Source: Escherichia virus TH57. Taken from it: a stretch of 64,000 bases of DNA. This document shows positions 1 to 64,000 of this stretch, piece after piece; within the stretch, counting starts at the first letter, position 1, and the number at the start of each line of letters is the position of its first letter. Position numbers and translations under genes: made by a program. The stretch lies in the sequence record MT446422.1, one strand, 5' to 3'. The notes under the pieces were generated by a model that saw nothing but the letters and a program-made list of their open reading frames with translations, ran no database searches and had not been told where the DNA came from.

Positions 1-164
1 AAATTGAAGTTGGCCGCCACAAAGGTCGTTTAATTGAACATTCACTTTACGAATTGTCGGATTCTCGTAAGTTACCCGATGAAGAATCTGCTTTAATTTT
101 TGCCGCGGCGGATTATATCCATTGGCTTGAAGCACAACTTCGCTTTTCTGATGAGGTCTTTTAA
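1..164 (+). CDS. hypothetical protein, 3' end only (start lies upstream of window)
   Basis: Open frame from window edge to TAA 162-164; stop overlaps the next ATG (TAATG). Confidence 0.3.
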   Translation, partial: IEVGRHKGRLIEHSLYELSDSRKLPDEESALIFAAADYIHWLEAQLRFSDEVF

Positions 165-433
165 TGTTTTTAGAAATTGTTAATATTCATGCTGCTCAAT
201 CAGGTTTTATGAAAGAGCTTCAAGACGCAGGATTTAAAAATGGCGATGTTATCCAGGCGTTAAGACAACGTTTTGACCCTGATGTTGAATGTAATGTTTG
301 GGACGTTGTTGAAACAGATGAATACCTTTTTGATACCATAGAAATTGAAGGGTCATGGACTTGTATCACTGAGTATATGATAATTGATAATGGTAACGTT
401 GAATGCCATTATCCTTGTTTTAGGATTGTTTAA
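164..433 (+). CDS. hypothetical protein (89 aa)
   Basis: ORF on the early strand; start overlaps upstream stop. Confidence 0.4.
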   Translation: MFLEIVNIHAAQSGFMKELQDAGFKNGDVIQALRQRFDPDVECNVWDVVETDEYLFDTIEIEGSWTCITEYMIIDNGNVECHYPCFRIV

Positions 434-609
434 TGAAAACTAAATTAGTCTATACTGAAAAGTTAAATGGTGCCAAGGTCTGGAAACTTCTTATCAAAGG
501 AAGTCCTACTGACCAGTTTATGGCCACCTGTGTGGGATTGTATACTCGCCCTACCAAAAAGATGATTCGTCAATTTAAACGGTTGCATCGCTCGTTCTAT
601 AATATTTAA
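433..609 (+). CDS. small basic protein (58 aa), paralog of ORF 24041-24262
   Basis: ATG overlaps upstream stop; C-terminal motif RPTKKMIRQFKRLHRS resembles RPTKRQIRKLKKAHRQ in ORF 24041-24262; followed by hairpin and T-run. Confidence 0.4.
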   Translation: MKTKLVYTEKLNGAKVWKLLIKGSPTDQFMATCVGLYTRPTKKMIRQFKRLHRSFYNI

Positions 610-615
610 TAAATA

Positions 616-644
616 CCCTTATCTAATAATGGTAAGGGTTTATT
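616..644 (+). terminator. hairpin plus T-run upstream of gene 49
   Basis: CCCTTA..TAAGGG inverted repeat followed by TTTATT. Confidence 0.35.
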
Positions 645-1118
645 ATGTTGTTGACTGGCAAATTATACAAAGAAGAAAAACAAAAACTTTATGATGCACA
701 AGCTGGTAAGTGTCCAATTTGCCACCGTGATTTGGACTCTGATGTTCAGGCCAACCATCTTGACCATGACCACGAATTGAACGGGCCAAAAGCCGGTAAG
801 GTTCGCGGGTTACTATGCAATCTGTGCAATGGAACAGAAGGGCAAATGAAGCATAAGTTCAGCCGTTCGGGTCTGAAAGGTCGTGATGTTGACTACCTGG
901 AATGGTTGGAGAGTTTGCTTGTCTATCTGAAATCTGATTATACCGAAAACAATATTCACCCCAATTTTGTAACAGACAAAGCCAAAGAGTTTGGCCGCCT
1001 GGGGAAAGAAGAAATGATTCGGGAAATGCTTTTGAATGGTATGACTTATAATGAATCTGACACCAAAACACAATTAATGGCTTCATTTAAGAAGCAGCTT
1101 AGAAAGAGTTTAAAATGA
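645..1118 (+). CDS. 49: recombination endonuclease VII (Holliday junction resolvase)
   Basis: 157 aa; N-terminus MLLTGKLYKEEKQK and Cys/His zinc core (CPICHRDL...HDHELNG...CNLCN) as recalled for T4 gp49; canonical position upstream of nrdD. Confidence 0.9.
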   Translation: MLLTGKLYKEEKQKLYDAQAGKCPICHRDLDSDVQANHLDHDHELNGPKAGKVRGLLCNLCNGTEGQMKHKFSRSGLKGRDVDYLEWLESLLVYLKSDYTENNIHPNFVTDKAKEFGRLGKEEMIREMLLNGMTYNESDTKTQLMASFKKQLRKSLK

Positions 1119-2932
1119 CAATTGAAAACGAAATTGAAGGATTGATTCATAAAACTAATAAAGACCTTTTAAACGAGAATGCTAATAAAGATTCTCGTGT
1201 TTTTCCAACTCAACGTGACCTTATGGCTGGTATTGTATCTAAACACATTGCCAAAAATATGGTCGCGTCTTTTATTATGAAAGCACATGAAAGCGGAATT
1301 ATTCATTTCCATGATATTGATTATTCCCCTGCTCTTCCATTTACTAATTGCTGTTTAGTAGATTTAAAAGGAATGCTTGAGAACGGATTTAAGCTTGGTA
1401 ACGCACAGATTGAAACTCCTAAATCAATTGGTGTTGCTACTGCAATTATGGCACAAATTACTGCACAGGTTGCTTCTCACCAATATGGTGGAACGACTTT
1501 TGCTAATGTAGACAAAGTATTTTCTCCTTATGTTAAACGTACATACGCAAAACATATTGAAGACGCAGAAAAATGGCAAATCACTGATGCATTGAATTAT
1601 GCCCAATCTAAAACAGAAAAAGACGTATACGATGCATTCCAAGCTTATGAATACGAAGTAAATACTCTCTTTAGTTCAAACGGACAAACGCCTTTTGTAA
1701 CCATTACATTTGGTACGGGAACTGACTGGACTGAACGAATGATTCAGAAAGCAATTCTGAAAAATCGTATCAAAGGTCTTGGTCGCGATGGGATAACTCC
1801 TATTTTCCCTAAACTTGTTATGTTCGTTGAAGAAGGTGTTAATCTTTATAAAGACGACCCGAACTATGATATTAAGCAGCTTGCTCTAGAGTGTGCAAGC
1901 AAAAGAATGTATCCTGATATTATTTCAGTTAAGAATAATAAAGCTATCACCGGTTCATCTATTCCTGTTTCTCCAATGGGTTGCCGTAGTTTCTTGAGCG
2001 TATGGAAAGATTCGACTGGTAATGAAATTCTTGATGGACGTAATAATCTTGGCGTTGTAACACTGAATCTTCCTCGTATTGCATTAGATTCTTATATTGG
2101 AACACAGTTCAATGAACAGAAATTTATCGAATTGTTTAATGAGCGAATGGATTTATGTTTTGAAGCATTGATGTGCAGAATTAGTTCCTTAAAAGGAATT
2201 AAAGCGACTGTTGCTCCTATTCTTTACCAAGAAGGTGCGTTCGGGGTTCGTCTTAAACCTGATGATGATATAATTGAGTTATTTAAAAACGGTAGAAGTT
2301 CAGTGTCTTTGGGATACATTGGTATTCACGAATTGAATATTCTTGTCGGTCGTGATATTGGGCAGGAAATTTTAACTAAAATGAATGCTCGTCTTAAGCA
2401 GTGGACCGAAAGAACCGGTTTTGCTTTTAGCTTGTATTCTACTCCCGCTGAAAACCTTTGTTATCGATTCTGTAAACTTGATACTGAAAAATATGGAAGT
2501 GTAAAAGATGTTACCGATAAAGGATGGTACACTAACAGTTTCCATGTTTCAGTAGAAGAAAATATTACTCCGTTTGAAAAGATTTCTCGCGAAGCACCAT
2601 ATCATTTCATTGCGACAGGTGGTCACATTTCTTATGTTGAACTTCCTGATATGAAAAATAACTTAAAAGGTCTTGAGGCTGTATGGGATTATGCTGCACA
2701 ACATTTAGATTATTTTGGTGTTAATATGCCAGTAGATAAATGTTTTACGTGTGGAAGTACCCATGAGATGACTCCTACTGAAAACGGATTTGTTTGTTCT
2801 ATTTGTGGAGAAACTGACCCTAAAAAGATGAACACAATAAGAAGAACATGCGGCTATCTTGGAAACCCGAACGAACGCGGATTTAATCTCGGCAAAAATA
2901 AAGAAATCATGCATAGGGTTAAACACCAATGA
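1115..2932 (+). CDS. nrdD: anaerobic ribonucleoside-triphosphate reductase (class III)
   Basis: 605 aa; C-terminal glycyl-radical motif RRTCGYLG and CxxC zinc ribbon (CFTCGS...CSICGE); uninterrupted ORF. Confidence 0.95.
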   Translation: MTIENEIEGLIHKTNKDLLNENANKDSRVFPTQRDLMAGIVSKHIAKNMVASFIMKAHESGIIHFHDIDYSPALPFTNCCLVDLKGMLENGFKLGNAQIETPKSIGVATAIMAQITAQVASHQYGGTTFANVDKVFSPYVKRTYAKHIEDAEKWQITDALNYAQSKTEKDVYDAFQAYEYEVNTLFSSNGQTPFVTITFGTGTDWTERMIQKAILKNRIKGLGRDGITPIFPKLVMFVEEGVNLYKDDPNYDIKQLALECASKRMYPDIISVKNNKAITGSSIPVSPMGCRSFLSVWKDSTGNEILDGRNNLGVVTLNLPRIALDSYIGTQFNEQKFIELFNERMDLCFEALMCRISSLKGIKATVAPILYQEGAFGVRLKPDDDIIELFKNGRSSVSLGYIGIHELNILVGRDIGQEILTKMNARLKQWTERTGFAFSLYSTPAENLCYRFCKLDTEKYGSVKDVTDKGWYTNSFHVSVEENITPFEKISREAPYHFIATGGHISYVELPDMKNNLKGLEAVWDYAAQHLDYFGVNMPVDKCFTCGSTHEMTPTENGFVCSICGETDPKKMNTIRRTCGYLGNPNERGFNLGKNKEIMHRVKHQ

Positions 2933-3399
2933 ATTACGATAGAATATATCCTTGCGATTTTATTAATGGTCCTGGCTGCAGGGCCGTTCTTTTCGTTACA
3001 GGTTGTTTGCATAAATGCGAAGGGTGTTATAATAAATCAACATGGAATGCTAGAAATGGTGTTCCATTCACTGGTGAAACACTAGAACAATTAATTGAAT
3101 GTTTGAATAATGATTATATAGAAGGATTGACTATAACTGGAGGAGACCCTCTCTATCCCGATAACCGAGATGTTATTCACTCTGTGGTTCAAACTATTAA
3201 AAATCTTTATCCCAATAAAAGCATTTGGTTGTGGACCGGATATAAGTTTGAAGATATTAAACAACTAGAAATGCTTAAATATGTTGATGTTATTATTGAT
3301 GGGAAGTATGAGAAAAATCTTCCGACCAAAAAACTGTGGCGAGGGTCAGATAATCAGCGACTTTGGTCAAATACCGATGGGGTGTGGAAACATGATTAA
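2929..3399 (+). CDS. nrdG: anaerobic RNR activating protein (radical SAM)
   Basis: 156 aa; CxxxCxxC cluster motif (CLHKCEGC); start overlaps nrdD stop. Confidence 0.9.
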   Translation: MNYDRIYPCDFINGPGCRAVLFVTGCLHKCEGCYNKSTWNARNGVPFTGETLEQLIECLNNDYIEGLTITGGDPLYPDNRDVIHSVVQTIKNLYPNKSIWLWTGYKFEDIKQLEMLKYVDVIIDGKYEKNLPTKKLWRGSDNQRLWSNTDGVWKHD

Positions 3400-3513
3400 A
3401 TTTAATTATATTATGGACACTATAAATGATATGATTTTTCATTTTGGTCCAGAATTTTATTCGCAGTATAGTTTAGTGTTTATCAATGCTTGGTTAATCA
3501 ATTAAGGGTAAAT

Positions 3514-3729
3514 ATGAATAAATTTCGTAATGCTACAGCAGATATTCTGGCAAACATAACGCTTGTGTTGTTCATCGTTTGTCTGCTTATTCTGGCTATC
3601 CCGTTTGGTTTACTGTTTGTTATCATCGGTTGGTTAAGCACCAATCCTGGCCTAGAAAGCTCTGAATTCAACAAACGAATCCAGGCTATTCATAGTACCA
3701 TTGCAAAAATGATGAAGGTGAAAGAATGA
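3514..3729 (+). CDS. small membrane protein
   Basis: Hydrophobic core LVLFIVCLLILAIPFGLLFVIIGWL; start chosen at internal ATG 3514. Confidence 0.35.
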   Translation: MNKFRNATADILANITLVLFIVCLLILAIPFGLLFVIIGWLSTNPGLESSEFNKRIQAIHSTIAKMMKVKE

Positions 3730-4025
3730 AACGTTTTGAAGAATATGTAGCTACTAATTGGACCGCGTGGGACAAATTCGGTGATGAATGGTACTTCCAC
3801 GACTGTGACCTGGACCCGAAATTCTTTGCTGATAAAGAAGAAGACCTTAAAGATATCTATGCTCTATCTGAGATTCATGGAATCAAACCGACGGTTTATT
3901 TCTCTTTCAATGACACAGGTTTCCTTATTCAGGTTTATGTCCCGTATGCAACCGCCAGCGATGAAGAAGTTATTAAAACCTGGAACTACCAAGGAGTGAT
4001 TTCCTGTGGGCCAAAACTCGACTAA
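3726..4025 (+). CDS. hypothetical protein (99 aa)
   Basis: ORF with start overlapping upstream stop. Confidence 0.4.
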   Translation: MKRFEEYVATNWTAWDKFGDEWYFHDCDLDPKFFADKEEDLKDIYALSEIHGIKPTVYFSFNDTGFLIQVYVPYATASDEEVIKTWNYQGVISCGPKLD

Positions 4026-4323
4026 GATTGAAATTTATGGTATCCCCGAAGAAGTCGGTCGATGCCCTGGTTGTATGCACGTAAGGAGCCTTCTGGGCTC
4101 CTTAAACCTTCCTTATACATTCTATTCAGTCCTTAACAAACAAGGCTCTGAAATCGCTTATGACAGGCCTTTAATCATGTCTTTGGCTAAGCGTGCTGGA
4201 TATCCTACCCTTAACATTCGTTACCCAGTGATTTTTGTCAATGATGAAAAAATGACAAATATTCCTGCCTTTAAAACAAAACTGATATCCCTGGGGTACG
4301 ACCAGGACTTAATTGAAGATTAA
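4006..4323 (+). CDS. glutaredoxin/thioredoxin-like redox protein
   Basis: CPGC active-site-like motif after a beta-strand (IEIYGIPEEVGRCPGC); start codon uncertain (GTG at 4006). Confidence 0.45.
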   Translation: MGQNSTKIEIYGIPEEVGRCPGCMHVRSLLGSLNLPYTFYSVLNKQGSEIAYDRPLIMSLAKRAGYPTLNIRYPVIFVNDEKMTNIPAFKTKLISLGYDQDLIED

Positions 4324-4346
4324 AAAGGGGTGTACAAGCCCCTTTG
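4324..4346 (+). terminator. hairpin with T-run
   Basis: AAAGGGG tgtacaa GCCCCTTT. Confidence 0.4.
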
Positions 4347-4359
4347 AACGGTGTATCAT
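4330..4359 (+). promoter_or_regulatory. early-type promoter cassette (GTGTACA, 18 nt, TATCAT) plus conserved leader
   Basis: -35-like GTGTACA inside GGGG..CCCC hairpin; downstream leader CCATCAACTACTGATGAGGA then ATG 4391. Confidence 0.45.
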
Positions 4360-4390
4360 TATCCCATCAACTACTGATGAGGAAAACAAA

Positions 4391-4573
4391 ATGGTTATTG
4401 AAGATAAAGAAATTAAACTTGACCATTATTATTCTGTAAATGGTTATCCTATACAAGTAACCAAAGTGACTGACCAAGATGTATGGTATCGTCCTTTGAA
4501 ATGGCCAGACGCTCCGTTGATGGTGTGCGACCGTAGCTTGTTCAATACAGTTGCGAAAGGACCTAAATTATGA
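4391..4573 (+). CDS. hypothetical protein (60 aa)
   Basis: ATG 4391 directly after conserved leader ATCAACTACTGATGAGGA downstream of promoter cassette. Confidence 0.35.
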   Translation: MVIEDKEIKLDHYYSVNGYPIQVTKVTDQDVWYRPLKWPDAPLMVCDRSLFNTVAKGPKL

Positions 4574-4824
4574 GCCTGAAATTACACTCAATGAAAAATA
4601 TCATTACCCTTAATCTGGATGATGAGCGCCTGATTTTTCTCACCGTCACTGATAAGAATATTGAAATTGCAAATGGTCCTAAGACTTATTGTTGCCCAGT
4701 GAAGAATTGGAAACATGTAACCTTTTTGACCCTGGGTGAACGCCTGAAAGACCTTAAGTTGGATTTGGATGTCAAAGATATCCAGTACATTAAAAATCTT
4801 ATTGGATACAAACTGTTGAGGTAA
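4570..4824 (+). CDS. hypothetical protein (84 aa)
   Basis: ORF with stop/start overlap. Confidence 0.4.
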   Translation: MSLKLHSMKNIITLNLDDERLIFLTVTDKNIEIANGPKTYCCPVKNWKHVTFLTLGERLKDLKLDLDVKDIQYIKNLIGYKLLR

Positions 4825-4826
4825 CT

Positions 4827-5120
4827 ATGGGTAAAACTATCCGTCGTAAAGAATTGTCTGTAAAAGATTTTTATTATTCCGGACGTCGTAAAGCACCAGA
4901 CGGTGTAAGTCAGGAACAAGTTGAAGAAAATATTTTCCGTTCAGACAAATGGAAGCGTATGCGTGGCGTTGATTCAGAAGTCAAGAATGAAATGAATCGT
5001 CAACTGCGCAAAGAAGTTCGCCAGTTGAAAAAAGATGTATACGTTGAGGATGATTTTGATTATAATACTTCTCACCGTGTTGCAAAGCGTAAATCAAATG
5101 AATGTTATCGTTACAGTTGA
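4827..5120 (+). CDS. hypothetical basic protein (97 aa)
   Basis: ORF rich in Lys/Arg. Confidence 0.4.
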   Translation: MGKTIRRKELSVKDFYYSGRRKAPDGVSQEQVEENIFRSDKWKRMRGVDSEVKNEMNRQLRKEVRQLKKDVYVEDDFDYNTSHRVAKRKSNECYRYS

Positions 5121-5259
5121 GGAAAATATGAATATCAAACGTATGCTTTTTAAACAAGGGTTATACACTTTAAATTCTGCTCCAAAAGGCGATACAACCA
5201 AGTGGTCAGTAAATGACTGGATTGAATTTATTGATGAAAACGGTAACTGGAAAATTTAA

Positions 5260-5457
5260 ATGAACCCTGAATCTAAATTATCACAGCGAATTGCTGAAGC
5301 TCGTCGCCAGTTTTTTGAAAATATGATAGCTCAAGGTATCGATGACGAAGTTTTTCTAAACTGGTTTTGGAATCACAAGTATTCAAGTTGTTCAGGAGCG
5401 ATATTCATATCAGCCGCAATGATGTATGAAGGCTGGAAAGCGGCTAAAGCGCAATAA
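5260..5457 (+). CDS. hypothetical protein (65 aa)
   Basis: ORF on early strand. Confidence 0.35.
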   Translation: MNPESKLSQRIAEARRQFFENMIAQGIDDEVFLNWFWNHKYSSCSGAIFISAAMMYEGWKAAKAQ

Positions 5458-5463
5458 AAACCA

Positions 5464-5486
5464 ACGGGGTCATGGTATAATGACCC
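5464..5486 (+). promoter_or_regulatory. stem-loop with embedded TATAAT (-10) upstream of ORF 5530
   Basis: GGGTCAT..TATAAT..ATGACCC inverted repeat. Confidence 0.35.
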
Positions 5487-5529
5487 TAGGATAATAAAAT
5501 TTTAATTTAATGAGACTGAGGAATATATC

Positions 5530-5856
5530 ATGACTGCATCTATCACTAACATCATCGCTAATTTCGCATTTACTAAAGTTAACACTCTGATGAAATCTGG
5601 TTTTGTTACTCCTGAGATTCTGGACCAGTGGGAAGGCGATGTACAGAAACTGATTATTGCAGAAGGTCAGACAATGGGTAAAGCGCGTATTCGTGAAAGC
5701 CTTGTCCAGTATATCCTGAATGAATTTGATGTAGTAGCGTTTGGTTTACCGCTTCTGCGTGAAAACAAAGAAGTTTCTGATAAAGCTATCAAGCGTATGA
5801 AGTCCCAACGCAAGAAGGGGTTTGTTGACCTGAAAATTGTTAAGGGTGCAAAATGA
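5530..5856 (+). CDS. hypothetical protein (108 aa)
   Basis: ORF preceded by stem-loop promoter element and GAGGAA RBS. Confidence 0.45.
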   Translation: MTASITNIIANFAFTKVNTLMKSGFVTPEILDQWEGDVQKLIIAEGQTMGKARIRESLVQYILNEFDVVAFGLPLLRENKEVSDKAIKRMKSQRKKGFVDLKIVKGAK

Positions 5857-6116
5857 TGTGCCCTGCTATTGAATTACCTGAAGGTGTTGCGGTAATAGTA
5901 TCCTACAAACATACGTATGCTAATGGAATTCGCCGAGCTCATAAAATTAGTCACGGTTACTATTTACAAAGGACTTTAAATTATTTCATTTCAATGGGAT
6001 ATGAATTCAGAATCTATCCTATGTGTACTAAAACCAAGTACACTAAAATCGATGCTTGGGAAGCTTGGGCGGAAGGCATGACATTAGACGAATTCCTGGA
6101 CTACTTAAATGATTAA
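5853..6116 (+). CDS. hypothetical protein (87 aa)
   Basis: ORF with stop/start overlap. Confidence 0.4.
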   Translation: MMCPAIELPEGVAVIVSYKHTYANGIRRAHKISHGYYLQRTLNYFISMGYEFRIYPMCTKTKYTKIDAWEAWAEGMTLDEFLDYLND

Positions 6117-6375
6117 AATAAAACTCTCTAATTACGATAAAAACCTGGAAATGATTACTATGAAAGAAGAACTCCTGAATGATGTCCGCTTGACGGGTTA
6201 TGCAGTTCAATTTAATGATGTTGGTGTCCTCCAGATTGAAGGCGACCACTTTATTATTGAATATGAATTCCATCAGTATTGGTTGTATGCCAAAGATGAA
6301 GTAGGTGGGATTGATTATGTTGACCAGTTTGATAAGCTTGACGATGTTTTAGAAGCTGCCCAGATGGTTTACTGA
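6109..6375 (+). CDS. hypothetical protein (88 aa or shorter)
   Basis: ORF; true start may be a downstream ATG. Confidence 0.35.
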   Translation: MIKIKLSNYDKNLEMITMKEELLNDVRLTGYAVQFNDVGVLQIEGDHFIIEYEFHQYWLYAKDEVGGIDYVDQFDKLDDVLEAAQMVY

Positions 6376-6641
6376 TGCACATCAATCATACAATGATATC
6401 CGTCCAGGACCTGGGAACGTTTTGGGTGGATGAATTTATGAAAATAACATTCTTCCCGCATGCAGAAGGGTATGGCTCTTGGGAGTCTCATATCGGTATG
6501 CTGAATGAAGGACAATACCGCAACGAGCATGACCGTTTGATGGAATTCATTAGCGATGCCGAGGTTATTCCTTATATTGACATCCATGAATTTAAGGCAA
6601 TTATGGAGAAGGTCTTTCAGGCTTACTGTTTACTTCGCTAA
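6375..6641 (+). CDS. hypothetical protein (88 aa)
   Basis: ORF with stop/start overlap. Confidence 0.4.
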   Translation: MHINHTMISVQDLGTFWVDEFMKITFFPHAEGYGSWESHIGMLNEGQYRNEHDRLMEFISDAEVIPYIDIHEFKAIMEKVFQAYCLLR

Positions 6642-6666
6642 TGCTTTGTATTAAGGATGATATAAT
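6642..6666 (+). promoter_or_regulatory. candidate middle promoter (MotA box plus -10) for gene 55
   Basis: aaTGCTTTg then 12 nt then TATAAT. Confidence 0.4.
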
Positions 6667-6689
6667 ATTCATATACTAAGTGAGGCGAT

Positions 6690-7247
6690 ATGAACGAAAT
6701 TAAATTAACCAAGAATAACTATGTAAATAATAAAGAGCTTTTGAAAGCTATTTCGGAGTGGAAACAGAAGCTGAATGCGAACACCGACCCGAACAAAATT
6801 ATTCGCCAGAACGATGTTATTGGTCTGGCGATTATGCTTATAGCCGAAGGTCTTAGCAAACGTTTCAACTTCTCCGGATATACCCAATCCTGGAAGCAAG
6901 AAATGATAGCAGACGGAATTGAGGCCGCAATAAAAGGTCTTCATAACTTCGACGAAACAAAATACGATAATCCACATGCTTACATAACAATGGCTTGCTT
7001 CAATGCTTTCGTTCAGCGTATCAAAAAAGAACGTAAAGAAATGGCAAAGAAATATAGCTACTTCGTCCATAACGTATATGATTCACGTGACGACGATATG
7101 GTGGCTCTGGCTGATGAAACATTTATCCAGGACATCTACGACAAAATGACACAGTACGAATCCTCTTTAGTTAAAGCGCCAGGGTCTGATAAGAGCGCCA
7201 AAGATAAAGAAGGTGATTTGGATTTTTTATATGGAACATCAATTTGA
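6690..7247 (+). CDS. 55: late-transcription sigma factor gp55
   Basis: 185 aa, the T4 gp55 size; sequence matches recalled T4 gp55 along its length. Confidence 0.9.
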
Positions 7248-7464
7248 TATTACCGATTTTTTAGATAAAATCGAGGAAGACTTTACTGCGCTCCCATATT
7301 TCATTAAACTTTATCTGCGAGACATAAAAGGTCTTCCAATTGATATCGACCCTTTAAACGTCCGGAATCTGGAATTTACTTCACCGGATAATAACGTTGA
7401 TTACCGTTATCATGTGGATAATGCTAATCTATATTTTACAATTGAGTTAACTCCCAAGGATTAA
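7231..7464 (+). CDS. hypothetical protein (77 aa)
   Basis: ORF overlapping the end of gene 55. Confidence 0.35.
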
Positions 7465-7465
7465 T

Positions 7466-7777
7466 ATGCAAGCTCCAGATATTTCTCAACTGACCGATAA
7501 GCAGATTGAAGAAGCACAGGAACGTCTCGAAGAAGCGAACGCACTCGAAGCGCAGAGTCAAGCAGCAAAGATTCTGAAAAAGAATGCTCGTGAAATTGCA
7601 CGACTGAATAAGCATGCTCAAGGGGCAGTGCTGGAAAACAATTTTGAAGCATACAAATATGCTTTAGTTAAACTGCGTGGAATTTACCGCCAACCAGTTA
7701 CGGAAGACCTGATTAAGTTGATGTGGGAAACTACTCGCAAACAAATTTGGGAAATCGTAAATGGCATTAGTAAATAA
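7466..7777 (+). CDS. hypothetical protein (103 aa)
   Basis: ORF, helical/charged composition. Confidence 0.45.
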   Translation: MQAPDISQLTDKQIEEAQERLEEANALEAQSQAAKILKKNAREIARLNKHAQGAVLENNFEAYKYALVKLRGIYRQPVTEDLIKLMWETTRKQIWEIVNGISK

Positions 7778-7964
7778 ACCTTTTAAACGGCTTCTTGTTG
7801 GAGCCGCTTTCAGACTTCGCTCATACGGTAATATCTGTATCAAGCAGACCGAAACCGAATATAAAATGGTTGGTCAGTATTCTGATGGTATTTTTCAGAT
7901 TGAGCCTGTGGCCAAGGTTTGGGTGGATTCACACCAACTTAAGAAATGGTGGCAACGATGGTAG
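7761..7964 (+). CDS. hypothetical protein (67 aa)
   Basis: ORF only. Confidence 0.3.
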   Translation: MALVNKPFKRLLVGAAFRLRSYGNICIKQTETEYKMVGQYSDGIFQIEPVAKVWVDSHQLKKWWQRW

Positions 7965-8054
7965 GATTTTATGAAAGCGGATGTAACGAAGACGAACATC
8001 CGGATTTTTAAGCTTATGAACGACGAATAAGAAAAAGTTTAAGAGGTTTTATGA

Positions 8055-8228
8055 ATGACGAATTCGACGGATTTTGATAAGATTAAATCTGGCAAAAATG
8101 AGATGATACTTCAATTTGAAGCCGCTCGTATTAAAGCAGAAAATGAAGGCACTATTACCCATAAGAAAATCAAGTTCAAGTCTAATCGCGAACCTCTGTA
8201 TGGTGTATTAATTGGAAAGGAAGCCTAG
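8055..8228 (+). CDS. hypothetical protein (57 aa)
   Basis: ATG 8055 preceded by AAGAGG RBS; below the ORF-track size cut-off. Confidence 0.3.
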   Translation: MTNSTDFDKIKSGKNEMILQFEAARIKAENEGTITHKKIKFKSNREPLYGVLIGKEA

Positions 8229-8240
8229 TGCTTCCTTTTT
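8219..8240 (+). terminator. rho-independent terminator
   Basis: GGAAGC ctagt GCTTCC followed by TTTTT. Confidence 0.5.
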
Positions 8241-8262
8241 GCTTTATATTCGGGATGATAAA
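8240..8262 (+). promoter_or_regulatory. candidate middle promoter
   Basis: TGCTTTA then about 11 nt then GATAAA; weak -10. Confidence 0.3.
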
Positions 8263-8284
8263 ATGAACCAACTGAGGAGAACAT

Positions 8285-8428
8285 ATGGAATTATTTTTAG
8301 GATATGTTGTGTTATTCATGGCATTCTACACATTCACACGAGCTTGTTGGATAGGATTCTTTTCTACTCCTGACGGGTTCATTTCAATAATTTTATTTTG
8401 CACTGCGATAACGGCGCTTGGCTTATGA
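8285..8428 (+). CDS. small membrane protein (47 aa)
   Basis: GAGGAG RBS 6 nt upstream; hydrophobic; stop overlaps gene 47 start. Confidence 0.3.
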   Translation: MELFLGYVVLFMAFYTFTRACWIGFFSTPDGFISIILFCTAITALGL

Positions 8429-9444
8429 AAATTTTAAATTTAGGTGATTGGCACTTGGGTGTCAAAGCTGACGACCCATGGGCTCAAAACATTCAACGTG
8501 ATGGTATTTTACAGGCGATTGCATATTCCAAAGCGAATGGAATTAAAGTTTGGATTCAATATGGTGATATTTTTGACGTCCGTAAGGCCGTAACGCATAA
8601 GACAATGGAATTCAGCCGCGAGATTATGGAACTCCTTCGTGAAGCAGGAATTACTATGCACACGATAGTCGGGAACCATGACATGAATCTGAAGAATAAG
8701 ATTCATCCTAATGCTATCACCGAACTCCTGAATAAGTATGACCATGTTAAAATCTACGACAAGCCAACGACTGTTGATTTTGACGGTTGTCAGATTGATA
8801 TGATTCCATGGATGTGTGACGAGAACGCGACTGACATTCATCAACACATCAAAACTTCTGGTGCCGAATATTGCATCGGTCACTGGGAATTAACCGGGTT
8901 TTATTTCTATAAAGGATTGAAATCCCACGGGCTTGAGCCTGATTTCCTTAAGAAGTACAAGCAAGTTTGGTCTGGGCACTTCCATACCATTTCAGAAGCT
9001 GCGAACGTTAAGTACATAGGAACGCCATGGACATTAACAGCAGGTGATGAGAATGACCCGCGCGGATTCTGGGAATTTGATACAGAAACCGAAGAGATGA
9101 AATTTATTCCGAATGAAACCACCTGGCATCGGAAGATTTTTTATCCAAACGAAACTATTAACTACGACGACTTCAAAGACTTATCAGTCCGTGTTATTGT
9201 AGAAAAAGTCGATAAAGACCTGACCAAGTTCGAATCTGAATTAGAAAAGCGTGTACATGAATTGCGTGTTGTCAATAAGGTTGATAACAGTGTTGATACG
9301 ACTGACTCCGAAGAAGAGTTAGACATAAAACGCTTAACTGATATGATGGCAGAATATATTGATGCATTACCTGACACCAATGAGAAAGAATCAAAAGCTC
9401 TTAAAGCATTGGCCAACAAATTATATCTTGAGGTGCAACCGTGA
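8425..9444 (+). CDS. 47: recombination endonuclease subunit gp47 (Mre11-like)
   Basis: Phosphoesterase motifs GDWHLG and GNHD; N-terminus MKILNLGDWHLGVKADD as recalled for T4 gp47; start taken at ATG 8425. Confidence 0.9.
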   Translation: MKILNLGDWHLGVKADDPWAQNIQRDGILQAIAYSKANGIKVWIQYGDIFDVRKAVTHKTMEFSREIMELLREAGITMHTIVGNHDMNLKNKIHPNAITELLNKYDHVKIYDKPTTVDFDGCQIDMIPWMCDENATDIHQHIKTSGAEYCIGHWELTGFYFYKGLKSHGLEPDFLKKYKQVWSGHFHTISEAANVKYIGTPWTLTAGDENDPRGFWEFDTETEEMKFIPNETTWHRKIFYPNETINYDDFKDLSVRVIVEKVDKDLTKFESELEKRVHELRVVNKVDNSVDTTDSEEELDIKRLTDMMAEYIDALPDTNEKESKALKALANKLYLEVQP

Positions 9445-19009: not shown

Positions 19010-20188
19010 ATGTCTATTGCAGATTTGAAATCCCGTTTGATTAAAGCTTCTACATCCAAAATGACTGCGACTCTTACTAAGTCCAAGTTTTTTAATGATA
19101 AAGATGTAGTTCGTACAAAAATCCCGATGCTGAACATTGCAATCAGCGGTGCACTAGATGGTGGTATGCAGTCAGGTTTGACTATTTTTGCTGGTCCGTC
19201 AAAACACTTTAAATCCAATATGGGTTTAACGATGGTCTCTGCATATATGAACAAATACCCCGAAGCAATCTGTTTGTTCTATGATTCAGAATTTGGTATC
19301 ACAGAAGCCTATCTGCGTGCAATGAAAGTAGACCCGGAGCGTGTTATCCACACACCAATCCAGTCGGTTGAACAATTGAAAGTTGATATGGTTAACCAGC
19401 TTGAAGCAATTGAGCGTGGTGAAAAAGTCATTATCTTTATTGACTCAATCGGTAACATGGCGTCAAAAAAAGAAACAGAAGATGCGATGAACGAAAAAGT
19501 CGTTGGCGATATGACTCGTGCTAAATCCCTGAAATCTCTGTTCCGTATTGTTACCCCATATTTTAGTATCAAGGATATTCCTTGTGTCGCGGTTAACCAT
19601 ACAATCGAGACGATTGAGATGTATAGCAAAACCGTTATGACCGGTGGTACAGGTGTTATGTATTCTGCGGACACCGTATTCATTATCGGCAAACGCCAGA
19701 TTAAAGAAACTGGTAAAGAACTTGAAGGTTTCCAATTTGTTCTGAATGCCGAAAAATCTCGTATGGTCAAAGAGAAAAGTAAATTCTTCATTGATGTAAA
19801 ATTCGATGGTGGTATTGACCCGTATTCTGGCCTGCTTGATATGGCAATGGAAATCGGATTTGTAGTGAAACCGAAAGTTGGTTGGTATAACCGTGAATAT
19901 CTTGATGTTGAGACCGGTGAAATGGTCCGCGAAGAAAAATCATGGCGTGCAAAAGATACTAACTGTACTGAATTCTGGGGCCCGTTGTTTAAGCACGAAC
20001 CTTTCCGTGACGCAATCAAACGCCATTACCAACTGGGTGCAATCGATAGCAATGCTGTTGTTGATGCCGAAGTTGATGCGCTTATTGCCTCCAAGGTTGA
20101 AAAATACTCTGCCCCTGAAGGTAAGGCAAAACCATCTGCGGCAGATATCGAAAACGATTTAGATATGATGGAAGACCTTGATGAATGA
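19010..20188 (+). CDS. uvsX: RecA-like recombinase UvsX
   Basis: 392 aa; Walker A GPSKHFKS; matches recalled T4 UvsX. Confidence 0.95.
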   Translation: MSIADLKSRLIKASTSKMTATLTKSKFFNDKDVVRTKIPMLNIAISGALDGGMQSGLTIFAGPSKHFKSNMGLTMVSAYMNKYPEAICLFYDSEFGITEAYLRAMKVDPERVIHTPIQSVEQLKVDMVNQLEAIERGEKVIIFIDSIGNMASKKETEDAMNEKVVGDMTRAKSLKSLFRIVTPYFSIKDIPCVAVNHTIETIEMYSKTVMTGGTGVMYSADTVFIIGKRQIKETGKELEGFQFVLNAEKSRMVKEKSKFFIDVKFDGGIDPYSGLLDMAMEIGFVVKPKVGWYNREYLDVETGEMVREEKSWRAKDTNCTEFWGPLFKHEPFRDAIKRHYQLGAIDSNAVVDAEVDALIASKVEKYSAPEGKAKPSAADIENDLDMMEDLDE

Positions 20189-20522
20189 TATCGATTTATC
20201 TGATTTAGATAATTTCGAGAAAGATGCGGAGGGAGCTAAGGCTCCTTCTGTGCCTTACTACGAAAAAAGTTTGGAGATTATCCGGCAATCCATGGGAACC
20301 GTACGACAGGAAATTCTGTTATCACTCCCTGATGGGTCCAATCACATTGTGTACGTAACCGGAATTAAAATTGAACCATCTGGAAAAGTTTCCGTTGATT
20401 TCGGCACCCCTTCTGAAGACCGCAAAGCGGAGCTTGCAGTGCATGTAGAAAAGTGTGTTACAATGCAAATACAAGATGAAATTGATAAGATTAAAATGAA
20501 AAAGAGGTGGTGGAAGTGGTAG
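20178..20522 (+). CDS. 40: gp40-like protein (head vertex assembly chaperone position)
   Basis: 114 aa ORF between uvsX and 41; assignment by position and size. Confidence 0.45.
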   Translation: MMNDIDLSDLDNFEKDAEGAKAPSVPYYEKSLEIIRQSMGTVRQEILLSLPDGSNHIVYVTGIKIEPSGKVSVDFGTPSEDRKAELAVHVEKCVTMQIQDEIDKIKMKKRWWKW

Positions 20523-21946
20523 AAACTATTTTATCCCAGCTACTCTTTAACAAGGAATATTTTGTTAAAGTCTGGCCATATCTTAATAACACATATTTTG
20601 AAAAGGGTCCAGCAAAGACCCTTTTTAATACGATTAACGAACACGTAAAAGAATATCAAGCGGTACCAACTAAGACTGCACTTGATATCGCGCTCGACAG
20701 TTCTGACCTTTCTGAAGTCGAATATGAAGGCACAAAGAAACTCTTAGGAGTCCTGGCCGATACTCCAGAAGACCAGGAATGGTTGGTCAAAGAAACCGAG
20801 AAGTATGTACAGAAGTCTGCGATGTTCAATGCCACATCCAGGATTATCGAAATCCAGAGTAATGCCGAACTTCCAAAAGATAAACGTGATAAACGAATCC
20901 CAGATATTGGGGCTATCCCTGACATCATGCGCGATGCATTGTCCATCTGTTTTGACTCTGCTCTGGGGCATGACTGGTTAAACGATTACGAAGCTCGATT
21001 CCAGACTTATCTGAACAAATCGAAGAAGGTTCCGTTCCGTATTAACATCCTGAATAAAATCACGAAGGGTGGAGTTGAGTACGGCACAGAGAACGTTTTA
21101 CTGGCCGGGACAAACGTCGGCAAATCCCTTGGACTTTGTTCGTTAGCGGCTGACTATCTTCAGACTGGTCATAACGTGCTTTATATAAGCATGGAAATGG
21201 CTGAAGAAGTATGTGCCAAACGTATTGATGCCAACTTGTTGGATGTATCTCTGGATGATATTGATGAAGGTCATGTGTCATGGGCAGAATACAAAAGTAA
21301 GATGGAAAAATGGCGTGCTTCCGGGACTCTCGGGACTCTGAAGATAAAACAATATCCAACTGGGGGCGCGCATGCGGATACCTTCCGTGCATTACTGAAC
21401 GAGTACAAACTGAAGCAAGGATTTGTACCGGATGTGATTATTGTTGACTACCTGGCAATCTGCGCAAGCTCAAGACTGAAAACGTTTACCGAAAACAGTT
21501 ACGGCCTGATTAAGATGGTTGCAGAAGAACTTCGTGGTCTGGCGGTCGAGAAAAATGTGGTCCTGTGGACTGCAGCACAGACAACCAGGGGCGCAAACGT
21601 TGCAGCTGAGATTGACATGGCTGACATCGCAGAATCCTTTGGTATTGCTCACACGGCTGACTTTATGTTGGGTGTTGTTGAGACCGAAGAATTCGCTCAA
21701 ATGGGACTGCAGTTAATCAAACAGCTTAAGTCTCGTTATGGCGATAAGAACTACTATAATAAATTCAAGATGGGTGTTAAGAAAGGTAATCAACGCTGGT
21801 ATGAGGTTGATGATGATTCAGCTCCTAAACAAGGCCCTACGGTGAAAGAAGCCACTGGTGAGATGAATCGTCAGGCTGAAATGAATAGACAAACCAGGGT
21901 CAACAGGAGCGACCTGGATGACCTTGCCGCTCAAATGAAATTTTAA
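20507..21946 (+). CDS. 41: replicative DNA helicase gp41 (DnaB-like)
   Basis: 479 aa; Walker A GTNVGKS; hexameric-helicase motifs. Confidence 0.95.
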   Translation: MVEVVETILSQLLFNKEYFVKVWPYLNNTYFEKGPAKTLFNTINEHVKEYQAVPTKTALDIALDSSDLSEVEYEGTKKLLGVLADTPEDQEWLVKETEKYVQKSAMFNATSRIIEIQSNAELPKDKRDKRIPDIGAIPDIMRDALSICFDSALGHDWLNDYEARFQTYLNKSKKVPFRINILNKITKGGVEYGTENVLLAGTNVGKSLGLCSLAADYLQTGHNVLYISMEMAEEVCAKRIDANLLDVSLDDIDEGHVSWAEYKSKMEKWRASGTLGTLKIKQYPTGGAHADTFRALLNEYKLKQGFVPDVIIVDYLAICASSRLKTFTENSYGLIKMVAEELRGLAVEKNVVLWTAAQTTRGANVAAEIDMADIAESFGIAHTADFMLGVVETEEFAQMGLQLIKQLKSRYGDKNYYNKFKMGVKKGNQRWYEVDDDSAPKQGPTVKEATGEMNRQAEMNRQTRVNRSDLDDLAAQMKF

Positions 21947-21958
21947 AATATTTTAAAA

Positions 21959-21978
21959 GGGGCTTACAGCCCCTTTTT
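21959..21978 (+). terminator. rho-independent terminator after gene 41
   Basis: GGGGC ttaca GCCCC followed by TTTTT. Confidence 0.55.
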
Positions 21979-21980
21979 CT

Positions 21981-21991
21981 TATGTTATAAT
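21981..21991 (+). promoter_or_regulatory. -10 element (TATAAT) with conserved leader upstream of ORF 22018
   Basis: TTATAATGACCCTATCAACTACTGGAGAATAAAATG, same leader family as the other cassettes. Confidence 0.4.
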
Positions 21992-22017
21992 GACCCTATC
22001 AACTACTGGAGAATAAA

Positions 22018-22335
22018 ATGAAAACTATTGATTGCAAAGCGGAATACAAAGTTTATTATCATGGCTCAAGCTCTAATGCTGGAATCCAAAATATGCTTTG
22101 CCCTCCTGATGCAACTGGTGTTCTGTCAGAAGTTGGGCGCAAGAAAAATTTAGGGCGTGTGTTTTTTACTGAAGATATTGGTTTGGCCCGTATCTATGCA
22201 GGAAGAGCAGCTCGCTCGTATGGAGGAGAACCCCGTCTTTATCGTGTGATTGCACCTGTTGACGTGGTTTGTTTAAATGATACTAAAGGTGCTACAGTTT
22301 ATCACGCTGACTGGGCCTTCTGTGAGGAAATCTAA
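22018..22335 (+). CDS. hypothetical protein (105 aa) with possible ADP-ribosyltransferase-like signature
   Basis: YHGSSS ... GRVFFTEDIGLARIYA ... CEE pattern is reminiscent of H-Y-E type ART cores; speculative. Confidence 0.45.
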   Translation: MKTIDCKAEYKVYYHGSSSNAGIQNMLCPPDATGVLSEVGRKKNLGRVFFTEDIGLARIYAGRAARSYGGEPRLYRVIAPVDVVCLNDTKGATVYHADWAFCEEI

Positions 22336-22338
22336 ATG
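22323..22338 (+). repeat. 16-nt junction repeat TGAGGAAATCTAAATG (second copy at 22536-22551)
   Basis: Identical 16-mer forms C-terminus (..EEI), stop, RBS and start at two consecutive gene boundaries. Confidence 0.7.
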
Positions 22339-22548
22339 TATAAATTAGAGAACGTAGTGTTTATTGGTTGGTTTGAAAATGGTAATATGTTTACCAAAGA
22401 AACTGCACTAGATGTTAGCGACCAAAATATGATTGAATGGGTCACAGTGCAGTATGCAGAAGTGAATAATGCGCTGGTGAAAGCCTTTGTTAATGACAAT
22501 AAAGTTTTTGAATATGATTATCGTATCCACTTATCTGAGGAAATCTAA
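22336..22548 (+). CDS. hypothetical protein (70 aa), paralog of 22549-22890
   Basis: Shares NALVKAFVNDNK motif with neighbour (NALVEAFVDDK); identical TGAGGAAATCTAAATG junction at both starts. Confidence 0.4.
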   Translation: MYKLENVVFIGWFENGNMFTKETALDVSDQNMIEWVTVQYAEVNNALVKAFVNDNKVFEYDYRIHLSEEI

Positions 22549-22890
22549 ATGGCTTTTAATCCAGAAGACCGCGTAAAAGTAACAATCAAAGTGAGTGCTG
22601 TTGGTGTACCATCTTTTGAACGTTCTAGCATGTTCCACCCAGCAGGTATTCACTGGTATGTCCAGAAGACTGCTGATAACTATAATGCACTGGTTGAAGC
22701 TTTTGTTGATGACAAGCTAATTCATAAAGTAGACATGCGTAAGGGTACTGCATTGCGTAATCTGATTTTGACCGTTGAAGCTCAACTGGTAAATGAAGAA
22801 ATCTGCCTTACTGATATTGAAGCAGCTCTTCATATTGCGCGTGCTGAATATTACAACTTGACTGGTTTTTCAGTTGAAGGCGAAAAATAA
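22549..22890 (+). CDS. hypothetical protein (113 aa)
   Basis: ORF; paralogous segment to 22336-22548. Confidence 0.45.
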   Translation: MAFNPEDRVKVTIKVSAVGVPSFERSSMFHPAGIHWYVQKTADNYNALVEAFVDDKLIHKVDMRKGTALRNLILTVEAQLVNEEICLTDIEAALHIARAEYYNLTGFSVEGEK

Positions 22891-22920
22891 GTGTACAACA
22901 AAGGGATAATGCTGTATATT
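22891..22920 (+). promoter_or_regulatory. early-type promoter cassette (GTGTACA, 18 nt, TATATT) with stem-loop
   Basis: AGGGATA..TATCCCT inverted repeat brackets the -10; leader CTATCAACTACTGAGGAGA then ATG 22949. Confidence 0.5.
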
Positions 22921-22948
22921 ATCCCTATCAACTACTGAGGAGATTGAA

Positions 22949-23242
22949 ATGAAAAAGTTATTAATTGCAGCAATTCTTACCGTAGCATCATGTGGTACAG
23001 CTCCAGTTACTGCTGGGCTTGATAAAGACCTTTGTGAGTGGTCTATGACCGCTGACCAGACTGATGTTGAACATCAGATTTATGCTGATATCATGAACAT
23101 AACTAAACGTGACCGTCCTGATATGGTTAAAGAAGTGTCTGACCAACTGGCTTCTGGTGACGTTATGCAGTATAACTATGTTCTGTATTGCGATGCTTCA
23201 TTCGACAACAGCAAAATTGTTCAATGGGTTACAGGTGAATAA
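22949..23242 (+). CDS. secreted/periplasmic small protein (97 aa), spackle-like candidate
   Basis: Cleavable signal peptide (MKKLLIAAILTVASCG), two Cys; size and topology match my recollection of T4 Sp; tentative. Confidence 0.45.
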   Translation: MKKLLIAAILTVASCGTAPVTAGLDKDLCEWSMTADQTDVEHQIYADIMNITKRDRPDMVKEVSDQLASGDVMQYNYVLYCDASFDNSKIVQWVTGE

Positions 23243-23243
23243 A

Positions 23244-23681
23244 ATGATTAACAGAAATTTGGTTATCAAAAAACTTCGCTGTAAAAATCCAAATGCGCAA
23301 GCATACAGAGTGTTTTGGAGCGACGAGATTCAATATCTGGGTTATTTTCTTGTTGACAGTGATAATAGAATTACGTTTGCTCATAAGCTTCTTAACAAAG
23401 AATTAAACCATTGGCAAGAACTTATTGCAGTCAAGTCTAAATTATTTTCATGCAATGCAATGCACCAATTGGTTTATTTTTTCGCTGATGGTATTCCTGA
23501 CAAGGTTGAGTTTGAAGGGTTTGAATTTAAAGACATCAATCCAGACAATGAATTGAATAATGATGTTGTTAATATGGGTATCCCTGGTAAGTACATCAAA
23601 AACAGTCTTTTGAAAATTCTGGAAAATCCTGTTTATTCAGTTGACGACCAAATTTTTAATGCCTTTATGAAGCGAGATTAA
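23244..23681 (+). CDS. hypothetical protein (145 aa)
   Basis: Start at ATG 23244 just after upstream stop; C-terminus DDQIFNAFMKRD shared with next ORF. Confidence 0.45.
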   Translation: MINRNLVIKKLRCKNPNAQAYRVFWSDEIQYLGYFLVDSDNRITFAHKLLNKELNHWQELIAVKSKLFSCNAMHQLVYFFADGIPDKVEFEGFEFKDINPDNELNNDVVNMGIPGKYIKNSLLKILENPVYSVDDQIFNAFMKRD

Positions 23682-23685
23682 TATG
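23643..23685 (+). repeat. 43-nt gene-end/gene-start junction repeat (second copy at 24001-24043)
   Basis: 39 of 43 nt identical; both encode DDQIFNAFMKR(D/G), stop, TAATATG start. Confidence 0.7.
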
Positions 23686-24039
23686 AGTTATTATAATTTT
23701 CTGAATTTTGAACTGGCCAGCAATAATGATGGTAATGCTCGTTATGAATTTCGTGAGCCTCGGTTTAATCAGGCGATTGGTTATATTATCGTTAAAGATG
23801 ATGTTATCATAAAGGCTCGCTCATTTATGGTAATGGATGGACCTTATGAAGATACTCGTGGATACCCATTTGATAAAAAGAATGTGCGCGATTGCGCAAT
23901 CTGGATAACTGGGAACCCTGAAATTGGGGTCATGATATCTACTGAAGCGAATGACATTCTGGAAGGGGTAGCCAAAGCTCAAGAACCGCCTACTGATATT
24001 GATGACCAGATTTTTAATGCCTTCATGAAGCGAGGTTAA
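23683..24039 (+). CDS. hypothetical protein (118 aa)
   Basis: C-terminus DDQIFNAFMKRG; 3' 43 nt nearly identical to the end of the preceding gene. Confidence 0.45.
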   Translation: MSYYNFLNFELASNNDGNARYEFREPRFNQAIGYIIVKDDVIIKARSFMVMDGPYEDTRGYPFDKKNVRDCAIWITGNPEIGVMISTEANDILEGVAKAQEPPTDIDDQIFNAFMKRG

Positions 24040-24040
24040 T

Positions 24041-24262
24041 ATGTTTGTTTTGACCCAATTCTCTAAAGCAATATATAGTTACTCTTGCCAGTGGGAAGTC
24101 TTTATTGATACTCCTTCGCCTAAGTATGGTGTTTTTGGACGAGTAACTACTCAAGCTTATGTTGCACGACCGACTAAACGTCAGATTCGTAAACTTAAAA
24201 AGGCACATCGTCAATTGATTAAAAGAAGGGAACAATATGAGTGCAATGTGTACGGGCTCTAA
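24041..24262 (+). CDS. small basic protein (73 aa), paralog of ORF 433-609
   Basis: Motif ARPTKRQIRKLKKAHRQ shared with ORF 433-609. Confidence 0.4.
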   Translation: MFVLTQFSKAIYSYSCQWEVFIDTPSPKYGVFGRVTTQAYVARPTKRQIRKLKKAHRQLIKRREQYECNVYGL

Positions 24263-24428
24263 GATTTCGGTCTTCCAGATTTTTGAAGAATATGAAATCG
24301 TGTCGCAAGACCAAGAAGCAATCCATGTTATCGCTGATGATGGTGTTACCTGGATTATTCCGTTGTATCATGAAGACACTTATGAAGTGACTGATGCAAA
24401 TGGTGATAAAGCTATCTTCGTTGTATAA
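24237..24428 (+). CDS. hypothetical protein (63 aa)
   Basis: ORF overlapping the preceding gene by 26 nt. Confidence 0.3.
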   Translation: MSAMCTGSKISVFQIFEEYEIVSQDQEAIHVIADDGVTWIIPLYHEDTYEVTDANGDKAIFVV

Positions 24429-24431
24429 ATA
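24424..24431 (+). promoter_or_regulatory. late promoter TATAAATA
   Basis: Exact TATAAATA 17 nt upstream of ATG 24448. Confidence 0.55.
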
Positions 24432-24447
24432 GCGGAAAGGGGGTGTT

Positions 24448-24615
24448 ATGAAAACATTCAAAGATTTTATAAACGAAGATATGGTTGCCGGTGATGCAGG
24501 TGGAAACCCAACTAATATCGCAACAGGTACCACTTCCGGGGCAGTTGTCAATAAAGGCCCTGAACAAATCCCATCAAAAAAGCGTAAGAACAAAGACGAT
24601 AAACCTACAGTATAA
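24448..24615 (+). CDS. candidate capsid-targeted internal protein (55 aa precursor)
   Basis: N-terminus MKTFKDFINE resembles the recalled T4 internal-protein capsid targeting sequence MKTYQEFIAE, with an I-x-E cleavage context; TATAAATA 17 nt upstream; AAAGGGGG RBS. Confidence 0.5.
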   Translation: MKTFKDFINEDMVAGDAGGNPTNIATGTTSGAVVNKGPEQIPSKKRKNKDDKPTV

Positions 24616-24632
24616 TGGTCCCCCGGGACCAT
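24615..24632 (+). promoter_or_regulatory. palindromic hairpin upstream of gene 61 RBS
   Basis: ATGGTCCC cc GGGACCAT perfect palindrome. Confidence 0.35.
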
Positions 24633-24647
24633 TGAAATGAGGAAACT

Positions 24648-25676
24648 ATGTCATATATTGATAAAGAATTTGCGGTCAGAGCTTTATCGTATCAACCACG
24701 TTATAGAGAAGTCACCGGGAGCACATTTAAAGCAAACTGTCGTTGTAAGGTTTGCGGGGACTCCCAGAAAGATTCACATAAGGCTCGATTCTGGGCGTAT
24801 ACCAATCCGTCTGATGGTGCGGTTTACGTGAAATGTTTTAACTGTGACTACTCCACGCATATAAGCAAATACATAAAAGAGTTTGAGCCGGATTTGCACC
24901 GGGAATATATGGTTGAGAAGTACAAGGAAAATGCCTTCGGTCGACAACGTAATGAAGTTGCAGAAACTCCGAAAGAACCAGAAAAAACTCCGGTTATTGA
25001 AGAGCTTGCTTTTTGCGAAAGAATCGATACTTTACCAGAAGCACATCCGATAGTTAAGTATGTGAAAAGTCGGTGTATTCCGAGCAATGTTTGGAACCGG
25101 TTATGGTTTACAAACAAATGGCCTGCATTAGTTAACTCCGTTAATCCTGGGACGTATAAGAATGAAACGAATGAACCACGCTTGGTTATTCCTATCTTCA
25201 ACGGCAAAAAAGAAATCGAATCTTTCCAAGGACGAGCTCTTCGCAAAGATGCACCACAAAAATATATCACAATCAAAGCTCACCCAGAAGCTTCCAAAGT
25301 CTATGGCGTAGACAAGATTGATGAGCGCAAGCGCGTGTGGGTAATGGAAGGTCCGATTGATAGTTTGTTTATCCCTAACAGCATTGCGATAACCGGTGGA
25401 ACATTAGCATTGGAAGCCGTTCCTTATGCTGAAACCCGAGTATGGGTAATGGACAACGAGCCAAGACATCCGGATACGATTAAACGTATGAAGAAACTCG
25501 TTGAAGCTGGCGAAGCTGTTATGTTCTGGGACAATGCACCATGGCATACGAAAGACATAAATGAGATGGTTAAATCGGAGGGTGCAACCCCTGAACAAAT
25601 CGAATCATATATGGCCGATAACGTTGCTCAAGGGCTGATGGCGAGAATGCGACTTTCGAAGTACGCAAAAGTTTAG
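24648..25676 (+). CDS. 61: DNA primase gp61
   Basis: 342 aa; N-terminal zinc ribbon (CRCKVCGDS ... CFNC); canonical position after 41. Confidence 0.92.
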   Translation: MSYIDKEFAVRALSYQPRYREVTGSTFKANCRCKVCGDSQKDSHKARFWAYTNPSDGAVYVKCFNCDYSTHISKYIKEFEPDLHREYMVEKYKENAFGRQRNEVAETPKEPEKTPVIEELAFCERIDTLPEAHPIVKYVKSRCIPSNVWNRLWFTNKWPALVNSVNPGTYKNETNEPRLVIPIFNGKKEIESFQGRALRKDAPQKYITIKAHPEASKVYGVDKIDERKRVWVMEGPIDSLFIPNSIAITGGTLALEAVPYAETRVWVMDNEPRHPDTIKRMKKLVEAGEAVMFWDNAPWHTKDINEMVKSEGATPEQIESYMADNVAQGLMARMRLSKYAKV

Positions 25677-25784
25677 GAAGGGATTCCGGTAAAGTAACCG
25701 ATGATGGAATGGATATGTTCCATTGTGACCTGAGGTAAGTGTACCCCTTGTGATGCAGCGATAGGCATAACCAGTAAGTTCTAC

Positions 25785-25982
25785 CTATATAAGGCCGATT
25801 AATGCCAGTGAAACATCTACAACTGATTCGAGTGCGATGACTGGCAATATAACGCCATGTGCCAATGCAACAGGGGCAACAATGAAATTCCAGAGTAGAA
25901 CTAAACAGAGTATCGAAAGGACTAGAATCGTTCGCTTACGACTGCCTTTGATGGCTTGAATTAGACTAGATAGTTTTAGCAT
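25785..25982 (-). CDS. small membrane protein (65 aa) on the late strand
   Basis: Only minus-strand ORF inside the early block; AAGGAGGA RBS upstream of ATG 25982 (alternative TTG start at 26012); two hydrophobic helices. Confidence 0.4.
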   Translation of the reverse strand: MLKLSSLIQAIKGSRKRTILVLSILCLVLLWNFIVAPVALAHGVILPVIALESVVDVSLALIGLI

Positions 25983-26066
25983 ATATCCTCCTTTCTTGTA
26001 TTTATGCTTCAAACCAATATGATATAATTAACATACAAACAACATGAATTGATAAGGAAAAATATA

Positions 26067-26585
26067 ATGGCTCATTTTAATGAATGTTCACAACTGATTG
26101 CTGGTGTTGACAAAGCTGAAGAAGCTTATGACAATGCAATTATCGAAGGCACTGACCCGCTGCAGATTATGCTTGATATGCAGAAATCATTGCAGGTCCG
26201 TTTGGCTACTGAAAAACCAGAATACAACTCACATCCAGACGAATTGGCTACCGCCGGCGATGTTGTTGCATGGCTTCGTAACCAGAAAGATTATGTTGAT
26301 GATGAATTCCGTGAACTTCTAACTTCTCTCGGTGGTATGTCTAATGGCGAGAAAGCTGCATCTAGTGTATGGAAGCCTTGGAAAGCCCAACATGCTGAAT
26401 TCCGTAATCGTCGTATTGATGAGTTGTCTCCTGAAGACCAGCTCGAAATTAAATTTGAGATGATTGACATCCTGCACTTTGTTCTGAACATGTTCCATGG
26501 TCTTGGCCTGTCGGCAGAAGAAATCTTTAAATTGTATTACCTGAAAAATGCTGAAAACTTTGCTCGTCAAGACCGAGGTTATTAA
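26067..26585 (+). CDS. 56: gp56-like dCTP/dUTP pyrophosphatase (MazG-like all-alpha NTP pyrophosphatase)
   Basis: 172 aa from ATG 26067; acidic metal-binding helices (DDEFRELL, EIKFEMIDILHF); position between 61 and soc as in T4. Confidence 0.6.
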   Translation: MAHFNECSQLIAGVDKAEEAYDNAIIEGTDPLQIMLDMQKSLQVRLATEKPEYNSHPDELATAGDVVAWLRNQKDYVDDEFRELLTSLGGMSNGEKAASSVWKPWKAQHAEFRNRRIDELSPEDQLEIKFEMIDILHFVLNMFHGLGLSAEEIFKLYYLKNAENFARQDRGY

Positions 26586-26866
26586 TGGCTCGTTTAAATA
26601 AACGACAGCTTAAGAAAGCTCGTAAGAAGCATATTAATGATATAATTGAAAACGCTAATGTTGAAATCTTTGTAGAACTTTTAGCCAATCAACTAAAAAA
26701 TTTATCTAAACAAGAAATTGCTATGAATACTGAAAATGCTAAAAATGTAATCGAAACTCATAATGTTTTTGCCCAAGCTACTGCTGAATACATTGCTAAT
26801 CCTACTGCTGAAAATCTAGCTAAAATGACCGAAGCCAATAAAGCAGTCCAAGCCGCCAAATTGTAA
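26585..26866 (+). CDS. hypothetical protein (93 aa)
   Basis: ORF; basic N-terminus, helical. Confidence 0.45.
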   Translation: MARLNKRQLKKARKKHINDIIENANVEIFVELLANQLKNLSKQEIAMNTENAKNVIETHNVFAQATAEYIANPTAENLAKMTEANKAVQAAKL

Positions 26867-26868
26867 GT

Positions 26869-26876
26869 TATAAATA
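26869..26876 (+). promoter_or_regulatory. late promoter TATAAATA for soc
   Basis: Exact TATAAATA about 32 nt upstream of soc ATG. Confidence 0.6.
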
Positions 26877-26907
26877 CACCTGTAATTAAACATCAAAGGA
26901 GTTTATT

Positions 26908-27141
26908 ATGGGTGGTTTCGTTAATATCAAAACCTTCACGCATGCAGCTGGTGAAGGTAAAGAAGTTAAAGGTACTGAGGTTTCAGTTCCATTTGAAATC
27001 TATTCTGATGCGCATCGTATTGCTAATGCTCATTATCAGACTTTCCCTTCGGCCGTTGCAGCCTATTCTACCGTAGTGACTGATGCTGCTGACTGGAAGA
27101 CCAAGAACGAGGCAATGTTTACGCCGACCGATATTGTTTAA
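26908..27141 (+). CDS. soc: small outer capsid protein Soc
   Basis: 77 aa; motifs FVNIKTF and AHYQTFPS..AAYSTV as recalled for T4 Soc; late promoter TATAAATA upstream. Confidence 0.8.
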   Translation: MGGFVNIKTFTHAAGEGKEVKGTEVSVPFEIYSDAHRIANAHYQTFPSAVAAYSTVVTDAADWKTKNEAMFTPTDIV

Positions 27142-27147
27142 TTATAG

Positions 27148-27170
27148 GGAACCTTCGGGTTCCCTTTTTG
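27148..27170 (+). terminator. rho-independent terminator after soc
   Basis: GGGAACC ttcg GGTTCCC followed by TTTTT. Confidence 0.6.
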
Positions 27171-27192
27171 CTTTTAATAGAAGCGGTATAAT
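27169..27192 (+). promoter_or_regulatory. candidate middle promoter (MotA box plus -10)
   Basis: tTGCTTTt then 11 nt then TATAAT, directly after soc terminator. Confidence 0.4.
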
Positions 27193-27217
27193 TATTTCAA
27201 TTACAGAGGAGAATACT

Positions 27218-27415
27218 ATGTTAAACCGTTGGATTAAACCAAATAAAGCTTTAGATGAAATTATTGCTCATGATGTCCATTTTAAGTACGGATTGGGTGT
27301 GTTTGATGAGGTTATCGTACATTCATTCATGATGCATGACGATGACTCTTTAGAATTCAATATTGAAATCCGTTATGATGATGGTCAAGTTGAATTTAAA
27401 CGAGGTTTCCTATGA
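27218..27415 (+). CDS. hypothetical protein (65 aa)
   Basis: ATG with AGAGGAGAA RBS downstream of a MotA-box-type promoter. Confidence 0.35.
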   Translation: MLNRWIKPNKALDEIIAHDVHFKYGLGVFDEVIVHSFMMHDDDSLEFNIEIRYDDGQVEFKRGFL

Positions 27416-27771
27416 TTAGTTGGCTCAAGAATTTGTTCAAGACCAAACCAAACGAGGGTGTGGTTCCGGTTAGCCTGCCGGATGTTAAGCTAAGAGAATA
27501 TGTTTACATGGGTGACGGCATGATGGAAGAAGTTCGTCGACGTCCAGAAAAAGCCGGTAATGTCGGGCCAGGTGCATTACCATTGAATTCGAAAAAGTTA
27601 AAAGAGCATCTGGATTCAAGACGTCCTGCAAACCATATTAATACCACTCCAGTTATCGATACTACTTCGATTGTGGTTACGGCCGCTGCAGTCAGTTCCT
27701 GGACCGGTGATTCGTCTTATTCCTCCTATGATTCGGGAAGCTGTGATTCGTCTTCCAGCTCGTGTGATTAA
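27412..27771 (+). CDS. hypothetical protein (119 aa) with Ser/Cys-rich C-terminal tail
   Basis: C-terminus SSWTGDSSYSSYDSGSCDSSSSSCD. Confidence 0.45.
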   Translation: MISWLKNLFKTKPNEGVVPVSLPDVKLREYVYMGDGMMEEVRRRPEKAGNVGPGALPLNSKKLKEHLDSRRPANHINTTPVIDTTSIVVTAAAVSSWTGDSSYSSYDSGSCDSSSSSCD

Positions 27772-27966
27772 ATGAGAATTACAAGTTGGCTTAAAGATTG
27801 GTTGGTTACTCCAGGGATTGATGATTCCTGGGTGGCCAGAGCCGAGGAAGAAATGCAACGCGAAGCCGAAGAATGGGCTGTTAACGGGCTTAAAGCCATG
27901 CAGGAAAAGAAGACTGAACGAGCAGCGCTTAAACTGATGCGTGATATCTACGGAGATAAATCATGA
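27772..27966 (+). CDS. hypothetical protein (64 aa)
   Basis: ORF only. Confidence 0.35.
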
Positions 27967-28112
27967 CACAAGAAGATGCTGAACGCCGAGCAAAAGAAGC
28001 ACTGGATTTGCTTTTGAAAATTGGCAGTAAAATGATGGAAGAAAACGAAAAGTACATCAAGGAAAATAAAGTTCCTGATGGTCCATTAGTCGGTAAGAGG
28101 AAAACATTATGA
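27963..28112 (+). CDS. hypothetical protein (49 aa)
   Basis: ATG overlaps upstream stop (ATGA); stop overlaps next start. Confidence 0.3.
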
Positions 28113-28597
28113 AAGTATATGAATTAGAATTCTATGTCCGTGATTCGGCAGGTCAAACACGACCTTACGATGCTACCGCATGCCTTATCATGGTTTACAA
28201 TGGCATGGATTCGGTTACTGAGTTAGAAACAAAATTAATGAACCTGACGATGCCAGAAAATGTCATGATGAAGGTATTTCATAACAAAAACGTTAATGTG
28301 GCTGAAGGGTGTCCGTTTACTGTTTCTGAAGCTCTGCACATCAAAGGCTATCGTCACCCGGACCCTTATGCAGAAGGTACTGCGGATATTTTCTATAAAG
28401 ATACCGATAGAATTTCAGAAGAACGCCTTAAAGGTCGCACATATCTGATTTCCACTACCGACGACCTTGCTGAAGTTGAACGTCAGATTTGGAAGCACTT
28501 TGATATTGGCTTACGCTTTACTTTAACAGAAGAAGCTATTCAAGATACTAAAATGCGTGCTCATATGTATGGTTACGGTCCGATTGGTGGTTACTAA
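28109..28597 (+). CDS. hypothetical protein (162 aa), Mrh-position
   Basis: ORF between soc and the Mod ADP-ribosyltransferases; size matches T4 mrh; by position only. Confidence 0.4.
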
Positions 28598-28776
28598 TGG
28601 ATTTATTTGAACTTTTTGAAGAGCCTAAAGCTCATACGGAAGCCCGTGTGGACCTAGTTGACGAACTTGATGCGATTATACAGAAGCACGGTTTTAGTCT
28701 CCCAATGGAAGTTCTACGCGACCTGGCCTCATATTACGACGACCCACCTCCATGGGCACCATGGGTGAAACAATGA
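28597..28776 (+). CDS. hypothetical protein (59 aa)
   Basis: ATG overlaps upstream stop (TAATG). Confidence 0.3.
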   Translation: MDLFELFEEPKAHTEARVDLVDELDAIIQKHGFSLPMEVLRDLASYYDDPPPWAPWVKQ

Positions 28777-29006
28777 ACTGGTTAACAAATATCCCCACAT
28801 CGGCACTGGATATCGACCGTAAACATGCTCATAAGGAAATTGAGCAACAAAAAATTAATCGTTTACAAAGGCTTAAGACTGAATCCGAGACAATTAAAGT
28901 CAAACGCCCGACAGAATCGAAAAGTTCTTACTCATCATATCAATCTCCGATTGGCATGGCCGTAGACATTGCAGTCTTTGGCACCCCACTTGGAGTATTT
29001 AAGTAG
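28773..29006 (+). CDS. hypothetical protein (77 aa)
   Basis: ATG overlaps upstream stop (ATGA). Confidence 0.35.
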   Translation: MNWLTNIPTSALDIDRKHAHKEIEQQKINRLQRLKTESETIKVKRPTESKSSYSSYQSPIGMAVDIAVFGTPLGVFK

Positions 29007-29062
29007 TTTACTTACTCCCCTCCTAATGACATAATGGTCTTTCTTACAACAGAGAGGCCATT

Positions 29063-29623
29063 ATGAACATCATCAAATCTGATACCGAACCCAACCAGTT
29101 AAAATTTAGTGAAATGGAGATAGCTTCATTATTTGAGTGCCGTACAGCAAAGGTTGATAAGACCTTGCATTCAAATGTCAACTCAATCATCAAGTCAAGG
29201 TTATCTATACCCGATACAGTCTTGTATCGTGGGGTAACCCAGCAAGAGATTGATTTATTAGATGAAGCAAAAGAATCAATGCAACCTTTTGAATTTGGAA
29301 GGATAACCTCCTTTACAGAAGACTATGGTATTGCCAGGGATTTTGCTGCAATGGAATATGTATCAAGGACTATCATCAGATTGAATCATACAAAAGCTTT
29401 TTGTTACCATGATGCGATGCGCAAAATTGCGCTTGATGTTCCACTGGAATTCTTCAATACTGCTTCTGGTTCCGAACAGGCGGCAACGTTAAGACGTGAA
29501 GAATATATGGACATGATTGATTCTGAGCTTGAATGGTTTGTTCCAGCTGACCAGAAATTCGTGATAGTTGATGCTGGATTTGTTGGTGATTATTATGTTC
29601 TTGACTGTGTACAAGAGCAATAA
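29063..29623 (+). CDS. ADP-ribosyltransferase, ModA/ModB family
   Basis: R-S-E type ART signature (LYRGV, ITSFTED, SELEWF); canonical position between soc and dda. Confidence 0.55.
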   Translation: MNIIKSDTEPNQLKFSEMEIASLFECRTAKVDKTLHSNVNSIIKSRLSIPDTVLYRGVTQQEIDLLDEAKESMQPFEFGRITSFTEDYGIARDFAAMEYVSRTIIRLNHTKAFCYHDAMRKIALDVPLEFFNTASGSEQAATLRREEYMDMIDSELEWFVPADQKFVIVDAGFVGDYYVLDCVQEQ

Positions 29624-29636
29624 GACACGTTAATAT
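29607..29636 (+). promoter_or_regulatory. early-type promoter cassette (GTGTACA, 18 nt, TAATAT)
   Basis: -35-like element lies in the 3' end of the upstream ART gene; leader CCTATCAACTACTGATGAGGA then ATG 29668. Confidence 0.45.
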
Positions 29637-29667
29637 GTTCCTATCAACTACTGATGAGGATAATAAA

Positions 29668-30282
29668 ATGCTGTACACTGATGATGTTTTGAATGGAATT
29701 ATTGACACTGCTGCTTCTAGTGAGTCTTTTCGTGACCAATGTCAAGCGGAGATTGATGCTCTTTATACAGATGAAGAGCAATCGGTACTCTGGCAGTGTA
29801 TGGAAAATAAACCCGACTTGATTCAAGAAGACTTAACCAGGATTATCCGCAACAATCTGAATACTGCACCGCCTGCGGCATTGTTCCGTGGTATATCAAA
29901 GAAAACTATGGAATACCTGGAAGATTTAAGATATGTTGGTGCGACAATTGAGTTCAACCGTGTAATGAGTTTTTCCAGGGACTGGCAGGTTGCAAGAAAT
30001 TTTGCATCATACAGTTTCTATGGCACAAGGAACATTTTCTGTATAAACAATGCACCATATGCGTATAACTATCAGGAAGCAATCTTCAAAATGATTTGCG
30101 GTGCTCCTCCTGAAGAGTTCAATGGTGCATATCCAGAAGCAACCAGGAAGTCAAACTTGCACCTGGTTAATGATGAAGATGAGTTTATGTTTCCCGCTGG
30201 GACTACGCTCCGCGTAGACTTGATTGAAACACACCCATTGAATAACCTGTATACTGTTTGGCATTTAACTGTTTTGAACTAA
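29668..30282 (+). CDS. ADP-ribosyltransferase, ModA/ModB family (second paralog)
   Basis: ART signature (LFRGI, MSFSRD, DEDEFMF); start at ATG 29668 after the conserved leader. Confidence 0.55.
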   Translation: MLYTDDVLNGIIDTAASSESFRDQCQAEIDALYTDEEQSVLWQCMENKPDLIQEDLTRIIRNNLNTAPPAALFRGISKKTMEYLEDLRYVGATIEFNRVMSFSRDWQVARNFASYSFYGTRNIFCINNAPYAYNYQEAIFKMICGAPPEEFNGAYPEATRKSNLHLVNDEDEFMFPAGTTLRVDLIETHPLNNLYTVWHLTVLN

Positions 30283-30341
30283 CCAAAGACCTTAGAACCA
30301 TTATACACAGTAAAAATAAAAGCGTTAAAGGTGAAAAAGTA

Positions 30342-30370
30342 GTGTACATAAAAGATGAATAGTATATAAT
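30342..30370 (+). promoter_or_regulatory. early-type promoter cassette (GTGTACA, 17 nt, TATAAT)
   Basis: Followed by GATTCCGTACTGAGTTA leader variant; upstream of ORF 30416. Confidence 0.5.
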
Positions 30371-30415
30371 GATTCCGTACTGAGTTATTCACGTCCGTAA
30401 GATGAGAAAAATATC

Positions 30416-31162
30416 ATGACTTTATCAAAAACCAAAACACTGAAAGTTAAACGTCGTCTGGAACACACTCAAGCTTCTGCTAAACGTCGTGGTAAGGACT
30501 TTAACCTGGATTTCAATTACCTGGTTAACATTCTTGACCAAAAAGTTTGTGCTTATTCTGGTGAAGCATTTAATAACTCTGTTGAAGACGAGAAGTTATC
30601 ATTAGAACGTTTTAACAATGATATTGGTTATATCAAGGGTAATGTTATTCCTGTTAAAAAGAAATACAACACCATGCGTTCTGATTGGTCCCTGGATGAG
30701 CTTAAACAACGTCGTGATGATGTTGCTGTAAAAATTGCTCGCCCGTCCGCCAAGAAGATTGAAAAGTTAAATCTGACTTCAGAGAAATGGGAACAGATTA
30801 AAAAGGCATATAACCATATAAAGAACATTCAGCACAAACGTGAGAATCGCGTTAAGCATTATGCTCAAATGAGTAAATCAGAACAGTCCAAAGAAAACCA
30901 ATTAAAAATGGTTGCTTTGAAGGCTCGCATTGATGGTTCCCGTGTTGCGGAAGGTCATGAGCTTACTAAATTGAATGTTTTGCTCAAAGGCAATGACTGG
31001 AAAGTTACCAAGAAATTAACTGATGCTGAAACGCTTTTTGATTGCTATGATAAAATCATTCAAGGTCTTGAGCGTTTTGAGAAGATTGGTTTTATTGGTA
31101 AATTAAAACTGAAACGTGGTTTGCCTTTGAACGCGTCAATTTTTAAACTGATTAGAGGTTAA
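30416..31162 (+). CDS. hypothetical protein (248 aa), Srd-position
   Basis: ORF preceded by early promoter cassette; position and size as T4 srd; not verified. Confidence 0.4.
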   Translation: MTLSKTKTLKVKRRLEHTQASAKRRGKDFNLDFNYLVNILDQKVCAYSGEAFNNSVEDEKLSLERFNNDIGYIKGNVIPVKKKYNTMRSDWSLDELKQRRDDVAVKIARPSAKKIEKLNLTSEKWEQIKKAYNHIKNIQHKRENRVKHYAQMSKSEQSKENQLKMVALKARIDGSRVAEGHELTKLNVLLKGNDWKVTKKLTDAETLFDCYDKIIQGLERFEKIGFIGKLKLKRGLPLNASIFKLIRG

Positions 31163-31163
31163 T

Positions 31164-31463
31164 GTGATGTACTACGCATATGTGCTGGTCCACAAAGATA
31201 AAGATGGTTTTGAACACCCATTGGAGTATGATGGAAAGGTGACCTTATACACCACAAAAGCTGGCGCAGATTATGAACTTGCCAACTATTCATATACTAC
31301 AAACCGCTATTTACGCATGGGACGTATTGAAACACGGTATATTCCCAGGAAGTGGTGGTTTGATAAGCGTGAAACAAAAACTGTTTTTCCTACTGAAGAA
31401 CGCGCACGAGAATTGAAATTAGTTTTAGATACTTTATATGTTAAGCGAGTAAAATTGGCATGA
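31164..31463 (+). CDS. hypothetical protein (99 aa)
   Basis: ORF immediately upstream of dda. Confidence 0.4.
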   Translation: MMYYAYVLVHKDKDGFEHPLEYDGKVTLYTTKAGADYELANYSYTTNRYLRMGRIETRYIPRKWWFDKRETKTVFPTEERARELKLVLDTLYVKRVKLA

Positions 31464-32788
31464 TTAAATTTGAAGACTTGAACACAGGACAAAAAGAAGC
31501 TTTTGATTATATCACTGAAGCTATTCAGCGACGTTCAGGGGAATGTATCACTCTGAATGGCCCAGCTGGCACAGGTAAGACCACTCTGACAAAATTTGTC
31601 ATTGACCACTTAGTGCGTAATGGAGTTATGGGAATTGTGCTCGCTGCACCAACTCACCAGGCGAAAAAAGTTTTATCTAAATTGTCTGGTCAAACAGCGA
31701 ATACAATCCATAGTATCCTGAAGATTAACCCGACCACATATGAAGACCAAAACGTTTTTGAACAGCGCGAAATGCCTGACATGTCAAAATGTAATGTTCT
31801 GGTTTGTGATGAAGCAAGTATGTATGACGGGTCTCTGTTTAAGATTATTCTTAACTCTGTTCCCGAATGGTGTACTATTCTTGGGATTGGTGATATGCAC
31901 CAGCTGCAGCCAGTTGACCCAGGAAGCACACAACAAAAGATAAGCCCATTCTTTACGCATCCTAAGTTCAAACAGATTCATCTGACTGAGGTCATGCGAA
32001 GTAATGCTCCTATCATTGAAGTGGCGACAGAAATTCGCAATGGTGGTTGGTTCCGTGACTGCATGTATGAAGGCCATGGCGTGCAAGGTTTCACCTCACA
32101 AACCGCTTTAAAGGATTTCATGATAAACTATTTCAGTATTGTAAAAGATGCTGATATGTTGATGGAAAACAGGATGTATGCATACACGAATAAATCAGTT
32201 GAAAAACTGAACAATATTATTCGTCGCAAGCTATATGAAACGGACAAAGCATTTTTACCGTATGAAGTCCTGGTTATGCAAGAGCCACACATGAAAGAGC
32301 TGGAATTTGAAGGTAAGAAATTCAGCGAAATTATTTTTAACAATGGTCAGTTAGTTCGCATCAAGGATTGCAAATACACTTCCACCATTCTCCGCTGTAA
32401 AGGCGAATCGCACCAGTTAGTGATTAATTACTGGGACCTGGAAGTTGAGTCAATTGATGAAGATGAAGAATATCAGGTTGACCGCATTAAAGTTTTACCA
32501 GAAGACCAGCAACCAAAATTCCAGGCATATCTGGCGAAAGTTGCTGACACATACAAACAGATGAAAGCCGCTGGTAAACGTCCAGAGTGGAAAGACTTCT
32601 GGAAAGCGCGCAGGACCTTCTTGAAAGTTCGTGCTCTTCCGGTCAGTACAATCCATAAGGCACAGGGCGTTTCAGTGGACAAAGCATTCATCTATACTCC
32701 ATGCATCCATATGGCCGAAGCTTCATTAGCGAGCCAGTTGGCTTATGTAGGAATCACACGAGCGAGGTACGACGCATATTATGTATAA
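31460..32788 (+). CDS. dda: DNA helicase Dda (SF1B)
   Basis: 442 aa; Walker A GPAGTGKTT; matches recalled T4 Dda. Confidence 0.92.
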   Translation: MIKFEDLNTGQKEAFDYITEAIQRRSGECITLNGPAGTGKTTLTKFVIDHLVRNGVMGIVLAAPTHQAKKVLSKLSGQTANTIHSILKINPTTYEDQNVFEQREMPDMSKCNVLVCDEASMYDGSLFKIILNSVPEWCTILGIGDMHQLQPVDPGSTQQKISPFFTHPKFKQIHLTEVMRSNAPIIEVATEIRNGGWFRDCMYEGHGVQGFTSQTALKDFMINYFSIVKDADMLMENRMYAYTNKSVEKLNNIIRRKLYETDKAFLPYEVLVMQEPHMKELEFEGKKFSEIIFNNGQLVRIKDCKYTSTILRCKGESHQLVINYWDLEVESIDEDEEYQVDRIKVLPEDQQPKFQAYLAKVADTYKQMKAAGKRPEWKDFWKARRTFLKVRALPVSTIHKAQGVSVDKAFIYTPCIHMAEASLASQLAYVGITRARYDAYYV

Positions 32789-33026
32789 GGTACATAAAGA
32801 AGATTTAGATAATCTTATCTATGGTATTCAGGACGCGGTTGAATTTTTCGAAGATAATCCAACTATCGTCGTGCAGGGTAATTACGTTTTGCTGGAACTG
32901 AATCTTATTCGGAAACGTATGGCCGCGATTGAATATTTTAACAATGAAGAGCCAGGGATTTTTATCTCCGACTATGTTGCTGGTGAAATTCAGAAATTAA
33001 AAGAGATGTGCGATGGTTGCTGGTGA
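32781..33026 (+). CDS. hypothetical protein (81 aa); C-terminus altered by the 40-bp tandem duplication
   Basis: Ends ...KLKEMCDGCW inside copy 2 of the duplication; copy 2 alone would encode ...KLKEMCDD overlapping the dexA start. Confidence 0.45.
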   Translation: MYKVHKEDLDNLIYGIQDAVEFFEDNPTIVVQGNYVLLELNLIRKRMAAIEYFNNEEPGIFISDYVAGEIQKLKEMCDGCW

Positions 33027-33055
33027 AATTCAAAAATTAAAAGAGATGTGCGATG
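32976..33055 (+). repeat. tandem direct duplication, 2 x 40 bp, at the dexA start
   Basis: GTTGCTGGTGAAATTCA(G/A)AAATTAAAAGAGATGTGCGATG repeated head to tail with one mismatch; copy 2 contains the dexA ATG. Confidence 0.8.
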
Positions 33056-33736
33056 ATTGATGCTATTATTGACTTTGAAACTCTAGGAAACGGCTCGAAG
33101 GGAGCCGTTATTGACCTGGCTCTGATTACATTCGAATCTGACCCTGCTATTGTGGAATCATTCGAAACTCTGGTTAATCGCGGCAAACGTATTAAGTTCA
33201 GCCTCGAATACCAAAAAGGTAAGCGGTTGTTCGACACAACAACCATGGGTTGGTGGAAAAAACAATCACCAGAAGCTCGTGTTAACCTGACTCCTTCTGC
33301 GCATGATGTTGATACTCTGACCGGTATCCAACAGGCGATTGACTATCTGAATGGCAATGGAATTAACAAATACGAAAGCCTTATGTGGTGCCGTGGAATG
33401 TCTTTTGACTTCCCGTTGTTTGTCGACCTTATCCGCGACCTACAGCGCAATGAGGGGATTCCTGAGCGTGAATTGAATACCTACGGTCTGGAGCCGGTTG
33501 TATTCTGGAATCAGCGAGATATCAGGACAGCCATCGAAGCCTTATCACTCGTCCGTAAGATGTGTGAAACCCCATTACCGAAAGGGACTTTAGATGGATT
33601 TGTGGCGCACGATTCGGTACATGACTGCGCGAAAGATATTTTGATGTTGAAGTACGCCCAACGCTATGCTCTTGGTTTGGATGAAGTTCCTTCCGAAGAA
33701 GATGCAGACCCGTTATCTTTACCGAAAAAACGATAA
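33053..33736 (+). CDS. dexA: exonuclease A DexA (DnaQ-like)
   Basis: 227 aa; exonuclease motif IDFETLG near N-terminus. Confidence 0.85.
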   Translation: MIDAIIDFETLGNGSKGAVIDLALITFESDPAIVESFETLVNRGKRIKFSLEYQKGKRLFDTTTMGWWKKQSPEARVNLTPSAHDVDTLTGIQQAIDYLNGNGINKYESLMWCRGMSFDFPLFVDLIRDLQRNEGIPERELNTYGLEPVVFWNQRDIRTAIEALSLVRKMCETPLPKGTLDGFVAHDSVHDCAKDILMLKYAQRYALGLDEVPSEEDADPLSLPKKR

Positions 33737-33743
33737 AAAGTAG

Positions 33744-33772
33744 TGTACAAGGCCAATAGAAAGAGACATAAT
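33744..33772 (+). promoter_or_regulatory. early-type promoter cassette (GTGTACA, 17 nt, CATAAT)
   Basis: Leader CATCAACTACTGATGAGGA then ATG 33804. Confidence 0.5.
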
Positions 33773-33803
33773 CATCTCATCAACTACTGATGAGGATAAC
33801 AAA

Positions 33804-34061
33804 ATGATTACTTCTTTTGAAATTGGCCAACAATATGAAATGTCTGCTCTTCAAGCTGCTGAAGCAGGTCTGACTAAAGCGTTTGAATGTGCATTTGCAA
33901 ATATTCGTGGTAAAATCTTTACTGTCAATAAAATTGCGGTATATGATAAAGAAACAGACATGAACAAAGGCATCTACCTGAACGTGTCAAATGCAAAAGG
34001 CCGTCGTGAAATTATGGTTGTACAACCTAATCAACTGGCGATGTTCAATAAGGTTGCATAA
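33804..34061 (+). CDS. hypothetical protein (85 aa)
   Basis: ORF after early promoter cassette. Confidence 0.45.
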   Translation: MITSFEIGQQYEMSALQAAEAGLTKAFECAFANIRGKIFTVNKIAVYDKETDMNKGIYLNVSNAKGRREIMVVQPNQLAMFNKVA

Positions 34062-34816
34062 TGAAACCAGAATTTATTGACTTTGATGTTGTAAGCACTT
34101 ATGTGTGTCCAATTAAACCATTAAAACTTGAGAAACAAAATATGACTATTGAAATTAACAAAACTTATCAACTGATTGAACCTATTATTCAAAACGCAGC
34201 TATGATTTCTGGGTATAATACTTTGACTGATGCTTTAGGTGAAGGTGAATTTGTTGTTGAAACTTTTGTAAAAAGTAACTGGTTTGATAAAGCATATATT
34301 TTGCATGCCCGTCGTCTGGATACTAATGAAGTGGAAAAAATTATGGTTTATGAAGCTGAGATTGAACTTTTCAAAGAAGTTGAAGAAACTCCTATCAAAG
34401 TTGGTAAAACATATCAGCTTATTGAAGATGGTAGTCAGTTTGATAATGCTATCGCACTGCATGCAGGCTGGCGTGTGCTGAAAGGTATTTTTGGCTTTGC
34501 TCCATTTACCGTTGAAACAGTTAAGTACCACAATCACTTAAATATCTTTGAATTTACTGCAATTAATGAATCAGGTGACAATCTTGAAGCTATCCTTTAT
34601 CCGCGTGAATCTGTACTGTTGGAAGAAGTTAACGAACTGGGTGACCCTATTGACTTGTTATGTAAACCAGTTCAAATCAAACGCCCATTTAACAGTTCCA
34701 TTTGTGGTTGGGTAACAGACCAGTGGATTGAAGATGGGGTTGAACTCCTGAACGTCGTCCATGCTGGTGAATTTACTGTTGTCCCACGTTCCATGGTTGT
34801 TCAAATTTTTAATTAA
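34061..34816 (+). CDS. hypothetical protein (251 aa) with internally repeated domain
   Basis: Two copies of a KTYQLIE.. domain; C-terminal segment WVTDQWIEDGVELLNVVHAGEFTVVPRS shared with ORF 34894. Confidence 0.5.
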   Translation: MKPEFIDFDVVSTYVCPIKPLKLEKQNMTIEINKTYQLIEPIIQNAAMISGYNTLTDALGEGEFVVETFVKSNWFDKAYILHARRLDTNEVEKIMVYEAEIELFKEVEETPIKVGKTYQLIEDGSQFDNAIALHAGWRVLKGIFGFAPFTVETVKYHNHLNIFEFTAINESGDNLEAILYPRESVLLEEVNELGDPIDLLCKPVQIKRPFNSSICGWVTDQWIEDGVELLNVVHAGEFTVVPRSMVVQIFN

Positions 34817-34821
34817 GTTTA

Positions 34822-34851
34822 GTGTACAAACTCTTGGGGTCGGAGTATAAT
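34822..34851 (+). promoter_or_regulatory. early-type promoter cassette (GTGTACA, 18 nt, TATAAT) with stem-loop
   Basis: TGGGGTC..TATAAT..GACCCCA stem-loop; upstream of ORF 34894. Confidence 0.5.
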
Positions 34852-34893
34852 GACCCCACTGGAGAATAAACTTATTAACCAAGAGAGAAAATT

Positions 34894-35385
34894 ATGAAAG
34901 TTGAAGCTGGTGATATTGTACGTGTTTCTAAAGAATCTCGTTCCAAAGCTGCTGGTCGTTTTGTTGAGGTTGTGGGTCTTCGCACTAATTTAGCAGGTGG
35001 AATTAAAGAAGTTAAAGTGCGCATCATTCCTAAAAATGGTCAGACTGAAACTCAATTGGCTTATGTGCATCCTAAATTCCTGGAATCAACCGAATTTACT
35101 GGGTACATCGCTCCTGTGGCCGAAGAAGTTGAAACTATTGACCAGTCTCATGTTGGGGTTGATTTTAAATGGAAATTGGGCAAAGGTGTCTTTTTTGTTT
35201 CACCTAAACCGTTTGAATATAATTGTCAGTATGGTCCGACTTATGAAACCACTAGCATGTCTGGTTATATCACAGACCAATGGGTTGAAGAAGGTGTCAA
35301 ACTGTATAATATCGTGTTCCTTGGAACCTTTAAGGTTGTTCCTGAGAGCTTTATTGTCGAGTATGCTGATATTCATTTTGCCTAA
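34894..35385 (+). CDS. hypothetical protein (163 aa), possible MotB-like
   Basis: N-terminal KOW/Tudor-like segment (GDIVRVSKESRSKAAGRFVEVVG); C-terminal domain paralogous to ORF 34061; MotB assignment by size, position and recalled domain organisation only. Confidence 0.45.
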   Translation: MKVEAGDIVRVSKESRSKAAGRFVEVVGLRTNLAGGIKEVKVRIIPKNGQTETQLAYVHPKFLESTEFTGYIAPVAEEVETIDQSHVGVDFKWKLGKGVFFVSPKPFEYNCQYGPTYETTSMSGYITDQWVEEGVKLYNIVFLGTFKVVPESFIVEYADIHFA

Positions 35386-35432
35386 ATTATAAAAATGATA
35401 GGGTAATTTGCCCTATCAATGAGGAGAATATT

Positions 35433-35657
35433 ATGTTTAATGAAGATTGTGTGACCACTTCCCTGACTGCTGAAGAGTTTTGGGATACTGCTGAAAGTGA
35501 TAAAGTGATTGTGAAGAAAAACATCAATGAATTTCTTTGCACCACTGATATCATTTATGTGTATGCAGACAAAGACGCAGAACTACCTAGCTATGCGTTG
35601 TTCCGTGAAGAATCAGAAGATGGTACAGATTTTTGGAAGGAGATTTATAATGTCTAA
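35433..35657 (+). CDS. hypothetical protein (74 aa)
   Basis: ATG with GAGGAGAA RBS after hairpin. Confidence 0.4.
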   Translation: MFNEDCVTTSLTAEEFWDTAESDKVIVKKNINEFLCTTDIIYVYADKDAELPSYALFREESEDGTDFWKEIYNV

Positions 35658-36009
35658 ATTTGAAACTGATAAGTGGTATTATTTTAAAGATAATGTTGCT
35701 GAAAGCAGATTCCGTTTGTTATGCACAGATAATGATAATATAGCCAATGCTATAATCAATGGCGAGGGATTTAGACCAGTCAGAATTGAAGATGGTGATG
35801 TGTGTAAAATGGAATTATCAACTGGTGAATTTGTGAGCCTATTCATAAAGGAAGATGAATTCCGTTTCTTTGAAGAAGAAAAAGATGACGGCGATGAAGA
35901 AACTGAAGCTCCAGAAATCACTGCATTCCCATTGACTAAAATCACCATTAGTAATAATGAAGAAGCCTGGTCAGTTTTCCAGATGTTGAAAGCACACTTT
36001 AAGGAATAA
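35650..36009 (+). CDS. hypothetical acidic protein (119 aa)
   Basis: ATG 35650 overlapping upstream stop; acidic C-terminal stretch. Confidence 0.4.
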   Translation: MSKFETDKWYYFKDNVAESRFRLLCTDNDNIANAIINGEGFRPVRIEDGDVCKMELSTGEFVSLFIKEDEFRFFEEEKDDGDEETEAPEITAFPLTKITISNNEEAWSVFQMLKAHFKE

Positions 36010-36016
36010 TTTAGAG

Positions 36017-36190
36017 ATGCCACTTTATGATTACAAATGCCAATCTGAAGACTGCGCAAAAGAATACGAAAAAATCAAGAAAATCTCTGAAAGAGATAAT
36101 GATGTTTGTCCTGATTGTCATCGGCTGGCTGTTCGGCTAGTCTCGGCCCCCAAACATGTTAATGGTGGGGTTTACGACCTGCTTAAATGA
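36017..36190 (+). CDS. small zinc-ribbon protein (57 aa)
   Basis: CxxC...CPxC arrangement (YDYKCQSEDC ... CPDCHR); below ORF-track size cut-off. Confidence 0.45.
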   Translation: MPLYDYKCQSEDCAKEYEKIKKISERDNDVCPDCHRLAVRLVSAPKHVNGGVYDLLK

Positions 36191-36196
36191 GGAAAT

Positions 36197-36457
36197 ATGA
36201 AATATATTAATCGTTCTATTGCCGCGCTGGTTTTGGCAGTTTCATTGACTGGTTGTACTGATGCAGATAATGCTGTTCGCGTATTAGATGCAAACGGCTA
36301 TGAGCAAATCCAAATCACCGGATATAACTGGTTTGGATGCTCTAAAGATGATTTCCAGCATACTGGTTTTACAGCAGTGGGTTCAACTGGTAAGAAAGTT
36401 GAAGGAACTGTTTGTTCTGGATTGTTGTTCAAGAATTCAACCATCCGATTTGAATAA
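36197..36457 (+). CDS. putative lipoprotein (86 aa)
   Basis: Signal peptide with lipobox LTGC; followed by hairpin terminator. Confidence 0.5.
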   Translation: MKYINRSIAALVLAVSLTGCTDADNAVRVLDANGYEQIQITGYNWFGCSKDDFQHTGFTAVGSTGKKVEGTVCSGLLFKNSTIRFE

Positions 36458-36474
36458 GGCCTTCGGGCCTTTTT
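36457..36474 (+). terminator. rho-independent terminator before gene 39
   Basis: AGGCC ttcg GGCCT followed by TTTTT. Confidence 0.55.
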
Positions 36475-36498
36475 GCTTTAAAATATGTGACTTATAAT
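36474..36498 (+). promoter_or_regulatory. candidate middle promoter (MotA box plus -10) for gene 39
   Basis: TGCTTTA then 12 nt then TATAAT directly after terminator. Confidence 0.45.
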
Positions 36499-36520
36499 AC
36501 CTCCATACACAAGAGGAAAG

Positions 36521-38353
36521 ATGATGATTAATAATGAAATTAAAGTACTCTCGGACGTCGAGCATATCAAAAAACGTTCCGGGATGTATATTGGTTCCAG
36601 TTCAAATGAAGCGCATGAGCGATTCTTGTTTGGTGAATATAAGTCCGTAAGCTATGTTCCTGGTATTGTAAAACTGATTGATGAAATTATTGATAACTCT
36701 GTTGATGAAGCAATTCGCACCAGTTTTAAATTTGCCAATAAAATTGATGTCCAAATTAAAGATAATCAGATTTCGGTTTCTGATAATGGCCGTGGTATTC
36801 CACAGGCAATGGTTACAGACCAAAACGGTGAACAAATCCCTGGCCCTGTTGCAGCATGGACTATTCCAAAAGCAGGTGGCAACTTCGGCGATGATGCTGA
36901 ACGTAAAACTGGCGGGATGAATGGCGTCGGGTCTTCTCTGACCAATATTTTCTCCGTATTGTTCACCGGGATTACCGCTGATGGGGCGAACGAAATTACT
37001 GTTAACTGCTCCAACGGTATGGAAAACAAATGTTGGTCGACTAAGAAATCAAAGGGTAAAGGTACGACTGTTATATTTATTCCAGATTTTAGTCACTTTG
37101 AAGAAAATAGTCTGTCCCAGATTTATCTGGATATTACATTGGACCGTCTGCAGACTCTTGCTGTTGTTTATCCGGATATTCAGTTCACCTTTAATGGTAA
37201 AAAGGTTGATGGCAACTTCAAGAAGTTCTCCAAGCAATTCGGAACCGAAGTTGTTATTCAGGAAACTGATACAGTATCGATGGCCTTTACGACCAGCCCA
37301 GACGGTTTCCGTCAGTTGACTTATGTCAACAACATTCATACAAAGAATGGCGGACACCACGTTGAATGTGTTATGGATGATATCTGTGAACACCTTCAGC
37401 CGGCGATTAAGCGCAAATATAAAGGCATTGAGGTGACCAAGGCACGAGTTAAAGAATGTCTCACCATGCTTATGTTCATCCGCGATATGAGCAACATGCG
37501 ATTTGATTCCCAAACCAAGGAGCGATTGACTTCTCCGGCTGGTGAAATCCGAAATCACATTAAGATTGATGCTAAGAAAATCGCGCAAGCTATTCTGAAA
37601 AATGAACCGCTGATTATGCCGATTGTTGAAGCTGCATTAGCCCGTAAATTGGCTGCAGAGAAAGCAGCAGAGACTAAGGCAAATAAGAAAGCTTCAAAGG
37701 CCAAGGTACAAAAGCATATCAAGGCCAACGAATGGGGCAATGATAAGTTGGAAACGACTCTATTCCTGACCGAAGGGGATTCTGCAACTGGCCCATTTAT
37801 CAAGGTTCGCGACCGTGAATTGCAGGGTGCTTATCCATTACGGGGCAAGTTTAAAAACACATGGGGCCTGAAAGCTATTGACGTTATGAAGAACGCTGAA
37901 GCCTTTGATGTGTGTGCAATTACTGGATTAACGATTGGACAACCGGCCGAGAATATGAATTACCGAAACATTGCTATCATGACAGATGCGGATGTGGATG
38001 GTGTCGGTAGTATCTATCCATCGTTATTGGCGTTTTTCAGTAACTGGCCAGAGCTGTTCCATGAAGGACGAATTCGCTTTGTGAAAACTCCTGTTATTAT
38101 TGCGCAGCTCAAAGATAAACAAGAATGGTTCTATTCTCTTCCTGACTATGAAGAAGCTAAGGATAAACTTCCGAAGCACACCATCCGATACATCAAGGGA
38201 CTTGGTTCTCTGGAAGATGCCGAGTACAAACGCGTATTGCTCGAACCGGTATTCGAAGTTGTTCAATTGCCTGACAACTGGAAAGAACTGTTTGAAATGT
38301 TATTCGGTAAAGATTCCCAGCAGCGCAAAGATTGGATGAATGCGACGCTATAA
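36521..38353 (+). CDS. 39: DNA topoisomerase II large subunit (GyrB-like ATPase; genes 39 and 60 as one ORF)
   Basis: 610 aa continuous ORF; GHKL ATPase N-terminus and TOPRIM region; no internal stop or bypass. Confidence 0.9.
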   Translation: MMINNEIKVLSDVEHIKKRSGMYIGSSSNEAHERFLFGEYKSVSYVPGIVKLIDEIIDNSVDEAIRTSFKFANKIDVQIKDNQISVSDNGRGIPQAMVTDQNGEQIPGPVAAWTIPKAGGNFGDDAERKTGGMNGVGSSLTNIFSVLFTGITADGANEITVNCSNGMENKCWSTKKSKGKGTTVIFIPDFSHFEENSLSQIYLDITLDRLQTLAVVYPDIQFTFNGKKVDGNFKKFSKQFGTEVVIQETDTVSMAFTTSPDGFRQLTYVNNIHTKNGGHHVECVMDDICEHLQPAIKRKYKGIEVTKARVKECLTMLMFIRDMSNMRFDSQTKERLTSPAGEIRNHIKIDAKKIAQAILKNEPLIMPIVEAALARKLAAEKAAETKANKKASKAKVQKHIKANEWGNDKLETTLFLTEGDSATGPFIKVRDRELQGAYPLRGKFKNTWGLKAIDVMKNAEAFDVCAITGLTIGQPAENMNYRNIAIMTDADVDGVGSIYPSLLAFFSNWPELFHEGRIRFVKTPVIIAQLKDKQEWFYSLPDYEEAKDKLPKHTIRYIKGLGSLEDAEYKRVLLEPVFEVVQLPDNWKELFEMLFGKDSQQRKDWMNATL

Positions 38354-38356
38354 ATA
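38349..38356 (+). promoter_or_regulatory. late-promoter-like TATAAATA overlapping gene 39 stop
   Basis: Exact TATAAATA; 38 nt upstream of ORF 38394. Confidence 0.35.
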
Positions 38357-38393
38357 GATGTGGGAGAATATTCTCCCGCTACTAGGAGACAAT

Positions 38394-38546
38394 ATGACTA
38401 AATACTGGATTACACTCGCTACCGGTGAATATGGTTTTCTCTGGGCAGAGAAAAAGCCTTTGTTTGCAGAATTTGTAACAATCACGTGCGAAACCTGGGA
38501 AGGTGAAACTTTCATGGCGTATGGTCAAGTCTATAAAGTAGAATAA
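38394..38546 (+). CDS. hypothetical protein (50 aa)
   Basis: ATG with AGGAGA RBS; TATAAATA overlaps gene 39 stop 38 nt upstream. Confidence 0.35.
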   Translation: MTKYWITLATGEYGFLWAEKKPLFAEFVTITCETWEGETFMAYGQVYKVE

Positions 38547-38551
38547 AATTT

Positions 38552-38575
38552 GGTCTCCTTCGGGAGACCTTTTTA
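38552..38575 (+). terminator. rho-independent terminator
   Basis: GGTCTCC ttcg GGAGACC followed by TTTTT. Confidence 0.6.
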
Positions 38576-38578
38576 TTA

Positions 38579-38607
38579 TGTACAAGCCACAAAAATTGTG
38601 TTAAGAT
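38579..38607 (+). promoter_or_regulatory. early-type promoter (TGTACA, 17 nt, TAAGAT)
   Basis: Immediately after terminator hairpin; upstream of ORF 38625. Confidence 0.35.
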
Positions 38608-38624
38608 GTCTTTGAGGTGAAAAT

Positions 38625-38909
38625 ATGATTATGTCTGACGGAAGTTTAGTTAATCTGCAAAATGTTGCACGGTGTATTATGGAAGCAGGTCTAAGGAAGG
38701 TGCAGGGGCTCCCAGATAACGACAGGAAGCGAAGTTACTTGTTAGCTGTAAGAACAACAGCCATGAGCATTAAGGCTGGCCAGAAGGTCCCTGAGGAGCG
38801 AATTGAAGCACTCCTTGCATTGATATACCATGACCAAGAACATAAAGCTACCATGCGTAGTATGAGAAAAATATTACAGGAGATTGGAAATGACGAACTT
38901 CAAAGTTAA
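38625..38909 (+). CDS. hypothetical protein (94 aa)
   Basis: ORF after terminator and early-type promoter. Confidence 0.45.
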   Translation: MIMSDGSLVNLQNVARCIMEAGLRKVQGLPDNDRKRSYLLAVRTTAMSIKAGQKVPEERIEALLALIYHDQEHKATMRSMRKILQEIGNDELQS

Positions 38910-39093
38910 TATGGAACTGTTTGATAAGGCTATCCATAAAGAGTACCGTGTTATCCAACGATTTTTTGATATAAGAGAAGCTGAAGAGTTTAAAGAACGC
39001 TTCAAAGAAATCCGTATTAAAATAGCTTCTGACGCCGCAACAAAGGATGAACTTCTTGAAGTTGCAGAATTAATCAAACGTAACATAAAGTGA
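38884..39093 (+). CDS. hypothetical protein (69 aa)
   Basis: ORF immediately upstream of rIIA. Confidence 0.4.
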   Translation: MEMTNFKVNMELFDKAIHKEYRVIQRFFDIREAEEFKERFKEIRIKIASDAATKDELLEVAELIKRNIK

Positions 39094-39100
39094 GAAAAAC

Positions 39101-41335
39101 ATGATTTTAGAAACTGAAAAGGAAACAATCCTTGGTAATGGTGCCAAGGCATCAGCATTCACAATCCAGGCATCTCCAAAGGTGTTTAAGATTCTGACCA
39201 GCGACCTTTATACAAACAAGGTGCGCGCGGTTGTTCGTGAGCTGATTACCAATATGATTGATGCTCATATGCTCAATGGTTGTCAGGATAAATTCATTGT
39301 GCAAGCTCCTGGTGAACTGGACCCACGTTTTGTATGTCGTGACTTTGGTCCGGGTATGAGTGATTTCCAGATTCGTGGTGATGAAAATACTCCAGGTCTG
39401 TATAACAGTTTCTTTGCATCATCCAAGGCTGAATCCAACGATTTTATTGGTGGCTTTGGCCTGGGTTCTAAATCTCCGTTCAGTTATACCGAGACGTTTA
39501 GCCTGATTTCATATCATGATGGTCAAGTTAACGGTTATGTCGCTTATATGGATGGCGATGGCCCACAGATTAAGCCAACCTTTAGCGAACCAATGAAACC
39601 TGGTGACCGCACAGGGATTGAAGTTGTTGTCCCGGTTGATAGTAATGATTTTGGTAAGTTCCGCTACGAGATTGCGTATATCATGCGTCCATTTGCTGGA
39701 CTGGCTGAAGTGCAAGGCGTAGGCGAAATTAATTACTTCCCAGAATTTGATGATTATTATGCTCCAGCGCGTATTGATTATAGCAGCCCAGAACGTTATG
39801 GACTTTATGCAATTTACGGCGGTATTGTTTATCCGATTGGTGACGGTTATACAAAGAAAACCTGGATGACTGCCAAAAATGATGTTGTCTTTATTAAGTT
39901 CCCGATGGGTTCGTTGGATATTGCACCTTCTCGCGAAGCATTATCACTGGACAAACGTACGGTCGCAAATATCGTTGAACGTATTGAATCGCTTGATAAG
40001 AAGGTCATGGAAGATGATTGTAAGAAATGGCAGGAATCAGAATGTATCCGCCATACGTATCGCGAATTGCAGAGTCTGAGTTATGAAGCTCGTAATTTTC
40101 TGAAAGCTCGTAATGCTGAAACGAAATTTACAAAATCACAATTGACTTTTAACCAGATGTACGAAATGTTCGAGCTGGACAAAGACCTTATTAATGCCGG
40201 GGTTGTCTATGATATCTATAGCACCACCCGTCTGAAACGTCTGCGTAACTCAAGCTCGAACACGAATACTGCAAGCCTGACAAGCATGTTTGGTATTCAT
40301 AATGATACCTTGAATATTGTTATTGACGATGCTAAAGGGCGAATTGCGATGATTCGTGGTATCAGTTCAATGCTGTATGACACCAGCGCGAAAGCCAAAA
40401 AGCTCAAAGCATCTGGTAAAGTTCCGACTGTGCAGGGTAGTAGTCTATTGTTCGTTGACCCAACCAGCGAAATTCAAACACGTCTGATGGTTCAACTTCA
40501 AGAACGATTTAAAGGCGATACAGTTAATATCTATCGTACGTCTGAACTGACCGCCCTTGTAAAAGACTGGATTCCGGTTGCGGACCCGAAAGAGCGTGTT
40601 AAGTCAAAGACTCCATCGGTGATTCGTTGGACTAAAACCAATGGTCGATGGCAGGCTGTTGAAGAATTTACATGCGCTGCTGATGCAGAGGAAATCGATG
40701 GTTATGCTGTATTCATTAACCGTAGCAACATTTCCCCGTTGAATCAGGATTATGGCGTCACGAACTTCGGGACCCAGACATTGTGCAAACTGGCAAACCT
40801 GTTGGAAATCAATGAATTCTGTGTTATTCGTCCACAGCTTCAGAAAAAGGTTACCAAGCTGGCGCAGTGTGATTGTCTGATTGAAGCTGCAGTCAATCGT
40901 TATGTGGAATTGATTGATTCAGTTGATGCGGACCAGTACATTGCCGCTTCAAGCCGTTCGCGTTATTATATTCCTATCCTGTCTGAATATGCAGAACTGA
41001 ATTTTATGTTCAAGTATTTTTATGCAAAAGATGTTCAGAAAGATGTGAACACTGACTATGCCGAACTAATGCAGTTCAATAAGTTCTTTGCTTATAACGC
41101 ATATAACAGTGGAACAGTTGATAAGACCATGCAGGAAACTCTGGTCCTTTGTAATAAGATTTATGACGACCTGACCAAAAACGCTTCGGTAACAAGCGAT
41201 AAAATGGTTTTTGAATTTGAAAAGAATCACCCGATTGTTTCACACTTTTTATATAACCGTAACGCCATGTCAACTGAACAAGTACAGAACGTTGCTCAAA
41301 TCATGAAGGCCGTGGAAGCGGCCAATAAGGAATAA
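39101..41335 (+). CDS. rIIA: rIIA protein
   Basis: 744 aa; N-terminal region matches recalled T4 rIIA (KETILGNG..KVFKILTSDLYTNK..RELITNMIDAH). Confidence 0.92.
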   Translation: MILETEKETILGNGAKASAFTIQASPKVFKILTSDLYTNKVRAVVRELITNMIDAHMLNGCQDKFIVQAPGELDPRFVCRDFGPGMSDFQIRGDENTPGLYNSFFASSKAESNDFIGGFGLGSKSPFSYTETFSLISYHDGQVNGYVAYMDGDGPQIKPTFSEPMKPGDRTGIEVVVPVDSNDFGKFRYEIAYIMRPFAGLAEVQGVGEINYFPEFDDYYAPARIDYSSPERYGLYAIYGGIVYPIGDGYTKKTWMTAKNDVVFIKFPMGSLDIAPSREALSLDKRTVANIVERIESLDKKVMEDDCKKWQESECIRHTYRELQSLSYEARNFLKARNAETKFTKSQLTFNQMYEMFELDKDLINAGVVYDIYSTTRLKRLRNSSSNTNTASLTSMFGIHNDTLNIVIDDAKGRIAMIRGISSMLYDTSAKAKKLKASGKVPTVQGSSLLFVDPTSEIQTRLMVQLQERFKGDTVNIYRTSELTALVKDWIPVADPKERVKSKTPSVIRWTKTNGRWQAVEEFTCAADAEEIDGYAVFINRSNISPLNQDYGVTNFGTQTLCKLANLLEINEFCVIRPQLQKKVTKLAQCDCLIEAAVNRYVELIDSVDADQYIAASSRSRYYIPILSEYAELNFMFKYFYAKDVQKDVNTDYAELMQFNKFFAYNAYNSGTVDKTMQETLVLCNKIYDDLTKNASVTSDKMVFEFEKNHPIVSHFLYNRNAMSTEQVQNVAQIMKAVEAANKE

Positions 41336-41336
41336 T

Positions 41337-42311
41337 ATGTTTAATATTAAAGCTTTATCCAAATTTGACCAAAACCAGGTAGTTTCTCTTTATAAAACTG
41401 GTAATTATACCCAACAGGAACTAGCAGATAATTTCGGTGTATCGGTTGACACCATTCGCCGTGTTTTGAAAAATGATAAAGAATCAAAATTATCTAAAAC
41501 CATTTCTGCATCACTGAAAGCAGCTGTTGGTGTGGCGATTAATGCTCCGGTGACAGTAACGGTTGAAGTCCCGGTTGTTGAAGATACAATCGGCGGGAGC
41601 CGCCCGGAAATCGTATGGAATGCATCAAGCAAATTCGTTTCCATCACCGAAGGTCGTACGGTCTGGAACGCAACAAAAGACCATAAACACTTTAATGATA
41701 TTATTCAGGCATTGATTGAATCTCGTTTTGATGATGCTATCGAGTTTATCTCAATCAAAGCTGCAGTACAAAAATATGTGAAAGGCGATGTGCGTATTGA
41801 AGGTGGTAGTTTGTTCTATCAGGGAATTGAACTGCGCTCTGGCCTGGTTACTCGTATCATTGATTCAATGCAAAATGGCGAAGACTTTGAATTCTATCTG
41901 CCGTTCCTTGAGAATCTCCTTGAGAACCCGAGTGAGAAAGCTGTACAGCGTTTGTTTGACTTCCTGGTTGCAAACGATATCGAAATCACCGAAGATGGCC
42001 ATTTCATCGCCTGGAAAATGGTTCGTTCAACCTACAAAGATTGCCACTCAAACACATTCGACAACAGCCCTGGCCAATATGTTAAAATGCCGCGCTCTCG
42101 TGTGAATGACAATGACGAACAGACCTGTTCAACTGGGCTGCACGTTTGTTCTAAAGGTTATATCGGAAGTGGCTTTGGTCATGGTGATGGGCGCATCGTA
42201 TCCTGTAAAGTTCACCCGCGCGATGTTGTAAGCATCCCGGTGGATTATAATGATTCCAAAATGAGGGTATGTGGTTATCTGGTCCTTGATGATGTAACTG
42301 AACAATTCTAA
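41337..42311 (+). CDS. rIIB: rIIB protein
   Basis: 324 aa; motifs NYTQQELAD..GVSVDTIRRVLKN and C-terminal LHVCSK..HPRDVVSIP as recalled for T4 rIIB. Confidence 0.92.
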   Translation: MFNIKALSKFDQNQVVSLYKTGNYTQQELADNFGVSVDTIRRVLKNDKESKLSKTISASLKAAVGVAINAPVTVTVEVPVVEDTIGGSRPEIVWNASSKFVSITEGRTVWNATKDHKHFNDIIQALIESRFDDAIEFISIKAAVQKYVKGDVRIEGGSLFYQGIELRSGLVTRIIDSMQNGEDFEFYLPFLENLLENPSEKAVQRLFDFLVANDIEITEDGHFIAWKMVRSTYKDCHSNTFDNSPGQYVKMPRSRVNDNDEQTCSTGLHVCSKGYIGSGFGHGDGRIVSCKVHPRDVVSIPVDYNDSKMRVCGYLVLDDVTEQF

Positions 42312-42318
42312 ATGAATC

Positions 42319-42332
42319 GGGGCTTCGGCCCC
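42319..42332 (+). promoter_or_regulatory. RNA hairpin GGGGCUUCGGCCCC after rIIB
   Basis: Identical 14-mer to that at 12972; 8 nt after rIIB stop, before the next RBS. Confidence 0.4.
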
Positions 42333-42344
42333 TAATGAGGCTTT

Positions 42345-42542
42345 ATGTTAGGTTTCCAAGCACGTGTAGTTGAAGAATATGACCAGCTGGTTTTGAAAAT
42401 CAATGCTCTTGAAGAATTTATTAAGGGCGGTGTTTTTGAAACTCTCGATGCTCGTCAACAAGGTCTTTTGATTGCCCAGTTAGATGCAATGGGTGCTTAT
42501 GCTCATGTACTGGCAATTCGTATCTCTTATTTTGGTGAATAA
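42345..42542 (+). CDS. hypothetical protein (65 aa)
   Basis: ORF preceded by GGGGCTTCGGCCCC hairpin and GAGG RBS. Confidence 0.4.
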   Translation: MLGFQARVVEEYDQLVLKINALEEFIKGGVFETLDARQQGLLIAQLDAMGAYAHVLAIRISYFGE

Positions 42543-42545
42543 ATT

Positions 42546-42815
42546 ATGATTAAGCATTTCAATGTGTCAGACCGTGACATCAAAGTTTCAAATCTCCGGG
42601 GTCACCATTACGCAGGAATAGTTTACTGTGGCAAGCTCATCAAGCATGAAGGTGATGTTCACTATGGCTGGTTGGAATGTGATGAAGTAGTTGTTGGGGA
42701 ATTCCCTGACCCGGATTCTGATACATTTGATGCTAATGACCGTTTGTATTATGGCGAGCTTCATATCCGGGGAATCGTCGGTATCGATGAGGTAAAAGAT
42801 GATTCAGAAGAGTAA
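42546..42815 (+). CDS. hypothetical protein (89 aa)
   Basis: ORF only. Confidence 0.4.
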   Translation: MIKHFNVSDRDIKVSNLRGHHYAGIVYCGKLIKHEGDVHYGWLECDEVVVGEFPDPDSDTFDANDRLYYGELHIRGIVGIDEVKDDSEE

Positions 42816-43392
42816 AACATGGGAGCATCTGAAAAAGATGCCCTCCTTTCTTTATACAAAGGAAGACTTAACACCTGAATCCCTACAAAAGATTGTAGAC
42901 ACGGCCAGGTATTCATTGCGTAAAGACCCAGGTCAAGACCGTGAGCAAGTCATGCAAAGATGTATGGTGGCTACAATGGCAGAACAAGCTATTGCTAAAT
43001 GGACCTCCGGCTTTTTATGCGGCGGTGATGAAGATTACGATAATCCTTATTCCTTTGCATTTGATGTAGTTTCGAAGGAAGGGGTAAGAATCGAAGTCAA
43101 GACCCACCAGTCTGGTTCCAAATGGATATCCGTGCATACTGGTAGTCAGGGCGATTATCCACATGGTTACGGGATTAATCTTGGTCCTTTTATGCAACAC
43201 AAGCTTGCTGACCTTATGATTATGTTTAATGTAAAAGAGACTATCAAAGGTTATAGATTTAAACCAAAATTCCTTGCTGGGCCTGGGGCTTTTGTTCCTG
43301 AGTCCGGTCTTGTGCAGAAGTCACAAGGGGATGGCTGGTACCTCCGTTCTTGTTCAGAAGAAAAATTCCCCTATCACCGGTTTACAAGCTGA
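42799..43392 (+). CDS. hypothetical protein (197 aa), possible PD-(D/E)xK nuclease at the denB position
   Basis: FDVV...RIEVKT resembles a D...ExK nuclease motif; occupies the post-rIIB slot where T4 has denB; speculative. Confidence 0.4.
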   Translation: MIQKSKTWEHLKKMPSFLYTKEDLTPESLQKIVDTARYSLRKDPGQDREQVMQRCMVATMAEQAIAKWTSGFLCGGDEDYDNPYSFAFDVVSKEGVRIEVKTHQSGSKWISVHTGSQGDYPHGYGINLGPFMQHKLADLMIMFNVKETIKGYRFKPKFLAGPGAFVPESGLVQKSQGDGWYLRSCSEEKFPYHRFTS

Positions 43393-43439
43393 ACCAACCA
43401 TGTAATAATGTCCTCACACCAACAAATGAGGACATTATC

Positions 43440-43715
43440 ATGGACCACGTTACTACTCACAACATTAAACAAATTCTTATTCAAGCACTCAAAAACAACA
43501 ACATCAATTTTCCAACCCATGAAATTTTTGATGTGGTATTCAACGAAGTCCAGGGTCAAGTTGCATATTATGACGTTATCGTTTATCTTTCAGAATTTGA
43601 AGTCTACCACCTGACTGAAATCGCTTTCTATCTCTATCGTGGAACAGCAGATTTTACTGGTGTCGTGAATGCAGTTGGCGCATATAAAGAAGTTAAAGAA
43701 CAAATGCACAATTAA
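43440..43715 (+). CDS. hypothetical protein (91 aa)
   Basis: ATG 43440 with GAGGA RBS. Confidence 0.4.
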   Translation: MDHVTTHNIKQILIQALKNNNINFPTHEIFDVVFNEVQGQVAYYDVIVYLSEFEVYHLTEIAFYLYRGTADFTGVVNAVGAYKEVKEQMHN

Positions 43716-43725
43716 TTAAAAAGTA

Positions 43726-43755
43726 GTGTACATCAGTATGGAGTCTATGTATAAT
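43726..43755 (+). promoter_or_regulatory. early-type promoter cassette (GTGTAC, 18 nt, TATAAT) with stem-loop
   Basis: ATGGAGTC..GATTCCAT imperfect inverted repeat around -10; leader CATACTGAGTTA. Confidence 0.5.
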
Positions 43756-43789
43756 GATTCCATACTGAGTTACCAAACTGGAGAATAAA

Positions 43790-43945
43790 ATGAAACCTGC
43801 TCAATATGCAATGACTTTATACCTTGAAGTTAATGGCGATATTACTGAATTTTTTAAATTAATGCAACAGCGTGGAAAAAGTTTTGCAGTTACTGAGCGT
43901 CAATTTTACGCTTGCCGTAAAAATACATACAATCGTTATGCATGA
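43790..43945 (+). CDS. hypothetical protein (51 aa)
   Basis: ATG directly after promoter cassette leader CTGGAGAATAAA. Confidence 0.3.
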   Translation: MKPAQYAMTLYLEVNGDITEFFKLMQQRGKSFAVTERQFYACRKNTYNRYA

Positions 43946-43955
43946 GGAAAATAAA

Positions 43956-44222
43956 ATGGATATTAAATTATACTACGCCAAACACAAAGTTACAGGTATG
44001 GTTGTTGCCGCTATGTATGATGCGTCAGGTGATGGTGATGATGTTACCACAGAATTGTCTCTTTCTGATTGTAAATTTCTTCGTCCATTGATTGCATCAA
44101 AGGAAGATTTGGAAAAGCTTATTGATGGAAAACTGGATAATGTTGATGGCATAGATATTCTTTATGACCTTCGCACCGCATTGCACAGGGGTCTGATTGA
44201 AATAAAAGAGGTGATATTTTGA
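43956..44222 (+). CDS. hypothetical protein (88 aa)
   Basis: ATG with GAGGAAAA RBS. Confidence 0.4.
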   Translation: MDIKLYYAKHKVTGMVVAAMYDASGDGDDVTTELSLSDCKFLRPLIASKEDLEKLIDGKLDNVDGIDILYDLRTALHRGLIEIKEVIF

Positions 44223-44312
44223 GCAGCAAAACCTGGTGTCTTATCTGGATGCTGTGTATCCCAGTAATTTGCGTTTGTTTTAGTTTATTATTAATGAAAC
44301 TTGCATAAAAGA

Positions 44313-44341
44313 GTGTACATCTCCGGTGGTTGTAGTATAAT
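44313..44341 (+). promoter_or_regulatory. early-type promoter cassette (GTGTAC, 17 nt, TATAAT)
   Basis: Leader GAACCTATCAACTACTGGAGA then ATG. Confidence 0.5.
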
Positions 44342-44367
44342 GAACCTATCAACTACTGGAGATGATT

Positions 44368-44484
44368 ATGAAAAAGTTACTTAAAGCCATTTGGAACATG
44401 TTTGTATTGTTTGTTGTCCTGAGCATTTTCCCAATTGTTTTTATGATTGACCATGTGCGCGTTTACTTTAACTATTTCTTTTGA
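44368..44484 (+). CDS. small membrane peptide (38 aa)
   Basis: ATG after promoter cassette leader; hydrophobic. Confidence 0.3.
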   Translation: MKKLLKAIWNMFVLFVVLSIFPIVFMIDHVRVYFNYFF

Positions 44485-44494
44485 GGATAATATT

Positions 44495-44701
44495 ATGAAT
44501 TACAATTCACAATTTCAGAAATCCAATCGTCGCTTTGACTTTATGTTCAAGTTTATTGTGGCGATGATTATCCTGATTTTCATTGGTGCCATTGCAATGA
44601 TTAGTTTCCAGCTCTGGATTGCTGCTGAAGTGTTCACACAAATCCAGGATAATGGTTTGAAGTCTGTTGTTGATGTAATTTGGAATGGAGCTAAGCAATG
44701 A
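44495..44701 (+). CDS. small membrane protein (68 aa)
   Basis: ATG with GAGGA RBS; hydrophobic helix IVAMIILIFIGAIAMISF. Confidence 0.4.
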   Translation: MNYNSQFQKSNRRFDFMFKFIVAMIILIFIGAIAMISFQLWIAAEVFTQIQDNGLKSVVDVIWNGAKQ

Positions 44702-44943
44702 AACTTTTTAAAGACATTGCAGTTGGTGAAAAATTTGTCCTGGGTAATGGTCAACAACTGATTCGCATTTCGCCTTTAATGGATAACAGCGAGCGCCCCG
44801 TGCGCACTGAAAACTGTTTGGATTATCCTTTTTATCAGAAGCGTTTTGCAATTGAAAATAATACTGAGTGCTTCACAGTTGATGAACTGATGGAATCATC
44901 AGAAGAAGTTGACTTGTGGGATGGCGCAGTAGACCCTGAATAA
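44698..44943 (+). CDS. hypothetical protein (81 aa)
   Basis: ORF with stop/start overlap. Confidence 0.4.
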   Translation: MKLFKDIAVGEKFVLGNGQQLIRISPLMDNSERPVRTENCLDYPFYQKRFAIENNTECFTVDELMESSEEVDLWDGAVDPE

Positions 44944-44958
44944 ATTGAGGAAATCATT

Positions 44959-45300
44959 ATGTCTAAATTATTTTTTGGTAATGCCAATGTTATGTTCTTT
45001 AAGAACCTTAGTCTCCAAGATGCAGCTTTATGTAATCAAGGGCAGATTCCAGGGTTACATTTAAAAACTGTAATGAGCACAGATTTTGTTTTTGTTCAAG
45101 ACCCTGATACAGGTTTTTACAGATTTATTAAATTCCGTATGTGCATGGACCCCGACTATCGCAATGCTTACTATGTAAGTTATGAAAATGTTATTAAAGA
45201 ATTACGTAATACCTATGGATATGCTTTGATAAACCTGAATAAGGTGTATAACGCTACTTGTTACACCCCCGAATTTATTTTAGAACAACTTCAAAAATAG
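44959..45300 (+). CDS. hypothetical protein (113 aa)
   Basis: ORF with GAGGAAA RBS. Confidence 0.45.
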   Translation: MSKLFFGNANVMFFKNLSLQDAALCNQGQIPGLHLKTVMSTDFVFVQDPDTGFYRFIKFRMCMDPDYRNAYYVSYENVIKELRNTYGYALINLNKVYNATCYTPEFILEQLQK

Positions 45301-45329
45301 TGTACAAACTCATGGGGTCAGAGTATAAT
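45300..45329 (+). promoter_or_regulatory. early-type promoter cassette (GTGTACA, 18 nt, TATAAT) with stem-loop, upstream of ndd
   Basis: TGGGGTC..TATAAT..GACCCCA; nearly identical to cassette at 34822. Confidence 0.5.
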
Positions 45330-45373
45330 GACCCCACTGGAGCACAAAACTTTAACTTACTGAGGAAATTAAT

Positions 45374-45823
45374 ATGACTACTTACATGACCCGTCGTGAC
45401 GTACTGAATGCTGGCGCTACCACTGTTGCTCACATCCATAATGGCAATTATGTTGTAGGGCGTCCAACTAAAGAAGCTATCACCCAACCAGGTTTTTATT
45501 TCGTGGTTAAAGGTGAAGGCGAATCACGTATTGTTGCTGCACGTTTTTACGTTGGTAACCAACGTTCACAACAAGGGTTTGACACTGTATTAAGTCACAT
45601 CCGCAAACAGCGTTCACAACTGTCGCGCACAATGGCGAACAATGGTGTTATCTATGAAGTCCTGTTTGTTCCAGTTTCTAAAATGAAACCTTTGACAACT
45701 GGTTATGGTAAAGGTCAAATTGCGATGGCGTTCACACGCTCACATAGTTCTGATTGTCAGACCCTTTCAGAAATGAATCGCATGCTTGCTGATAACTTTA
45801 AATTCATTTTGCAGAGCTATTAA
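45374..45823 (+). CDS. ndd: nucleoid disruption protein Ndd
   Basis: 149 aa; matches recalled T4 Ndd ([30 protein letters not shown]); canonical position upstream of stp/ac/52. Confidence 0.8.
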
Positions 45824-45824
45824 T

Positions 45825-45905
45825 ATGAGTAATTTCCATAATGAACATGTGATGCAATGGCATCGTCATAATCTGAAATTAACCGGCGTCTTTGGGCGCC
45901 CTTGA
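45825..45905 (+). CDS. stp: Stp peptide (26 aa; activator of host PrrC anticodon nuclease in T4)
   Basis: Peptide [26 protein letters not shown] closely matches recalled T4 Stp; immediately after ndd. Confidence 0.75.
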
Positions 45906-45912
45906 GGAAAAT

Positions 45913-46068
45913 ATGAATAAATTTGTTTATAGTGTAGCTTTTTTCTGTTGGTCATTTGTATTTGTTGGAACATTATTAACTGGAGAAACTTCAGTATTTT
46001 CACAGGCGATTGCTCAAGGTACCGTAGCGGTTTTATCACTATTTAAATTATTGGATAAAAATGATTAA
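45913..46068 (+). CDS. ac: small membrane protein (51 aa), ac position
   Basis: ATG with GAGGAAAA RBS; hydrophobic; between stp and 52 as T4 ac; by position and size. Confidence 0.45.
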   Translation: MNKFVYSVAFFCWSFVFVGTLLTGETSVFSQAIAQGTVAVLSLFKLLDKND

Positions 46069-46201
46069 GAAAATCTTGGGCTACTCATTAGCCCTTGCTA
46101 CCTTATTGGTGGCGCTGTATTATGGAGTTGTATTTGCATTAGTGCAGGTTGTGCTTTTTATTTCTGATGCTATAATGGCAGTACATTCGTTAATCTGGTA
46201 A
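46061..46201 (+). CDS. small membrane protein (46 aa)
   Basis: ATG overlapping upstream gene end; hydrophobic. Confidence 0.3.
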   Translation: MIKKILGYSLALATLLVALYYGVVFALVQVVLFISDAIMAVHSLIW

Positions 46202-46209
46202 GGTGATAT

Positions 46210-47589
46210 ATGTCTGACGTTTTAAGTATGATGTCCAAACAGTTCAGTGATTCCATGGGGTCCCTTAACCCACGCAGTCTAAAAGACATTATTGATGTGG
46301 AAGCATTGTCATATGCTATCTACACTGTGGAAGGTCGTGCCATCCCAAACATGATTGATGGTTTTAAACCAGTTCACAGATTTGTTATGGCGAGAGCATT
46401 AGACCTGGCTCGTGGCGATAAGAATAAATTCCATAAGGTTGCCTCCATTGCAGGTGGCGTAGCTGATTATGGTTATCACCATGGCGAAGCATCAGCGGAA
46501 GAAGCAACTTCTGGTCTGGTCGCAACATATAAAAATGAATACCCCATGTTTGATGGGCAAGGCAACTTTGGTTCCAGAATGGTGCCAGAAGCATCATCAG
46601 CTCGTTATGTATTCGCAAGGGTTTCAAAGAACTTTTATAACTTGTTTAAGGATACAGAATATGCTCCGGTCCATCCTGATGAAGAACATAAGCCTCCTGC
46701 TTTTTATCTTCCTGTTATTCCTACTGTATTACTTAACGCCACTTCTGGGATTGCTGTTGGCTTCGCTACTGATATTCTTCCTCATTCGTTCCAGGACGTC
46801 AAGGAAGCTGTTAAAGCTATCGTGGAAGGTCGTGAGCCGGTTGCTCCGAAAGTAAAATATCCAGAATTCCGTGGTGAAGTTGTTGAGCTGGAAGAGCCTG
46901 GTAAGTATGAGCTTCATGGCACGTACAAAATGACTTCCAGGACTCAAATGGAAATTACTGAAATCCCGGTCCAATGGAACCTGGAAAAGTATACAAGTAA
47001 AATCCTGGACCCACTGGAAGAGAAAGGTTTTATCACCTGGAAAGATAACTGTGGCGAGCATGGTTTTGGGTTTAAGATTAAATTCCGTAAGGAATACAAG
47101 CTGGATGGCACTGAAGAAGAAAATCATGAGAAAATCATGAAAGACTTTGGTCTGATTGAGAAGCTCTCCCAGAACTTAACTGTACTTAATCACAAAGGCA
47201 AATTGGCTGAATACACCAACACGCTTGACCTGATTCGCGATTTCGTTGATGTCCGTAAGACTTATGTCCAAGTGCGAATTGACAGTAAGATTAAAGAAAC
47301 TGAAGCCGCGTTTAAACTGGCCCGAGCAAAAGTCTTCTTTATTAAAGAAGTGATTGATGGTAAGGTTGTTATCCAGGGGAAACCTCGTAAGAAGTTGATT
47401 GAGGAGCTCCAGGCGAGTGAAATATATGGCGATTATGCAGAGAAGTTAGTGGCGATGAACATCTACCATATGACCTCTGATGAAGCCAAGAAGCTTGCAG
47501 ACGAAGCAAAGGCTAAGAAAGCCGAGCATGAGTACTGGAAGACAACTGATGTTAAAACTGAATACCTTAATGATTTGGAGGCTCTATGA
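46210..47589 (+). CDS. 52: DNA topoisomerase II medium subunit gp52 (GyrA-like)
   Basis: 459 aa; GyrA-type breakage-reunion N-terminal region. Confidence 0.92.
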   Translation: MSDVLSMMSKQFSDSMGSLNPRSLKDIIDVEALSYAIYTVEGRAIPNMIDGFKPVHRFVMARALDLARGDKNKFHKVASIAGGVADYGYHHGEASAEEATSGLVATYKNEYPMFDGQGNFGSRMVPEASSARYVFARVSKNFYNLFKDTEYAPVHPDEEHKPPAFYLPVIPTVLLNATSGIAVGFATDILPHSFQDVKEAVKAIVEGREPVAPKVKYPEFRGEVVELEEPGKYELHGTYKMTSRTQMEITEIPVQWNLEKYTSKILDPLEEKGFITWKDNCGEHGFGFKIKFRKEYKLDGTEEENHEKIMKDFGLIEKLSQNLTVLNHKGKLAEYTNTLDLIRDFVDVRKTYVQVRIDSKIKETEAAFKLARAKVFFIKEVIDGKVVIQGKPRKKLIEELQASEIYGDYAEKLVAMNIYHMTSDEAKKLADEAKAKKAEHEYWKTTDVKTEYLNDLEAL

Positions 47590-47684
47590 GTTTTGGAGTT
47601 GAGTTTGCATTGCTTTGTATTTTCGCGGCAATCGCGGGTGTGATTGTTGGTATGTTTATTGGTAATAAGATAGATAAAGACTAG
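47586..47684 (+). CDS. small membrane peptide (32 aa)
   Basis: ATG overlaps gp52 stop (ATGA); followed by terminator. Confidence 0.3.
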   Translation: MSFGVEFALLCIFAAIAGVIVGMFIGNKIDKD

Positions 47685-47706
47685 GGCCCTTCGGGGTCCT
47701 TTTTTA
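47684..47706 (+). terminator. rho-independent terminator after gene 52 region
   Basis: GGGCCC ttcg GGGTCC (imperfect) followed by TTTTTT. Confidence 0.5.
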
Positions 47707-47718
47707 TTTTAAAAAGTA

Positions 47719-47748
47719 GTGTACAAGTCCCTTGACCCGATGCATAAT
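47719..47748 (+). promoter_or_regulatory. early-type promoter cassette (GTGTACA, 18 nt, CATAAT)
   Basis: Follows terminator; leader GATTCCATACTGAGTTA; upstream of ORF 47798 and motA. Confidence 0.5.
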
Positions 47749-47797
47749 GATTCCATACTGAGTTACACACTGAATCATAAAAATTTTGGAGAATAAA

Positions 47798-48013
47798 ATG
47801 TTTACTGCACAACAGAATGAAGGTCAAGAATACATCAACGCCAAATTCAAATCTAACAAAGAAGCTTGTTATTACTACTTTGACATGTTCAAACTGGCAA
47901 ACTCTAAAGAAGAACGTAAACAAGCGATTGATGTTATTGTTTCTACTTCCCATATGAAACGTACTGTGGTACAATCATATGCATCAAATTATATGAAATC
48001 TATTAAGGGATAA
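47798..48013 (+). CDS. hypothetical protein (71 aa)
   Basis: ATG directly after promoter cassette leader TGGAGAATAAA. Confidence 0.4.
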   Translation: MFTAQQNEGQEYINAKFKSNKEACYYYFDMFKLANSKEERKQAIDVIVSTSHMKRTVVQSYASNYMKSIKG

Positions 48014-48015
48014 TT

Positions 48016-48624
48016 GTGAACAAGTTAAATTATATCGTTAAATGCTCCCAGAACGCCTTACATGAGACTGATGTCAATGCCCTGGTGTTTGTATACAAAA
48101 ACAACTTTGTGCGTCCAGAGGTTGTTTTAAACCAGCAGAACACATCAATTGATAGTGTGCAGACATTGTTGAATAACAACTATGTTGAAGCTTCTGGTGA
48201 TGGTTTGATGGTTACAGAAAAAGGTGTTGACCTTATTCTGGATGCAGCTGAACTTTGGGCAAATGAAAATAATCCTGACCTTCTGGAAGTGAAGAAGACA
48301 AGAACAAAACGCGGTGTGACTGATGAAATGGAAGCGACTGCAGAATATATCAAAGAGCAATTGTTGTCTATTGGTATTGACTTTAAGAGCATTTCAGAAG
48401 ACCGCAGCAATCTGATTGTGAAGTTCAAGCGTGTCAAGACATTAAAACAGATTGATGTACGTCGTGATGGTCAGATTCGCGTGCATGCGTATAATACTGA
48501 ACAAAAGATAGTAAAACAGTTTACAGACGTGGGATTTAGCGTTAAAGTGGGTGGATTAAATACCTACATTGACAACGTTATGTCAACTGAAAACATTCAA
48601 CATGTTATTAACATCTTAAAGTGA
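48016..48624 (+). CDS. motA: middle transcription activator MotA
   Basis: 202 aa; N-terminal and central motifs (YI.K.S...L.E, EKSGDGL, NPDLLEVKK) match recalled T4 MotA; T4 position. Confidence 0.8.
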   Translation: MNKLNYIVKCSQNALHETDVNALVFVYKNNFVRPEVVLNQQNTSIDSVQTLLNNNYVEASGDGLMVTEKGVDLILDAAELWANENNPDLLEVKKTRTKRGVTDEMEATAEYIKEQLLSIGIDFKSISEDRSNLIVKFKRVKTLKQIDVRRDGQIRVHAYNTEQKIVKQFTDVGFSVKVGGLNTYIDNVMSTENIQHVINILK

Positions 48625-48634
48625 GGAAATTGTT

Positions 48635-48811
48635 ATGAACATCTATCTGATTAAGTACCTAAAAGATGGTAAAGAACGTGATTACCAAATCCCCGCAAAA
48701 AATGAATATGATGCGTGTGTTCGCCTTGGTCAGATTCATGGTGATGACCGTGAATATCGCAATGATGTTGAAATTGAAATCCAATCTGTAACTTTGAAAG
48801 TGAGAGGCTAA
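48635..48811 (+). CDS. hypothetical protein (58 aa)
   Basis: ATG with GAGGAAA RBS; below ORF-track size cut-off. Confidence 0.35.
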   Translation: MNIYLIKYLKDGKERDYQIPAKNEYDACVRLGQIHGDDREYRNDVEIEIQSVTLKVRG

Positions 48812-48813
48812 TC

Positions 48814-49146
48814 ATGAATAAGCTGAATATTGTTAATGAATTGCGTGCTTGCGTAGAACCTACTCAAGAGGGTTGGGATGTTTGGTATCATGGCGCTTAC
48901 CTTGGGACTATTGTCAAGGTCAAAGCTGGTCAGTATCTTATTCACCGCCAGGATGATGCAACAGCACCGTTTGGCGTCCGCAAGAACTTCATGGCAGCGA
49001 TTGGCGCCTTTGTTCCAGCAGCATATGAAGTCTATAAAGCTGACTATAAGGAATACCAGGAATCACAACCAGTTATTCGCTCAATTGGTGTCAATAAAGC
49101 TCAACAGAAAAGTCTGTGGCAACGTGTTAAAGGTTGGTTCAAATGA
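48814..49146 (+). CDS. hypothetical protein (110 aa)
   Basis: ORF only. Confidence 0.4.
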   Translation: MNKLNIVNELRACVEPTQEGWDVWYHGAYLGTIVKVKAGQYLIHRQDDATAPFGVRKNFMAAIGAFVPAAYEVYKADYKEYQESQPVIRSIGVNKAQQKSLWQRVKGWFK

Positions 49147-49481
49147 TTCCTATGGAGCTAAATTGGGATGGCGAAGGTCATTCCCTTAAATTGATTGAAG
49201 AGCAACGTAACGCTTGGGATGAGCGTTGTGCCCTGGTGAATGGTATTAAGGTAATTTATAACCTTCATCTCCAAATTGATAATATTCCTCTTGAGTTTGG
49301 TATGCAGTTATCACGTTTTCTTGAGATTATTACTATAGAAAAAGTATCCATAACTTCATTTGGTGTATGTCAAACAGTTGATATCAAATTGGCTTCTTCT
49401 GATAAAGGCGAGTTGATTGGTATTGGTGATAAAATTCATGAATTCGTGAAATATAATGGTTATAAGGTGATTATCAAATGA
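49143..49481 (+). CDS. hypothetical protein (112 aa)
   Basis: ATG overlapping upstream stop (ATGA). Confidence 0.4.
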
Positions 49482-49966
49482 ATCCATTAAAAGGTAAAGA
49501 ATTATCTTTTAAAGACCGTATGGCTTTATTGGATAAAGCTCTTTCTCGTGAGACACCTGAAAGTCTAGCGGCTAAATTACAGGCATCCGGTGACTATACA
49601 GAATATACAGAAGAAGATGTTTTAGAAGAAGTCCCAGAAATCTGTTGGCAGATTGCTCATTGGAACAACAATGAAAAATATCAGCGACGAATTGTATGCG
49701 CTGCCAACCGCTTTAGATTAAAAGATGGCGGGACTTTGGTTATTCCTGGCGCCAGACATTATTCAAAAGATATGGCAGAAGTGCTTGACCAGGTAAGTGA
49801 TAAACTTGTATCAGACCATGTTTGTGGTGATAATCAAGGATTCATTGACCAATACAGCAATTACTGGACCCGTGAAGAAGCAATGATTATTGCGACTTAT
49901 GCAAATCAAGTGCGTATTGAACGTGGTGGTAGTGAAAAAGAACTTTACTCTGAGGACCTTTACTAA
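49478..49966 (+). CDS. hypothetical protein (162 aa)
   Basis: ORF with stop/start overlap. Confidence 0.45.
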
Positions 49967-50247
49967 TGAATCTTAAACAACTCCAGATTGATGCAATCGA
50001 AGCCCATATTAACCATATTAAACGTCTGAATGTTATGCTGGAAGACAACTGGGGAACTTATGTCAACCAACCGGCCTGGGATGCATTAGACCATGAATAT
50101 ATAAAGAATATTAGTTCCAAGACAATTCATGGAAATATGGAAGGCCTAAAGCCATTCTTGCGTGATATGTATATTGCTACTAATAAAGAAATTATTGGCT
50201 CTTTGGAATATCAATTAAGGAAATTGCATGAACAATCTGGTAGCTAA
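49966..50247 (+). CDS. hypothetical protein (93 aa)
   Basis: ORF with stop/start overlap. Confidence 0.4.
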   Translation: MNLKQLQIDAIEAHINHIKRLNVMLEDNWGTYVNQPAWDALDHEYIKNISSKTIHGNMEGLKPFLRDMYIATNKEIIGSLEYQLRKLHEQSGS

Positions 50248-50336
50248 ACACGATTTCAATAAGGCATCTGTCCATAAGGACAAGAAGAAAAATTTTAAAG
50301 AGTCCAATCGCAAACAGAAACATAAGGGTAAAGGCT

Positions 50337-50627
50337 ATGATTACTAAACTCCATACATATCAAGCAACTGAATTGGTTATTCTTATTGATGAGCTTTTTA
50401 AAATCCATGCTTCAGTTCCAGCCGAAATCTATGCAGAAATTCTTTGTGATTTGGATAGCAGCTTTGGCTATATTCAACCGGAATATACAATTAGATTCTC
50501 TAGTGAACGACCTGGCTACGCTAAAGTGGTTTTTGGTCCTGGATTAGATGAAGAACAAGTATTAAGAGAAATTCAAGAAGAAATTGATGATTTTGGTTTA
50601 GAAGATTACATCGAGGAATCACTATGA
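50337..50627 (+). CDS. acidic protein (96 aa), Arn-like candidate
   Basis: Strongly acidic C-terminus (EEQVLREIQEEIDDFGLEDYIEESL); near asiA where T4 has arn; speculative. Confidence 0.35.
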   Translation: MITKLHTYQATELVILIDELFKIHASVPAEIYAEILCDLDSSFGYIQPEYTIRFSSERPGYAKVVFGPGLDEEQVLREIQEEIDDFGLEDYIEESL

Positions 50628-50788
50628 GTCATAACTTAGAGAACACCATCACTGGCCAACGTACACACGAATCGACTTGCTTTGATGAATTCCTGGGAGC
50701 CGATTTTAAGTTCCAGGAACCAGTTGAACAGATGTATCAGGAATATGTTGTACAGATGGAAAATCATGTGTACAACCCAGAGGAATAA
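50624..50788 (+). CDS. hypothetical protein (54 aa)
   Basis: ATG overlapping upstream stop. Confidence 0.3.
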   Translation: MSHNLENTITGQRTHESTCFDEFLGADFKFQEPVEQMYQEYVVQMENHVYNPEE

Positions 50789-50846
50789 TAGTACAATATC
50801 CTTACTGAATAATTGAATGTCTTATTGAATACTTGAGTAAATTAAA

Positions 50847-51122
50847 ATGACTAAATTTGAAATTGTTTCTGAAATTGTTACTATAACTTCAATTTTGATT
50901 AAAACCGACCGGGAAGATATTACGATGAAGCGTGATGTGTTTATCGCGTTTTTGAATGAGTTGGGATTAAGGAATGAGAATGGTAATGAGTTAAACAATG
51001 TATCGTTTAACAAGTTGTTTAAAAGTTTATCTGAAGATGAAATTGAACAAATCATTGAACAATTTAACGAAGGATTCGAAGATATACACCGATATCTGAT
51101 GATGTATACCTCCGGATTCTAA
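50847..51122 (+). CDS. asiA: anti-sigma-70 factor AsiA
   Basis: 91 aa; matches recalled T4 AsiA (ILIK..REDI, FIAFLNE, EQFNEGFE..YRYLMMYT). Confidence 0.85.
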   Translation: MTKFEIVSEIVTITSILIKTDREDITMKRDVFIAFLNELGLRNENGNELNNVSFNKLFKSLSEDEIEQIIEQFNEGFEDIHRYLMMYTSGF

Positions 51123-51772
51123 CGTGTACGCCCGAGCGTACGACCTGCTTGCCCACACATAGCAGAAAGCCTATCAAAACTAAGGTCGGGTTTTTGCTTA
51201 TACCAGTACAGCGAGACTGTACCTGCATAAACGTTTTCCAAATTAAAGAATGGGCAGCTGAACATATATTCGAAGCTGCTTTTTTTCTTTGTTGGTAAGA
51301 ATACAGATTCCGTGCCGGATTCAAAATAATTACCATTAACCCCCGCCAAATATTCCGCTGAAGTTTTATCTATTGGAAACCCACCCAAGTTTTTTTCGTC
51401 GACTGTATCAGGTAATATCCCCTCATAACCCACCATATCCACGAAGTAGTTAAGGTTAGTTGGTCTAAAAGAATATATTGCTGTAAAGTCTGCCCCACTT
51501 GATGAGTGAACTATCTGGATTTGCTCGATAGCTGCAATTTTAAATCTGTTATCCTGGTCTTGCCTTATCATTTCTGTGTACGAGGCATATGAAGCATCCC
51601 TATACGCATCTAAAATTGCATCACCTTTATACCAGATTACCGCCATTAAAAATAATAGAACAATAACTAGTACCCGGGAAAAAACAACTTTCCCGGTTGC
51701 ATTATCTTTAAAAATTCTATCAAGAAGTCCAAAAAGTAGGTCGGGTATTGAGATTCCTACTTTTGGTTCCAT
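51119..51772 (-). CDS. t: holin T
   Basis: 217 aa; matches recalled T4 holin (DLLFGLLDRIFKDNATGKV, N-terminal TM segment, C-terminal SAMCGQAGRTLGR); late promoter upstream. Confidence 0.9.
   Translation of the reverse strand: MEPKVGISIPDLLFGLLDRIFKDNATGKVVFSRVLVIVLLFLMAVIWYKGDAILDAYRDASYASYTEMIRQDQDNRFKIAAIEQIQIVHSSSGADFTAIYSFRPTNLNYFVDMVGYEGILPDTVDEKNLGGFPIDKTSAEYLAGVNGNYFESGTESVFLPTKKKSSFEYMFSCPFFNLENVYAGTVSLYWYKQKPDLSFDRLSAMCGQAGRTLGRTR
51126..51141. promoter_or_regulatory. palindromic hairpin at the convergent asiA/t junction
   Basis: GTACGC ccga GCGTAC just past the overlapping stop codons of asiA and t. Confidence 0.35.
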
Positions 51773-51790
51773 ACTTTTCTCCTTTAAAGA

Positions 51791-51798
51791 TATTTATA
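51791..51798 (-). promoter_or_regulatory. late promoter TATAAATA for holin gene t
   Basis: TATTTATA on plus strand (TATAAATA on minus) 19 nt upstream of t start; AAAGGAG RBS. Confidence 0.55.
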
Positions 51799-51812
51799 AT
51801 GCTTTTGCGTTA

Positions 51813-52358
51813 TTATTTTTTAAACAATCCTTTGAAGAATGATTTTTTCTCTTTCTCTGGCCAAGCCGGGAATTCACCACCAAGGTGTTCGTGTTTTTCT
51901 AAAAGAGCAAAGAAACGTTTAAGATTCTGGTGATAGAATTTTTCTTTCTTATCGGCGACTGAGGCTTCAACCATATTACTTAATACCTGGAATTCTTTAT
52001 ACAAATCGTCAATTTTTCGATTACGAATTAAAACGCGTTTATAGGTTTCGTCTTCTTTCCAGCCATCGTCGGTCCACACATCAAATTCACCAGGCTCGTC
52101 AAAAGATATACCGACTGGGCTTCCTATGTCATTTATTAAGATTTCTTCTTTATTAAAAGTCCATGCACGTTTGCCTCGATGGTCTTCTTCATAAATCCAA
52201 TCTTGAACGCGTTCATCAAATACAACGGCGAAACCTTCTTTAGGTTCCAATGGTTCCTTTGTGGTTGAGTGAGCCGGGAGACCAAGACCTTTAATGGGTT
52301 TATAATTTTCTTCTTTGTAAAATTCTTTTGTGTCAAAATAAAAATGATAAATTTTCAT
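51813..52358 (-). CDS. 38: gp38, T4-type tail fibre assembly protein
   Basis: Matches recalled T4 gp38 from MKIYH..YFDTKEFYKEENYKP; start taken at ATG 52358. Confidence 0.85.
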   Translation of the reverse strand: MKIYHFYFDTKEFYKEENYKPIKGLGLPAHSTTKEPLEPKEGFAVVFDERVQDWIYEEDHRGKRAWTFNKEEILINDIGSPVGISFDEPGEFDVWTDDGWKEDETYKRVLIRNRKIDDLYKEFQVLSNMVEASVADKKEKFYHQNLKRFFALLEKHEHLGGEFPAWPEKEKKSFFKGLFKK

Positions 52359-52389
52359 ATTCAAAAGGGGCCGAAGCCCCCTCTCCTTA
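52358..52389 (-). promoter_or_regulatory. gene 38 translation initiation region with SD and AUG separated by a hairpin
   Basis: Minus strand reads TAAGGAGAG, GGGGCTTCGGCCCC hairpin, UUUUGAAU, AUG; SD-to-AUG spacing about 22 nt. Confidence 0.55.
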
Positions 52390-55300
52390 TGCTAAACGAA
52401 CGATATAGTTAAAAGCAATGTTTTTAACCGTGTTTTCTGTATTACCTGTACTATTTACAGTGATAGTATGACCGTGCGAACCAATTGCTACCGAGTGGGT
52501 ATGAGCACCAATACCTACAGTATGTGTATGGGCACCAATACCTACAGTATGCGCGTGGTTACCTGTGGTACTTGTGGTTCCTGACCAAGAGTGGGTATGA
52601 GCACCATCATTTGATGTTTTACCAATAGAGCTACTAATACCGATAACACTGGTTGAATTAAATCCAGTCATACCAGACGAGGCAGATACTGAATTAACAC
52701 CGTCTGGAAATAACCCGTTTGGATTATTTCCACTCGAATATCTAGGACCTGAACGAGCGTGCTGGTGAGCACCGGCTGAACTGGTAGTACCACTTACTGT
52801 ATGGTTATGGTTGCCAGTAGTATTACTGGTTTTAGTACCATAGTCAAAACTTGAAGAGGTCTTAGTGCCATAATCAAAGCTTGATGTAGTTTTAGTACCT
52901 AAATCAGTATTAGATGCTGAAGCACTATGGTTATGAGCCTTAACACCATCAGCTTCGGCACTCAACACCGCACGTCCACTTGGTTTACCTTTAATAGTCT
53001 GCCCGCGCATATCCGGAATAGTACCTGTAGGATATGCAACAGCAAGCTTAGGATAAGCACCTGTATCAAAGGTCTGACCTTCCATCAAAGCAAATCCAGC
53101 AGGAACTGAATCACTTGGCCACGGAATCGGAGCGCCAACAGGATAAGGTATCTGAGCATCGGAGTACATCATATACACTTGTCCACGCAGATGACCGGTA
53201 GGTAATTCTGTCACAGGTGTTTGATATCCACCATTAAGTCCAATTACCGAAATATAACGGGTATTTTCCGTGGCGTCATATTCAACTATAAGTTTGTCTG
53301 CATAAGTCCCGGCATACAGATAAACATCATAATCATCACCGGAGGTATTAATTGTTGCTATATTAGTAAATCCATTACCCGTGCGCCCCCATAAGGTAGC
53401 GTTAATACCTTTAGGATTGTCATTACTGGTACGAAGAACTACTTCAGTAATTGTAGCCTGTTCCGGTGAATTTACATTGTATCCATTACCACCTATAATC
53501 TTAAATTGAGCAGTTGATACCGACTGTGGCATAGTTACAGTAGCAAATTTATACCAACCTGCAGTTGAACTACCAGACCAAGTGCCAACATTAACTTTAC
53601 GGTCTAAAGTAGTGTTCAGGTTTTTAAAGTTTTCTAATGCAGTGCTGCCTGTAATATTACCGTCAGGACCAATACGAACATCGGAACCAATTTTAAGTGC
53701 CTTGGTTATATCAACAGTATCAGAGTTTAATGCAATACCATGGGAGTAGGTATAGTTATGTAAACGAACAACGTTGCCGCCGTCGCCGATACCGAGATAC
53801 CATTTTGTAACATCTGCTTTACGACCCTGGATAAAGTTGGATGACGCCTGAGAAGAAGCATTTACCACAATGGCGTCGGAATCCATATTAACACGCAATC
53901 TACAGTCGGTCTGAACAAATTTACTTACGTTGTCTACTGTAAAAAGTGGACCGCCTGTAGAAGTTTTATTACCCATTATAACCGTGCCATTAGCCAAATT
54001 AATGGAAAGCGGGCGAAGGTCGCTTATTCCACCGTTTTCACCGGCATTCTGAAGAGTAGGAATAAGATGGAATGAAGCAGAAGAACCTGTTTCTGAACGA
54101 CGGAAAATCATACCATATTCAGCGTTCCAAATTCTTAATGCATCTGCGGTACCGCCCATTTTAACTTGGCCGTTAATTGAGGCCCCACCTTGGACAAACA
54201 AACCGTTAGACATAGTAACATTGCCACCAAAAGAACCCTTACCTGAAGCGGTAATATCACCAAGACCAACGATATGACCTGTTTCAACAGTTCCATTAAA
54301 CTTAAAGTTGACAGGGCCAACACCATCTGCAACGGCAGGGTTTGTACGTTGGGCATAAAAATAATAACCTTGTGAATCTGAAACTTCCCATACTGTTTCA
54401 CGATTACCTTTTTCGGCGTTAAATGAGTTACCCCATGCCTTAATTGTAACTGTATTTTTGTTCTGGCCATTTCGGGTACCAGCGTCCCAGTTAATTGTTT
54501 TAGTACCATCTACACCGGAAGGAGCTTTAAATGATAATGCATTGGTATTGTCATCACCGTTTAAAAATAAACCAGTACGCATAGAAATGCGATTGGTAGA
54601 GTCAAATGTACCATCTGCTCTAATAGCAACTCTATTGGACCCGGTTTTAACATCTAAAATACCTGGCTCAACAAGAAGCCCGTCGCCCATACTAACAGAC
54701 ATACGACCTTGGCCACGGAAATAGTGATACATCTTTGCATTGCTGCTATAACCGATATGAGTCTGACCATCACCATTATTATTACCGTCGACATCAGTGC
54801 GCGCGGTAAACATTGCCTGATTGCTATTAGGGAAATCCCATGTAGTACCAGAATCACGGCTATAACCAACCATCAATTTCTTAGTGCTGTTAATACCGTT
54901 GTTCAAAACGGTAGCAGATGAAATACCGTTGGCCATCAGGTCATAAACGCCATCACGAACCCATTTAATACCGGTGTCATTATCACCAATTGCAATACCG
55001 ATAGAAATGGCAGAATCTAAAGGATAGCGTCCATTTGTACCATTATCCGGAAGACCTACAGAAATTGATTTACCCGCAGTAATACGTCCGGAGTTATCAA
55101 ACGCCCATTGGAAAGATGAAGGACCCACACCAGTCCACCAAGAAATTTCTTGTGGTTTACCTTTGCGACAATCAGCAATTTCATGGAAAATACTTGATGC
55201 ACTTGATGCACGCAATTTACGCAAATAGTTTAAACCATTAGTAGTATCATCAGAACCATCGGCAGGCGGGTTATAAACCCAAGTAGGTAAAGAAACCCAG

Positions 55301-55947
55301 TCGTATCCTATATTTGCATTAGCTACAAATGATTTTGTACTGAAATTAATATTTTTGGTAACAATTTCAGGACCGGTGATAATACCATTAGCCGAATTTA
55401 TGTTGCCTGATGCAGAAATATTACCTGCTGATACCATTAAACTACCGGTATCAACTTGAAAATTACCATTACGATTAAAGGTCCAATATTTTGAATCACC
55501 AGCTTCATTAATATAGTGGAATTTAAAACTACCTTCCGAAACTAATGTGCCTGCTGAAAATGTTCCATCTTTAAAGCGTTGTTTAATCAGTGGGTTGTAT
55601 TCTGAAGTAGATGCAGCCGCACTTAAATCAGCAAAAATAGGAGCTTTGGCACTGTGCTGGCCTGCCCAAGAGCCACTACCTGTCGTACGATAGTTAAATT
55701 CTATATAACCACCAGAGGCAACAATTTCAGGACCGTTTAAATTCAGGGTCCCGTTAATAGTTACATTTCCATCAACCTGTCCACCCTTTGCAAAGCCTAA
55801 ATCAATAATCTGTCCTTGGTCTGACTTAGTAAAAATGGTACGGTCACGCAAGTTAATAGCCAGTTCACCTTCATCTAACTGGGCTGCAGTAGGCTTGGCT
55901 CCTGCTATTTTACTTCTTTTAAATTGTATCGATTTTAAAGTAGCCAT
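52387..55947 (-). CDS. 37: long tail fibre distal subunit gp37
   Basis: 1186 aa; C-terminal HxH repeats (GNHNH, GAHQH, GAHTH x3, GSHGH) and terminal NYIVRLA as recalled for T4 gp37. Confidence 0.9.
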
Positions 55948-55955
55948 AATGCCTC

Positions 55956-56615
55956 TTAATAATATCCAAAATCTTCAGATGTGCCTCTAAGAACAACCTG
56001 GTCGATACGAGGAACGTGTTCGTTCAATGTACCTGGGTTCCTAGATATGAAATTCGGGGCTGAAAGAACGCCAGCCATAGATTGTATGCTACTATTATTT
56101 ATTTGGACCTGTTTTGCGTTATCCACATCACTTAATCCAACTTGTGCTTTTGACGGAGTATTCCCTGGAGAAAACACTCGACCTGATTCGTCTTTAATTT
56201 GACGACCAAGGATATCACCCATTACAGTAAGACGGTTTGCACCTACAACAGTAGTCGGGTCGAAAATTACAAACGGTGTTCCATCCGATGTCTCAAGACC
56301 CAGACCTTTGCTCATTCTAAATGAGAAAGAATATGTAGCAGACATTGGGGATGTATTGGTTTTTCTACCCAATTTAACCCAATACCCATCGGAATCTTTA
56401 AATTGTAAGTCTTTATCAAAGTTTACTGTACTTAAATAATTCCCACCATTAGCTTTAGAAACAAAGTCGTTATCTGCTGCTTGCGGTTTATTGAATTCTG
56501 TATATACTTTATATGTTTTGTAAAATAAATCATTGCTTACTGGCGTCAACGGAAAGTTGCCCTGGTGCCAGATAACTGAGCCCCCAGTCGTTGAGCCTAC
56601 TCTTAAATCGGCCAT
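55956..56615 (-). CDS. 36: long tail fibre distal connector gp36
   Basis: 219 aa; position between 35 and 37; late promoter and RBS upstream. Confidence 0.8.
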
Positions 56616-56640
56616 AATATTCCCCTTTATTAGATAAGAG

Positions 56641-56648
56641 TATTTATA
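56641..56648 (-). promoter_or_regulatory. late promoter TATAAATA for gene 36
   Basis: TATAAATA on minus strand between terminator hairpin and gene 36 RBS. Confidence 0.55.
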
Positions 56649-56657
56649 ATGAAAAAA

Positions 56658-56671
56658 GGACCCGAAGGTCC
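56658..56671 (-). terminator. hairpin terminator between genes 35 and 36
   Basis: GGACC cgaa GGTCC with T-runs on both strands. Confidence 0.5.
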
Positions 56672-57808
56672 TTATTCTTTTTCACGGAATTCTGCAGCAA
56701 ATACAAATCCAGATTGACTGGACCTTGTTGCATTTTTATCATTCAATTGTGCAATGACATTACCAAGATTTCCCGGTTCTCCAGCTACAACCATTCTTAT
56801 GCCGTTGACACCGATTTCTGCAGATTTAGCTTGTGTTTCTTGTCGAGCGATTTCTGTAAAGAAAATATTCCTTACTCCACCTTGCCCTGCAGCAGCGGTC
56901 TTCCTTGCGTACAGTGTAAATCCATCGGCATTCGGTGGAACAACTACATAACGTTCAAACGTCATCCATGCACCAGCCGGTGGGCTTGCTTGACCCGTAG
57001 CAGGAATATCATAATCGTTTGACTGAATCATAGTCTGTCCATTAAAGAATCGAACAGACATCTGAGTTGTTCCAAGGTCTTTAAGTGCCTGGTCATATGT
57101 CAGTTGAAACTTCAGGTAAAAAGTATCACCCGGAGCCATATTATAATCGGCCGCAGGAGTGATGGGAGAGTCTGTGGGGAAACGTTTTATTTCTTGTGTA
57201 CTATTACTGTAATATGTGTTTTCGTCTTCCACGACGCGCAGAGGGAATCCTGTGCCGCCCACATCAGCAAAGTCGTCATACACCATTTCCAATGGAGTCA
57301 ATACATCCTCAACAGTTACCCCGTCATTATACAACACATGCTCTTTAACGATTGCATTTCGACCAGTTATATAAAAAGCCGAATACGAAGTATCAACTTG
57401 GTCAATCAACCACTTATCCGGAAATGCAGTCGAGCCGTGTGTTCTGAACCAATCAATTAAAGTTTGAGAAGCATTCAATTTCCCCTGTGATATCAAACAA
57501 ACAATCCTACCCGCTGGAATGGAATTAATATAAGTCACAAATGCCTGTGAAATGACATCATAGTCTTTTGTGAAGCCATAGTTTTTAGTTGCAGTGATTG
57601 TATTTGTTACTGGGTCAATCTCAATAAGGTTTAATCCATTTTGGAAGTTCTGAGGCCCGAAGGCCTCATCTTGAAACTTAACGTAGGGATAGTTTGGCGA
57701 TTTGGTACAAGTCCCTGCAATCGACAATTTATATCTTACTGCGTTATTTTCAGAAAGCACGGGAACTTGGACATATCCCTGTCCAAATTCTGCCATCAAT
57801 CTTTCCAT
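56672..57808 (-). CDS. 35: long tail fibre hinge protein gp35
   Basis: 378 aa; position between 34 and 36. Confidence 0.8.
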   Translation of the reverse strand: MERLMAEFGQGYVQVPVLSENNAVRYKLSIAGTCTKSPNYPYVKFQDEAFGPQNFQNGLNLIEIDPVTNTITATKNYGFTKDYDVISQAFVTYINSIPAGRIVCLISQGKLNASQTLIDWFRTHGSTAFPDKWLIDQVDTSYSAFYITGRNAIVKEHVLYNDGVTVEDVLTPLEMVYDDFADVGGTGFPLRVVEDENTYYSNSTQEIKRFPTDSPITPAADYNMAPGDTFYLKFQLTYDQALKDLGTTQMSVRFFNGQTMIQSNDYDIPATGQASPPAGAWMTFERYVVVPPNADGFTLYARKTAAAGQGGVRNIFFTEIARQETQAKSAEIGVNGIRMVVAGEPGNLGNVIAQLNDKNATRSSQSGFVFAAEFREKE

Positions 57809-57816
57809 AATACCTC

Positions 57817-60800
57817 TTATGGTGTATCAATCCATTCGAATTTAACGGATTTGGTTACTGGGTCCGGAACAATACGTACATTACCGATTCTTAACCAATC
57901 TCTGATAGTCAGGTTACTCATCGATGCATTATCAGAAGGCAATGCACCGATATCCGAAGGCTGAGGAGGGTTACCACCATCAAATACCTGAACAAAACCT
58001 GACCATGCGTTTTTGTTCTGCTGCCATGTACGAGTCCAGCGAGTAGTGCTTCCATCTGCTGTGTTTGGATAGGTAATCCAATCCTGGTAAAGTGAATTCA
58101 GCGTGTTACCAAACTGGGTCAAAGTACCCGGAGACTTAACTTCTTCACCACGAACCAGATAAGGCAGACCAGTTACTTCGTTGGTCTTTTCAACCATTTT
58201 GAAATAACCTGGGAACTGATTATATGTGGCTGAATCGTTAATGTCGATAGACCAAAAACCTGCATTATCCATTGTAGGTTTTCTGCTATAGATGTCAGAA
58301 GTCTTATCTCCTGTAACCCTTGCATATTTCTGAACAGCTAAGCCGTTGTTAAGTGTAGCTTTGTTGCTTACCGTAAGGAAGTTGTTAATAGTAACAGCGC
58401 CTTCGAATCTAGATTCACTATTAGCAACTAGCCCTGTGGTTGTGATACCAGAAGCTTTAGTAACACTAAGACCGCCGTTAATTATAGCAGACCCATTACC
58501 AAGAACAAAATTACCTGCAGTTATTTCTAAATCACCATTCCGTCTAAAGGTCCATTTGCGCTGGGGTTTTACCGAATCTATATAATGAAGAATAAAAGCA
58601 CCTTCATCATTTGAGGTGGGTTCATTTATCAATGTGCCAAAGGTAAATGTCCCATCTTTATAACGTTGCTTAATTAAAGGAACGTATCTAGATGAGCCAG
58701 ACGGAGTAGTTATATTTAAAAATACAGGAGCTTTAACATTACTATCGTGTTGAGAGTTCCAAGTACCCGAGCCTTGAGATTCTGAAGTGAACTCAATGTA
58801 ATTCAGAGCACCTACTGTAGAATTGCTATTGATTGTAGTAGCACCAGTTAATGTGGTATTATTTGAAGTAACAGAACCACTCAAATTAACTACGCCAGTA
58901 ACTGTCAAAGTACTTTCAATTCTTACAGGCTGTTTAAATGTCATAGTAGCGTTAATATCCTGGGCTACATCACGACGAATAAACTGGGTTGAATCCAGGT
59001 TGTCCAATTTATCAGAGTCTACCGCTTTAGCCAAACGCGGCAGGAAGTTACCAAGGGTTTTGTTTAACTCATACGGAGAGATAGCATAGCTATTTTTCTC
59101 GTACAGGTCAAGAGCCTGAGTAGAACCTGCAGTTGCATTACCGACAAAAGTAATTGCGCCTTCAGACATCTTAGCAAAGCCGCGGGTCGTCGTGGTTGCT
59201 GCCCATGTTGGTTCGGACTGCGCAATCCATTTCAGACTAACAGGAGAAACAGCCAGAACAGAACTTGTTCCTGCGATAGTTTCTGCACGAGTAGCGATGC
59301 GAACAATACCTTCGGTGTCTTCTGTAGCTTTTTTCGACATCAACTTAAGCGGAGTAACGATAGTTTTATCATCAGTACCCGTGTTTACTTCCAACTGAGT
59401 AGCCAGTCTTGCGGTGCCACGTTGAGTCTCATTTGCTTCAAGAATATTCAGCGTATAATGGTCCCAGAGCGTCCCTGTTTCTACTAAACCACTTGCTGCA
59501 ATAACAGAAGTACGAGCAGTATTATTAAATCTAGTTTTAATTTTTAATGGCGTTGCAATACGAGTATCATCTGTACCAGTATCAAATTCTGATTGCGTAG
59601 CAATCTCGGCTATGCCGGATAATGATTCTGTTGCTTTACGGTCATTCAACGTTTTAGGAGTTACAGCTCTGGTATAATCAGTACCGGCATTAGTTTCAAC
59701 CTGAGTTGCAATCTCGATTAAACCGTGGTTTGAATCTGTTGCTCTGCGGGCACCTAATGTTTCAGGAGTCACGACCGAGTTACTGAATCCTATATTTGTT
59801 GCACCAGCGTTAACTTCTGACTGAGTTGCTAGATATACAGCACCTTGGTTATTCTGGTCAGCTTTATATTGGTCTAAAGCTTTAGGAGAAATAACTAAAT
59901 TAGTTGTATTTTTGTTATAAACGTTGGTACCAACAGTTATACGGCTTGCCGCTGGAGTAGTCCCGGTAGTAGGAACATACTTAACGATACCAGATAGGCT
60001 TTCTGAGCCCTGACGAGCTTGTAGCTTACGCGGAGTGATGATGGTAGTATCATCAGTGCCTGCATCAGTTTCTTGTTGTGTGGCGATTTCTGCAAGCCCA
60101 CGTCTTGTTTCTGTGGCTGTACGTTCGTTTAACTTTTTCGGAGAGACGATGATGTCGTCCTGGAAAGCAAAAGTCGTATCCTGATTCACCTGGGCAGTGT
60201 TAGCAATTCGCGCAATACCACGACGTGATTCAGTGGCCACACGGTTAGCTAAAGTCTGCGGGGTAATCGCTAATTCTTTTTCAGGGTTATTTTCATGGTC
60301 AACGTTAGCCTGAGCCTGGTTGGCCAGTGCAATAACACCCAAACGAGCACGAGTCAAATCATCTTTCGAGTCAACACGTTCAACAGTCGGAACGTTCTGA
60401 GCAACAACCCAGTAGTTAATGTTATTATCTGTATCTTCAAGATAACTTAATTCGATAACCGGAGTATAGCTTATATTGCCATTGAAAGTCAGAGAGTCAA
60501 CCAGTACCCATTCAGTATCAGGTGGATATTCCGAACGTTTCGGGAACTGAAGCAGTTGAACAGAAGACGCGATTTTATCAGTAGCCGAAGCTTTAATATT
60601 AACAGTCTGTGCCTTGCGAAGATAGTTCAGAGCAATCTTAACTACGTCCCCAGAACGAACCCCCGTCGGAAGGTCGATGTTAATTGTCTGTGAAGTGTTG
60701 TTATCATTACCAAACACGATGATACTTTCATTTGGCAGCAATTTCACACTGTCACGAATTACGCGCAAGCGAGTTTTATTATCACCGTCCCAGGGTACCC

Positions 60801-61692
60801 ACAGTTTTTCAGTGGCATTATAAACGAAGAAACCATCACCAGTAGTACGGAATTCCATACTGTGCTGGCCCTGTTTACCCAGAGAGCTTGACTCGTCAAA
60901 CGTTTCAACATCCAGGTGGTATAATGGCCCTAATCCATCTATATCTACTGATTTGACAATATCGCCTTGGTTAGCATACTTAGGAAGAATAAATGTAATT
61001 TTTTCTGCAGTCGTATAATGACGCATAATAAAATCTGATGCTTGAGTTCGATATTTACCAGAGCTTGGTTCAATTCTTATTCCGCGTTCTTCGTTACCTG
61101 CTTCCCAGAACTGCCATAAACGGTTAGAGAAAATAAGCATATTATAAGAGAACGGCTTACTGATTAATACTTCAGTAAATTGGTTACCGAAACGGACAAT
61201 CTTTTGGTTACCTTGACCAGGCACATTGCTCGATTGAACTTTGATTTCATTATAACCGGTATTACCGCCGATATCTTTAATAACGATGGTATCACCATCA
61301 GTCGGGTTCGGAGGCAATGTAAATGTGGTAAAGCTTGCAGCTGAGTCGACTGCGATAAATTCCCCGGAGCGAAGCTGACGAGTTGGTGATGCAACAGTTT
61401 CCCATTTCGGGTCAGTACGGGTTGCGGTCCAATATTGCTGAACAAACGGGCCAGCTGGTTCTGCGATTTCACGTTGGGAAACCCAAATACGGTTATCATA
61501 GATAACTGCAAAATCTTTCTTATATCCGCGTGTTGCATCATATTGTTGAATTGTGTTTTCTTCTATAAAGAAGTCTACGTTTACGCCGTCTGACAAAACT
61601 GAGAAATCAGCTTTCGCGACATTAATGACTTTCTCACCAGCAGCATCGAGACCGGATGTTGCTCTGAATGCTGGTTTTAAAATATCGGCCAT
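57817..61692 (-). CDS. 34: long tail fibre proximal subunit gp34
   Basis: 1291 aa; internal ...ATQxExxxGTDDT..xTP.KL repeat series; late promoter upstream. Confidence 0.9.
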   Translation of the reverse strand: MADILKPAFRATSGLDAAGEKVINVAKADFSVLSDGVNVDFFIEENTIQQYDATRGYKKDFAVIYDNRIWVSQREIAEPAGPFVQQYWTATRTDPKWETVASPTRQLRSGEFIAVDSAASFTTFTLPPNPTDGDTIVIKDIGGNTGYNEIKVQSSNVPGQGNQKIVRFGNQFTEVLISKPFSYNMLIFSNRLWQFWEAGNEERGIRIEPSSGKYRTQASDFIMRHYTTAEKITFILPKYANQGDIVKSVDIDGLGPLYHLDVETFDESSSLGKQGQHSMEFRTTGDGFFVYNATEKLWVPWDGDNKTRLRVIRDSVKLLPNESIIVFGNDNNTSQTINIDLPTGVRSGDVVKIALNYLRKAQTVNIKASATDKIASSVQLLQFPKRSEYPPDTEWVLVDSLTFNGNISYTPVIELSYLEDTDNNINYWVVAQNVPTVERVDSKDDLTRARLGVIALANQAQANVDHENNPEKELAITPQTLANRVATESRRGIARIANTAQVNQDTTFAFQDDIIVSPKKLNERTATETRRGLAEIATQQETDAGTDDTTIITPRKLQARQGSESLSGIVKYVPTTGTTPAASRITVGTNVYNKNTTNLVISPKALDQYKADQNNQGAVYLATQSEVNAGATNIGFSNSVVTPETLGARRATDSNHGLIEIATQVETNAGTDYTRAVTPKTLNDRKATESLSGIAEIATQSEFDTGTDDTRIATPLKIKTRFNNTARTSVIAASGLVETGTLWDHYTLNILEANETQRGTARLATQLEVNTGTDDKTIVTPLKLMSKKATEDTEGIVRIATRAETIAGTSSVLAVSPVSLKWIAQSEPTWAATTTTRGFAKMSEGAITFVGNATAGSTQALDLYEKNSYAISPYELNKTLGNFLPRLAKAVDSDKLDNLDSTQFIRRDVAQDINATMTFKQPVRIESTLTVTGVVNLSGSVTSNNTTLTGATTINSNSTVGALNYIEFTSESQGSGTWNSQHDSNVKAPVFLNITTPSGSSRYVPLIKQRYKDGTFTFGTLINEPTSNDEGAFILHYIDSVKPQRKWTFRRNGDLEITAGNFVLGNGSAIINGGLSVTKASGITTTGLVANSESRFEGAVTINNFLTVSNKATLNNGLAVQKYARVTGDKTSDIYSRKPTMDNAGFWSIDINDSATYNQFPGYFKMVEKTNEVTGLPYLVRGEEVKSPGTLTQFGNTLNSLYQDWITYPNTADGSTTRWTRTWQQNKNAWSGFVQVFDGGNPPQPSDIGALPSDNASMSNLTIRDWLRIGNVRIVPDPVTKSVKFEWIDTP

Positions 61693-61722
61693 GTGCTTTA
61701 TCCTTATTGATTGGTATACGTG

Positions 61723-61730
61723 TATTTATA
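61723..61730 (-). promoter_or_regulatory. late promoter TATAAATA for gene 34
   Basis: TATAAATA on minus strand about 30 nt upstream of gene 34 ATG. Confidence 0.55.
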
Positions 61731-61731
61731 T

Positions 61732-61759
61732 TGCTTTAAAAATTTTATGCTAATATAAT
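61732..61759 (+). promoter_or_regulatory. candidate middle promoter (MotA box plus -10) for rnh
   Basis: TGCTTTA then about 15 nt then TATAAT; divergent from gene 34 late promoter. Confidence 0.35.
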
Positions 61760-61787
61760 CGAGTCAACTAATTGAACAGAGGTTCAT

Positions 61788-62732
61788 ATGAATTTAGATT
61801 TTTTACTCCCTGAAGAAGACCGTCAAAAAGATGGTTTTCTGTTACTCGATTTTAGCCAGCTTATCATGGCAGCAGCCTTCCAGGAATTCGGTAAAGACGC
61901 AGGCTTCCCTAAGGTGACAACCGCAATGACCAGACATCTGGTTCTGAACTCTATCAGAAAAAACATTGTACAGTTTAAAAAGCTCGGTTATACAATCCCA
62001 ATTATTTGTGTTGATAATTCAAAGAATGGTTATTGGCGCCGCACGAAATCTTATTATTATAAGAAAAACCGTGCAAAAGCCCGTGAAGAGTCACAATTTG
62101 ATTGGGAAGGCCTACATGCTGCCATGCACATCATCATTGATGAAATGGAAAAACACATGCCTTACATCGTGATGAATATGGATAAAATTGAGGCTGATGA
62201 CCATATTGCGGTATTAACGAAGTTGCTCACCGGTCTCGGGCATCCGGTTATGATTGTTTCTTCGGATGGTGACTTTACCCAGCTGCATAAATTCCCTGGG
62301 GTAAAACAATGGTCTCCGATGCAGAAAAAATATGTCAAAACCAAATCAGGCGATGCCCTTATGGATTGCGTGACCAAGGTTGTTAAAGGTGACAAAAAAG
62401 ATAACGTGTCGAGCATCAAAGTTCGTGGTGATTTTTATTACACTCATGAAGAAGGTGAACGTACTCCACCGACCCGCGCAGCTGAACTTGAACAAATTGC
62501 ACTCAACTATTACGACCATGACGTTTTGAAAACGCTTTTAACAGAAGAGCAATATAATAGATTCTGTGAAAACCAATTGTTGATTGATATGGACTTTATT
62601 CCAACGGAAATATCCGCTTCAATCTTAGAACGATATAATAACTACACTATCCCAGCCAAAAGTAAAGTTTATCCTTACTTTGTTAAGTCTGGTCTGTCTA
62701 AACTAACTGCAAATATTGCTGAATTTTATTAA
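61788..62732 (+). CDS. rnh: RNase H (FEN-1 family 5'-3' exonuclease)
   Basis: 314 aa; motifs GYWRR..YYKKNR.KAREES.WDWEG and SSDGDFTQLHK as recalled for T4 RNase H. Confidence 0.9.
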   Translation: MNLDFLLPEEDRQKDGFLLLDFSQLIMAAAFQEFGKDAGFPKVTTAMTRHLVLNSIRKNIVQFKKLGYTIPIICVDNSKNGYWRRTKSYYYKKNRAKAREESQFDWEGLHAAMHIIIDEMEKHMPYIVMNMDKIEADDHIAVLTKLLTGLGHPVMIVSSDGDFTQLHKFPGVKQWSPMQKKYVKTKSGDALMDCVTKVVKGDKKDNVSSIKVRGDFYYTHEEGERTPPTRAAELEQIALNYYDHDVLKTLLTEEQYNRFCENQLLIDMDFIPTEISASILERYNNYTIPAKSKVYPYFVKSGLSKLTANIAEFY

Positions 62733-62740
62733 GGTATATT

Positions 62741-63010
62741 ATGAAAGAGAAAAAAGTGAAAGTTGAATTTTGTCCTGATACTCATGGCGCTGAACTGGCC
62801 AAGCTGATTAAAGCTGCTTCCGATACCAAATTAAAAATGGAAGCATATGCAGACGAAATTAAAGACCTTAAAGATAAGGCAAAAACTGAATTAGGCGTTG
62901 ACGGTAAGATGTTCAATACACAGCTCGGCCTGTATCATAAAGGCACTCGTGAACGTTTTGAAGATGAAAAAACCGAAGCTGTGGAGCTCTATGATGTCCT
63001 CTTTAGTTAA
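62741..63010 (+). CDS. dsbA: dsDNA-binding protein DsbA
   Basis: 89 aa; KVEFCPDTHG N-terminus; position between rnh and 33. Confidence 0.75.
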   Translation: MKEKKVKVEFCPDTHGAELAKLIKAASDTKLKMEAYADEIKDLKDKAKTELGVDGKMFNTQLGLYHKGTRERFEDEKTEAVELYDVLFS

Positions 63011-63284
63011 TTTCGATACACAGAAAACTGAATCGCCTTCCGGGGCGATTAGTAAGCAGCAAAACGGGCTTGATATTGAAGCCATGGTTGAGTCAACTGA
63101 AATGTCTTATCTGGAAGCTGCGACTGCCTGGTTGGAAGAACGTGGAATTCCTGAAGGTAATTTTGCGCGATACATTCCTGCGGGAATCATTGATAAGATT
63201 ATGAACGAAGCCTATGATGATAACCTGCTTCGTCCGAGTATGTCTCGTACACAGAAAACTAATACGCTGGACTTTTTGTTATGA
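62991..63284 (+). CDS. 33: late transcription co-activator gp33
   Basis: C-terminus LLRPS..R..KTNTLDFLL and MSYLEA motif as recalled for T4 gp33; start at ATG 62991 (GGAG RBS) overlapping dsbA end. Confidence 0.8.
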   Translation: MMSSLVNFDTQKTESPSGAISKQQNGLDIEAMVESTEMSYLEAATAWLEERGIPEGNFARYIPAGIIDKIMNEAYDDNLLRPSMSRTQKTNTLDFLL

Positions 63285-63948
63285 TTACGATTCGCATGCC
63301 TCCAAATAACAACCGATACATAAATGGTAAATCAGTATATCAACTGTACTTATCCATCAAACAGCATTTTTCGGGTCGTTATGATATTATCAAATATAAC
63401 TGGACCATGCGAATCTCCGATAGTGCTTATCAAAAACGTCGTGATAAGTATTTTTTCGAAAAGCTTAGTGATAAGTACACTCTCAAAGAATTAACGTTAA
63501 TATTCATGTCAAACCTGGTCGCGAACCAGGATGCATGGATAGGCGATATAAGTGATGCCGATGCTCTGATATTTTATAGGGAATACATCGGCAGACTTAA
63601 AAGAATTAGACAAGTATACGAAGATGATATAAAGAATATCTATTACTTCAGTAAGAAAGTCGAAGTCAAATCGCTTCAAGAGATTTTCGAGATAATACTA
63701 AAGTGAATACAAGTTATATTTTCAAACTTCTCCAATCGAATGTTATCTCATTTGAAACGTTTTGTTTGCTTGATTCATTTTTAGATATTATAAATAAACA
63801 TGATGAACAGACTAACGACTTGGTTTGGGAAAAGTATTCAACCAAACTAAATGCCTATAAGAAAATCTTAAATATCGATTCTCTTGAAGCTCGTAAATTG
63901 TTCATCGAGACCGTTAAAAACTGTCAAATAACGCTTCAAGCACTTTGA
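63281..63948 (+). CDS. 59: helicase loader gp59, interrupted by an apparent frameshift (ORFs 63281-63706 and 63703-63948)
   Basis: N-terminal part (GKSVYQLYL..KQH..G.YD.IKYNW) and C-terminal part (SYIFKLLQSN.ISFETF) lie in different frames; restoring one A near 63692-63695 gives EINTKVNTSYIF, matching recalled T4 EYNPKVQSSYIF. Confidence 0.75.
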
Positions 63949-64000
63949 AGTATAATTAATACGTAATCAAAACAACTGCTAAAAATCAAATAATCTAAGG

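Follow-up and report, generated by a model that had tools for sequence, protein, structure and literature searches.

The plus-strand open reading frame at 22949..23242 of a 64,000-nucleotide stretch of DNA from Escherichia virus TH57 (MT446422.1; the window) encodes a full-length ortholog of the T4 Spackle protein (Sp; gp61.3, rIV), which is already known and annotated in near-identical genomes. We estimate a probability of roughly 93% that sp of Gaprivervirus acts as a periplasmic inhibitor of the gp5 lysozyme in the manner of T4. The main gain is therefore a correct annotation, that of a T4-type early gene for which structures and a mechanism are already available. The window belongs to Gaprivervirus (Tevenvirinae), in the group of VR7, VR20, SP18 and CJ20, and the 4.2-kb stretch around sp is 95 to 97% identical to TH54, VR20, PSD2001 and other phages.

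Homology to T4 Sp extends over the entire protein

The sp (spackle, gene 61.3, rIV) reading frame comprises 97 codons, with its ATG at 22949 and a TAA stop codon at 23240–23242. Its product has the same 97-aa length as T4 Sp (PDB 6X6O, 6XC0, 6XC1, 7CN6 and 7CN7; presumably UniProt P39230) and aligns with it free of gaps, residues 1–97 to residues 1–97, so that 97 of 97 residues are covered. Identity is 64/97 (66%) overall and 54/75 (72%) in the mature part; the 34% of residues that are changed lie chiefly in the signal peptide and in helices 3–5. The match to PDB entry 6x6o has E = 3.7e-38, and that to PHROG 1586 ("spackle periplasmic") E = 3.3e-43. The Pfam family PF25676 (T4_Spackle), which has a curated cutoff of 27 bits, is matched with 147.8 bits (E = 1.4e-43) over profile positions 1–96 of 96. 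The CJ20 protein QMP18611.1, annotated as spackle periplasmic protein, is 100% identical to the window protein, and VR20 Sp (YP_009207215.1) is 99% identical, one residue apart. The genes of CJ20, VR20, SP18 and VR7 occupy the same neighborhood, with essentially no difference from the window sp.

An earlier sequence-only reading had described this frame as a secreted 97-aa, two-cysteine protein and a possible spackle-like factor. The reading frame is real, and its N terminus looks like a signal peptide. The cysteine count is right for the mature protein (C29 and C81), whereas the precursor has a third cysteine, C15, in the signal peptide. Calling the protein possibly spackle-like was an understatement, given that length, alignment, fold and gp5-contact residues all identify an sp ortholog; the alignment with T4 Sp that had been proposed as a check is the gap-free one described above.

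Predicted fold and gp5-contact residues resemble those of T4 Sp

The protein, whose mature part comprises residues 23–97 (23015..23239, plus strand), was modeled with AlphaFold2 on 22 family sequences. The model has pLDDT values of 88 to 95 across residues 31–97 and contains five helices (residues 26–34, 37–55, 57–69, 72–81 and 87–95). When it was compared with the PDB using Foldseek, the only significant matches were T4 Spackle chains of 6x6o and 7cn6, which made up the top three, with target-normalized TM scores of 0.94 to 0.95 and rmsd values of 0.8 to 1.3 Å. The window protein thus shares with T4 Sp a five-helix bundle, here taken from the model, and the Cys29/Cys81 pair, both members of which are present. 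Cys29 is invariant across the family and Cys81 nearly so, being missing in one frameshifted entry (P0023). In the T4 Sp structures, the two residues form a disulfide (PMC7677548, PMC7650644).

T4 Sp and the gp5 lysozyme domain form a 1:1 complex, in which Sp sits on a basic, horseshoe-shaped surface surrounding the gp5 substrate cleft, holding the enzyme open and partly blocking the cleft (PMC7677548, PMC7650644). The contacts comprise the main-chain carbonyls of S32–A35 and the side chains of Q37 and N76 (PMC7677548), as well as V94, G96 and E97 (PMC7650644), with the carbonyls of E93 and V94 placed against gp5 Gly322 (PMC7677548, PMC7650644). Nine of the ten contact residues that we checked are identical in the window protein (S32, M33, T34, A35, Q37, N76, V94, G96 and E97). 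The sole change is E93 to Trp, and Trp is also seen at this position in Klebsiella-phage Sp in the family alignment.

The gp5 gene lies outside the 64-kb window, and the target residues were read in VR20 gp5, the lysozyme domain of which is 69% identical to that of T4. Twelve of 13 residues checked are kept there (R182, E184, L186, R187, L188, K189, W192, D193, R312, K321, G322 and R326), the single change being R181 to His. Since nearly all of the contact residues checked are kept in Sp and in VR20 gp5, the two sides of the interface appear to be conserved. The net charge of mature Sp is −9 here versus −5 in T4, and this higher acidity would suit a basic gp5 target. By analogy with T4, we infer with high confidence that the window Sp works like its T4 counterpart, although E93W and 20 further changes in mature Sp could affect how tightly or how selectively it binds. 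Conservation of the contact surface between Tequatrovirus and Gaprivervirus predicts cross-exclusion between the two genera.

Signal peptide

The signal peptide (22949..23014, plus strand) spans residues 1–22, MKKLLIAAILTVASCGTAPVTA, and is followed by GLDK. It begins with MKK and continues as LLIAAILTVASCGTAPVTA up to the Gly, in the form of a signal peptide with a hydrophobic core. The V-T-A signal peptidase I site preceding Gly23 aligns with A-M-A preceding Gly in T4; the geometry of the cleavage site at residues 20–22 is common to the two proteins, with cleavage itself proven for T4 alone. N-terminal sequencing of T4 Sp revealed that the first 22 residues are removed, yielding a periplasmic protein of 75 residues; the sequenced material, which started at Gly23, was a soluble fraction released by freeze-thaw from over-expressing cells (PMC7650644).

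Alternatives to a soluble gp5 inhibitor

The mature part differs from T4 Sp at 28% of its residues, including E93W beside the pocket that receives gp5 Gly322, and mosaic Sp variants (P0014, P0016 and P0017) show that the interface is able to diversify. Both observations would fit a divergent paralog of Sp whose target has been lost or exchanged, acting for example on another muramidase or on gp5-independent lysis timing. We consider such a paralog very improbable because nine of ten contact residues are identical, because VR20 gp5 retains 12 of the 13 residues examined, G322 included, and because sp occurs once, at the orthologous position. T4 Sp is, moreover, inactive on the endolysin T4L, which escapes inhibition because the key basic residues of gp5 and G322 are absent from it (PMC7677548, PMC7650644). 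Small size is all that speaks for a chance reading frame, or for a small secreted protein unrelated to Sp; the homology (6x6o, PF25676, PHROG 1586, 896 phage records and 23 clusters) and the fold found by Foldseek refute it and leave it a negligible probability.

A different question is raised by residues 12–15 (V-A-S-C), which resemble a lipobox. They belong to the signal peptide and precede the signal peptidase I site by eight residues. V-A-S-C15 matches the pattern that we used, [LVI][ASTVI][GAS]C ending a short signal peptide, and residues 5–15 fit what we take to be the lipoprotein rule of PROSITE PS51257 (a Lys in the first seven residues, an uncharged run and [AGS]-C). S14–C15 is invariant in the family alignment (23 of 23 members, the most divergent at 49% identity), and all 23, together with P0024, satisfy the lipoprotein pattern at Cys15. 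The codons vary (TCA, TCT or AGC for Ser; TGT or TGC for Cys) and the residues are fixed, so selection acts on the amino acids. These features would suit an Sp that is wholly or partly a lipoprotein, cut by Lgt/LspA between Ser14 and Cys15 and lipid-anchored from Cys15 rather than free from Gly23. The T4 sequencing took soluble protein only and would have missed a membrane-bound fraction (PMC7650644). The same work nonetheless found T4 Sp cleaved after residue 22 (PMC7650644), and the crystal structures and inhibition assays of T4 Sp work with the soluble 23–97 form (PMC7677548, PMC7650644). The signal peptidase I motif [AVT]-x-A at residues 20–22 is, moreover, kept equally in the same 23 members and P0024, and the distant homologs P0030 and P0035 have signal peptides that lack a cysteine. 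Among the open-access papers listed for spackle and lipoproteins, no title or abstract treats Sp as a lipoprotein; in the text examined, the term denotes a spanin. We accordingly regard a lipid anchor as unlikely. The same low likelihood applies to the more specific proposal, drawn from the sequence pattern, that Sp of the whole clade, T4 included, may be made in two forms, one lipid-anchored from Cys15 and one soluble from Gly23. If this were true, anchored Sp would put part of the inhibitor at the membrane face where incoming gp5 emerges.

Proposed action of Sp

The preferred reading, a soluble periplasmic inhibitor of gp5 lysozyme, extends the export, cleavage, binding and phenotype established or proposed for T4 to the window protein. 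The gene would probably be transcribed early, from its own promoter, and the 97-aa precursor would be exported by Sec and relieved of residues 1–22 by signal peptidase I. The resulting 75-residue, acidic, five-helix protein, with a Cys29–Cys81 disulfide, would stay in the infected cell's periplasm and bind 1:1 to gp5, the tail-spike protein of phages of the same or a related kind, at the basic patch around the substrate cleft of its lysozyme domain. With gp5 locked open and its cleft partly blocked, secondary phages would be unable to digest peptidoglycan, and Sp would thereby take part in superinfection exclusion, in resistance to lysis from without and in the lysis-inhibition (r) phenotype. 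The exclusion phenotype is disputed in T4, where overexpression of gp61.3 left the titer of wild-type T4 unchanged (PMC7650644); the in vivo role may thus be more one of lysis control than of exclusion proper.

The locus is syntenic with T4

In the window, uvsX (19010..20188) is followed by gene 40, gene 41 (helicase; 20507..21946), orf105 (105 aa; 22018..22335; PHROG 2110), dmd (22336..22548; Pfam Dmd, 72.6 bits) and, directly after dmd, orf113 (113 aa; 22549..22890), which precedes sp. Downstream of sp are orf145 (145 aa; 23244..23681), orf118 (118 aa; 23683..24039), a homolog of 61.4 (DUF7279; 24041..24262; 39% identical to T4 gp61.4), orf63, 61.1 (24448..24615) and gene 61 (primase; 24648..25676). 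Beyond gene 61 lie a minus-strand reading frame encoding a hydrophobic protein of 75 aa (25785..26012; PHROG 2024) and gene 56 (dCTPase; 26049..26585).

The sequence-only reading correctly placed sp on the gene 41 side of gene 61, but its statement that T4 differs in this respect, with the 61.x genes between 61 and 56, was mistaken. In the T4 record (NC_000866), the order along the direction of transcription is uvsX-40-41-dmd-61.4-sp-61.2-61.1-61-dam-56, with sp between 41 and 61 and near dmd and the 61.x genes, as in the window. The placement of sp is the same in RB5, VR20 and the Klebsiella phage PKO111, and the supposed positional anomaly is refuted. The window locus is therefore syntenic with T4, but it has more small reading frames (nine in the 41–61 interval versus five in T4), a displaced 61.4 homolog, which lies downstream of sp rather than upstream as in T4, and no dam between 61 and 56, where T4 has one.

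A putative early promoter and a conserved leader precede sp

A Shine–Dalgarno sequence, GAGGAG (22937..22942, plus strand), is located 6 nt before the ATG, within a leader, AACTACTGAGGAGATT, that is invariant among the aligned sp upstream regions of the window, VR20, CJ20, RB5 and T4. Alignment also reveals a candidate early promoter at 22891..22920 (plus strand), consisting of a −35 element GTGTAC, an 18-nt spacer and a −10 element TATATT; a consensus scan reports the site as TGTACA-17-TATATT at 22892..22920. The −35 hexamer is GTGTAC in the window versus GTTTAC in T4, RB5, VR20 and CJ20, each accompanied by a TA-rich −10 element. Both the promoter-like site and the leader are thus conserved between T4 sp and the window. 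The GGAG within the Shine–Dalgarno sequence is presumably the kind of site that is cut by RegB, and this upstream region, together with the repeat of its −10 element and leader past the gene 41 terminator, may resemble the stem-loop and early-promoter cassettes of T4-type phages. An early promoter for sp fits the description of T4 Sp as an early gene product (PMC7677548).

We considered a MotA-box middle promoter for sp, for which TGCTGTA was the candidate; by eye, this heptamer is wrongly spaced relative to any −10 element, and we dropped it because the early-type GT(T/G)TAC...TATATT site aligns with T4. The hairpin scan returned a 9 to 10 bp hairpin, AGGGATAAT...ATTATCCCT, at 22902..22926, which overlaps the promoter spacer and −10 element. 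The fold energy of the 76 nt around it is not exceptional (z = −1.34), and any role of the hairpin is uncertain for that reason. It was rejected as an intrinsic terminator, since no T-run follows it on the plus strand and given the same z value.

The −10 element and leader of the sp site are repeated at 21986–22008, past the gene 41 terminator. The region after gene 41 (21955..22008) contains a strong, GC-rich hairpin of 10 bp with T-runs on both strands, resembling a bidirectional terminator. This hairpin overlaps a TG-extended promoter-like sequence, CTTACA-17-TATAAT, whose −10 element and leader match those upstream of sp.

Breadth and variation of the Sp family

A tblastn search found Sp homologs in 896 phage records, named chiefly for Escherichia, Klebsiella and Shigella hosts, and a word-indexed search returned 23 Sp clusters at 90% identity, all with PF25676. 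When 1.84 billion representatives were searched exhaustively with a profile, just 15 hits came back. Five of these are long proteins with at least five matched stretches each (P0027, P0029, P0031, P0032 and P0036) and appear spurious; P0029 and P0036, on reading, proved to be repetitive and to have no relationship to Sp. Genuine distant homologs are P0030 and P0035, which lead to Yersinia phage MHG19, to which P0030 is close, and to a few Erwinia and Providencia phages. The Sp family is thus small and restricted to phages named for Enterobacterales-type hosts.

Four family members (P0014, P0016, P0017 and P0023) have the same signal peptide as the window Sp, and three of them also share its last 15 residues. 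The central segment of the four, approximately residues 33–75, is swapped for a divergent version with insertions (CEWSTGQTGDATQ...), which alters the M33–Q37 gp5-contact region. This pattern suggests a mosaic diversification of inhibitor specificity within this group of phages.

Neighboring reading frames

The site of T4 61.2 (AdfA, anti-DarT factor; 208 aa) is occupied in the window by two shorter reading frames, orf145 and orf118, which share with AdfA its C-terminal tail only. Outside the tail, BLAST shows no relationship between the two or of either to AdfA. The tail reads S-V-DDQIFNAFMKRD in orf145 and D-I-DDQIFNAFMKRG in orf118, compared with SIDDQIFNAFMNRG in T4 AdfA. At the DNA level, it corresponds to a 45-nt direct repeat, 91% identical, that covers the stop codon and the next ATG. 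The tail could be a shared partner-binding element or a recombination joint for the swapping of modules.

Residues 30–65 of orf113 weakly resemble Dmd, matching PHROG 2102 with E = 8.8e-6 and Pfam Dmd with 19 bits, which is below the cutoff; the frame may represent a dmd paralog that has diverged and is joined to a second domain (PHROG 23762). We rejected orf113 as the equivalent of 61.4, as it has no similarity to T4 gp61.4, the real homolog of which is encoded at 24041..24262. The first gene past the gene 41 terminator, orf105, has no Pfam match and no counterpart in the T4 41–61 interval, and its annotation is inconsistent among some relatives.

Imm, the other early superinfection-exclusion product of T4, also has a homolog in the window and is unrelated to Sp. 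Imm is an inner-membrane protein that blocks DNA entry and does not inhibit the tail lysozyme. The imm homolog (18028..18270; Pfam PF14373 Imm_superinfect, E = 1e-17) lies directly after the DNA polymerase gene 43, and next comes a hydrophobic reading frame of 47 aa (18267..18410). It is followed by a frame at 18394..18924 that carries a classic lipoprotein signal (MKKLAIAAVMLLSGC) and matches no Pfam family. Directly after this frame comes uvsX, so the interval between 43 and uvsX lacks the T4 genes 42 and beta-gt. At the other end of the module, the minus-strand frame at 25785..26012 runs against all of its neighbors and takes the place of the RB5 gene annotated as dam.1.

Follow-up and report, generated by a model that had tools for sequence, protein, structure and literature searches.

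What might a small open reading frame (ORF) with its own late promoter encode when it lies among the early genes of a T4-like phage? This question is raised by positions 24448-24615 of a 64,000-nucleotide stretch of Escherichia virus TH57 (MT446422.1), which was analysed as a whole and is referred to here as the window. Its identity to Gaprivervirus phages, TH54, VR7, and SP18 among them, is 95-98%.

Gene 61.1 between helicase 41 and primase 61

The locus consists of the following features:

20507-21946: helicase gene 41, on the upstream side of 61.1
24424-24431, + strand: T4-type late promoter motif TATAAATA, an exact match, overlapping the TAA stop of the upstream ORF 24237-24428
24434-24445, + strand: strong, purine-rich Shine-Dalgarno sequence GGAAAGGGGGTG, read directly from the sequence and ending 2 nt before the ATG at 24448
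24448-24615, + strand: coding sequence of a 55-aa gp61.1 homolog (PHROG 1823 match, purifying selection), with its stop codon at 24613-24615
24448-24477, + strand: leader decapeptide MKTFKDFINE, resembling a capsid targeting sequence (CTS), with a putative gp21 site I-N-E|D at its end
24478-24561, + strand: conserved core DMVAGDAGGNPTNIATGTTSGAVVNKGP, residues 11-38, homologous to mature gp23 66-93 (N-fist and start of the N-arm)
24577-24603, + strand: basic tail KKRKNKDDK, residues 44-52, from reading the sequence
24613-24634, + strand: 9-bp GC-rich hairpin directly after the 61.1 stop, from folding results, without a T-run in TH57
24648-25676, + strand: primase gene 61, the invariant downstream neighbour

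The product of 24448-24615, MKTFKDFINEDMVAGDAGGNPTNIATGTTSGAVVNKGPEQIPSKKRKNKDDKPTV, carries I8-N9-E10 near its start and the KKRKNKDDK tail towards its end. By tblastn, its identity is 100% to VR7 gp61.1 and, over residues 1-42, about 86% to T4 gp61.1. As the Gaprivervirus counterpart and orthologue of T4 gene 61.1, the ORF occupies the same place directly upstream of primase gene 61; the order 41 ... 61.1-61 is found in T4, VR7, the IMG/VR loci examined, and the TH57 window. An earlier sequence-only reading had described the ORF with its start and tail, its position between genes 41 and 61, and an exact late promoter followed by a strong ribosome-binding site (RBS), and each of these is confirmed. 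The identity with T4 gene 61.1 and the likeness to the capsid protein gp23 had been overlooked there.

Gene 61.1 is catalogued but unstudied. In T4 it is annotated as a 54-aa "hypothetical protein", and the literature searched contained neither a statement on the function of any gp61.1 family member nor a virion-proteome entry for 61.1. Residues 1-52 of the TH57 product match phrog_1823, the short-form family (E 1e-32); a second match, at E 1.4e-16, is to the C-terminal third of phrog_2086, the long-form family, and neither PHROG has an assigned function. Pfam and NCBIfam scans returned no family for either the short or the long forms of 61.1 described below.

The 30-codon core of 61.1 is under strong purifying selection, with a pN/pS of 0.04-0.4 (pN 0.03-0.25; pS 0.5-0.9, synonymous sites near saturation). 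The low pN alongside near-saturated pS marks the + frame as translated and constrained. Conservation of the core is high among phages that infect Escherichia, Klebsiella, Acinetobacter, Serratia, Yersinia, Cronobacter, and other hosts, and more than 1500 phage records match the 61.1 query, a count that includes gp23 itself. 61.1 is thus a real, translated gene; it has a late promoter of its own in most lineages, and a hairpin usually comes after it.

In T4, the gene is dispensable. It was scored "Not Fit" in a CRISPRi-ART knock-down screen (PMC11879866, supplement), and the supplement of a transposon sequencing study lists it as "Non-essential", with 13 of 13 TA sites hit (bioRxiv 10.1101/2025.11.20.689424).

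Likeness to the gp23 cleavage junction and to capsid targeting sequences

Residues 2-46 of the 61.1 product align without gaps to T4 gp23 57-101 in BLASTP (44% identity over 45 residues, E 2e-10), and gp23 58-94 is the best sequence match of 61.1 when the PDB is searched with phmmer. Comparison by hhalign of a 61.1 profile, built from 34 long-form relatives, with gp23 N-termini yields a probability of 95% (E 3.6e-8), and the similarity is confined to gp23 55-98. The HK97-fold body of Gp23 (PF07068, comprising the P/A/I domains) has no match in 61.1 even at E up to 10. Tblastn searches with 61.1 return two matching places per genome, and many GenBank records name 61.1 a "major capsid (domain-containing) protein"; as the homology is limited to gp23 55-98, such names reflect only the N-terminal segment. 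VR7 gp23 shares 18 of 40 residues with 61.1, no more than T4 gp23 does. The N-fist of gp23 is nearly identical in T4 and VR7 and about 45% identical to 61.1, with no sign of concerted evolution or gene conversion between 61.1 and gp23.

The leader MKTFKDFINE aligns to gp23 56-65, AQAFGSFLTE|A. During maturation, gp21 removes the 65 N-terminal residues of gp23 (PMC9546572), and the mature gp23 chains in the PDB begin at A66, so that the aligned position in gp23 is a genuine cleavage site. E10|D11 of 61.1 therefore falls exactly on E65|A66 of gp23. The 25 residues of gp23 that follow the maturation site form the N-fist (PMC9958956). In the unexpanded head, gp23 residues 66-105 lie inside, where the N-fist is disordered and probably touches the scaffolding core (PMC9546572). 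Upon head expansion, the N-fist moves outward (PMC9546572; PMC9958956); it contacts four subunits and, together with the I-domain linkers, forms the Soc site (PMC9958956). The gp23 length mutants A66D, A94V, and G97S map to the gp23 segment that is homologous to 61.1 (PMC9546572).

Because the homology spans both the cleavage site and the N-fist, 61.1 encodes these two gp23 elements as a protein of their own, with a basic tail behind them. The cleavage-site residues stand in the register of gp23, whereas the HK97-fold body and the remainder of gp23 are absent and the protein ends in the basic tail instead. Nearly all relatives have a K/R-rich stretch after the core. Published T4 capsid maps contain no density assigned to gp61.1; one unassigned helical density lies under gp24* and is attributed by the authors to other peptides (PMC9546572).

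All 132 core-bearing relatives have Glu at the position aligned with E10 (P1). At P3, these relatives carry Leu (104), Ile (15), Met (9), Val (3), or Cys (1), and P2 varies freely, so that the motif [LIMV]-x-E precedes the core in 131 of the 132. The sequence-only reading had likened I-x-E to the site of the prohead protease, and this likeness is borne out by the residue-for-residue alignment with the gp21 site of gp23 and by the conservation among relatives. Of the gp21 processing sites of T4 head proteins (PMC9546572), those checked read L-T-E|A in gp23, L-R-E|S in gp24, and I-A-E|A in the internal proteins. P1' is Asp or Glu in most 61.1 members and Ala or Ser at the checked T4 sites; as an acidic P1' occurs in none of the latter, cleavage of 61.1 is a prediction.

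The leader further resembles the CTSs of T-even internal proteins, as had also been proposed from the letters alone. On a position-specific scoring matrix (PSSM) built from eight internal-protein leader decapeptides, MKTFKDFINE scores 19.6 bits, and the next best of the 961 ATG starts in the window reaches 4.0 (mean of the 961 starts -14.5, sd 5.1). The similarity is thus supported by profile alignment. T4-type 61.1 leaders score 21.7-24.9 on the same matrix. Among the eight leaders behind the matrix, those of T4 IPII and IPIII (translated) both read MKTYQEFIAE, those of VR7 Ip6 and ORF153c MKTYQEFINE, that of VR7 Ip9 MKTFNELFNE, and those of RB69 internal proteins MKTYKEFIAE, MKMYQEFIIE, and MKTYAEFLTE. 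According to experiments of Mullaney and Black (1996; summary in PMC9026906), CTS positions 4 and 7 are important for targeting, and processing involves positions 8 and 10. MKTFKDFINE has the key residues at these positions, namely an aromatic residue at 4, F7, I8, and E10. The last ten residues of the gp23 propeptide, AQAFGSFLTE, stand in the same register as the CTS and the 61.1 leader, with an aromatic residue at -7, Phe at -4, Ile or Leu at -3, and Glu at -1. These three sequences, previously treated separately, are thereby linked.

61.1 therefore shares with the T-even internal proteins (IPI/IPII/IPIII, Ip6/Ip9) the leader MKT[YF]x[ED]F[IL]xE with its key positions 4, 7, 8, and 10. Like 61.1, the internal proteins are small and basic and have, by sequence, a late promoter just upstream. 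They are dispensable, as 61.1 is in the T4 screens. The internal proteins carry a CTS, are processed by gp21, and are injected; for 61.1, encapsidation and processing are predicted. Furthermore, internal proteins are hypervariable outside the CTS, which alone is conserved among them (PMC3012670), and their genes lie in the hyperplastic ip loci. 61.1, in contrast, lies outside these hypervariable loci, between 41 and 61, and the mature part of its product shows strong conservation and homology to gp23.

Expression signals and the long and short forms

The motif TATAAATA sits at -24 relative to the 61.1 ATG. It occurs 7 times in the window against 5.1 expected, so that a single copy is not significant on its own. 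An RBS and ATG follow three of the four + strand copies at a distance of 16-45 nt. One of these copies, at 26869, serves the soc-like virion gene 26908-27141 (phrog_1715), and another precedes a small ORF after gene 39. VR7 ip9 has the same late-promoter arrangement as 61.1. Among 15 contexts from relatives whose upstream 60 nt are less than 70% identical, 9 carry NATAAATA within the 15-50 nt before the 61.1 start, at a distance of 20-35 nt (binomial P ~2e-16 at a background density of 1.9e-4 per nt); the contexts are not fully independent phylogenetically. The copy upstream of 61.1 is usually the only NATAAATA on the coding strand in the 5-kb locus, and in a distant contig (L071) the sole NATAAATA lies 42 nt upstream of the 61.1 homolog. 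Taken together, the placement of the + strand copies, the conservation in 9 of 15 contexts, and the CTS score of the leader argue that the TATAAATA of 61.1 reflects more than chance. By sequence, the late promoter is thus a conserved feature of 61.1 in several lineages.

A GC-rich hairpin follows the 61.1 stop in 12 of 14 lineages. The stem sequences differ between them, and three contigs (L041, L055, and L061) show a hairpin with a T-run. In TH57, TATAAT at 24611-24616 precedes the hairpin.

Another small head-related gene among early genes with its own TATAAATA is soc, the sequence of which is unrelated to 61.1. Soc attaches to the outer face of expanded capsids and is not known to be processed. 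In T4 e and soc, the RBS is hidden in early read-through transcripts and free in late ones. We considered such sequestration for 61.1 and observed no convincing hairpin structure there.

T4 differs from TH57 in these signals. In T4 and its close relatives, there is no NATAAATA anywhere between genes 41 and 56 and no hairpin after 61.1, and the 61.1 ATG lies 1 nt after the 61.2 stop. T4 61.1 is read from early transcripts, coupled to 61.2, while the TH57 copy has both promoter and hairpin. In a T4 time course, the 61.1 transcript is classed as early, as are the ipII, ipIII, and e transcripts in the same table, and gp61.1 protein was not detected in the accompanying proteome (PMC9697503, Table S2). 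T4 is thus the exception, having lost late promoter and hairpin, which explains why 61.1 was overlooked.

The length of the protein also varies between lineages. T-even-like lineages (Tequatrovirus, Mosigvirus, Gaprivervirus, and a few others) have a form of 53-56 aa, and low-GC gut-phage contigs carry a short version of 57-60 aa. Most other T4-like phages, including Karamvirus CC31, KVP40, and Klebsiella, Acinetobacter, Yersinia, and Serratia phages, encode a form of 154-160 aa with the same core and tail at its C-terminus. The long form consists of a conserved helical N-domain of about 105 aa, followed by ...FKELPLFE|DMVAGD before the core. In the DNA alignment, upstream ORF, RBS, and start are common to short and long forms, and the leader codons of the short forms align with the long-form codons KEIFKEL; the short form is therefore an internal deletion derivative. 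No separate N-domain gene was found elsewhere in the window. In-frame recoded TAG codons in the gut-phage homologs were considered as a late-gene marker and are not diagnostic, since helicase 41 carries recoded TAG as well.

AlphaFold2 models the N-domain of the long form as helical with moderate confidence (pLDDT 77-87 over residues 10-70) and leaves the core disordered (pLDDT below 50). This disorder is consistent with a segment that would become ordered only on a partner. Foldseek searches with the long form gave nothing in the PDB (best E 3.5), and BFVD contained only uncharacterised family members, which leaves the N-domain without a fold-based annotation. The N-domain is far more widespread than the core, with 1857 representative proteins at E up to 1e-3. 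It is present in Pelagibacter phage HTVC008M, Sinorhizobium phage phiM12, Aeh1, and RB16, where the C-terminal parts vary. In the metagenomic contigs examined, it is located in the block for replication and nucleotide metabolism, either after uvsX and helicase 41 or adjacent to RNR and RNaseH genes. The N-domain gene of phiM12 lies two genes upstream of the primase; that of HTVC008M has unannotated neighbours.

Head and ejection proteins of the giant phages SPN3US and phiKZ have long N-terminal propeptides that are removed after Glu. In giant-phage head proteins, these propeptides measure 124-127 aa where T4 uses CTSs of 10-20 aa (PMC5694885), which we take as a precedent for the N-domain as a possible long propeptide. 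The SPN3US propeptides of this length are cut at A-x-E (PMC5694885); in the long form of 61.1, about 105 aa are followed by L-x-E, a predicted site. The SPN3US and phiKZ proteins share neither sequence nor fold similarity with long-form 61.1.

In the literature searched, we found no account of the homology of 61.1 to the gp23 N-fist and cleavage junction, which is new here, of the conserved protease motif, or of the relation between long and short forms. Nor did this literature contain the register that the CTS, the 61.1 leader, and the end of the gp23 propeptide have in common, or the conserved late promoter and hairpin of 61.1 that are missing in T4.

Possible roles of the 61.1 product

We tentatively postulate that 61.1 encodes a prohead-targeted, gp21-processed, N-fist-like basic peptide. 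Its 10-residue leader would mimic both the T-even CTS and the last ten residues of the gp23 propeptide. This leader would be followed by the gp21 motif I-N-E|D and a mature part of about 45 residues, composed of an N-fist copy and a lysine/arginine tail. Late in infection, gp61.1 would attach to the scaffolding core or to the prohead's inner surface via contacts of the gp23 N-terminal type, and gp21 would cut it after Glu10. The freed basic peptide would then be retained in the head, associated either with the DNA or with the shell. In the other T4-like phages, the helical N-domain of about 105 residues would take the place of the leader as a long propeptide, and internal deletion of this domain gave rise to the T-even short form.

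We infer prohead targeting, cleavage, retention in the virion, and a role there from the late autonomous expression, the leader in CTS register or the N-domain, the gp21-type motif, the disordered core, the basic tail, and the dispensability of the gene. Several observations count against this reading. gp61.1 went undetected in the T4 time-course proteome and is assigned no density in published T4 capsid maps, and T4 lacks the late promoter and hairpin; P1' is acidic in most members; and the N-domain family resides in the uvsX-41-...-61 replication block even in very distant phages, which leaves room for a replication-linked role. 61.1 is conserved across the T4 superfamily, and the analysis supplies for it a concrete and cheaply testable hypothesis of a head peptide. 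Processed gp61.1 would be diagnosed by the peptide DMVAGDAGGNPTNIATGTTSGAVVNK, with a non-tryptic N-terminus at D11. The proposal bears on how T4 recognises head cargo and hence on CTS-based T4 vectors for protein and DNA delivery.

A head-related function could also be exerted without packaging. Here, 61.1 would be a soluble assembly modulator, an N-fist mimic that competes with or replaces the N-terminal region of gp23 in the cytoplasm or on the capsid exterior. It might damp premature association of gp23 with gp23 or with the core, serve as a decoy substrate or regulator of gp21, bind Soc, or fill empty N-fist pockets beside gp24 pentamers or the portal. We regard this as rather unlikely, although the restriction of the homology to N-fist and cleavage junction would suit it, as would the position of the N-fist at four subunits and, with the I-domain linkers, at the Soc site (PMC9958956), and the location of the length mutants A66D, A94V, and G97S within the segment (PMC9546572). 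The apparent late expression and the strong conservation, which implies a phage-encoded partner, point in the same direction. However, such a modulator leaves unexplained why the short-form leader stands in exact CTS register and why [LIMV]-x-E is near-invariant (131 of 132). Knock-down and transposon mutants of T4 61.1 showed no fitness defect, and 61.1 homologs are widespread, which may count against an action on Soc.

It is less probable still that 61.1 acts as a trans-acting N-fist copy, loaded into the prohead by its propeptide (long N-domain or 10-aa CTS), released by the head protease, and then working in the shell as an element of its own, structural or regulatory. A trans N-fist of this kind might fill pockets that have no cis donor beside gp24 pentamers or the portal, or might time expansion. 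If true, it would represent a type of capsid component so far unreported in tailed phages, and the CTS of the T-even internal proteins would be a mimic of the gp23 propeptide end.

The sequence-only reading had suggested that the mature peptide is packaged and injected along with the DNA, by the route of the anti-restriction protein IPI, and may be an effector. In this view, the peptide would inhibit host immunity in the manner of IPI. We consider this improbable, and the idea of an IPI-like anti-restriction effector is not supported by our results. The CTS-like leader and late promoter are compatible with injection, as is dispensability on laboratory hosts. T4 61.1 also adjoins dmd, tifA (61.4), and adfA (61.2), a region that has been called an anti-toxin island and whose other genes are regarded as candidate anti-toxins (bioRxiv 10.1101/2022.04.14.488369). 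Yet the mature part is conserved across many host genera under purifying selection, the opposite of what is seen at internal-protein loci (PMC3012670), and it is a paralogue of a capsid structural element. Conservation across host genera together with capsid ancestry points to a phage-encoded partner and speaks against an arms-race effector. In HIDEN-SEQ, a T4 library was challenged with several defence systems; the main text of that study does not mention 61.1, and in the one conditional comparison considered from its supplement, 61.1 showed no significant change (log2FC 1.23, p 0.22).

We give equally little credence to a replication-linked factor, such as an accessory protein of primase or helicase or a DNA-binding protein, in which the gp23 likeness would be an old domain capture with no function in the head. 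The position between helicase and primase, kept from the T-evens to phiM12 and low-GC gut phages, would fit such a factor, as would the basic tail, the much wider distribution of the N-domain (1857 representative proteins) than of the core, and the reading of the T4 copy from early transcripts. A late promoter and an own hairpin or terminator in most lineages, however, would be unusual for a replication gene. Moreover, the T-evens dropped the whole N-domain and kept the cleavage site, the N-fist-like core, and the tail, and the conserved protease motif would have no role in replication.

That 61.1 is a chance ORF or a decaying, functionless fragment of gene 23 is highly improbable, since its small size, the absence of a Pfam or NCBIfam family, and the undetected T4 protein are outweighed by conservation data that contradict this reading, namely the pN/pS of 0.04-0.4 at saturated synonymous sites, matches in more than 1500 phage records (those to gp23 counted in), and the conservation of RBS, promoter, and synteny alike. 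The minus-strand ORF 24219-24632, which overlaps 61.1, is an artefact; substitutions follow the + frame.

Leaders of the capsid proteins

The last ten residues of the T4 gp23 propeptide, AQAFGSFLTE (codons 56-65 of gene 23), line up in register with the capsid targeting sequence (CTS) of T-even internal proteins, with an aromatic residue at -7, Phe at -4, Leu or Ile at -3, and Glu at -1. This common register suggests that the CTS is a mimic of the gp23 propeptide end. In alignment A3, one distant gp23 N-terminal fragment, P0301, has a 12-residue gap after FLTEAA, so that GGDHGYNATNIA is missing from its N-fist, the N-terminal segment of mature gp23. This gap raises the question of whether an N-fist in gp23 goes together with an N-fist-like core in members of the 61.1 family. 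Separately, phage VR7 (L074, 5503-8067) encodes two tandem paralogues of the vertex protein gene 24, with the leaders MAKINELLRE and MQKINALIHE.

Distant and possibly recoded members of the 61.1 family

In Pelagibacter phage HTVC008M (L076, 3489-5544), the 61.1 family appears to be split into separate genes. AGE60475 carries the N-domain and is separated by one small basic ORF from AGE60477, which begins with MKTFTDF and includes EDIANVAGDG, a KKKK run and an FxxGxxKFEKWSKYLNLED domain. The AGE60475 and AGE60477 parts are fused into a single protein in the metagenomic relatives P0183, P0197 and P0205. A further CTS-like N-terminus, MKSFKQFVNE, scoring 8.7 bits with the CTS PSSM, is found in the distant T4-like contig L072, where it starts an ORF (9495-9608) directly 3' of a 470-aa family member.

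The short-form homolog (at about 2498-2680) in L059-L064, IMG/VR contigs from gut metagenomes with a GC content of 30%, contains in-frame TAG codons. One of its positions is TAG in L060 versus CAA (Gln) in the sister contig L059, and 3-4 in-frame TAGs also occur in helicase 41 at those loci. Together, these codons suggest that these T4-like gut phages have recoded TAG to Gln. The primase of these loci has 0 in-frame TAGs.

Genomic surroundings of 61.1

The following features accompany 61.1 in the window:
23247-23681, + strand, ORF, phrog_8539
23683-24039, + strand, ORF, phrog_4122
24611-24634, conserved TATAATGG and hairpin in the 61.1/61 gap
26869-27141, + strand, TATAAATA, RBS and 77-aa soc-like ORF matching phrog_1715 'virion structural protein'
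38349-38546, + strand, TATAAATA and 50-aa ORF (38394-38546; phrog_4369, unknown function)

The first two ORFs, adjacent to each other, have the C-terminal motif DDQIFNAFMKR(D/G) in common; T4 gp61.2 (AdfA, anti-DarT) ends in IDDQIFNAFMNRG. They look like an AdfA-related tandem pair a short way 5' of 61.1.

The soc-like ORF is a second head gene with a late promoter inside the early region. The TATAAATA copy at 38349 overlaps the last bases of topoisomerase gene 39 (ORF 36521-38353). The protein of T4 ORF 39.1, adjoining gene 39, was classed as late (PMC9697503, Table S2).

Between 61.1 and primase gene 61, TATAATGG lies directly 5' of the hairpin and extends into it. We observed both at the equivalent place in L031, L041, L045, L047-L049, L052, L055, L061 and L065, the stems varying by lineage in a compensatory pattern. 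The TATAATGG at 24611 may serve gene 61 as a sigma-70-type -10 element, in which case the transcript start would fall within the hairpin. Alternatively, TATAATGG could belong to a terminator or stabiliser of the 61.1 mRNA.

What the first reader, a model, noticed from the sequence alone, without database searches (positions are those of the whole stretch)
25677..26066. Reverse-oriented small membrane gene and a 110-bp structured non-coding stretch between primase 61 and gene 56
ORF 25785-25982 is the only minus-strand ORF in about 50 kb of plus-strand early genes. It has a strong AAGGAGGA RBS and two hydrophobic helices. The adjacent 25677-25784 segment has no ORF and contains a hairpin (AATGGA tatgt TCCATT). 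A late-strand membrane protein here could be a lysis or injection accessory; the non-coding stretch could be a small RNA or terminator region.
Basis: seen in the sequence. Interest (0 to 1): 0.45.

Follow-up and report, generated by a model that had tools for sequence, protein, structure and literature searches.

The report
Conserved late membrane gene plus paralog relic
The backward-facing small ORF is a real, widely conserved T4-family gene for a tiny membrane protein of unknown function, probably switched on late in infection (it is unannotated in T4 itself), and the neighbouring "non-coding" stretch is only the leftover half of a deleted sister gene, not an RNA element.

Summary
The window is a T4-like phage of the genus Gaprivervirus (98.8% to phage TH54). 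The minus-strand ORF at 25785-25982 (65 aa, AAGGAGGA RBS) exists as described. It is the only credible opposite-strand gene in about 51 kb of early genes. It belongs to phrog_2024 (unknown function). Homologs converge on primase gene 61 in at least eight Tevenvirinae genera, and about 700 phage records carry one. T4 has an unannotated copy at NC_000866 17738-17938. dN/dS is 0.15-0.6, and a late-promoter box (nATAAATA) sits 12-24 nt upstream of the start in five genera. I read it as a late-transcribed small inner-membrane protein with one transmembrane helix flanked by short amphipathic helices.

The "110-bp structured non-coding stretch" is not an RNA element. It is the 3' half of a second tandem paralog (66 aa, intact in VR26 and MN01). 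A 97-bp deletion between 8-bp direct repeats destroyed it here, and other Gapriverviruses lost it in different ways. Its folding energy is no better than shuffled sequence, it has no Rfam match and no terminator, and the hairpin is not conserved.

Function is untested. The holin link is weak: sub-threshold 3-TM-holin similarity, and distant members lying near lysozyme genes. The gene is already annotated as hypothetical, so interest is modest.

The parts
25785..25982 (-). ORF-A: 65-aa small membrane protein gene (phrog_2024, 'A-type', ortholog of the unannotated T4 ORF at NC_000866 17738-17938 and of RB32ORF030w)
   Evidence: phrog_2024 E=3.8e-26, full length; 697 phage records, 689 with at least 80% coverage; dN/dS 0.15-0.6; variable sites by codon position 10/4/16
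25986..25993 (-). Shine-Dalgarno AAGGAGGA, 4 nt upstream of the ATG
   Evidence: GGAGG-type SD kept in most genera; GGAG or GGTGG in Mosigvirus and Kanagawavirus
25999..26006 (-). T4-type late-promoter-like box CATAAATA (consensus TATAAATA, deviating only at position -13); predicted start about 6 nt downstream, giving an ~11-nt leader
   Evidence: searches (nATAAATA 12-24 nt upstream of the start in Gapriver-, Tequatro-, Mosig-, Kanagawa- and Jiaodavirus; ATTAAATA in Gelderland- and Moonvirus; motif depleted in the window, 8 of 11 copies lie upstream of start codons, including t, soc and gene 34), PMC2988020 and PMC1524935 (position -13 is the most variable position of the box). Inferred, not shown experimentally
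25673..25780 (-). Relic of ORF-B: the last 35 codons plus the stop of a second, paralogous 66-aa gene ('B-type'). Its stop overlaps the gene 61 stop. The start codon, RBS and about the first 30 codons were lost
   Evidence: alignment with VR26, MN01, VR20; in-frame NLLVMPIAASQGVHLPQVTMEHIHSIIGYFTGIPS*; tblastn covers residues 28-66 only in SP18, P896 and other Gapriverviruses with this deletion
25777..25784 (.). Deletion junction: the single retained copy (AGTTCTAC) of an 8-bp direct repeat AGTTCCAC that flanks the missing 97 bp in intact genomes
   Evidence: VR26/MN01...CCAGTAAGTTCCACAG...(97 bp)...CATAGTTCCACCTA...
25706..25722 (.). It lies in the relic's codons M-E-H-I-H-S and is not conserved
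   Evidence: (pairs broken in VR26, SP18 and phage 212, without compensation)
26002..26028 (+). Predicted MotA-dependent middle promoter of gene 56 (MotA box TATGCTTCA at 26003-26011, 11-nt spacer, -10 TATAAT at 26023-26028). It sits back-to-back with the late box and overlaps it
   Evidence: sequence; a middle promoter is annotated at the equivalent place in phage fPS-90. The consensus is from my own knowledge of T4 middle promoters; inferred

Best explanation
ORF-A (25785-25982, minus strand) is a genuine, vertically inherited Tevenvirinae gene. It is transcribed from its own gp55-type late promoter (CATAAATA, 16 nt before the ATG), on the strand that T4-type phages use only late in infection, and translated from a strong SD. 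The product is a 65-residue inner-membrane protein. It has a short N-terminal amphipathic helix, a basic patch (KGSRKR, expected to face the cytoplasm), one long transmembrane helix with invariant W31-N32 and P37, a G-x3-P turn, and a short acidic amphipathic C-terminal helix expected on the periplasmic side or at the interface. Its most likely job is an accessory membrane function late in infection, of the holin-like or lysis-timing kind. It is not the main holin, which is gpt, encoded at 51119-51772. Because there is no terminator downstream, its transcript probably also runs antisense into primase gene 61. The neighbouring 108 bp (25673-25780) has no function of its own. It is the 3' relic of a tandem paralog (ORF-B), inactivated here by a 97-bp deletion between 8-bp direct repeats. 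Shown: the ORF, its family membership, synteny, purifying selection, the paralog relic and the conserved motif. Inferred: late timing, topology, antisense read-through and any role in lysis.
For: Gene reality: phrog_2024 full-length match at E=3.8e-26. tblastn finds it in 697 phage records, 689 of them near full length, down to under 50% identity with no stops. It holds the same position and orientation, converging on primase, in Tequatrovirus/T4, Mosigvirus, Gaprivervirus, Kanagawavirus, Jiaodavirus, Gelderlandvirus and Moonvirus. The B-type copy overlaps or abuts the primase gene in the Dhakavirus records, where its strand relative to primase was not checked. dN/dS is 0.15-0.6 and third positions are the most variable.

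Late promoter: ATAAATA is invariant 12-24 nt upstream of the start in five genera whose flanks otherwise differ, and TAAATA is kept in two more. ATAAATA is depleted in the window (11 copies against 21.3 +/- 4.1 expected), and 8 of 11 copies sit just upstream of start codons, including holin t, soc and gene 34. Published reviews say all T4 early and middle transcription has the opposite polarity and that position -13 is the variable position of the box (PMC2988020; PMC1524935).

Membrane protein: AlphaFold mean pLDDT 78, helices 4-10, 14-41 and 51-61. Net charge is positive at the N-terminus and acidic at the C-terminus (read from the sequence).

Holin-like lead: 3 of 17 diverse members give sub-threshold hits to PF11351 GTA_holin_3TM (best E=0.03). 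Distant member P0119 hits holin phrog_3427 at 5e-4. In non-T4 phage contigs the members lie close to genes for a T4-type lysozyme, endonuclease VII and the tail tip; in L018 the member is first in the same-strand run that ends with the lysozyme.

Relic: alignment and in-frame translation. ORF-B was lost independently several times in the genus: a 97-bp deletion, an 85-bp deletion, a nonsense codon plus a 2-bp deletion, and a homing-endonuclease insertion.
Against: No transcript, protein or phenotype data could be consulted. The T4 dRNA-seq TSS table was not readable. The promoter box deviates from consensus at -13 (C here, G in T4), and only A at -13 is documented as common. No Pfam, NCBIfam, PDB or informative fold match exists for the window protein itself. 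The holin similarity is below every curated threshold and is seen only for distant members. The protein lacks the charged C-terminal tail typical of holins and is not next to an endolysin gene in T4-like genomes. From my own knowledge, T4 t mutants do not lyse, so the protein cannot be a sufficient holin. One tandem copy is dispensable in nature.
Confidence: 0.6

Rival explanations
1. The important product is the RNA, not the protein. A late promoter placed here fires a transcript that runs antisense through primase gene 61 (and through the relic) to shut down primase mRNA late in infection. On this view the ORF is incidental.
For: The ORF converges on gene 61 with overlapping stop codons in most genera, and no terminator was found downstream. 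T4 is known to transcribe both strands at some sites at different times (PMC2988020).
Against: Selection acts at the amino-acid level (dN/dS 0.15-0.6; codon-position pattern 10/4/16). W31, N32, P37, G43 and P47 are invariant among 27 sequences at 20-98% identity to the window protein. A Shine-Dalgarno sequence is kept in all genera examined. The ORF is intact in 689 of 697 records. An antisense effect may exist in addition, but it cannot explain these features.
Confidence: 0.1
2. The protein protects the infected cell rather than acting in lysis. It would work like Imm or Spackle, excluding superinfecting phage, or would counter a host membrane-based defence.
For: It is a small inner-membrane protein in a region rich in host-interaction genes (sp, dmd, 61.2-like). 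The family diversifies quickly into A and B types with tandem duplication and loss, a pattern often seen in conflict genes.
Against: Known T4 exclusion genes are early genes on the other strand (knowledge of T4 biology). The conserved late-type box and the orientation point to late expression. The window protein was not scanned against PADLOC, and there is no homology to Imm or Sp.
Confidence: 0.15
3. The 25677-25784 stretch is a functional RNA element: a small RNA, or the terminator shared by gene 61 and the minus-strand ORF.
For: A hairpin of 6 bp (11 pairs as RNA with G-U) begins about 24-30 nt after the gene 61 stop.
Against: Folding z-scores are -0.52 and -0.66. No U-run or terminator was called and there is no Rfam hit. 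The segment is absent in T4, Mosigvirus and other genera, where the ORF abuts gene 61. Part of it is deleted in EAWsc9. The hairpin is broken without compensation in VR26, SP18 and phage 212. The sequence is explained entirely as the codons of ORF-B.
Confidence: 0.04
4. The ORF is a chance open frame or a decaying gene with no function.
For: It is small, unannotated in T4, T2 and SP18, and one paralog is clearly decaying.
Against: All the conservation evidence above. ORF-A is intact in all eight Gapriverviruses compared, whereas ORF-B is broken in six of them.
Confidence: 0.03

Closest known systems
PHROG family phrog_2024 (unknown function), including RB32ORF030w, VR20 gp029 (YP_009207208.1) and VR26 gp031/gp032
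   Same: Full-length profile match (E=3.8e-26). Same length, same position converging on primase gene 61, same orientation.
   Different: Nothing essential: the window ORF is a member. In this genome the second, B-type member is reduced to a 108-bp relic.
Unannotated T4 ORF, NC_000866 17738-17938 (+), between dam and gene 61
   Same: 52% identical over 63 residues, with the same SD (AAGGAGGA), the same ATAAATA box upstream and the same convergence on gene 61.
   Different: In T4 the stop codons of the ORF and gene 61 overlap directly, with no relic between them. dam lies between the ORF and gene 56. T4 has a hairpin plus T-run for the early strand inside the ORF's first codons (annotated as a terminator in fPS-90); this is absent in the window.
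Small phage holins, especially the C-terminal transmembrane region of 3-TM holins (Pfam PF11351 GTA_holin_3TM; phrog_3427)
   Same: Small size, a hydrophobic helix, predicted late expression. Sub-threshold profile similarity for distant family members (E=0.03-0.1 and 5e-4). Distant members lie near lysozyme genes.
   Different: Only one clear TM helix instead of two or three. No charged C-terminal tail. Not adjacent to an endolysin gene in T4-like genomes. No curated threshold is reached. The T4-type holin is gpt, present in the window at 51119-51772 (identity of the gene by synteny and my own knowledge).
T4 late genes embedded among early genes (e.g. soc at 26908-27141, with TATAAATA at 26869-26876)
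   Same: A stand-alone late-promoter box 12-35 nt upstream of a start codon with an SD, inside the early region.
   Different: soc lies on the same strand as the early genes. ORF-A is on the opposite strand and its box has C at -13.

Membership tests
phrog_2024 (uncharacterised small phage protein) | Significant full-length match to the family profile | tested here: met
   E=3.8e-26, residues 1-65 on profile positions 1-65 of 65
phrog_2024 (uncharacterised small phage protein) | Conserved core W-N-(F/Y/L)-x4-P-x5-G-x3-P with a basic N-terminal segment | tested here: met
   W31, N32, P37, G43 and P47 are invariant in 27 sequences
T4-type late gene | TATAAATA box about 6 nt upstream of the transcription start, close to the gene | tested here: met
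   CATAAATA (7 of 8 positions; the deviation is at -13, the most variable position of the box) 16 nt before the ATG. It is conserved across genera, and the motif is otherwise depleted (PMC2988020, PMC1524935)
T4-type late gene | Transcription dependent on gp55, gp33 and gp45, appearing after replication starts | not testable with these tools
   Needs RNA data. The published T4 TSS table could not be read
Holin | Small protein with at least one transmembrane domain | tested here: met
   65 aa; helix 14-41 in the AlphaFold model, hydrophobic
Holin | Match to a curated holin family above threshold | tested here: not met
   The window protein has no Pfam or NCBIfam hit at E<=10. Only distant members hit PF11351, at 13-15 bits against a cut-off of 24.8
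Holin | Hydrophilic, highly charged C-terminal tail | tested here: not met
   The C-terminus is ...SLALIGLI, with no charged tail
Holin | Encoded in a lysis cassette next to the endolysin gene | tested here: not met
   It is flanked by primase and dCTPase in all T4-like genomes examined. Proximity to a lysozyme gene is seen only for distant members in other phages
Holin | Forms membrane lesions and is required for lysis | not testable with these tools
   Needs genetics or physiology
Small RNA or intrinsic terminator (for 25677-25784) | Stable structure beyond chance; a G+C-rich stem followed by a U-run; conservation or covariation | tested here: not met
   z = -0.52 and -0.66; no terminator called; no Rfam match; the hairpin is broken in relatives
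Pseudogene relic of ORF-B (for 25673-25780) | In-frame homology to part of an intact gene in relatives, with loss of the start codon and RBS | tested here: met
   35 codons plus the stop align with VR26 and MN01 ORF-B; a 97-bp deletion between AGTTCCAC repeats

The most novel reading that the evidence does not exclude
T-even phages, including T4 itself, carry an overlooked, near-universal late gene for a 65-residue membrane protein derived from the last transmembrane segment of a 3-TM holin. It would act as a new regulator of the lysis clock, for example by modulating holin T or lysis inhibition. This would add a component to one of the best-studied lysis systems.
Probability: 0.12. Interest if true: 0.6.

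Novelty: new member of a known kind. Interest (0 to 1): 0.3.

Why it matters
T4 is a reference organism, yet its RefSeq record has no gene in the 309-bp gap between dam and 61. The homolog there has all the marks of a real, conserved, late-expressed membrane protein. Adding it to the T4 gene list and knocking it out would be cheap. It could reveal an accessory factor of late envelope events such as lysis timing or lysis inhibition. The relic next door documents gene loss by short-repeat deletion and the turnover of a duplicated small gene within one phage genus. It is also a caution against reading short 'structured' intergenic stretches as RNA elements before comparing relatives.

Tried and rejected
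These searches and readings gave nothing, or were dropped:
- Rfam scan of 25500-26200 at E<=1: no match.
- Terminator and sigma-70 promoter scan of 25000-26800: no terminator near the region. The only minus-strand sigma-70-like site upstream of the ORF scores 9 of 12, within chance expectation.
- RNA folding of both strands of the 108-bp stretch: not better than shuffled sequence.
- Pfam, NCBIfam and PDB sequence searches with the protein or the family profile: no significant hit. The PDB hits were acetylcholine-receptor TM helices at E>=0.1.
- Foldseek against viral structures: only family members, one of them named 'Holin' by UniProt, and nothing else below E=1.
- Profile search of 1.84 billion representative proteins: only 18 hits, all small proteins of the same family, and none linked to a characterised family.
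- A third word-based search with distant members added: no Pfam-annotated relatives.
- Literature searches (ORF030w, T4 Ribo-seq, T4 antisense/TSS, opposite-strand ORFs): no paper discusses this ORF. The T4 dRNA-seq study reports 150 phage TSSs including 22 antisense ones, but its table is not held as text.
- The search for related loci with an alignment of distant members failed for lack of a conserved block, and P0117 gave nothing.
- A signal-peptide reading (A-x-A-like 'ALA|HG' after the hydrophobic helix) was considered and set aside. W31, N32 and P37 inside that helix are the most conserved residues of the family, which is unusual for a cleaved signal peptide. This was not tested.
- A type I toxin-antitoxin reading was considered and dropped: there is no evidence for a dedicated antisense RNA.

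Full report
**What the window is**

The 2.1 kb around the finding is 98.8% identical to Escherichia virus TH54. It is 89-95% identical to SP18, VR20, VR25, VR26, RZ and other members of the genus Gaprivervirus (Straboviridae, Tevenvirinae). Gene order matches T4... sp, 61.2-like, 61.4-like, 61.1-like, primase 61 (24648-25676), the region in question, then dCTPase 56 (26067-26585), soc, mrh.2 and so on. All of these are on the plus strand of the window.

**Checking the observation**

- The ATG is at 25980-25982 and the stop at 25785-25787. It encodes 65 codons. AAGGAGGA lies 4 nt upstream of the ATG.
- In VR20 the same ORF (gp029) is the only opposite-strand CDS among the 89 features annotated in the first 45 kb.
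- In the window a greedy ORF tiling leaves five other minus-strand ORFs before 51.1 kb. Each overlaps plus-strand ORFs, and for the four that fall in the part covered by the VR20 record only plus-strand genes are annotated there. The real minus-strand block (t, 38, 37...) starts at 51119.
- The hairpin also exists.

So the sequence-level observation holds. The description of 25677-25784 as a structured non-coding element does not, as shown further down.

**The ORF is a real, conserved gene**

- It matches PHROG family phrog_2024 (unknown function) over its full length at E=3.8e-26.
- tblastn finds it in 697 phage records, 689 of them near full length. Most are only 45-55% identical, and that set includes T4, T2, T6, RB14 and RB51.
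- In T4 the homolog (66 aa, MVQKLMALVNAIKGNKKR...) lies at NC_000866 17738-17938, in the 309-bp gap between dam and gene 61. RefSeq annotates nothing there. The exact T4 sequence has no NCBI protein accession in the 15-billion-protein collection. RB14 and RB51 call it RB32ORF030w.
- The gene holds the same place and orientation, converging on the 3' end of primase gene 61, in Tequatrovirus, Mosigvirus, Kanagawavirus, Jiaodavirus, Gelderlandvirus, Moonvirus and Gaprivervirus. In the Dhakavirus records the B-type match overlaps or abuts the primase gene; its strand relative to primase was not checked there.
- Among eight Gapriverviruses, pairwise dN/dS is 0.18-0.63. It is 0.15 for T4 against fPS-90 and 0.21 for the two Mosigviruses compared.
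- Variable sites fall 10/4/16 on codon positions 1/2/3 of the minus-strand frame.
- In 27 sequences at 20-98% identity to the window protein, W31, N32, P37, G43 and P47 are invariant.

A chance ORF is excluded.

**When the gene is expressed**

All T4 early and middle transcripts have one polarity, and only late transcripts use the other strand (PMC2988020). So an opposite-strand gene here must be late. I found sequence support for this.
- nATAAATA lies 12-24 nt upstream of the start in Gaprivervirus (CATAAATA, 25999-26006), T4 (GATAAATA), fPS-90 and Mosigvirus (AATAAATA), Kanagawavirus (TATAAATA) and Jiaodavirus (two copies).
- Gelderlandvirus and Moonvirus have ATTAAATA at the same place. The surrounding bases are otherwise not conserved between genera.
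- The late consensus is TATAAATA. Position -13 is the most variable position of the box, with A replacing T at nine of 50 listed T4 sites. A TA-to-AT variant also exists among listed T4 promoters (PMC2988020; PMC1524935).
- ATAAATA is depleted in the window: 11 copies against 21.3 +/- 4.1 expected.
- Eight of the 11 copies sit just upstream of a start codon. These include holin t (51791), gene 34 (61723), the gene at 56615 (56641) and soc (26870).

Late, gp55-dependent transcription is therefore well supported by inference. It has not been shown. The one relevant data set I found (T4 dRNA-seq: 150 phage TSSs, 22 of them antisense) does not have its table available as text.

**What the protein looks like**

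- AlphaFold with the 27-sequence alignment gives mean pLDDT 78, with helices at 4-10, 14-41 and 51-61.
- The N-terminal part is basic (K3, K12, R15, K16, R17). The C-terminal part carries E52 and D56 on one face of a short helix. These charges are read directly from the sequence.
- By the positive-inside rule, an N-in/C-out single-pass protein with an interfacial or periplasmic amphipathic tail is the best reading. A helical hairpin is not excluded.
- The window protein has no Pfam or NCBIfam hit even at E<=10. It has no PDB relative. Foldseek matches only its own family.

**Wider family and hints about function**

A profile search of 1.84 billion representative proteins returns only 18 hits. 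All are proteins of 33-82 residues (mostly 57-82) with the same core, and all ten of the distant ones I tested match phrog_2024 independently. The family therefore extends beyond T4-like phages.

In three such contigs the member lies in a late or lysis-type neighbourhood.
- L018: endonuclease VII, then the member, two unknown genes and a T4-type lysozyme on the same strand, next to the tail-tip gene.
- L025: central tail fibre J, a 92-aa protein with weak XhlA/spanin-like hits, a lysozyme, and the member four genes further on.
- L022: tail fibre genes, endonuclease VII, the member, and a lysozyme 3.4 kb away.

Three of 17 diverse members give sub-threshold hits to Pfam PF11351 (holin of 3 TMs; best E=0.03, 15 bits against a cut-off of 24.8). 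These hits cover its last TM and tail. One distant member hits holin phrog_3427 at 5e-4. That similarity may be the basis for the occasional database labels 'Holin' (UniProt A0A482MZV5) and 'holin family protein' (EAWsc9); I did not trace their origin.

Against calling it a holin:
- It has a single clear TM helix.
- It has no charged C-terminal tail.
- It is not next to an endolysin gene in any T4-like genome.
- The T-even holin is gpt, present at 51119-51772, without which T4 does not lyse (my own knowledge).

I therefore treat 'holin-like accessory membrane protein acting late' as the most likely mechanism, with low confidence (about 0.25 for the functional part). The gene, membrane-protein and late-timing parts have high confidence.

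**The '110-bp structured non-coding stretch'**

I aligned the intergenic region with other Gapriverviruses. VR26 and MN01 carry a second minus-strand ORF of 66 aa directly downstream of ORF-A, and its stop overlaps the gene 61 stop. Its sequence is MGTLFYQIWKLTSKKDKKLIMGFLALD(V/I)FLWNLLVVPIAA(S/T)QGVHLPQVTM(E/G)HIHSIIGYFTGIPS. It is a paralog of ORF-A at 22-25% identity with the same W-N...P...G...P core.

This 'B-type' is the only copy in Dhakavirus, Kanagawavirus and several Klebsiella and Pectobacterium T4-like phages. 'A-type' is the only copy in Tequatrovirus and Mosigvirus. Gaprivervirus is the only genus I saw with both in tandem in annotated genomes; one unclassified 30.5-kb metagenomic contig also carries both types.

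In the window, SP18 and phage 212, 97 bp are missing between two copies of AGTTCCAC. That removes the RBS, the start codon and about the first 30 codons. The remaining 25673-25780 reads in frame as NLLVMPIAASQGVHLPQVTMEHIHSIIGYFTGIPS*.

Other relatives lost ORF-B in other ways.
- EAWsc9, TH55 and UPEC07: a different 85-bp deletion.
- VR20: a nonsense codon at codon 2 plus a 2-bp deletion.
- RZ: the same nonsense codon plus a homing endonuclease gene inserted after gene 61.
- VR7: a truncation.

ORF-A is intact in all of them.

The segment folds no better than shuffled sequence (z = -0.52 and -0.66). It has no U-run and no Rfam match. The stretch is a pseudogene relic.

**Surroundings**

The 84 bp between ORF-A and gene 56 hold a MotA-box/-10 pair on the plus strand (TATGCTTCA, 11 nt, TATAAT at 26023-26028). 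This is a predicted middle promoter for gene 56. It lies back-to-back with the late box and overlaps it. fPS-90 annotates a middle promoter at the equivalent place.

No terminator follows ORF-A on the minus strand. Its transcript is therefore expected to continue antisense into gene 61, which is a possible secondary effect.

**Verdict**

- The ORF observation is right, and the 'late-strand small membrane protein' idea is well supported.
- The RNA-element idea is wrong.
- The gene is already annotated as hypothetical in many relatives and belongs to a PHROG family of unknown function, so this is a new member of a known, uncharacterised kind.
- Its absence from the T4 reference annotation and its conservation across the subfamily make it a reasonable small target for a knockout. 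It is not a surprising finding.
- Interest is about 0.3.

Noticed in passing
T4 NC_000866 17738-17938 (+), locus L005 3239-3439: The T4 reference genome has no annotated feature in the 309-bp gap between dam and gene 61. Yet that gap holds a 66-aa homolog of this ORF with an AAGGAGGA RBS and a GATAAATA box upstream. The exact T4 protein has no NCBI accession in the collection searched.
   Followed up: yes
window 26002-26028 (+) and 25999-26006 (-): A predicted MotA-dependent middle promoter for gene 56 (TATGCTTCA, 11 nt, TATAAT) overlaps, back-to-back, the late-promoter-like box of the minus-strand ORF. In T4 the transcript of gene 56 is annotated as the primer RNA of replication origin oriA.
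   Followed up: partly
whole window; ATAAATA at 609, 24425, 26870, 38350, 63790 (+) and 25999, 37074, 51791, 56096, 56641, 61723 (-): The late-promoter core ATAAATA is about two-fold depleted (11 copies against 21 expected; every shuffle had at least 11). Eight of the 11 copies lie just upstream of start codons, including holin t, gene 34 and soc. Perfect TATAAATA boxes at 24424 and 38349 lie upstream of plus-strand genes inside the early block; the one at 24424 precedes the 61.1-like gene just ahead of primase, which suggests those genes also have late expression.
   Followed up: partly
L012 (phage RZ) 1374-2123; also Yersinia phage P8 and phage DK-13: Some Gapriverviruses carry a homing endonuclease gene inserted right after primase gene 61, overlapping its stop and displacing the ORF-B relic. 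T4 instead has dam at this junction, and fPS-90 has a homing endonuclease between the small ORF and gene 56. The 61-56 junction is a hot spot for insertions.
   Followed up: partly
L005 (T4) about 3258-3277; L007 (fPS-90) 1496-1536: In Tequatroviruses a hairpin (ATGGCA...TGCCAT) followed by a T-run on the early strand lies inside the first dozen codons of the small ORF. fPS-90 annotates it as a terminator, so it probably ends the gene 61 transcript. The window phage has no equivalent, so gene 61 transcripts there may read through towards gene 56.
   Followed up: no
GenBank records UPEC01, SAKp28, P8, VAC36: Several deposited genomes label the small B-type ORF 'DNA packaging ATPase'. Some label the 61.1-like ORF 'major capsid protein'. 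These are clear annotation errors that spread through similarity-based naming.
   Followed up: no
window 25673-25768 (-): A V-to-M change in the relic (LLVVPIAA to LLVMPIAA) creates an ATG that opens a 31-codon frame (MPIAASQGVHLPQVTMEHIHSIIGYFTGIPS). No Shine-Dalgarno sequence precedes it, so it is probably not expressed.
   Followed up: partly

Follow-up and report, generated by a model that had tools for sequence, protein, structure and literature searches.

The start codon of dexA in Escherichia virus TH57 lies within a head-to-tail duplication of 40 bp that also occurs in related phages. This duplication is an inherited allele segregating in Gaprivervirus, a genus of T4-like phages of E. 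coli, Shigella and Yersinia, and we consider it probable that the allele had a single old origin, spread by recombination, is occasionally lost by collapse of the array and is close to neutral.

The 40-bp array and the genes around it

The window is the 64,000-nucleotide stretch of the TH57 genome (record MT446422.1) that was analysed as a whole. The array and the genes that it touches are as follows.

31460..32788, + strand: dda helicase, with Dda SH3 and AAA_30 domains; first in the overlapping chain dda > DexA.2-like ORF > dexA
32781..33026, + strand: DexA.2-like small ORF of 81 aa (phrog_5263; precomputed PF26837, Phage_T4_Y00H_G)
32976..33015, + strand: copy 1 of the 40-bp unit, with the CAG allele at unit positions 16-18 and TGC at 34-36
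33016..33055, + strand: copy 2 of the 40-bp unit, with the CAA allele (A at 33033)
33053..33736, + strand: dexA, exonuclease A (PF16473; phrog_255, 'exonuclease')

Direct reading and a degenerate pattern search both placed the 40-mer GTTGCTGGTGAAATTCA(G/A)AAATTAAAAGAGATGTGCGATG at two sites on the + strand, 32976-33015 and 33016-33055. The two copies are contiguous, with no spacer, and are identical at 39 of 40 positions; the only mismatch between them in the window is at unit position 18 (G32993 in copy 1, A33033 in copy 2). The locus reads ...GACTAT [GTTGCTGGTGAAATTCAGAAATTAAAAGAGATGTGCGATG] [GTTGCTGGTGAAATTCAAAAATTAAAAGAGATGTGCGATG] ATTGATGC..., in which the two 40-mers are bracketed. The degenerate pattern matched exactly two sites in the window and none in 100 dinucleotide-preserving shuffles, and the array had the highest Tandem Repeats Finder score of the 28 rows reported for the window (154; the runner-up scored 88). 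The array is a tandem duplication whose adjacent copies are more alike than chance allows, and the initial annotation of a near-perfect 40-bp duplication over the dexA start codon, with one mismatch, was accurate. Copy 1 encodes the final residues of the upstream ORF and ends in a copied dexA start, the ATG at 33013-33015. Copy 2 holds the stop codon of the upstream ORF (33024-33026), an SD-like AAGAG (33041-33045) and the real dexA ATG (33053-33055).

The 81-aa ORF matched phrog_5263 from end to end (E=2.9e-32; residues 1-78 on profile positions 1-76 of 77) and is a full-length member of the family of DexA.2/DexA.1-type small T4 proteins (phrog_5263, PF26837). The PF26837 assignment is the precomputed annotation of an identical protein; a search of the local Pfam copy gave no match for this ORF, whereas PHROGs and the precomputed Pfam annotation did. 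Several GenBank records label it 'similar to T4 DexA.2'. The dda stop and the start of this ORF overlap by 8 nt as ATGTATAA (32781-32788), and the geometry is that of the overlap between the ORF and dexA in one-copy relatives, ATGATTGA. These paired 8-nt overlaps suggest a translationally coupled chain, dda > ORF > dexA, which the duplication would interrupt.

GenBank records differ in where they start the DexA.2-like ORF, giving either 79 or 81 aa or, when the chosen start lies 36 nt earlier and within dda, 91 or 93 aa. The upstream start is used in L003, L007, L010 and L019 (locus positions 1546-1821/1827), and the other loci begin at 1582. The annotated start of the ORF that follows dexA varies as well, between locus positions 2517 and 2565.

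Further tandem repeats occur in the window. Two arrays, at 52480-52551 and 52828-52906 (27 bp x 2.7 and 30 bp x 2.6), are both in frame and lie within a gene on the - strand (52387-55947) for a 1185-aa gp37-like long tail fibre with Collar and gp37_trimer domains; repeats of this sort in a receptor-binding fibre may have a bearing on host range. A 24-bp x 1.9 repeat at 26778-26823 (Tandem Repeats Finder score 64), overlapped by rows of shorter period, sits in a 93-aa ORF on the + strand (26585-26866) that had no Pfam match.

Distribution and diversity of the duplication

A megablast search returned 33 phage records, 27 of them non-redundant and all of them Gaprivervirus or unclassified close relatives, and the locus was read in all 27. 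The closest to the window over 25 kb was Escherichia virus TH54, of the genus Gaprivervirus (97.5% identity). Some members of the group were recovered as low-temperature phages. The duplication is present in nine of these relatives (TH54, MN01, TH22, TH55, UPEC07, ECML-359, TH41, VR20 and UPEC01), isolates from the USA, Bangladesh, Uganda and Lithuania; exactly one unit is present in the other 18. Since presence and absence vary among otherwise collinear relatives, the duplication is an indel polymorphism. VR20 and UPEC01 were each matched in '2 places in record'; these are probably offset alignments of copy 1 of the window to copy 2 of the relative, because the exact run of 35 bases exceeds the 28-base word size.

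Two copies were also found in DNA from five sources outside the GenBank phage records. One, the 53,732-bp Logan contig SRR11772948_46, contains both copies and has no differences from the window over 3246 compared bases, a stretch over which every other relative compared has at least 116. SRR11772948 therefore very probably represents the raw data of the window's own phage, so that an independent assembler has reproduced the duplication, and it could be used for read-level checks of the array. The remaining four (Logan SRR29999943 and ENA ERZ28618124, ERZ27274741 and ERZ27235397) are further independent carrier assemblies, each with 118-132 differences from the window over the 3246 positions. 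The metagenome carriers were found through an exact protein match, which biases the haplotypes that could appear among them. The junction, GATG/GTTG, is identical in all carriers, that is, in the nine relatives and these four assemblies.

At the protein level, the exact 81-aa sequence of the window is on record on at least 24 contigs, and ...DGCW is also the C-terminus of an uncultured 'MAG TPA Caudoviricetes' protein, DAH51000.1. When IMG/VR was scanned with the duplication junction and with the one-copy junction, the only matches were VR20, VR25 and VR26, all already among the relatives, and a scan of JGI metagenomes for the duplication junction gave no match. Sensitive blastn beyond the 33 Gaprivervirus records aligned only the coding part of dexA, and provided no outgroup for the unit at the DNA level.

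One record among the relatives, DCP80 (PQ671644.1), probably contains a misassembly or a rearrangement. Its length is just 140,978 bp, and the ORF downstream of dexA is followed immediately by 'terminase large subunit' and 'tail sheath' genes, a place that motB.1/motB genes occupy in every one of its relatives; DCP80 also forms a long branch of the downstream tree.

The arrays were scored at unit positions 5, 9, 18 and 36, and five haplotypes were found, with zero to three differences between copies (copy 1 and copy 2 are separated by a slash).

CTGC/CTAC (type A): the window and nine other sources
CTGC/CTGT: VR20 and UPEC01
CTGT/TTAC: ERZ28618124
CCGC/TTGC: ERZ27274741
CTGT/CTGT: ERZ27235397

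Variants at unit positions 9 and 36 segregate in one-copy phages too (GGC in PSD2001, SP18, P479 and RZ; TGT in PSD2001 and DK-13). Only one or two copies were present among 32 sequences, and a three-copy allele was seen in none of the 14 carriers. The duplication is thus inherited and diverse and is not private to TH57: the G/A mismatch of the window is common to eight isolates and one run assembly, and the haplotypes stand on differing flanks.

These data bear on the view that the duplication is an artefact of assembly or sequencing, or a very recent event in this phage stock. The copies in the window are separated by a single mismatch, and short tandem repeats can in principle be misassembled. 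However, the same structure occurs in nine other isolates from at least five independent studies on three continents and in four independent metagenome or run assemblies, and SRR11772948 agrees with the window exactly. Moreover, because type A with its G/A mismatch is common to eight isolates, the mismatch predates this stock, and at 80 bp the array is below the length of a normal sequencing read. We reject an assembly artefact, the array having been reproduced in SRR11772948 and 13 other sources, and regard this whole account as scarcely credible. The initial annotation had considered a stock or assembly oddity, and had called the duplication recent and unusual in a phage genome. The comparison with close relatives that it proposed confirmed the structure and overturned the rest: the duplication is found in about a third of related Gaprivervirus phages, and its spread over four countries and five haplotypes with one junction argues against recency and private status.

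Consequences for the upstream ORF and for dexA

In the two-copy allele the ORF leaves copy 1, enters copy 2 in another frame and terminates as ...KLKEMCDGCW at the stop codon 33024-33026. Removal of one copy in silico gave a 79-aa product ending in ...KLKEMCDD, with its TGA overlapping the dexA ATG as ATGATTGA, and exactly this arrangement is present in 18 of 18 one-copy relatives. Translation and relatives thus bear out the initial reading, namely that 40 is not a multiple of 3 and that the ORF ends differently in copy 2. The change in the protein is confined to its extreme C-terminus, where the last Asp is replaced by Gly-Cys-Trp. The coding sequence of dexA and the 40 nt upstream of it are untouched, and the SD-like AAGAG of the native leader ends 7 nt before the ATG at 33053. 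As had also been noted, the ribosome binding site and start context of dexA are duplicated, SD-like AAGAG and ATG being present in both copies. Two further features appear in the two-copy allele.

33027..33052, + strand: intercistronic spacer of 26 nt, in the two-copy allele only; one-copy phages have an 8-nt gene overlap instead
33013..33060, + strand: potential mini-ORF of 15 codons, MVAGEIQKLKEMCDD and a stop, created by the duplication and predicted from sequence

The candidate mini-ORF has an SD-like AAGAG in copy 1 (33001-33005), its ATG at 33013 and a TGA stop at 33058-33060 that overlaps the dexA ATG as ATGATTGA, like the ORF stop in one-copy phages. In sequence it has what a leader coupled to dexA would have, namely an SD-like element, a start, an open frame and an overlapping stop, and it could restore the original stop/start overlap with dexA.

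The SD and start of dexA were predicted to be unpaired with a probability of 0.32 in the two-copy allele and of 0.30-0.34 in reconstructed one-copy alleles. RNA structure that sequesters the dexA start was ruled out, as the hairpin predicted in the minimum-free-energy fold (-5.2 kcal/mol) was no better than shuffled sequence (z=-0.27) and accessibility was equal in both alleles. No sigma-70-like promoter and no intrinsic terminator were found in the 40-bp unit, and, as regards T4 middle and late promoter motifs, inspection by eye showed neither a MotA box (TGCTT) nor TATAAATA.

The second copy could nevertheless matter to dexA through RegA, whose gene is encoded in the window.

14573-14941, + strand: regA translational repressor (PF01818, E=4e-61)

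This gene lies just upstream of a 904-aa ORF of the size of a DNA polymerase, as in T4. In T4, dexA is among the mRNAs repressed by RegA, whose operators are A/U-rich and include AUG (PMC3014915). The dexA leader of the window resembles T4-type RegA operators in its A-rich start region with AUGs, which the duplication doubles, in that T4 dexA is a target and in the presence of regA in the genome. The leader differs from the T4 dexA operator; the likeness is one of composition and gene presence, and the RegA site is a candidate only.

An adaptive reading would draw on these features. The two-copy allele would be a regulatory variant under selection that alters the dosage or timing of DexA by uncoupling translation of dexA from the upstream gene, by adding the 15-codon leader ORF and by doubling an A-rich start region that RegA could bind. 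The allele is frequent (about one-third of isolates) and geographically widespread although tandem repeats are expected to be unstable, and the duplication creates an SD and ATG whose mini-ORF ends on the dexA start. Against this, dexA retains its native leader, which is predicted to be equally accessible in the two alleles, and the hairpin that might have required coupling is indistinguishable from shuffled sequence. Variant sites are too few for a selection test on the mini-ORF, in which one of the three copy-2 variants changes an amino acid (Ala to Val). We therefore consider an adaptive regulatory role quite unlikely. That selection maintains the two-copy allele as a dexA regulatory variant, with balancing selection or host or temperature niches keeping both alleles, is a decidedly weak prospect. 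If the regulatory reading were true, the locus would offer a modest natural experiment on how dexA is controlled by translational coupling and by RegA.

Origin, spread and meaning of the allele

One copy is taken as the ancestral state, because the divergent clade of VR7, VR25, VR26, TH15 and TH40 has one copy in five of five members and because the phrog_5263 profile (77 positions) ends where the 79-aa form ends. In neighbour-joining trees of the 1.5-kb flanks the carriers are interspersed with one-copy phages and are not monophyletic. Within 400 bp on either side, the two-copy phages TH22, TH55 and UPEC07 equal the one-copy phage EAWsc9 at every variable site, and two-copy ECML-359 and one-copy YenM_P8 and pEC-M719 differ from these four at one to three sites. 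The 'A' allele, otherwise confined to copy 2, is found in just one one-copy genome, pEC-M719, and of the one-copy phages this one is closest to TH22, TH55, UPEC07 and ECML-359. pEC-M719 looks like a collapsed array, produced by a crossover upstream of position 18.

Homology between the two boundaries of the unit is limited to an offset match of five in seven bases (GTTGCTG and ATTGATG). Simple replication slippage on microhomology does not account for the junction: slippage at TTG predicts A at the junction and slippage at ATG predicts an in-frame duplication of 39 bp, and the observed unit is 40 bp with G. Exact look-up found neither predicted protein (...MCDDCW and the in-frame 39-bp product) on the common backbone in the protein collection, a negative that carries little weight. 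That all 14 carriers have one and the same odd junction speaks for identity by descent, with one origin followed by homologous recombination, a process that is very active in T4-type phages. We propose that one old illegitimate event of copying or joining, non-homologous or poorly homologous, would have made the duplication in a one-copy ancestor, that the allele then would have moved to many backgrounds through homologous recombination between co-infecting phages, and that it would occasionally be lost when the two copies collapse into one. Near-neutrality may account for its persistence, as the segment spans a gene boundary and leaves the body of the upstream gene and the dexA leader both whole.

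Alternatively, the site could be a hotspot at which the same 40-bp duplication formed repeatedly and independently, carriers being alike by recurrence and not by descent. The scatter of carriers over the flank trees is as such recurrence would have it, all four combinations of duplication state and a C/T SNP 4 bp upstream occur, and the weak offset homology flanks the unit. In ERZ27235397 the two copies are identical, both of the DK-13 type, and the sequence upstream is DK-13-like; it looks like a fresh duplication, although conversion between copies or a cycle of expansion and contraction would leave the same array. This carrier is a point against a single origin. Yet every carrier has the one junction that neither simple slippage model predicts, neither slippage product was found in the exact look-up, and none of the 14 carriers has three copies. 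Moreover, type A with its specific mismatch occurs on different flanks in nine sources, so that descent with recombination is needed in any case. Recurrence is for these reasons unlikely. A further point against the account proposed here is that a perfect or near-perfect direct repeat of 40 bp is expected to be unstable in a highly recombinogenic T4-type phage, and the frequency of about one-third could reflect selection.

Short tandem duplications and deletions between direct repeats are spontaneous mutations of T4, known from rII and lysozyme spectra and arising by slipped mispairing and illegitimate recombination. Like them, the dexA array consists of tens of bases repeated head to tail, shifts the frame of the affected gene and can revert by loss of a copy. 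It differs in spanning a gene boundary with no knock-out and in being fixed in natural lineages rather than a laboratory mutant; unlike slippage-type duplications, its junction lacks clean microhomology. In comparison with coupled overlapping phage genes, of the ATGA type or longer, one-copy relatives have 8-nt overlaps at both dda/ORF and ORF/dexA, and the two-copy allele could recreate the second through the candidate mini-ORF. The main upstream ORF of the window, unlike such genes, stops 26 nt before dexA, and coupling is proposed from the layout of the sequence. As at VNTR and phase-variable loci, copy number is polymorphic between strains, with evidence for gain and loss; in contrast to them, the array has only two states and its unit is far longer than typical phase-variation repeats. 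A phase-variable contingency locus was ruled out, as the upstream ORF (79 or 81 aa) and dexA are whole whichever state is present. The dexA array is an ordinary length polymorphism of the short tandem-duplication kind. Literature searches on Gaprivervirus, on dexA with translational coupling and on tandem duplication in T4-like phages turned up no account of this locus; its sequences and the annotation of the 81-aa ORF have been public since the deposition of VR20.

The importance of the polymorphism extends little beyond housekeeping. The duplication is not an error and should not be 'corrected' in assembly, and the 81-aa and 79-aa DexA.2-like proteins are allelic forms. Because the alleles differ by 40 bp, Gaprivervirus isolates could be typed at this locus by the length of a PCR product, a simple marker that could also track recombination or repeat collapse in mixed infections. 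For the biology of these phages, it is a clean natural example of how a duplication over a gene boundary can persist since both genes remain whole.

What the first reader, a model, noticed from the sequence alone, without database searches (positions are those of the whole stretch)
34061..35385. Two adjacent genes share a C-terminal domain; one has a KOW/Tudor-like N-terminus, the other an internal repeat
ORF 34894 (163 aa) and ORF 34061 (251 aa) share the segment (W/Y)(V/I)TDQW(I/V)E(D/E)GV.L.N(V/I)V..G.F.VVP.S. ORF 34061 also carries two copies of a KTYQLIE-type domain. Size and position are compatible with the MotB-like gene of T4, but the paralog is unexplained.
Basis: inference. Interest (0 to 1): 0.4.

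Follow-up and report, generated by a model that had tools for sequence, protein, structure and literature searches.

The report
MotB and MotB.1 phage gene pair
These are the already described early genes motB and motB.1 of a T4-like phage, which share a small C-terminal domain; the only new detail is that this phage's MotB.1 has two N-terminal modules instead of one.

Summary
ORF 34894-35385 (163 aa) is a full-length MotB orthologue (Pfam PF17613, E 7.5e-52). ORF 34061-34816 (251 aa) is the MotB.1 orthologue of a Gaprivervirus (SP18/VR-like T4-type phage). They share a C-terminal five-strand module: BLASTP 19/38 identical, E 3e-12; family profiles E 3.7e-16.

The shared C-terminal domain (CTD), the different N-terminal domains (NTDs) and the KOW-like NTD of MotB were published by Patterson-West et al. 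2021, whose Table S4 lists the SP18 orthologue of this ORF. The small-barrel ("LSm-like") NTD of MotB.1 was published by Kim et al. 2025.

The internal repeat is also real. Two ~80-aa modules have the same predicted strand/helix order and are 37% identical. Each is closer to a single-module MotB.1 in another phage (66% and 56%), so this is a fusion of old paralogous modules, not a recent duplication. I did not find this two-module architecture described.

Function is unknown. The protein is very acidic (net -18) and the shared domain is acidic in both proteins. I therefore infer that the shared domain docks onto a partner rather than binding DNA.

By-product: the 119-aa MotB.1 of the T4 reference genome results from a one-base insertion found only in that record. 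Other T4 records encode 143 aa.

The parts
33744..33772 (+). Sigma-70-type promoter-like site (TGTACA-17-CATAAT) upstream of the 85-aa ORF. It is the probable early promoter of the 85-aa ORF plus motB.1 unit.
   Evidence: Consensus scan, 9 of 12 matches. Pattern match only; the total number of sites in the region was no higher than in shuffles.
33804..34061 (+). 85-aa ORF of unknown function (phrog_17795). Its stop overlaps the motB.1 start (TAATG), which suggests translational coupling.
   Evidence: No detectable relation to the MotB.1 modules.
34061..34816 (+). motB.1 orthologue, 251 aa, pI 4.6, net charge -18.
   Evidence: phrog_2333 E 1.7e-79. 52% identical to T4 MotB.1 over 115 aa, E 7e-35. 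Annotated motB.1 in SP18. dN/dS 0.14-0.17.
34061..34147 (+). Leader, residues 1-29 (FIDFDVVSTYVCPIKPL motif), predicted disordered.
   Evidence: pLDDT below 50 for residues 1-27. The motif is conserved in relatives and recurs between the NTD and CTD in distant family members.
34148..34387 (+). Module A, residues 30-109: a small barrel with an inserted helix, the first KTYQLIE copy.
   Evidence: Model elements E35-38, H46-59, E63-71, E78-85, E91-97, H98-103, E104-106. 66% identical to the single NTD of the 180-aa MotB.1 P0022.
34388..34639 (+). Module B, residues 110-193: the second copy of the same fold and the second KTYQLIE.
   Evidence: Model elements E117-120, H131-144, E149-157, E162-169, E174-179, H181-186, E187-190. 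56% identical to the NTD of the 165-aa P0095, 28% to the T4 MotB.1 NTD, and 37% to module A.
34640..34813 (+). MotB-type C-terminal domain, residues 194-251: five short strands. This is the most conserved part of the family.
   Evidence: Strands E203-206, E214-224, E227-234, E237-242, E246-248. Most columns from C215 to R243 are invariant in 30 sequences. Pfam motB positions 118-154 match.
34823..34851 (+). Early promoter-like site of motB (TGTACA-17-TATAAT).
   Evidence: 10 of 12 matches. Conserved in SP18, RZ, T4 and RB9.
34836..34857 (+). Hairpin GGGGTC/GACCCC whose loop contains the -10 box. It can form only in read-through transcripts from motB.1.
   Evidence: The 86-nt stretch 34810-34895, whose predicted fold includes this hairpin, has MFE -20.9 kcal/mol, z -3.1. 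T4 and RB9 have GGGACC/GGTCC(C/T), so two pairs are changed on both sides.
34894..35385 (+). motB orthologue, 163 aa.
   Evidence: Pfam PF17613 positions 1-161 of 162, 175.9 bits, E 7.5e-52. phrog_1671 E 1.7e-67. 100% identical to the ECML-359 MotB.
34894..35091 (+). MotB N-terminal KOW/Tudor-like barrel, residues 1-66, basic (pI 10.0, net +5).
35092..35145 (+). Acidic disordered linker, residues 67-84.
   Evidence: pLDDT below 50 for residues 67-84. Relatives vary in length here.
35146..35382 (+). MotB C-terminal domain, residues 85-163. It is homologous to the MotB.1 CTD but has a longer first hairpin.
   Evidence: Strands E98-110, E116-132, E135-142, E145-150, E154-157, pLDDT 84-95 over residues 91-160. 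hhalign aligns MotB 83-159 with MotB.1 195-251, with two insertions in MotB.

Best explanation
The window is a Gaprivervirus (T4-type phage). The finding covers two adjacent early genes, motB.1 (34061-34816) and motB (34894-35385).

Shown here:
- Both proteins end in the same small five-strand domain.
- MotB puts a basic KOW/Tudor-like barrel in front of it.
- This phage's MotB.1 puts a disordered leader and two tandem copies of the MotB.1-type small barrel in front of it (the 'LSm-like' domain of Kim et al. 2025).
- The two copies are old paralogues. Module A is the type found singly in most 180-aa MotB.1 proteins, and module B is the type found singly in a rarer 165-aa form. The 251-aa protein therefore arose by joining two existing modules on one C-terminal domain.
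- This fits a family-wide pattern in which interchangeable N-terminal barrels are shuffled onto a constant C-terminal domain.

Known from T4 experiments: MotB binds DNA without sequence specificity, copurifies with H-NS/StpA, alters H-NS footprints and doubles burst size. MotB.1 is non-essential and of unknown function.

Inferred here, at about 0.3 probability: the shared C-terminal domain is not the DNA-binding part. It is mildly acidic in both proteins, whereas MotB's N-terminal barrel has pI 10. I propose that it is a docking or oligomerisation module that takes different N-terminal barrels to the same partner, such as the H-NS/DNA nucleoprotein or MotB itself. With net charge -18, the two-module MotB.1 would then act as a protein-binding adaptor or competitor rather than a DNA binder.
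For: Identity:
- Pfam motB matches the 163-aa ORF full length. Only the C-terminal part of that model matches the 251-aa ORF.
- PHROG families 1671 and 2333 match, with reciprocal cross-hits confined to the C-termini.
- The region is 91-97% identical in DNA to SP18/VR-type phages, which annotate motB.1 and motB there. Synteny with T4 is dexA ... motB.1, motB, cef, goF, 39.2, 39.1, 39.

Shared domain:
- Searches show the homology. Searches show matching strand order.

Modules:
- define modules A and B.

Shuffling:
- Relatives have one A module (180 aa), one B module (165 aa), a T4-type module (143 aa), or an extra N-terminal domain plus A (about 248 aa), all on the same CTD.
- The CTD profile finds only 32 clusters among 1.84 billion representatives. 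Several of them join a MotB-type KOW NTD to a MotB.1-type CTD.
- One such distant member sits at the motB position in front of cef.

Real genes: dN/dS 0.09-0.17.

Charge.

Literature: PMC7827196, PMC12152347, PMC6070864.
Against: - The docking-module idea is inference from charge and conservation only. No binding partner was tested.
- Patterson-West et al. assign the CTD to a DNA-binding OB-fold by HHpred.
- Model confidence is moderate: mean pLDDT 76 and 79, pTM 0.40 and 0.46.
- The window MotB as a whole is slightly acidic (pI 5.7), unlike T4 MotB (pI 9.2). Even MotB's DNA binding is extrapolated from T4.
Confidence: 0.85

Rival explanations
1. The shared C-terminal domain is the DNA-binding (OB-fold, cold-shock-like) domain. 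Both MotB and the 251-aa MotB.1 would then be nucleoid-binding proteins that differ only in accessory N-terminal domains.
Confidence: 0.25
2. The internal repeat is a recent in-place tandem duplication within the Gaprivervirus lineage.
For: Identical KTYQLIE heptamers at residues 34-40 and 116-122. The two-module form was seen only in the close SP18/VR-like group: 7 clusters cover the whole query and 32 phage records are at least 80% identical.
Against: Modules A and B are only 37% identical. A is 66% identical to the single module of P0022, and B is 56% identical to the single module of P0095. P0095 lies in the same motB.1-motB-cef context. The modules diverged long before they were joined.
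Confidence: 0.05
3. The 251-aa ORF is a decaying or non-functional gene in a hyperplastic, non-essential region, and its architecture has no functional meaning.
For: T4 motB.1 knock-outs show no phenotype in the laboratory. Frame-broken copies exist in some records, such as the RB69 reference. A 43-aa deletion remnant, P0261, exists.
Against: dN/dS is 0.14-0.17 overall and below 0.25 in every module. The ORF is intact in all close relatives examined. The CTD is almost invariant across the family. The family is present in 748 phage records.
Confidence: 0.07

Closest known systems
T4 MotB (Pfam PF17613; Patterson-West et al. 2018, 2021)
   Same: ORF 34894-35385 matches the family model end to end. 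It has the same KOW-like NTD, linker and CTD layout, the same position before cef, and an early-promoter-like site of its own.
   Different: Roughly half of its residues are identical to Tequatrovirus MotB proteins. Overall pI is 5.7 against 9.2 for T4 MotB. DNA binding and the H-NS association are not tested for this orthologue.
T4 MotB.1 (P39415; MotB.1 group, Categories 2-4 of Patterson-West 2021; 'LSm-like fold' family of Kim et al. 2025)
   Same: ORF 34061-34816 lies immediately upstream of motB, carries the same CTD, and its module B plus CTD aligns with T4 MotB.1 (52% over 115 aa). The SP18 orthologue is listed in Table S4 of the 2021 paper.
   Different: It has two N-terminal modules instead of one, plus a leader motif, giving 251 aa against 143 aa. 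The module nearest the N-terminus is the type used by the 180-aa MotB.1 proteins, not the T4 type.
KOW / Tudor / EF-P domain I small beta-barrels (SH3-like superfold)
   Different: There is no significant sequence match of the window proteins to Pfam KOW. The A and B modules carry a 14-residue helix between strands 1 and 2 that classic KOW and Tudor domains lack.
T4 GoF and Frd.2 (same 'LSm-like' family according to Kim et al. 2025)
   Same: Module A gives a weak cross-hit to phrog_622, the family of the window's goF-like ORF 35638-36006. That ORF in turn weakly hits Pfam FRD2.
   Different: The relation is not significant here (hhalign E 0.1, PHROG E 0.004). GoF and Frd.2 lack the MotB-type CTD.

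Membership tests
MotB (Pfam PF17613) | Full-length match to the family model above the gathering score | tested here: met
   175.9 bits against a cut-off of 25, residues 1-162 on profile positions 1-161 of 162.
MotB (Pfam PF17613) | Position between motB.1 and cef, upstream of gene 39 | tested here: met
   Pfam T4_Cef matches the next ORF, followed by a Zn-ribbon 39.2 and gp39. The order is the same in T4 and SP18.
MotB (Pfam PF17613) | Two-domain layout: KOW-like N-terminal barrel and C-terminal beta domain | tested here: met
MotB (Pfam PF17613) | Non-specific DNA binding, copurification with H-NS/StpA, toxicity on expression | not testable with these tools
   Known only for T4 MotB (PMC6070864, PMC7827196).
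MotB.1 group (phrog_2333; T4 MotB.1) | Sequence homology to T4 MotB.1 beyond the shared CTD | tested here: met
   BLASTP residues 137-251 against the 143-aa T4 MotB.1, 52% identity, E 7e-35. phrog_2333 E 1.7e-79.
MotB.1 group (phrog_2333; T4 MotB.1) | CTD closer to the MotB.1 type (DPxDLLC...CGWVTDQWIEDGVELLNVVH) than to the MotB type | tested here: met
   72-79% identity to other MotB.1 CTDs against 32-44% to MotB CTDs.
MotB.1 group (phrog_2333; T4 MotB.1) | Gene immediately upstream of motB | tested here: met
MotB.1 group (phrog_2333; T4 MotB.1) | A single N-terminal small-barrel domain | tested here: not met
   Two modules, A (residues 30-109) and B (110-193), are present. This is an architectural variant within the family, not grounds for exclusion.
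LSm/Sm fold (as proposed for the MotB.1 NTD by Kim et al. 2025) | Five-strand bent antiparallel sheet with closest structural neighbours among Sm/LSm/Hfq proteins | tested here: inconclusive
KOW motif (Pfam PF00467) | Sequence match to the KOW model | tested here: not met
   No KOW hit for the window MotB NTD even at E 10. A distant CTD-bearing relative at the motB position, P0256, does pass: 24.8 bits against a cut-off of 22.3. The resemblance for the window protein is at fold level only.
OB-fold cold-shock DNA-binding domain (proposed for the CTD in PMC7827196) | Five-strand OB barrel with structural neighbours among CSD/S1/eIF5A C-domains | tested here: inconclusive
   The CTD is predicted as five strands. 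eIF5A and EF-P chains appear among the matches, but they also contain an SH3-like domain, and the output does not show which part aligned. The charge of the CTD argues against non-specific DNA binding.

The most novel reading that the evidence does not exclude
The MotB-type C-terminal domain is a dedicated docking or hetero-oligomerisation module, restricted to T4-like phages, and not a DNA-binding domain. Phages swap small N-terminal barrels (KOW-like, one or two MotB.1-type modules, others) onto it. This sends different activities to one common target, for example H-NS/StpA-coated DNA or MotB itself. The acidic two-module MotB.1 would then be a modulator or competitor of MotB in nucleoid takeover.
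Probability: 0.25. Interest if true: 0.5.

Novelty: already known. Interest (0 to 1): 0.2.

Why it matters
There is little new biology here. The gene pair, the shared C-terminal domain and the domain classes are published, and RefSeq already labels the orthologues in relatives as MotB-like.

Three points could help people who work on these proteins:
1. The family is a set of interchangeable N-terminal barrels on one nearly invariant C-terminal domain, including a two-module form. This points to the C-terminal domain as the part to study.
2. Charge distribution suggests that MotB's DNA binding sits in the N-terminal barrel, not in the shared domain.
3. The T4 reference annotation of MotB.1 (119 aa, 13.8 kDa) is truncated by a one-base insertion unique to that record. 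Published expression tests that report a 13.8-kDa MotB.1 probably lacked half of the conserved C-terminal domain.

Tried and rejected
- **Solved structures.** Neither protein nor either family profile matches any PDB sequence. My recollection of a MotB crystal structure was not borne out; the published domain assignments are predictions.
- **NCBIfam.** No hits.
- **The upstream 85-aa ORF as a third copy of the module.** BLASTP against the extra N-terminal domain of the 248-aa relatives gave E 2.1, and hhalign against the family gave E 0.14. Rejected.
- **The goF-like ORF 35638-36006 as a relative of module A.** hhalign gave E 0.1, and the only other signal is a weak PHROG cross-hit at E 0.004. 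This is consistent with Kim et al. 2025 but not demonstrated here.
- **Programmed frameshift in motB.1.** This was suggested by the T4 and RB69 reference sequences. It is rejected because the T4 extra G is absent from 13 other T4-strain records and from all relatives examined, and the RB69 breaks lie at different positions.
- **Recent in-place duplication of the module.** Rejected.
- **Leader as a copy of the pre-CTD linker.** The leader (DFDVVSTYVCPIKPL) resembles the linker before the CTD (DPIDLLCKPVQIKRP), but the match is not significant (E 0.16).
- **Long repeat proteins in the CTD profile search.** Four hits (P0259, P0260, P0262, P0264) match only a short piece of the profile several times. 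P0264, the one whose sequence I read, is a tandem-repeat protein. I treated all four as spurious.

Full report
**Context.** The window is a T4-type phage of the genus Gaprivervirus. The 1.75-kb stretch around the finding is 97% identical to Escherichia phage ECML-359 and 91-95% identical to SP18, VR20/25/26 and RZ. On the + strand the gene order is srd, dda.1, dda, a small ORF, dexA (33053-33736), an 85-aa ORF (33804-34061), the 251-aa ORF (34061-34816), the 163-aa ORF (34894-35385), cef (35433), a goF-like ORF, the 39.2 zinc ribbon, 39.1 and gene 39. This is the T4 order dexA ... motB.1, motB, cef, goF, 39.2, 39.1, 39. SP18 annotates the two ORFs as motB.1 and motB. RefSeq labels both RZ orthologues 'MotB-like transcriptional regulator'.

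**The observation.** Both ORFs and the quoted motif are present.
- The pairwise match is 19/38 identities, E 3e-12.
- The Pfam motB model matches the 163-aa ORF end to end (E 7.5e-52). Only its positions 118-154 match residues 211-247 of the 251-aa ORF (E 9.5e-9).
- PHROG families 1671 (MotB) and 2333 (MotB.1) cross-hit only at the C-termini.
- I built alignments of 30 MotB.1-type and 49 MotB-type proteins from two database searches. Profile-profile comparison gives probability 98.7%, E 3.7e-16.
- The homology runs from the conserved Asp at the start of the domain to the C-terminus: MotB.1 195-251 against MotB 83-159. MotB carries two insertions that lengthen the first hairpin. The shared unit is therefore the whole C-terminal domain, not just the 38-residue core.

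**Structure.** The AlphaFold2 models are of moderate confidence (mean pLDDT 76 and 79).
- MotB has an N-terminal barrel (strands 8-11, 23-31, 37-44, 54-58), a disordered acidic linker (67-84) and a C-terminal domain of five strands (98-110, 116-132, 135-142, 145-150, 154-157) with pLDDT 84-95 over residues 91-160.
- The 251-aa protein has a disordered leader (1-27), then two modules, then a five-strand C-terminal domain (203-206, 214-224, 227-234, 237-242, 246-248).
- The two modules have the same element order, strand-helix-strand-strand-strand-helix-strand, at 35-106 and 117-190.
- The last four C-terminal strands correspond one to one with those of MotB, and the first strand also corresponds.
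- The window MotB does not match Pfam KOW by sequence. A distant relative, P0256, does (24.8 bits against a cut-off of 22.3). It carries the same C-terminal domain and sits at the motB position in front of cef.
- No solved structure exists for either family.

**The internal repeat.** KTYQLIE occurs at residues 34-40 and 116-122. The repeat covers the whole modules: 37% identity over 78 aligned positions and local E 5e-6. It is not a recent duplication.
- Module A is 66% identical to the single N-terminal module of the common 180-aa MotB.1 proteins (P0022).
- Module B is 56% identical to the single module of a 165-aa MotB.1 (P0095), and is more distantly related to the T4 MotB.1 module (28% over the module alone). 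Module B plus the CTD aligns with T4 MotB.1 at 52% over 115 aa.
- P0095 lies in the same motB.1-motB-cef context in a metagenomic contig.
- Relatives show one A module, one B module, a T4-type module, or an extra 80-aa N-terminal domain plus A, always on the same C-terminal domain.
- The two-module form was seen only in the SP18/VR-like group: 7 clusters cover the full query and 32 phage records are at least 80% identical.

**Breadth of the family.** tblastn finds the MotB.1 family in 748 phage records, which by organism name are phages of enterobacterial hosts; every record I examined is a T4-type phage. A profile of the C-terminal domain alone was searched against 1.84 billion representative proteins. 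It finds 32 clusters. Most of those I read are small proteins of 43-250 aa. Several join a MotB-type KOW N-terminus to a MotB.1-type C-terminal domain, often with the 'leader' motif (D.D..SMY.TP..P) in between (P0250, P0251, P0252, P0255, P0257, P0258). MotB and MotB.1 are therefore two ends of a continuum produced by shuffling N-terminal barrels onto one constant domain.

**What is already known.**
- Patterson-West et al. 2021 (PMC7827196) reported that MotB has a KOW-like N-terminal domain and a C-terminal domain they assign to the OB fold. They also reported that MotB.1, the gene immediately upstream, shares that C-terminal domain but has a different N-terminal domain, and that homologues fall into four categories.
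- Their Table S4 lists YP_003934637, the SP18 orthologue of the 251-aa ORF.
- Kim et al. 2025 (PMC12152347) described the MotB.1 N-terminal domain as an 'LSm-like' five-strand barrel related to GoF and Frd.2. They found motB.1 non-essential and without effect in their RNA reporter assay.
- T4 MotB binds DNA non-specifically, copurifies with H-NS/StpA, is toxic when expressed and doubles burst size.
- Neither paper's searchable text mentions a tandem N-terminal architecture or a frameshift.

**Mechanism.**
- Shown: both genes are under purifying selection (dN/dS 0.09-0.17, below 0.25 in every module).
- Shown as a pattern match: motB has its own promoter-like site, TGTACA-17-TATAAT, at 34823-34851.
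- Shown: the 85-aa ORF and motB.1 overlap by TAATG.
- Shown: the C-terminal domain is by far the most conserved part, with most columns from C215 to R243 invariant in 30 sequences.
- Inferred: the shared domain is mildly acidic in both proteins (net -3), the 251-aa protein is net -18 with every module acidic, and MotB's positive charge lies in its N-terminal barrel (pI 10). I therefore think the N-terminal barrel is MotB's DNA-binding part. The shared domain would be a docking or oligomerisation module, which makes the two-module MotB.1 a protein-binding adaptor or competitor. I give this about 0.3. The published OB-fold DNA-binding view is the main rival.

**By-products.**
- The T4 reference record (AF158101.6, which is NC_000866.4) has an extra G in motB.1: ATTGGAAG where other records have ATTGAAG. 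This ends the ORF at 119 aa, inside the conserved motif (...GWVTDQWIGRWR*). The next frame continues EDGVELLNVVHAGEYSVVPRSAVVAILN*. Thirteen other T4-strain records and all relatives examined lack the G, and MT984581 annotates a 143-aa product.
- Kim et al. used synthesised genes and report a 13.8-kDa MotB.1 monomer. They probably tested the truncated form.
- The RB69 reference motB.1 has two frame breaks in the same domain. The '29-aa Category 3 peptide' of the 2021 paper is the tail of that domain.

**Verdict.** The feature is a known gene pair. The two-module MotB.1 architecture and the shuffling pattern are modest additions.

Noticed in passing
L003 (T4 NC_000866.4) about 7291-7305, minus strand; compare window 34727-34735: The T4 reference motB.1 has a one-base insertion (ATTGGAAG where other records have ATTGAAG). 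It truncates the annotated protein to 119 aa (13.8 kDa, P39415) in the middle of the conserved C-terminal motif. Thirteen other T4-strain records and all relatives examined lack the base and encode 143 aa. Kim et al. 2025 used synthesised motB.1 and report a 13.8-kDa monomer, so they probably assayed the truncated protein.
   Followed up: yes
L006 (RB69 NC_004928.1) 1500-1654: The RB69 reference motB.1 has two frame breaks inside the C-terminal domain. The separately annotated 29-aa ORF, 'Category 3' of Patterson-West 2021, is simply the tail of that domain. Whether this is a real pseudogene or a sequencing error was not resolved.
   Followed up: partly
window 34823-34857: The early-promoter-like site of motB (TGTACA-17-TATAAT) lies within a stable hairpin (GGGGTC/GACCCC) whose loop holds the -10 box; the 86-nt stretch containing it folds with z -3.1. 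T4 and RB9 keep the hairpin with two pairs changed on both sides (GGGACC/GGTCC(C/T)). It could form only in read-through RNA from motB.1, so it may be a 3' stabiliser or processing signal.
   Followed up: partly
window 34061-34147 (residues 1-29 of the 251-aa ORF); proteins P0250-P0258: The disordered N-terminal 'leader' motif (IDFDVVSTYVCPIKPL) recurs in distant family members between a KOW-type N-terminal domain and the C-terminal domain. In RB69 MotB.1 it sits between the module and the CTD. It behaves like a separate short module or linear motif of unknown role.
   Followed up: partly
protein P0261 (43 aa, from the CTD profile search): This sequence joins the first 15 or so residues of T4-type MotB.2 directly to the last 28 residues of the MotB.1 C-terminal domain. 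It looks like a deletion remnant and illustrates how plastic the dexA-motB interval is.
   Followed up: no
window 33804-34061: An 85-aa ORF (phrog_17795, unknown function) occupies the place of T4 motB.2 and overlaps the motB.1 start by TAATG. It shows no detectable similarity to the MotB.1 modules. SP18 and RZ annotate a 101-aa version.
   Followed up: partly
window 35638-36006: The goF-position ORF (123 aa from this ATG, phrog_622) gives a weak Pfam FRD2 hit (E 0.0012). Its family is weakly cross-hit by module A (E 0.004). This is in line with the proposed GoF/Frd.2/MotB.1 superfamily but is not significant here.
   Followed up: partly
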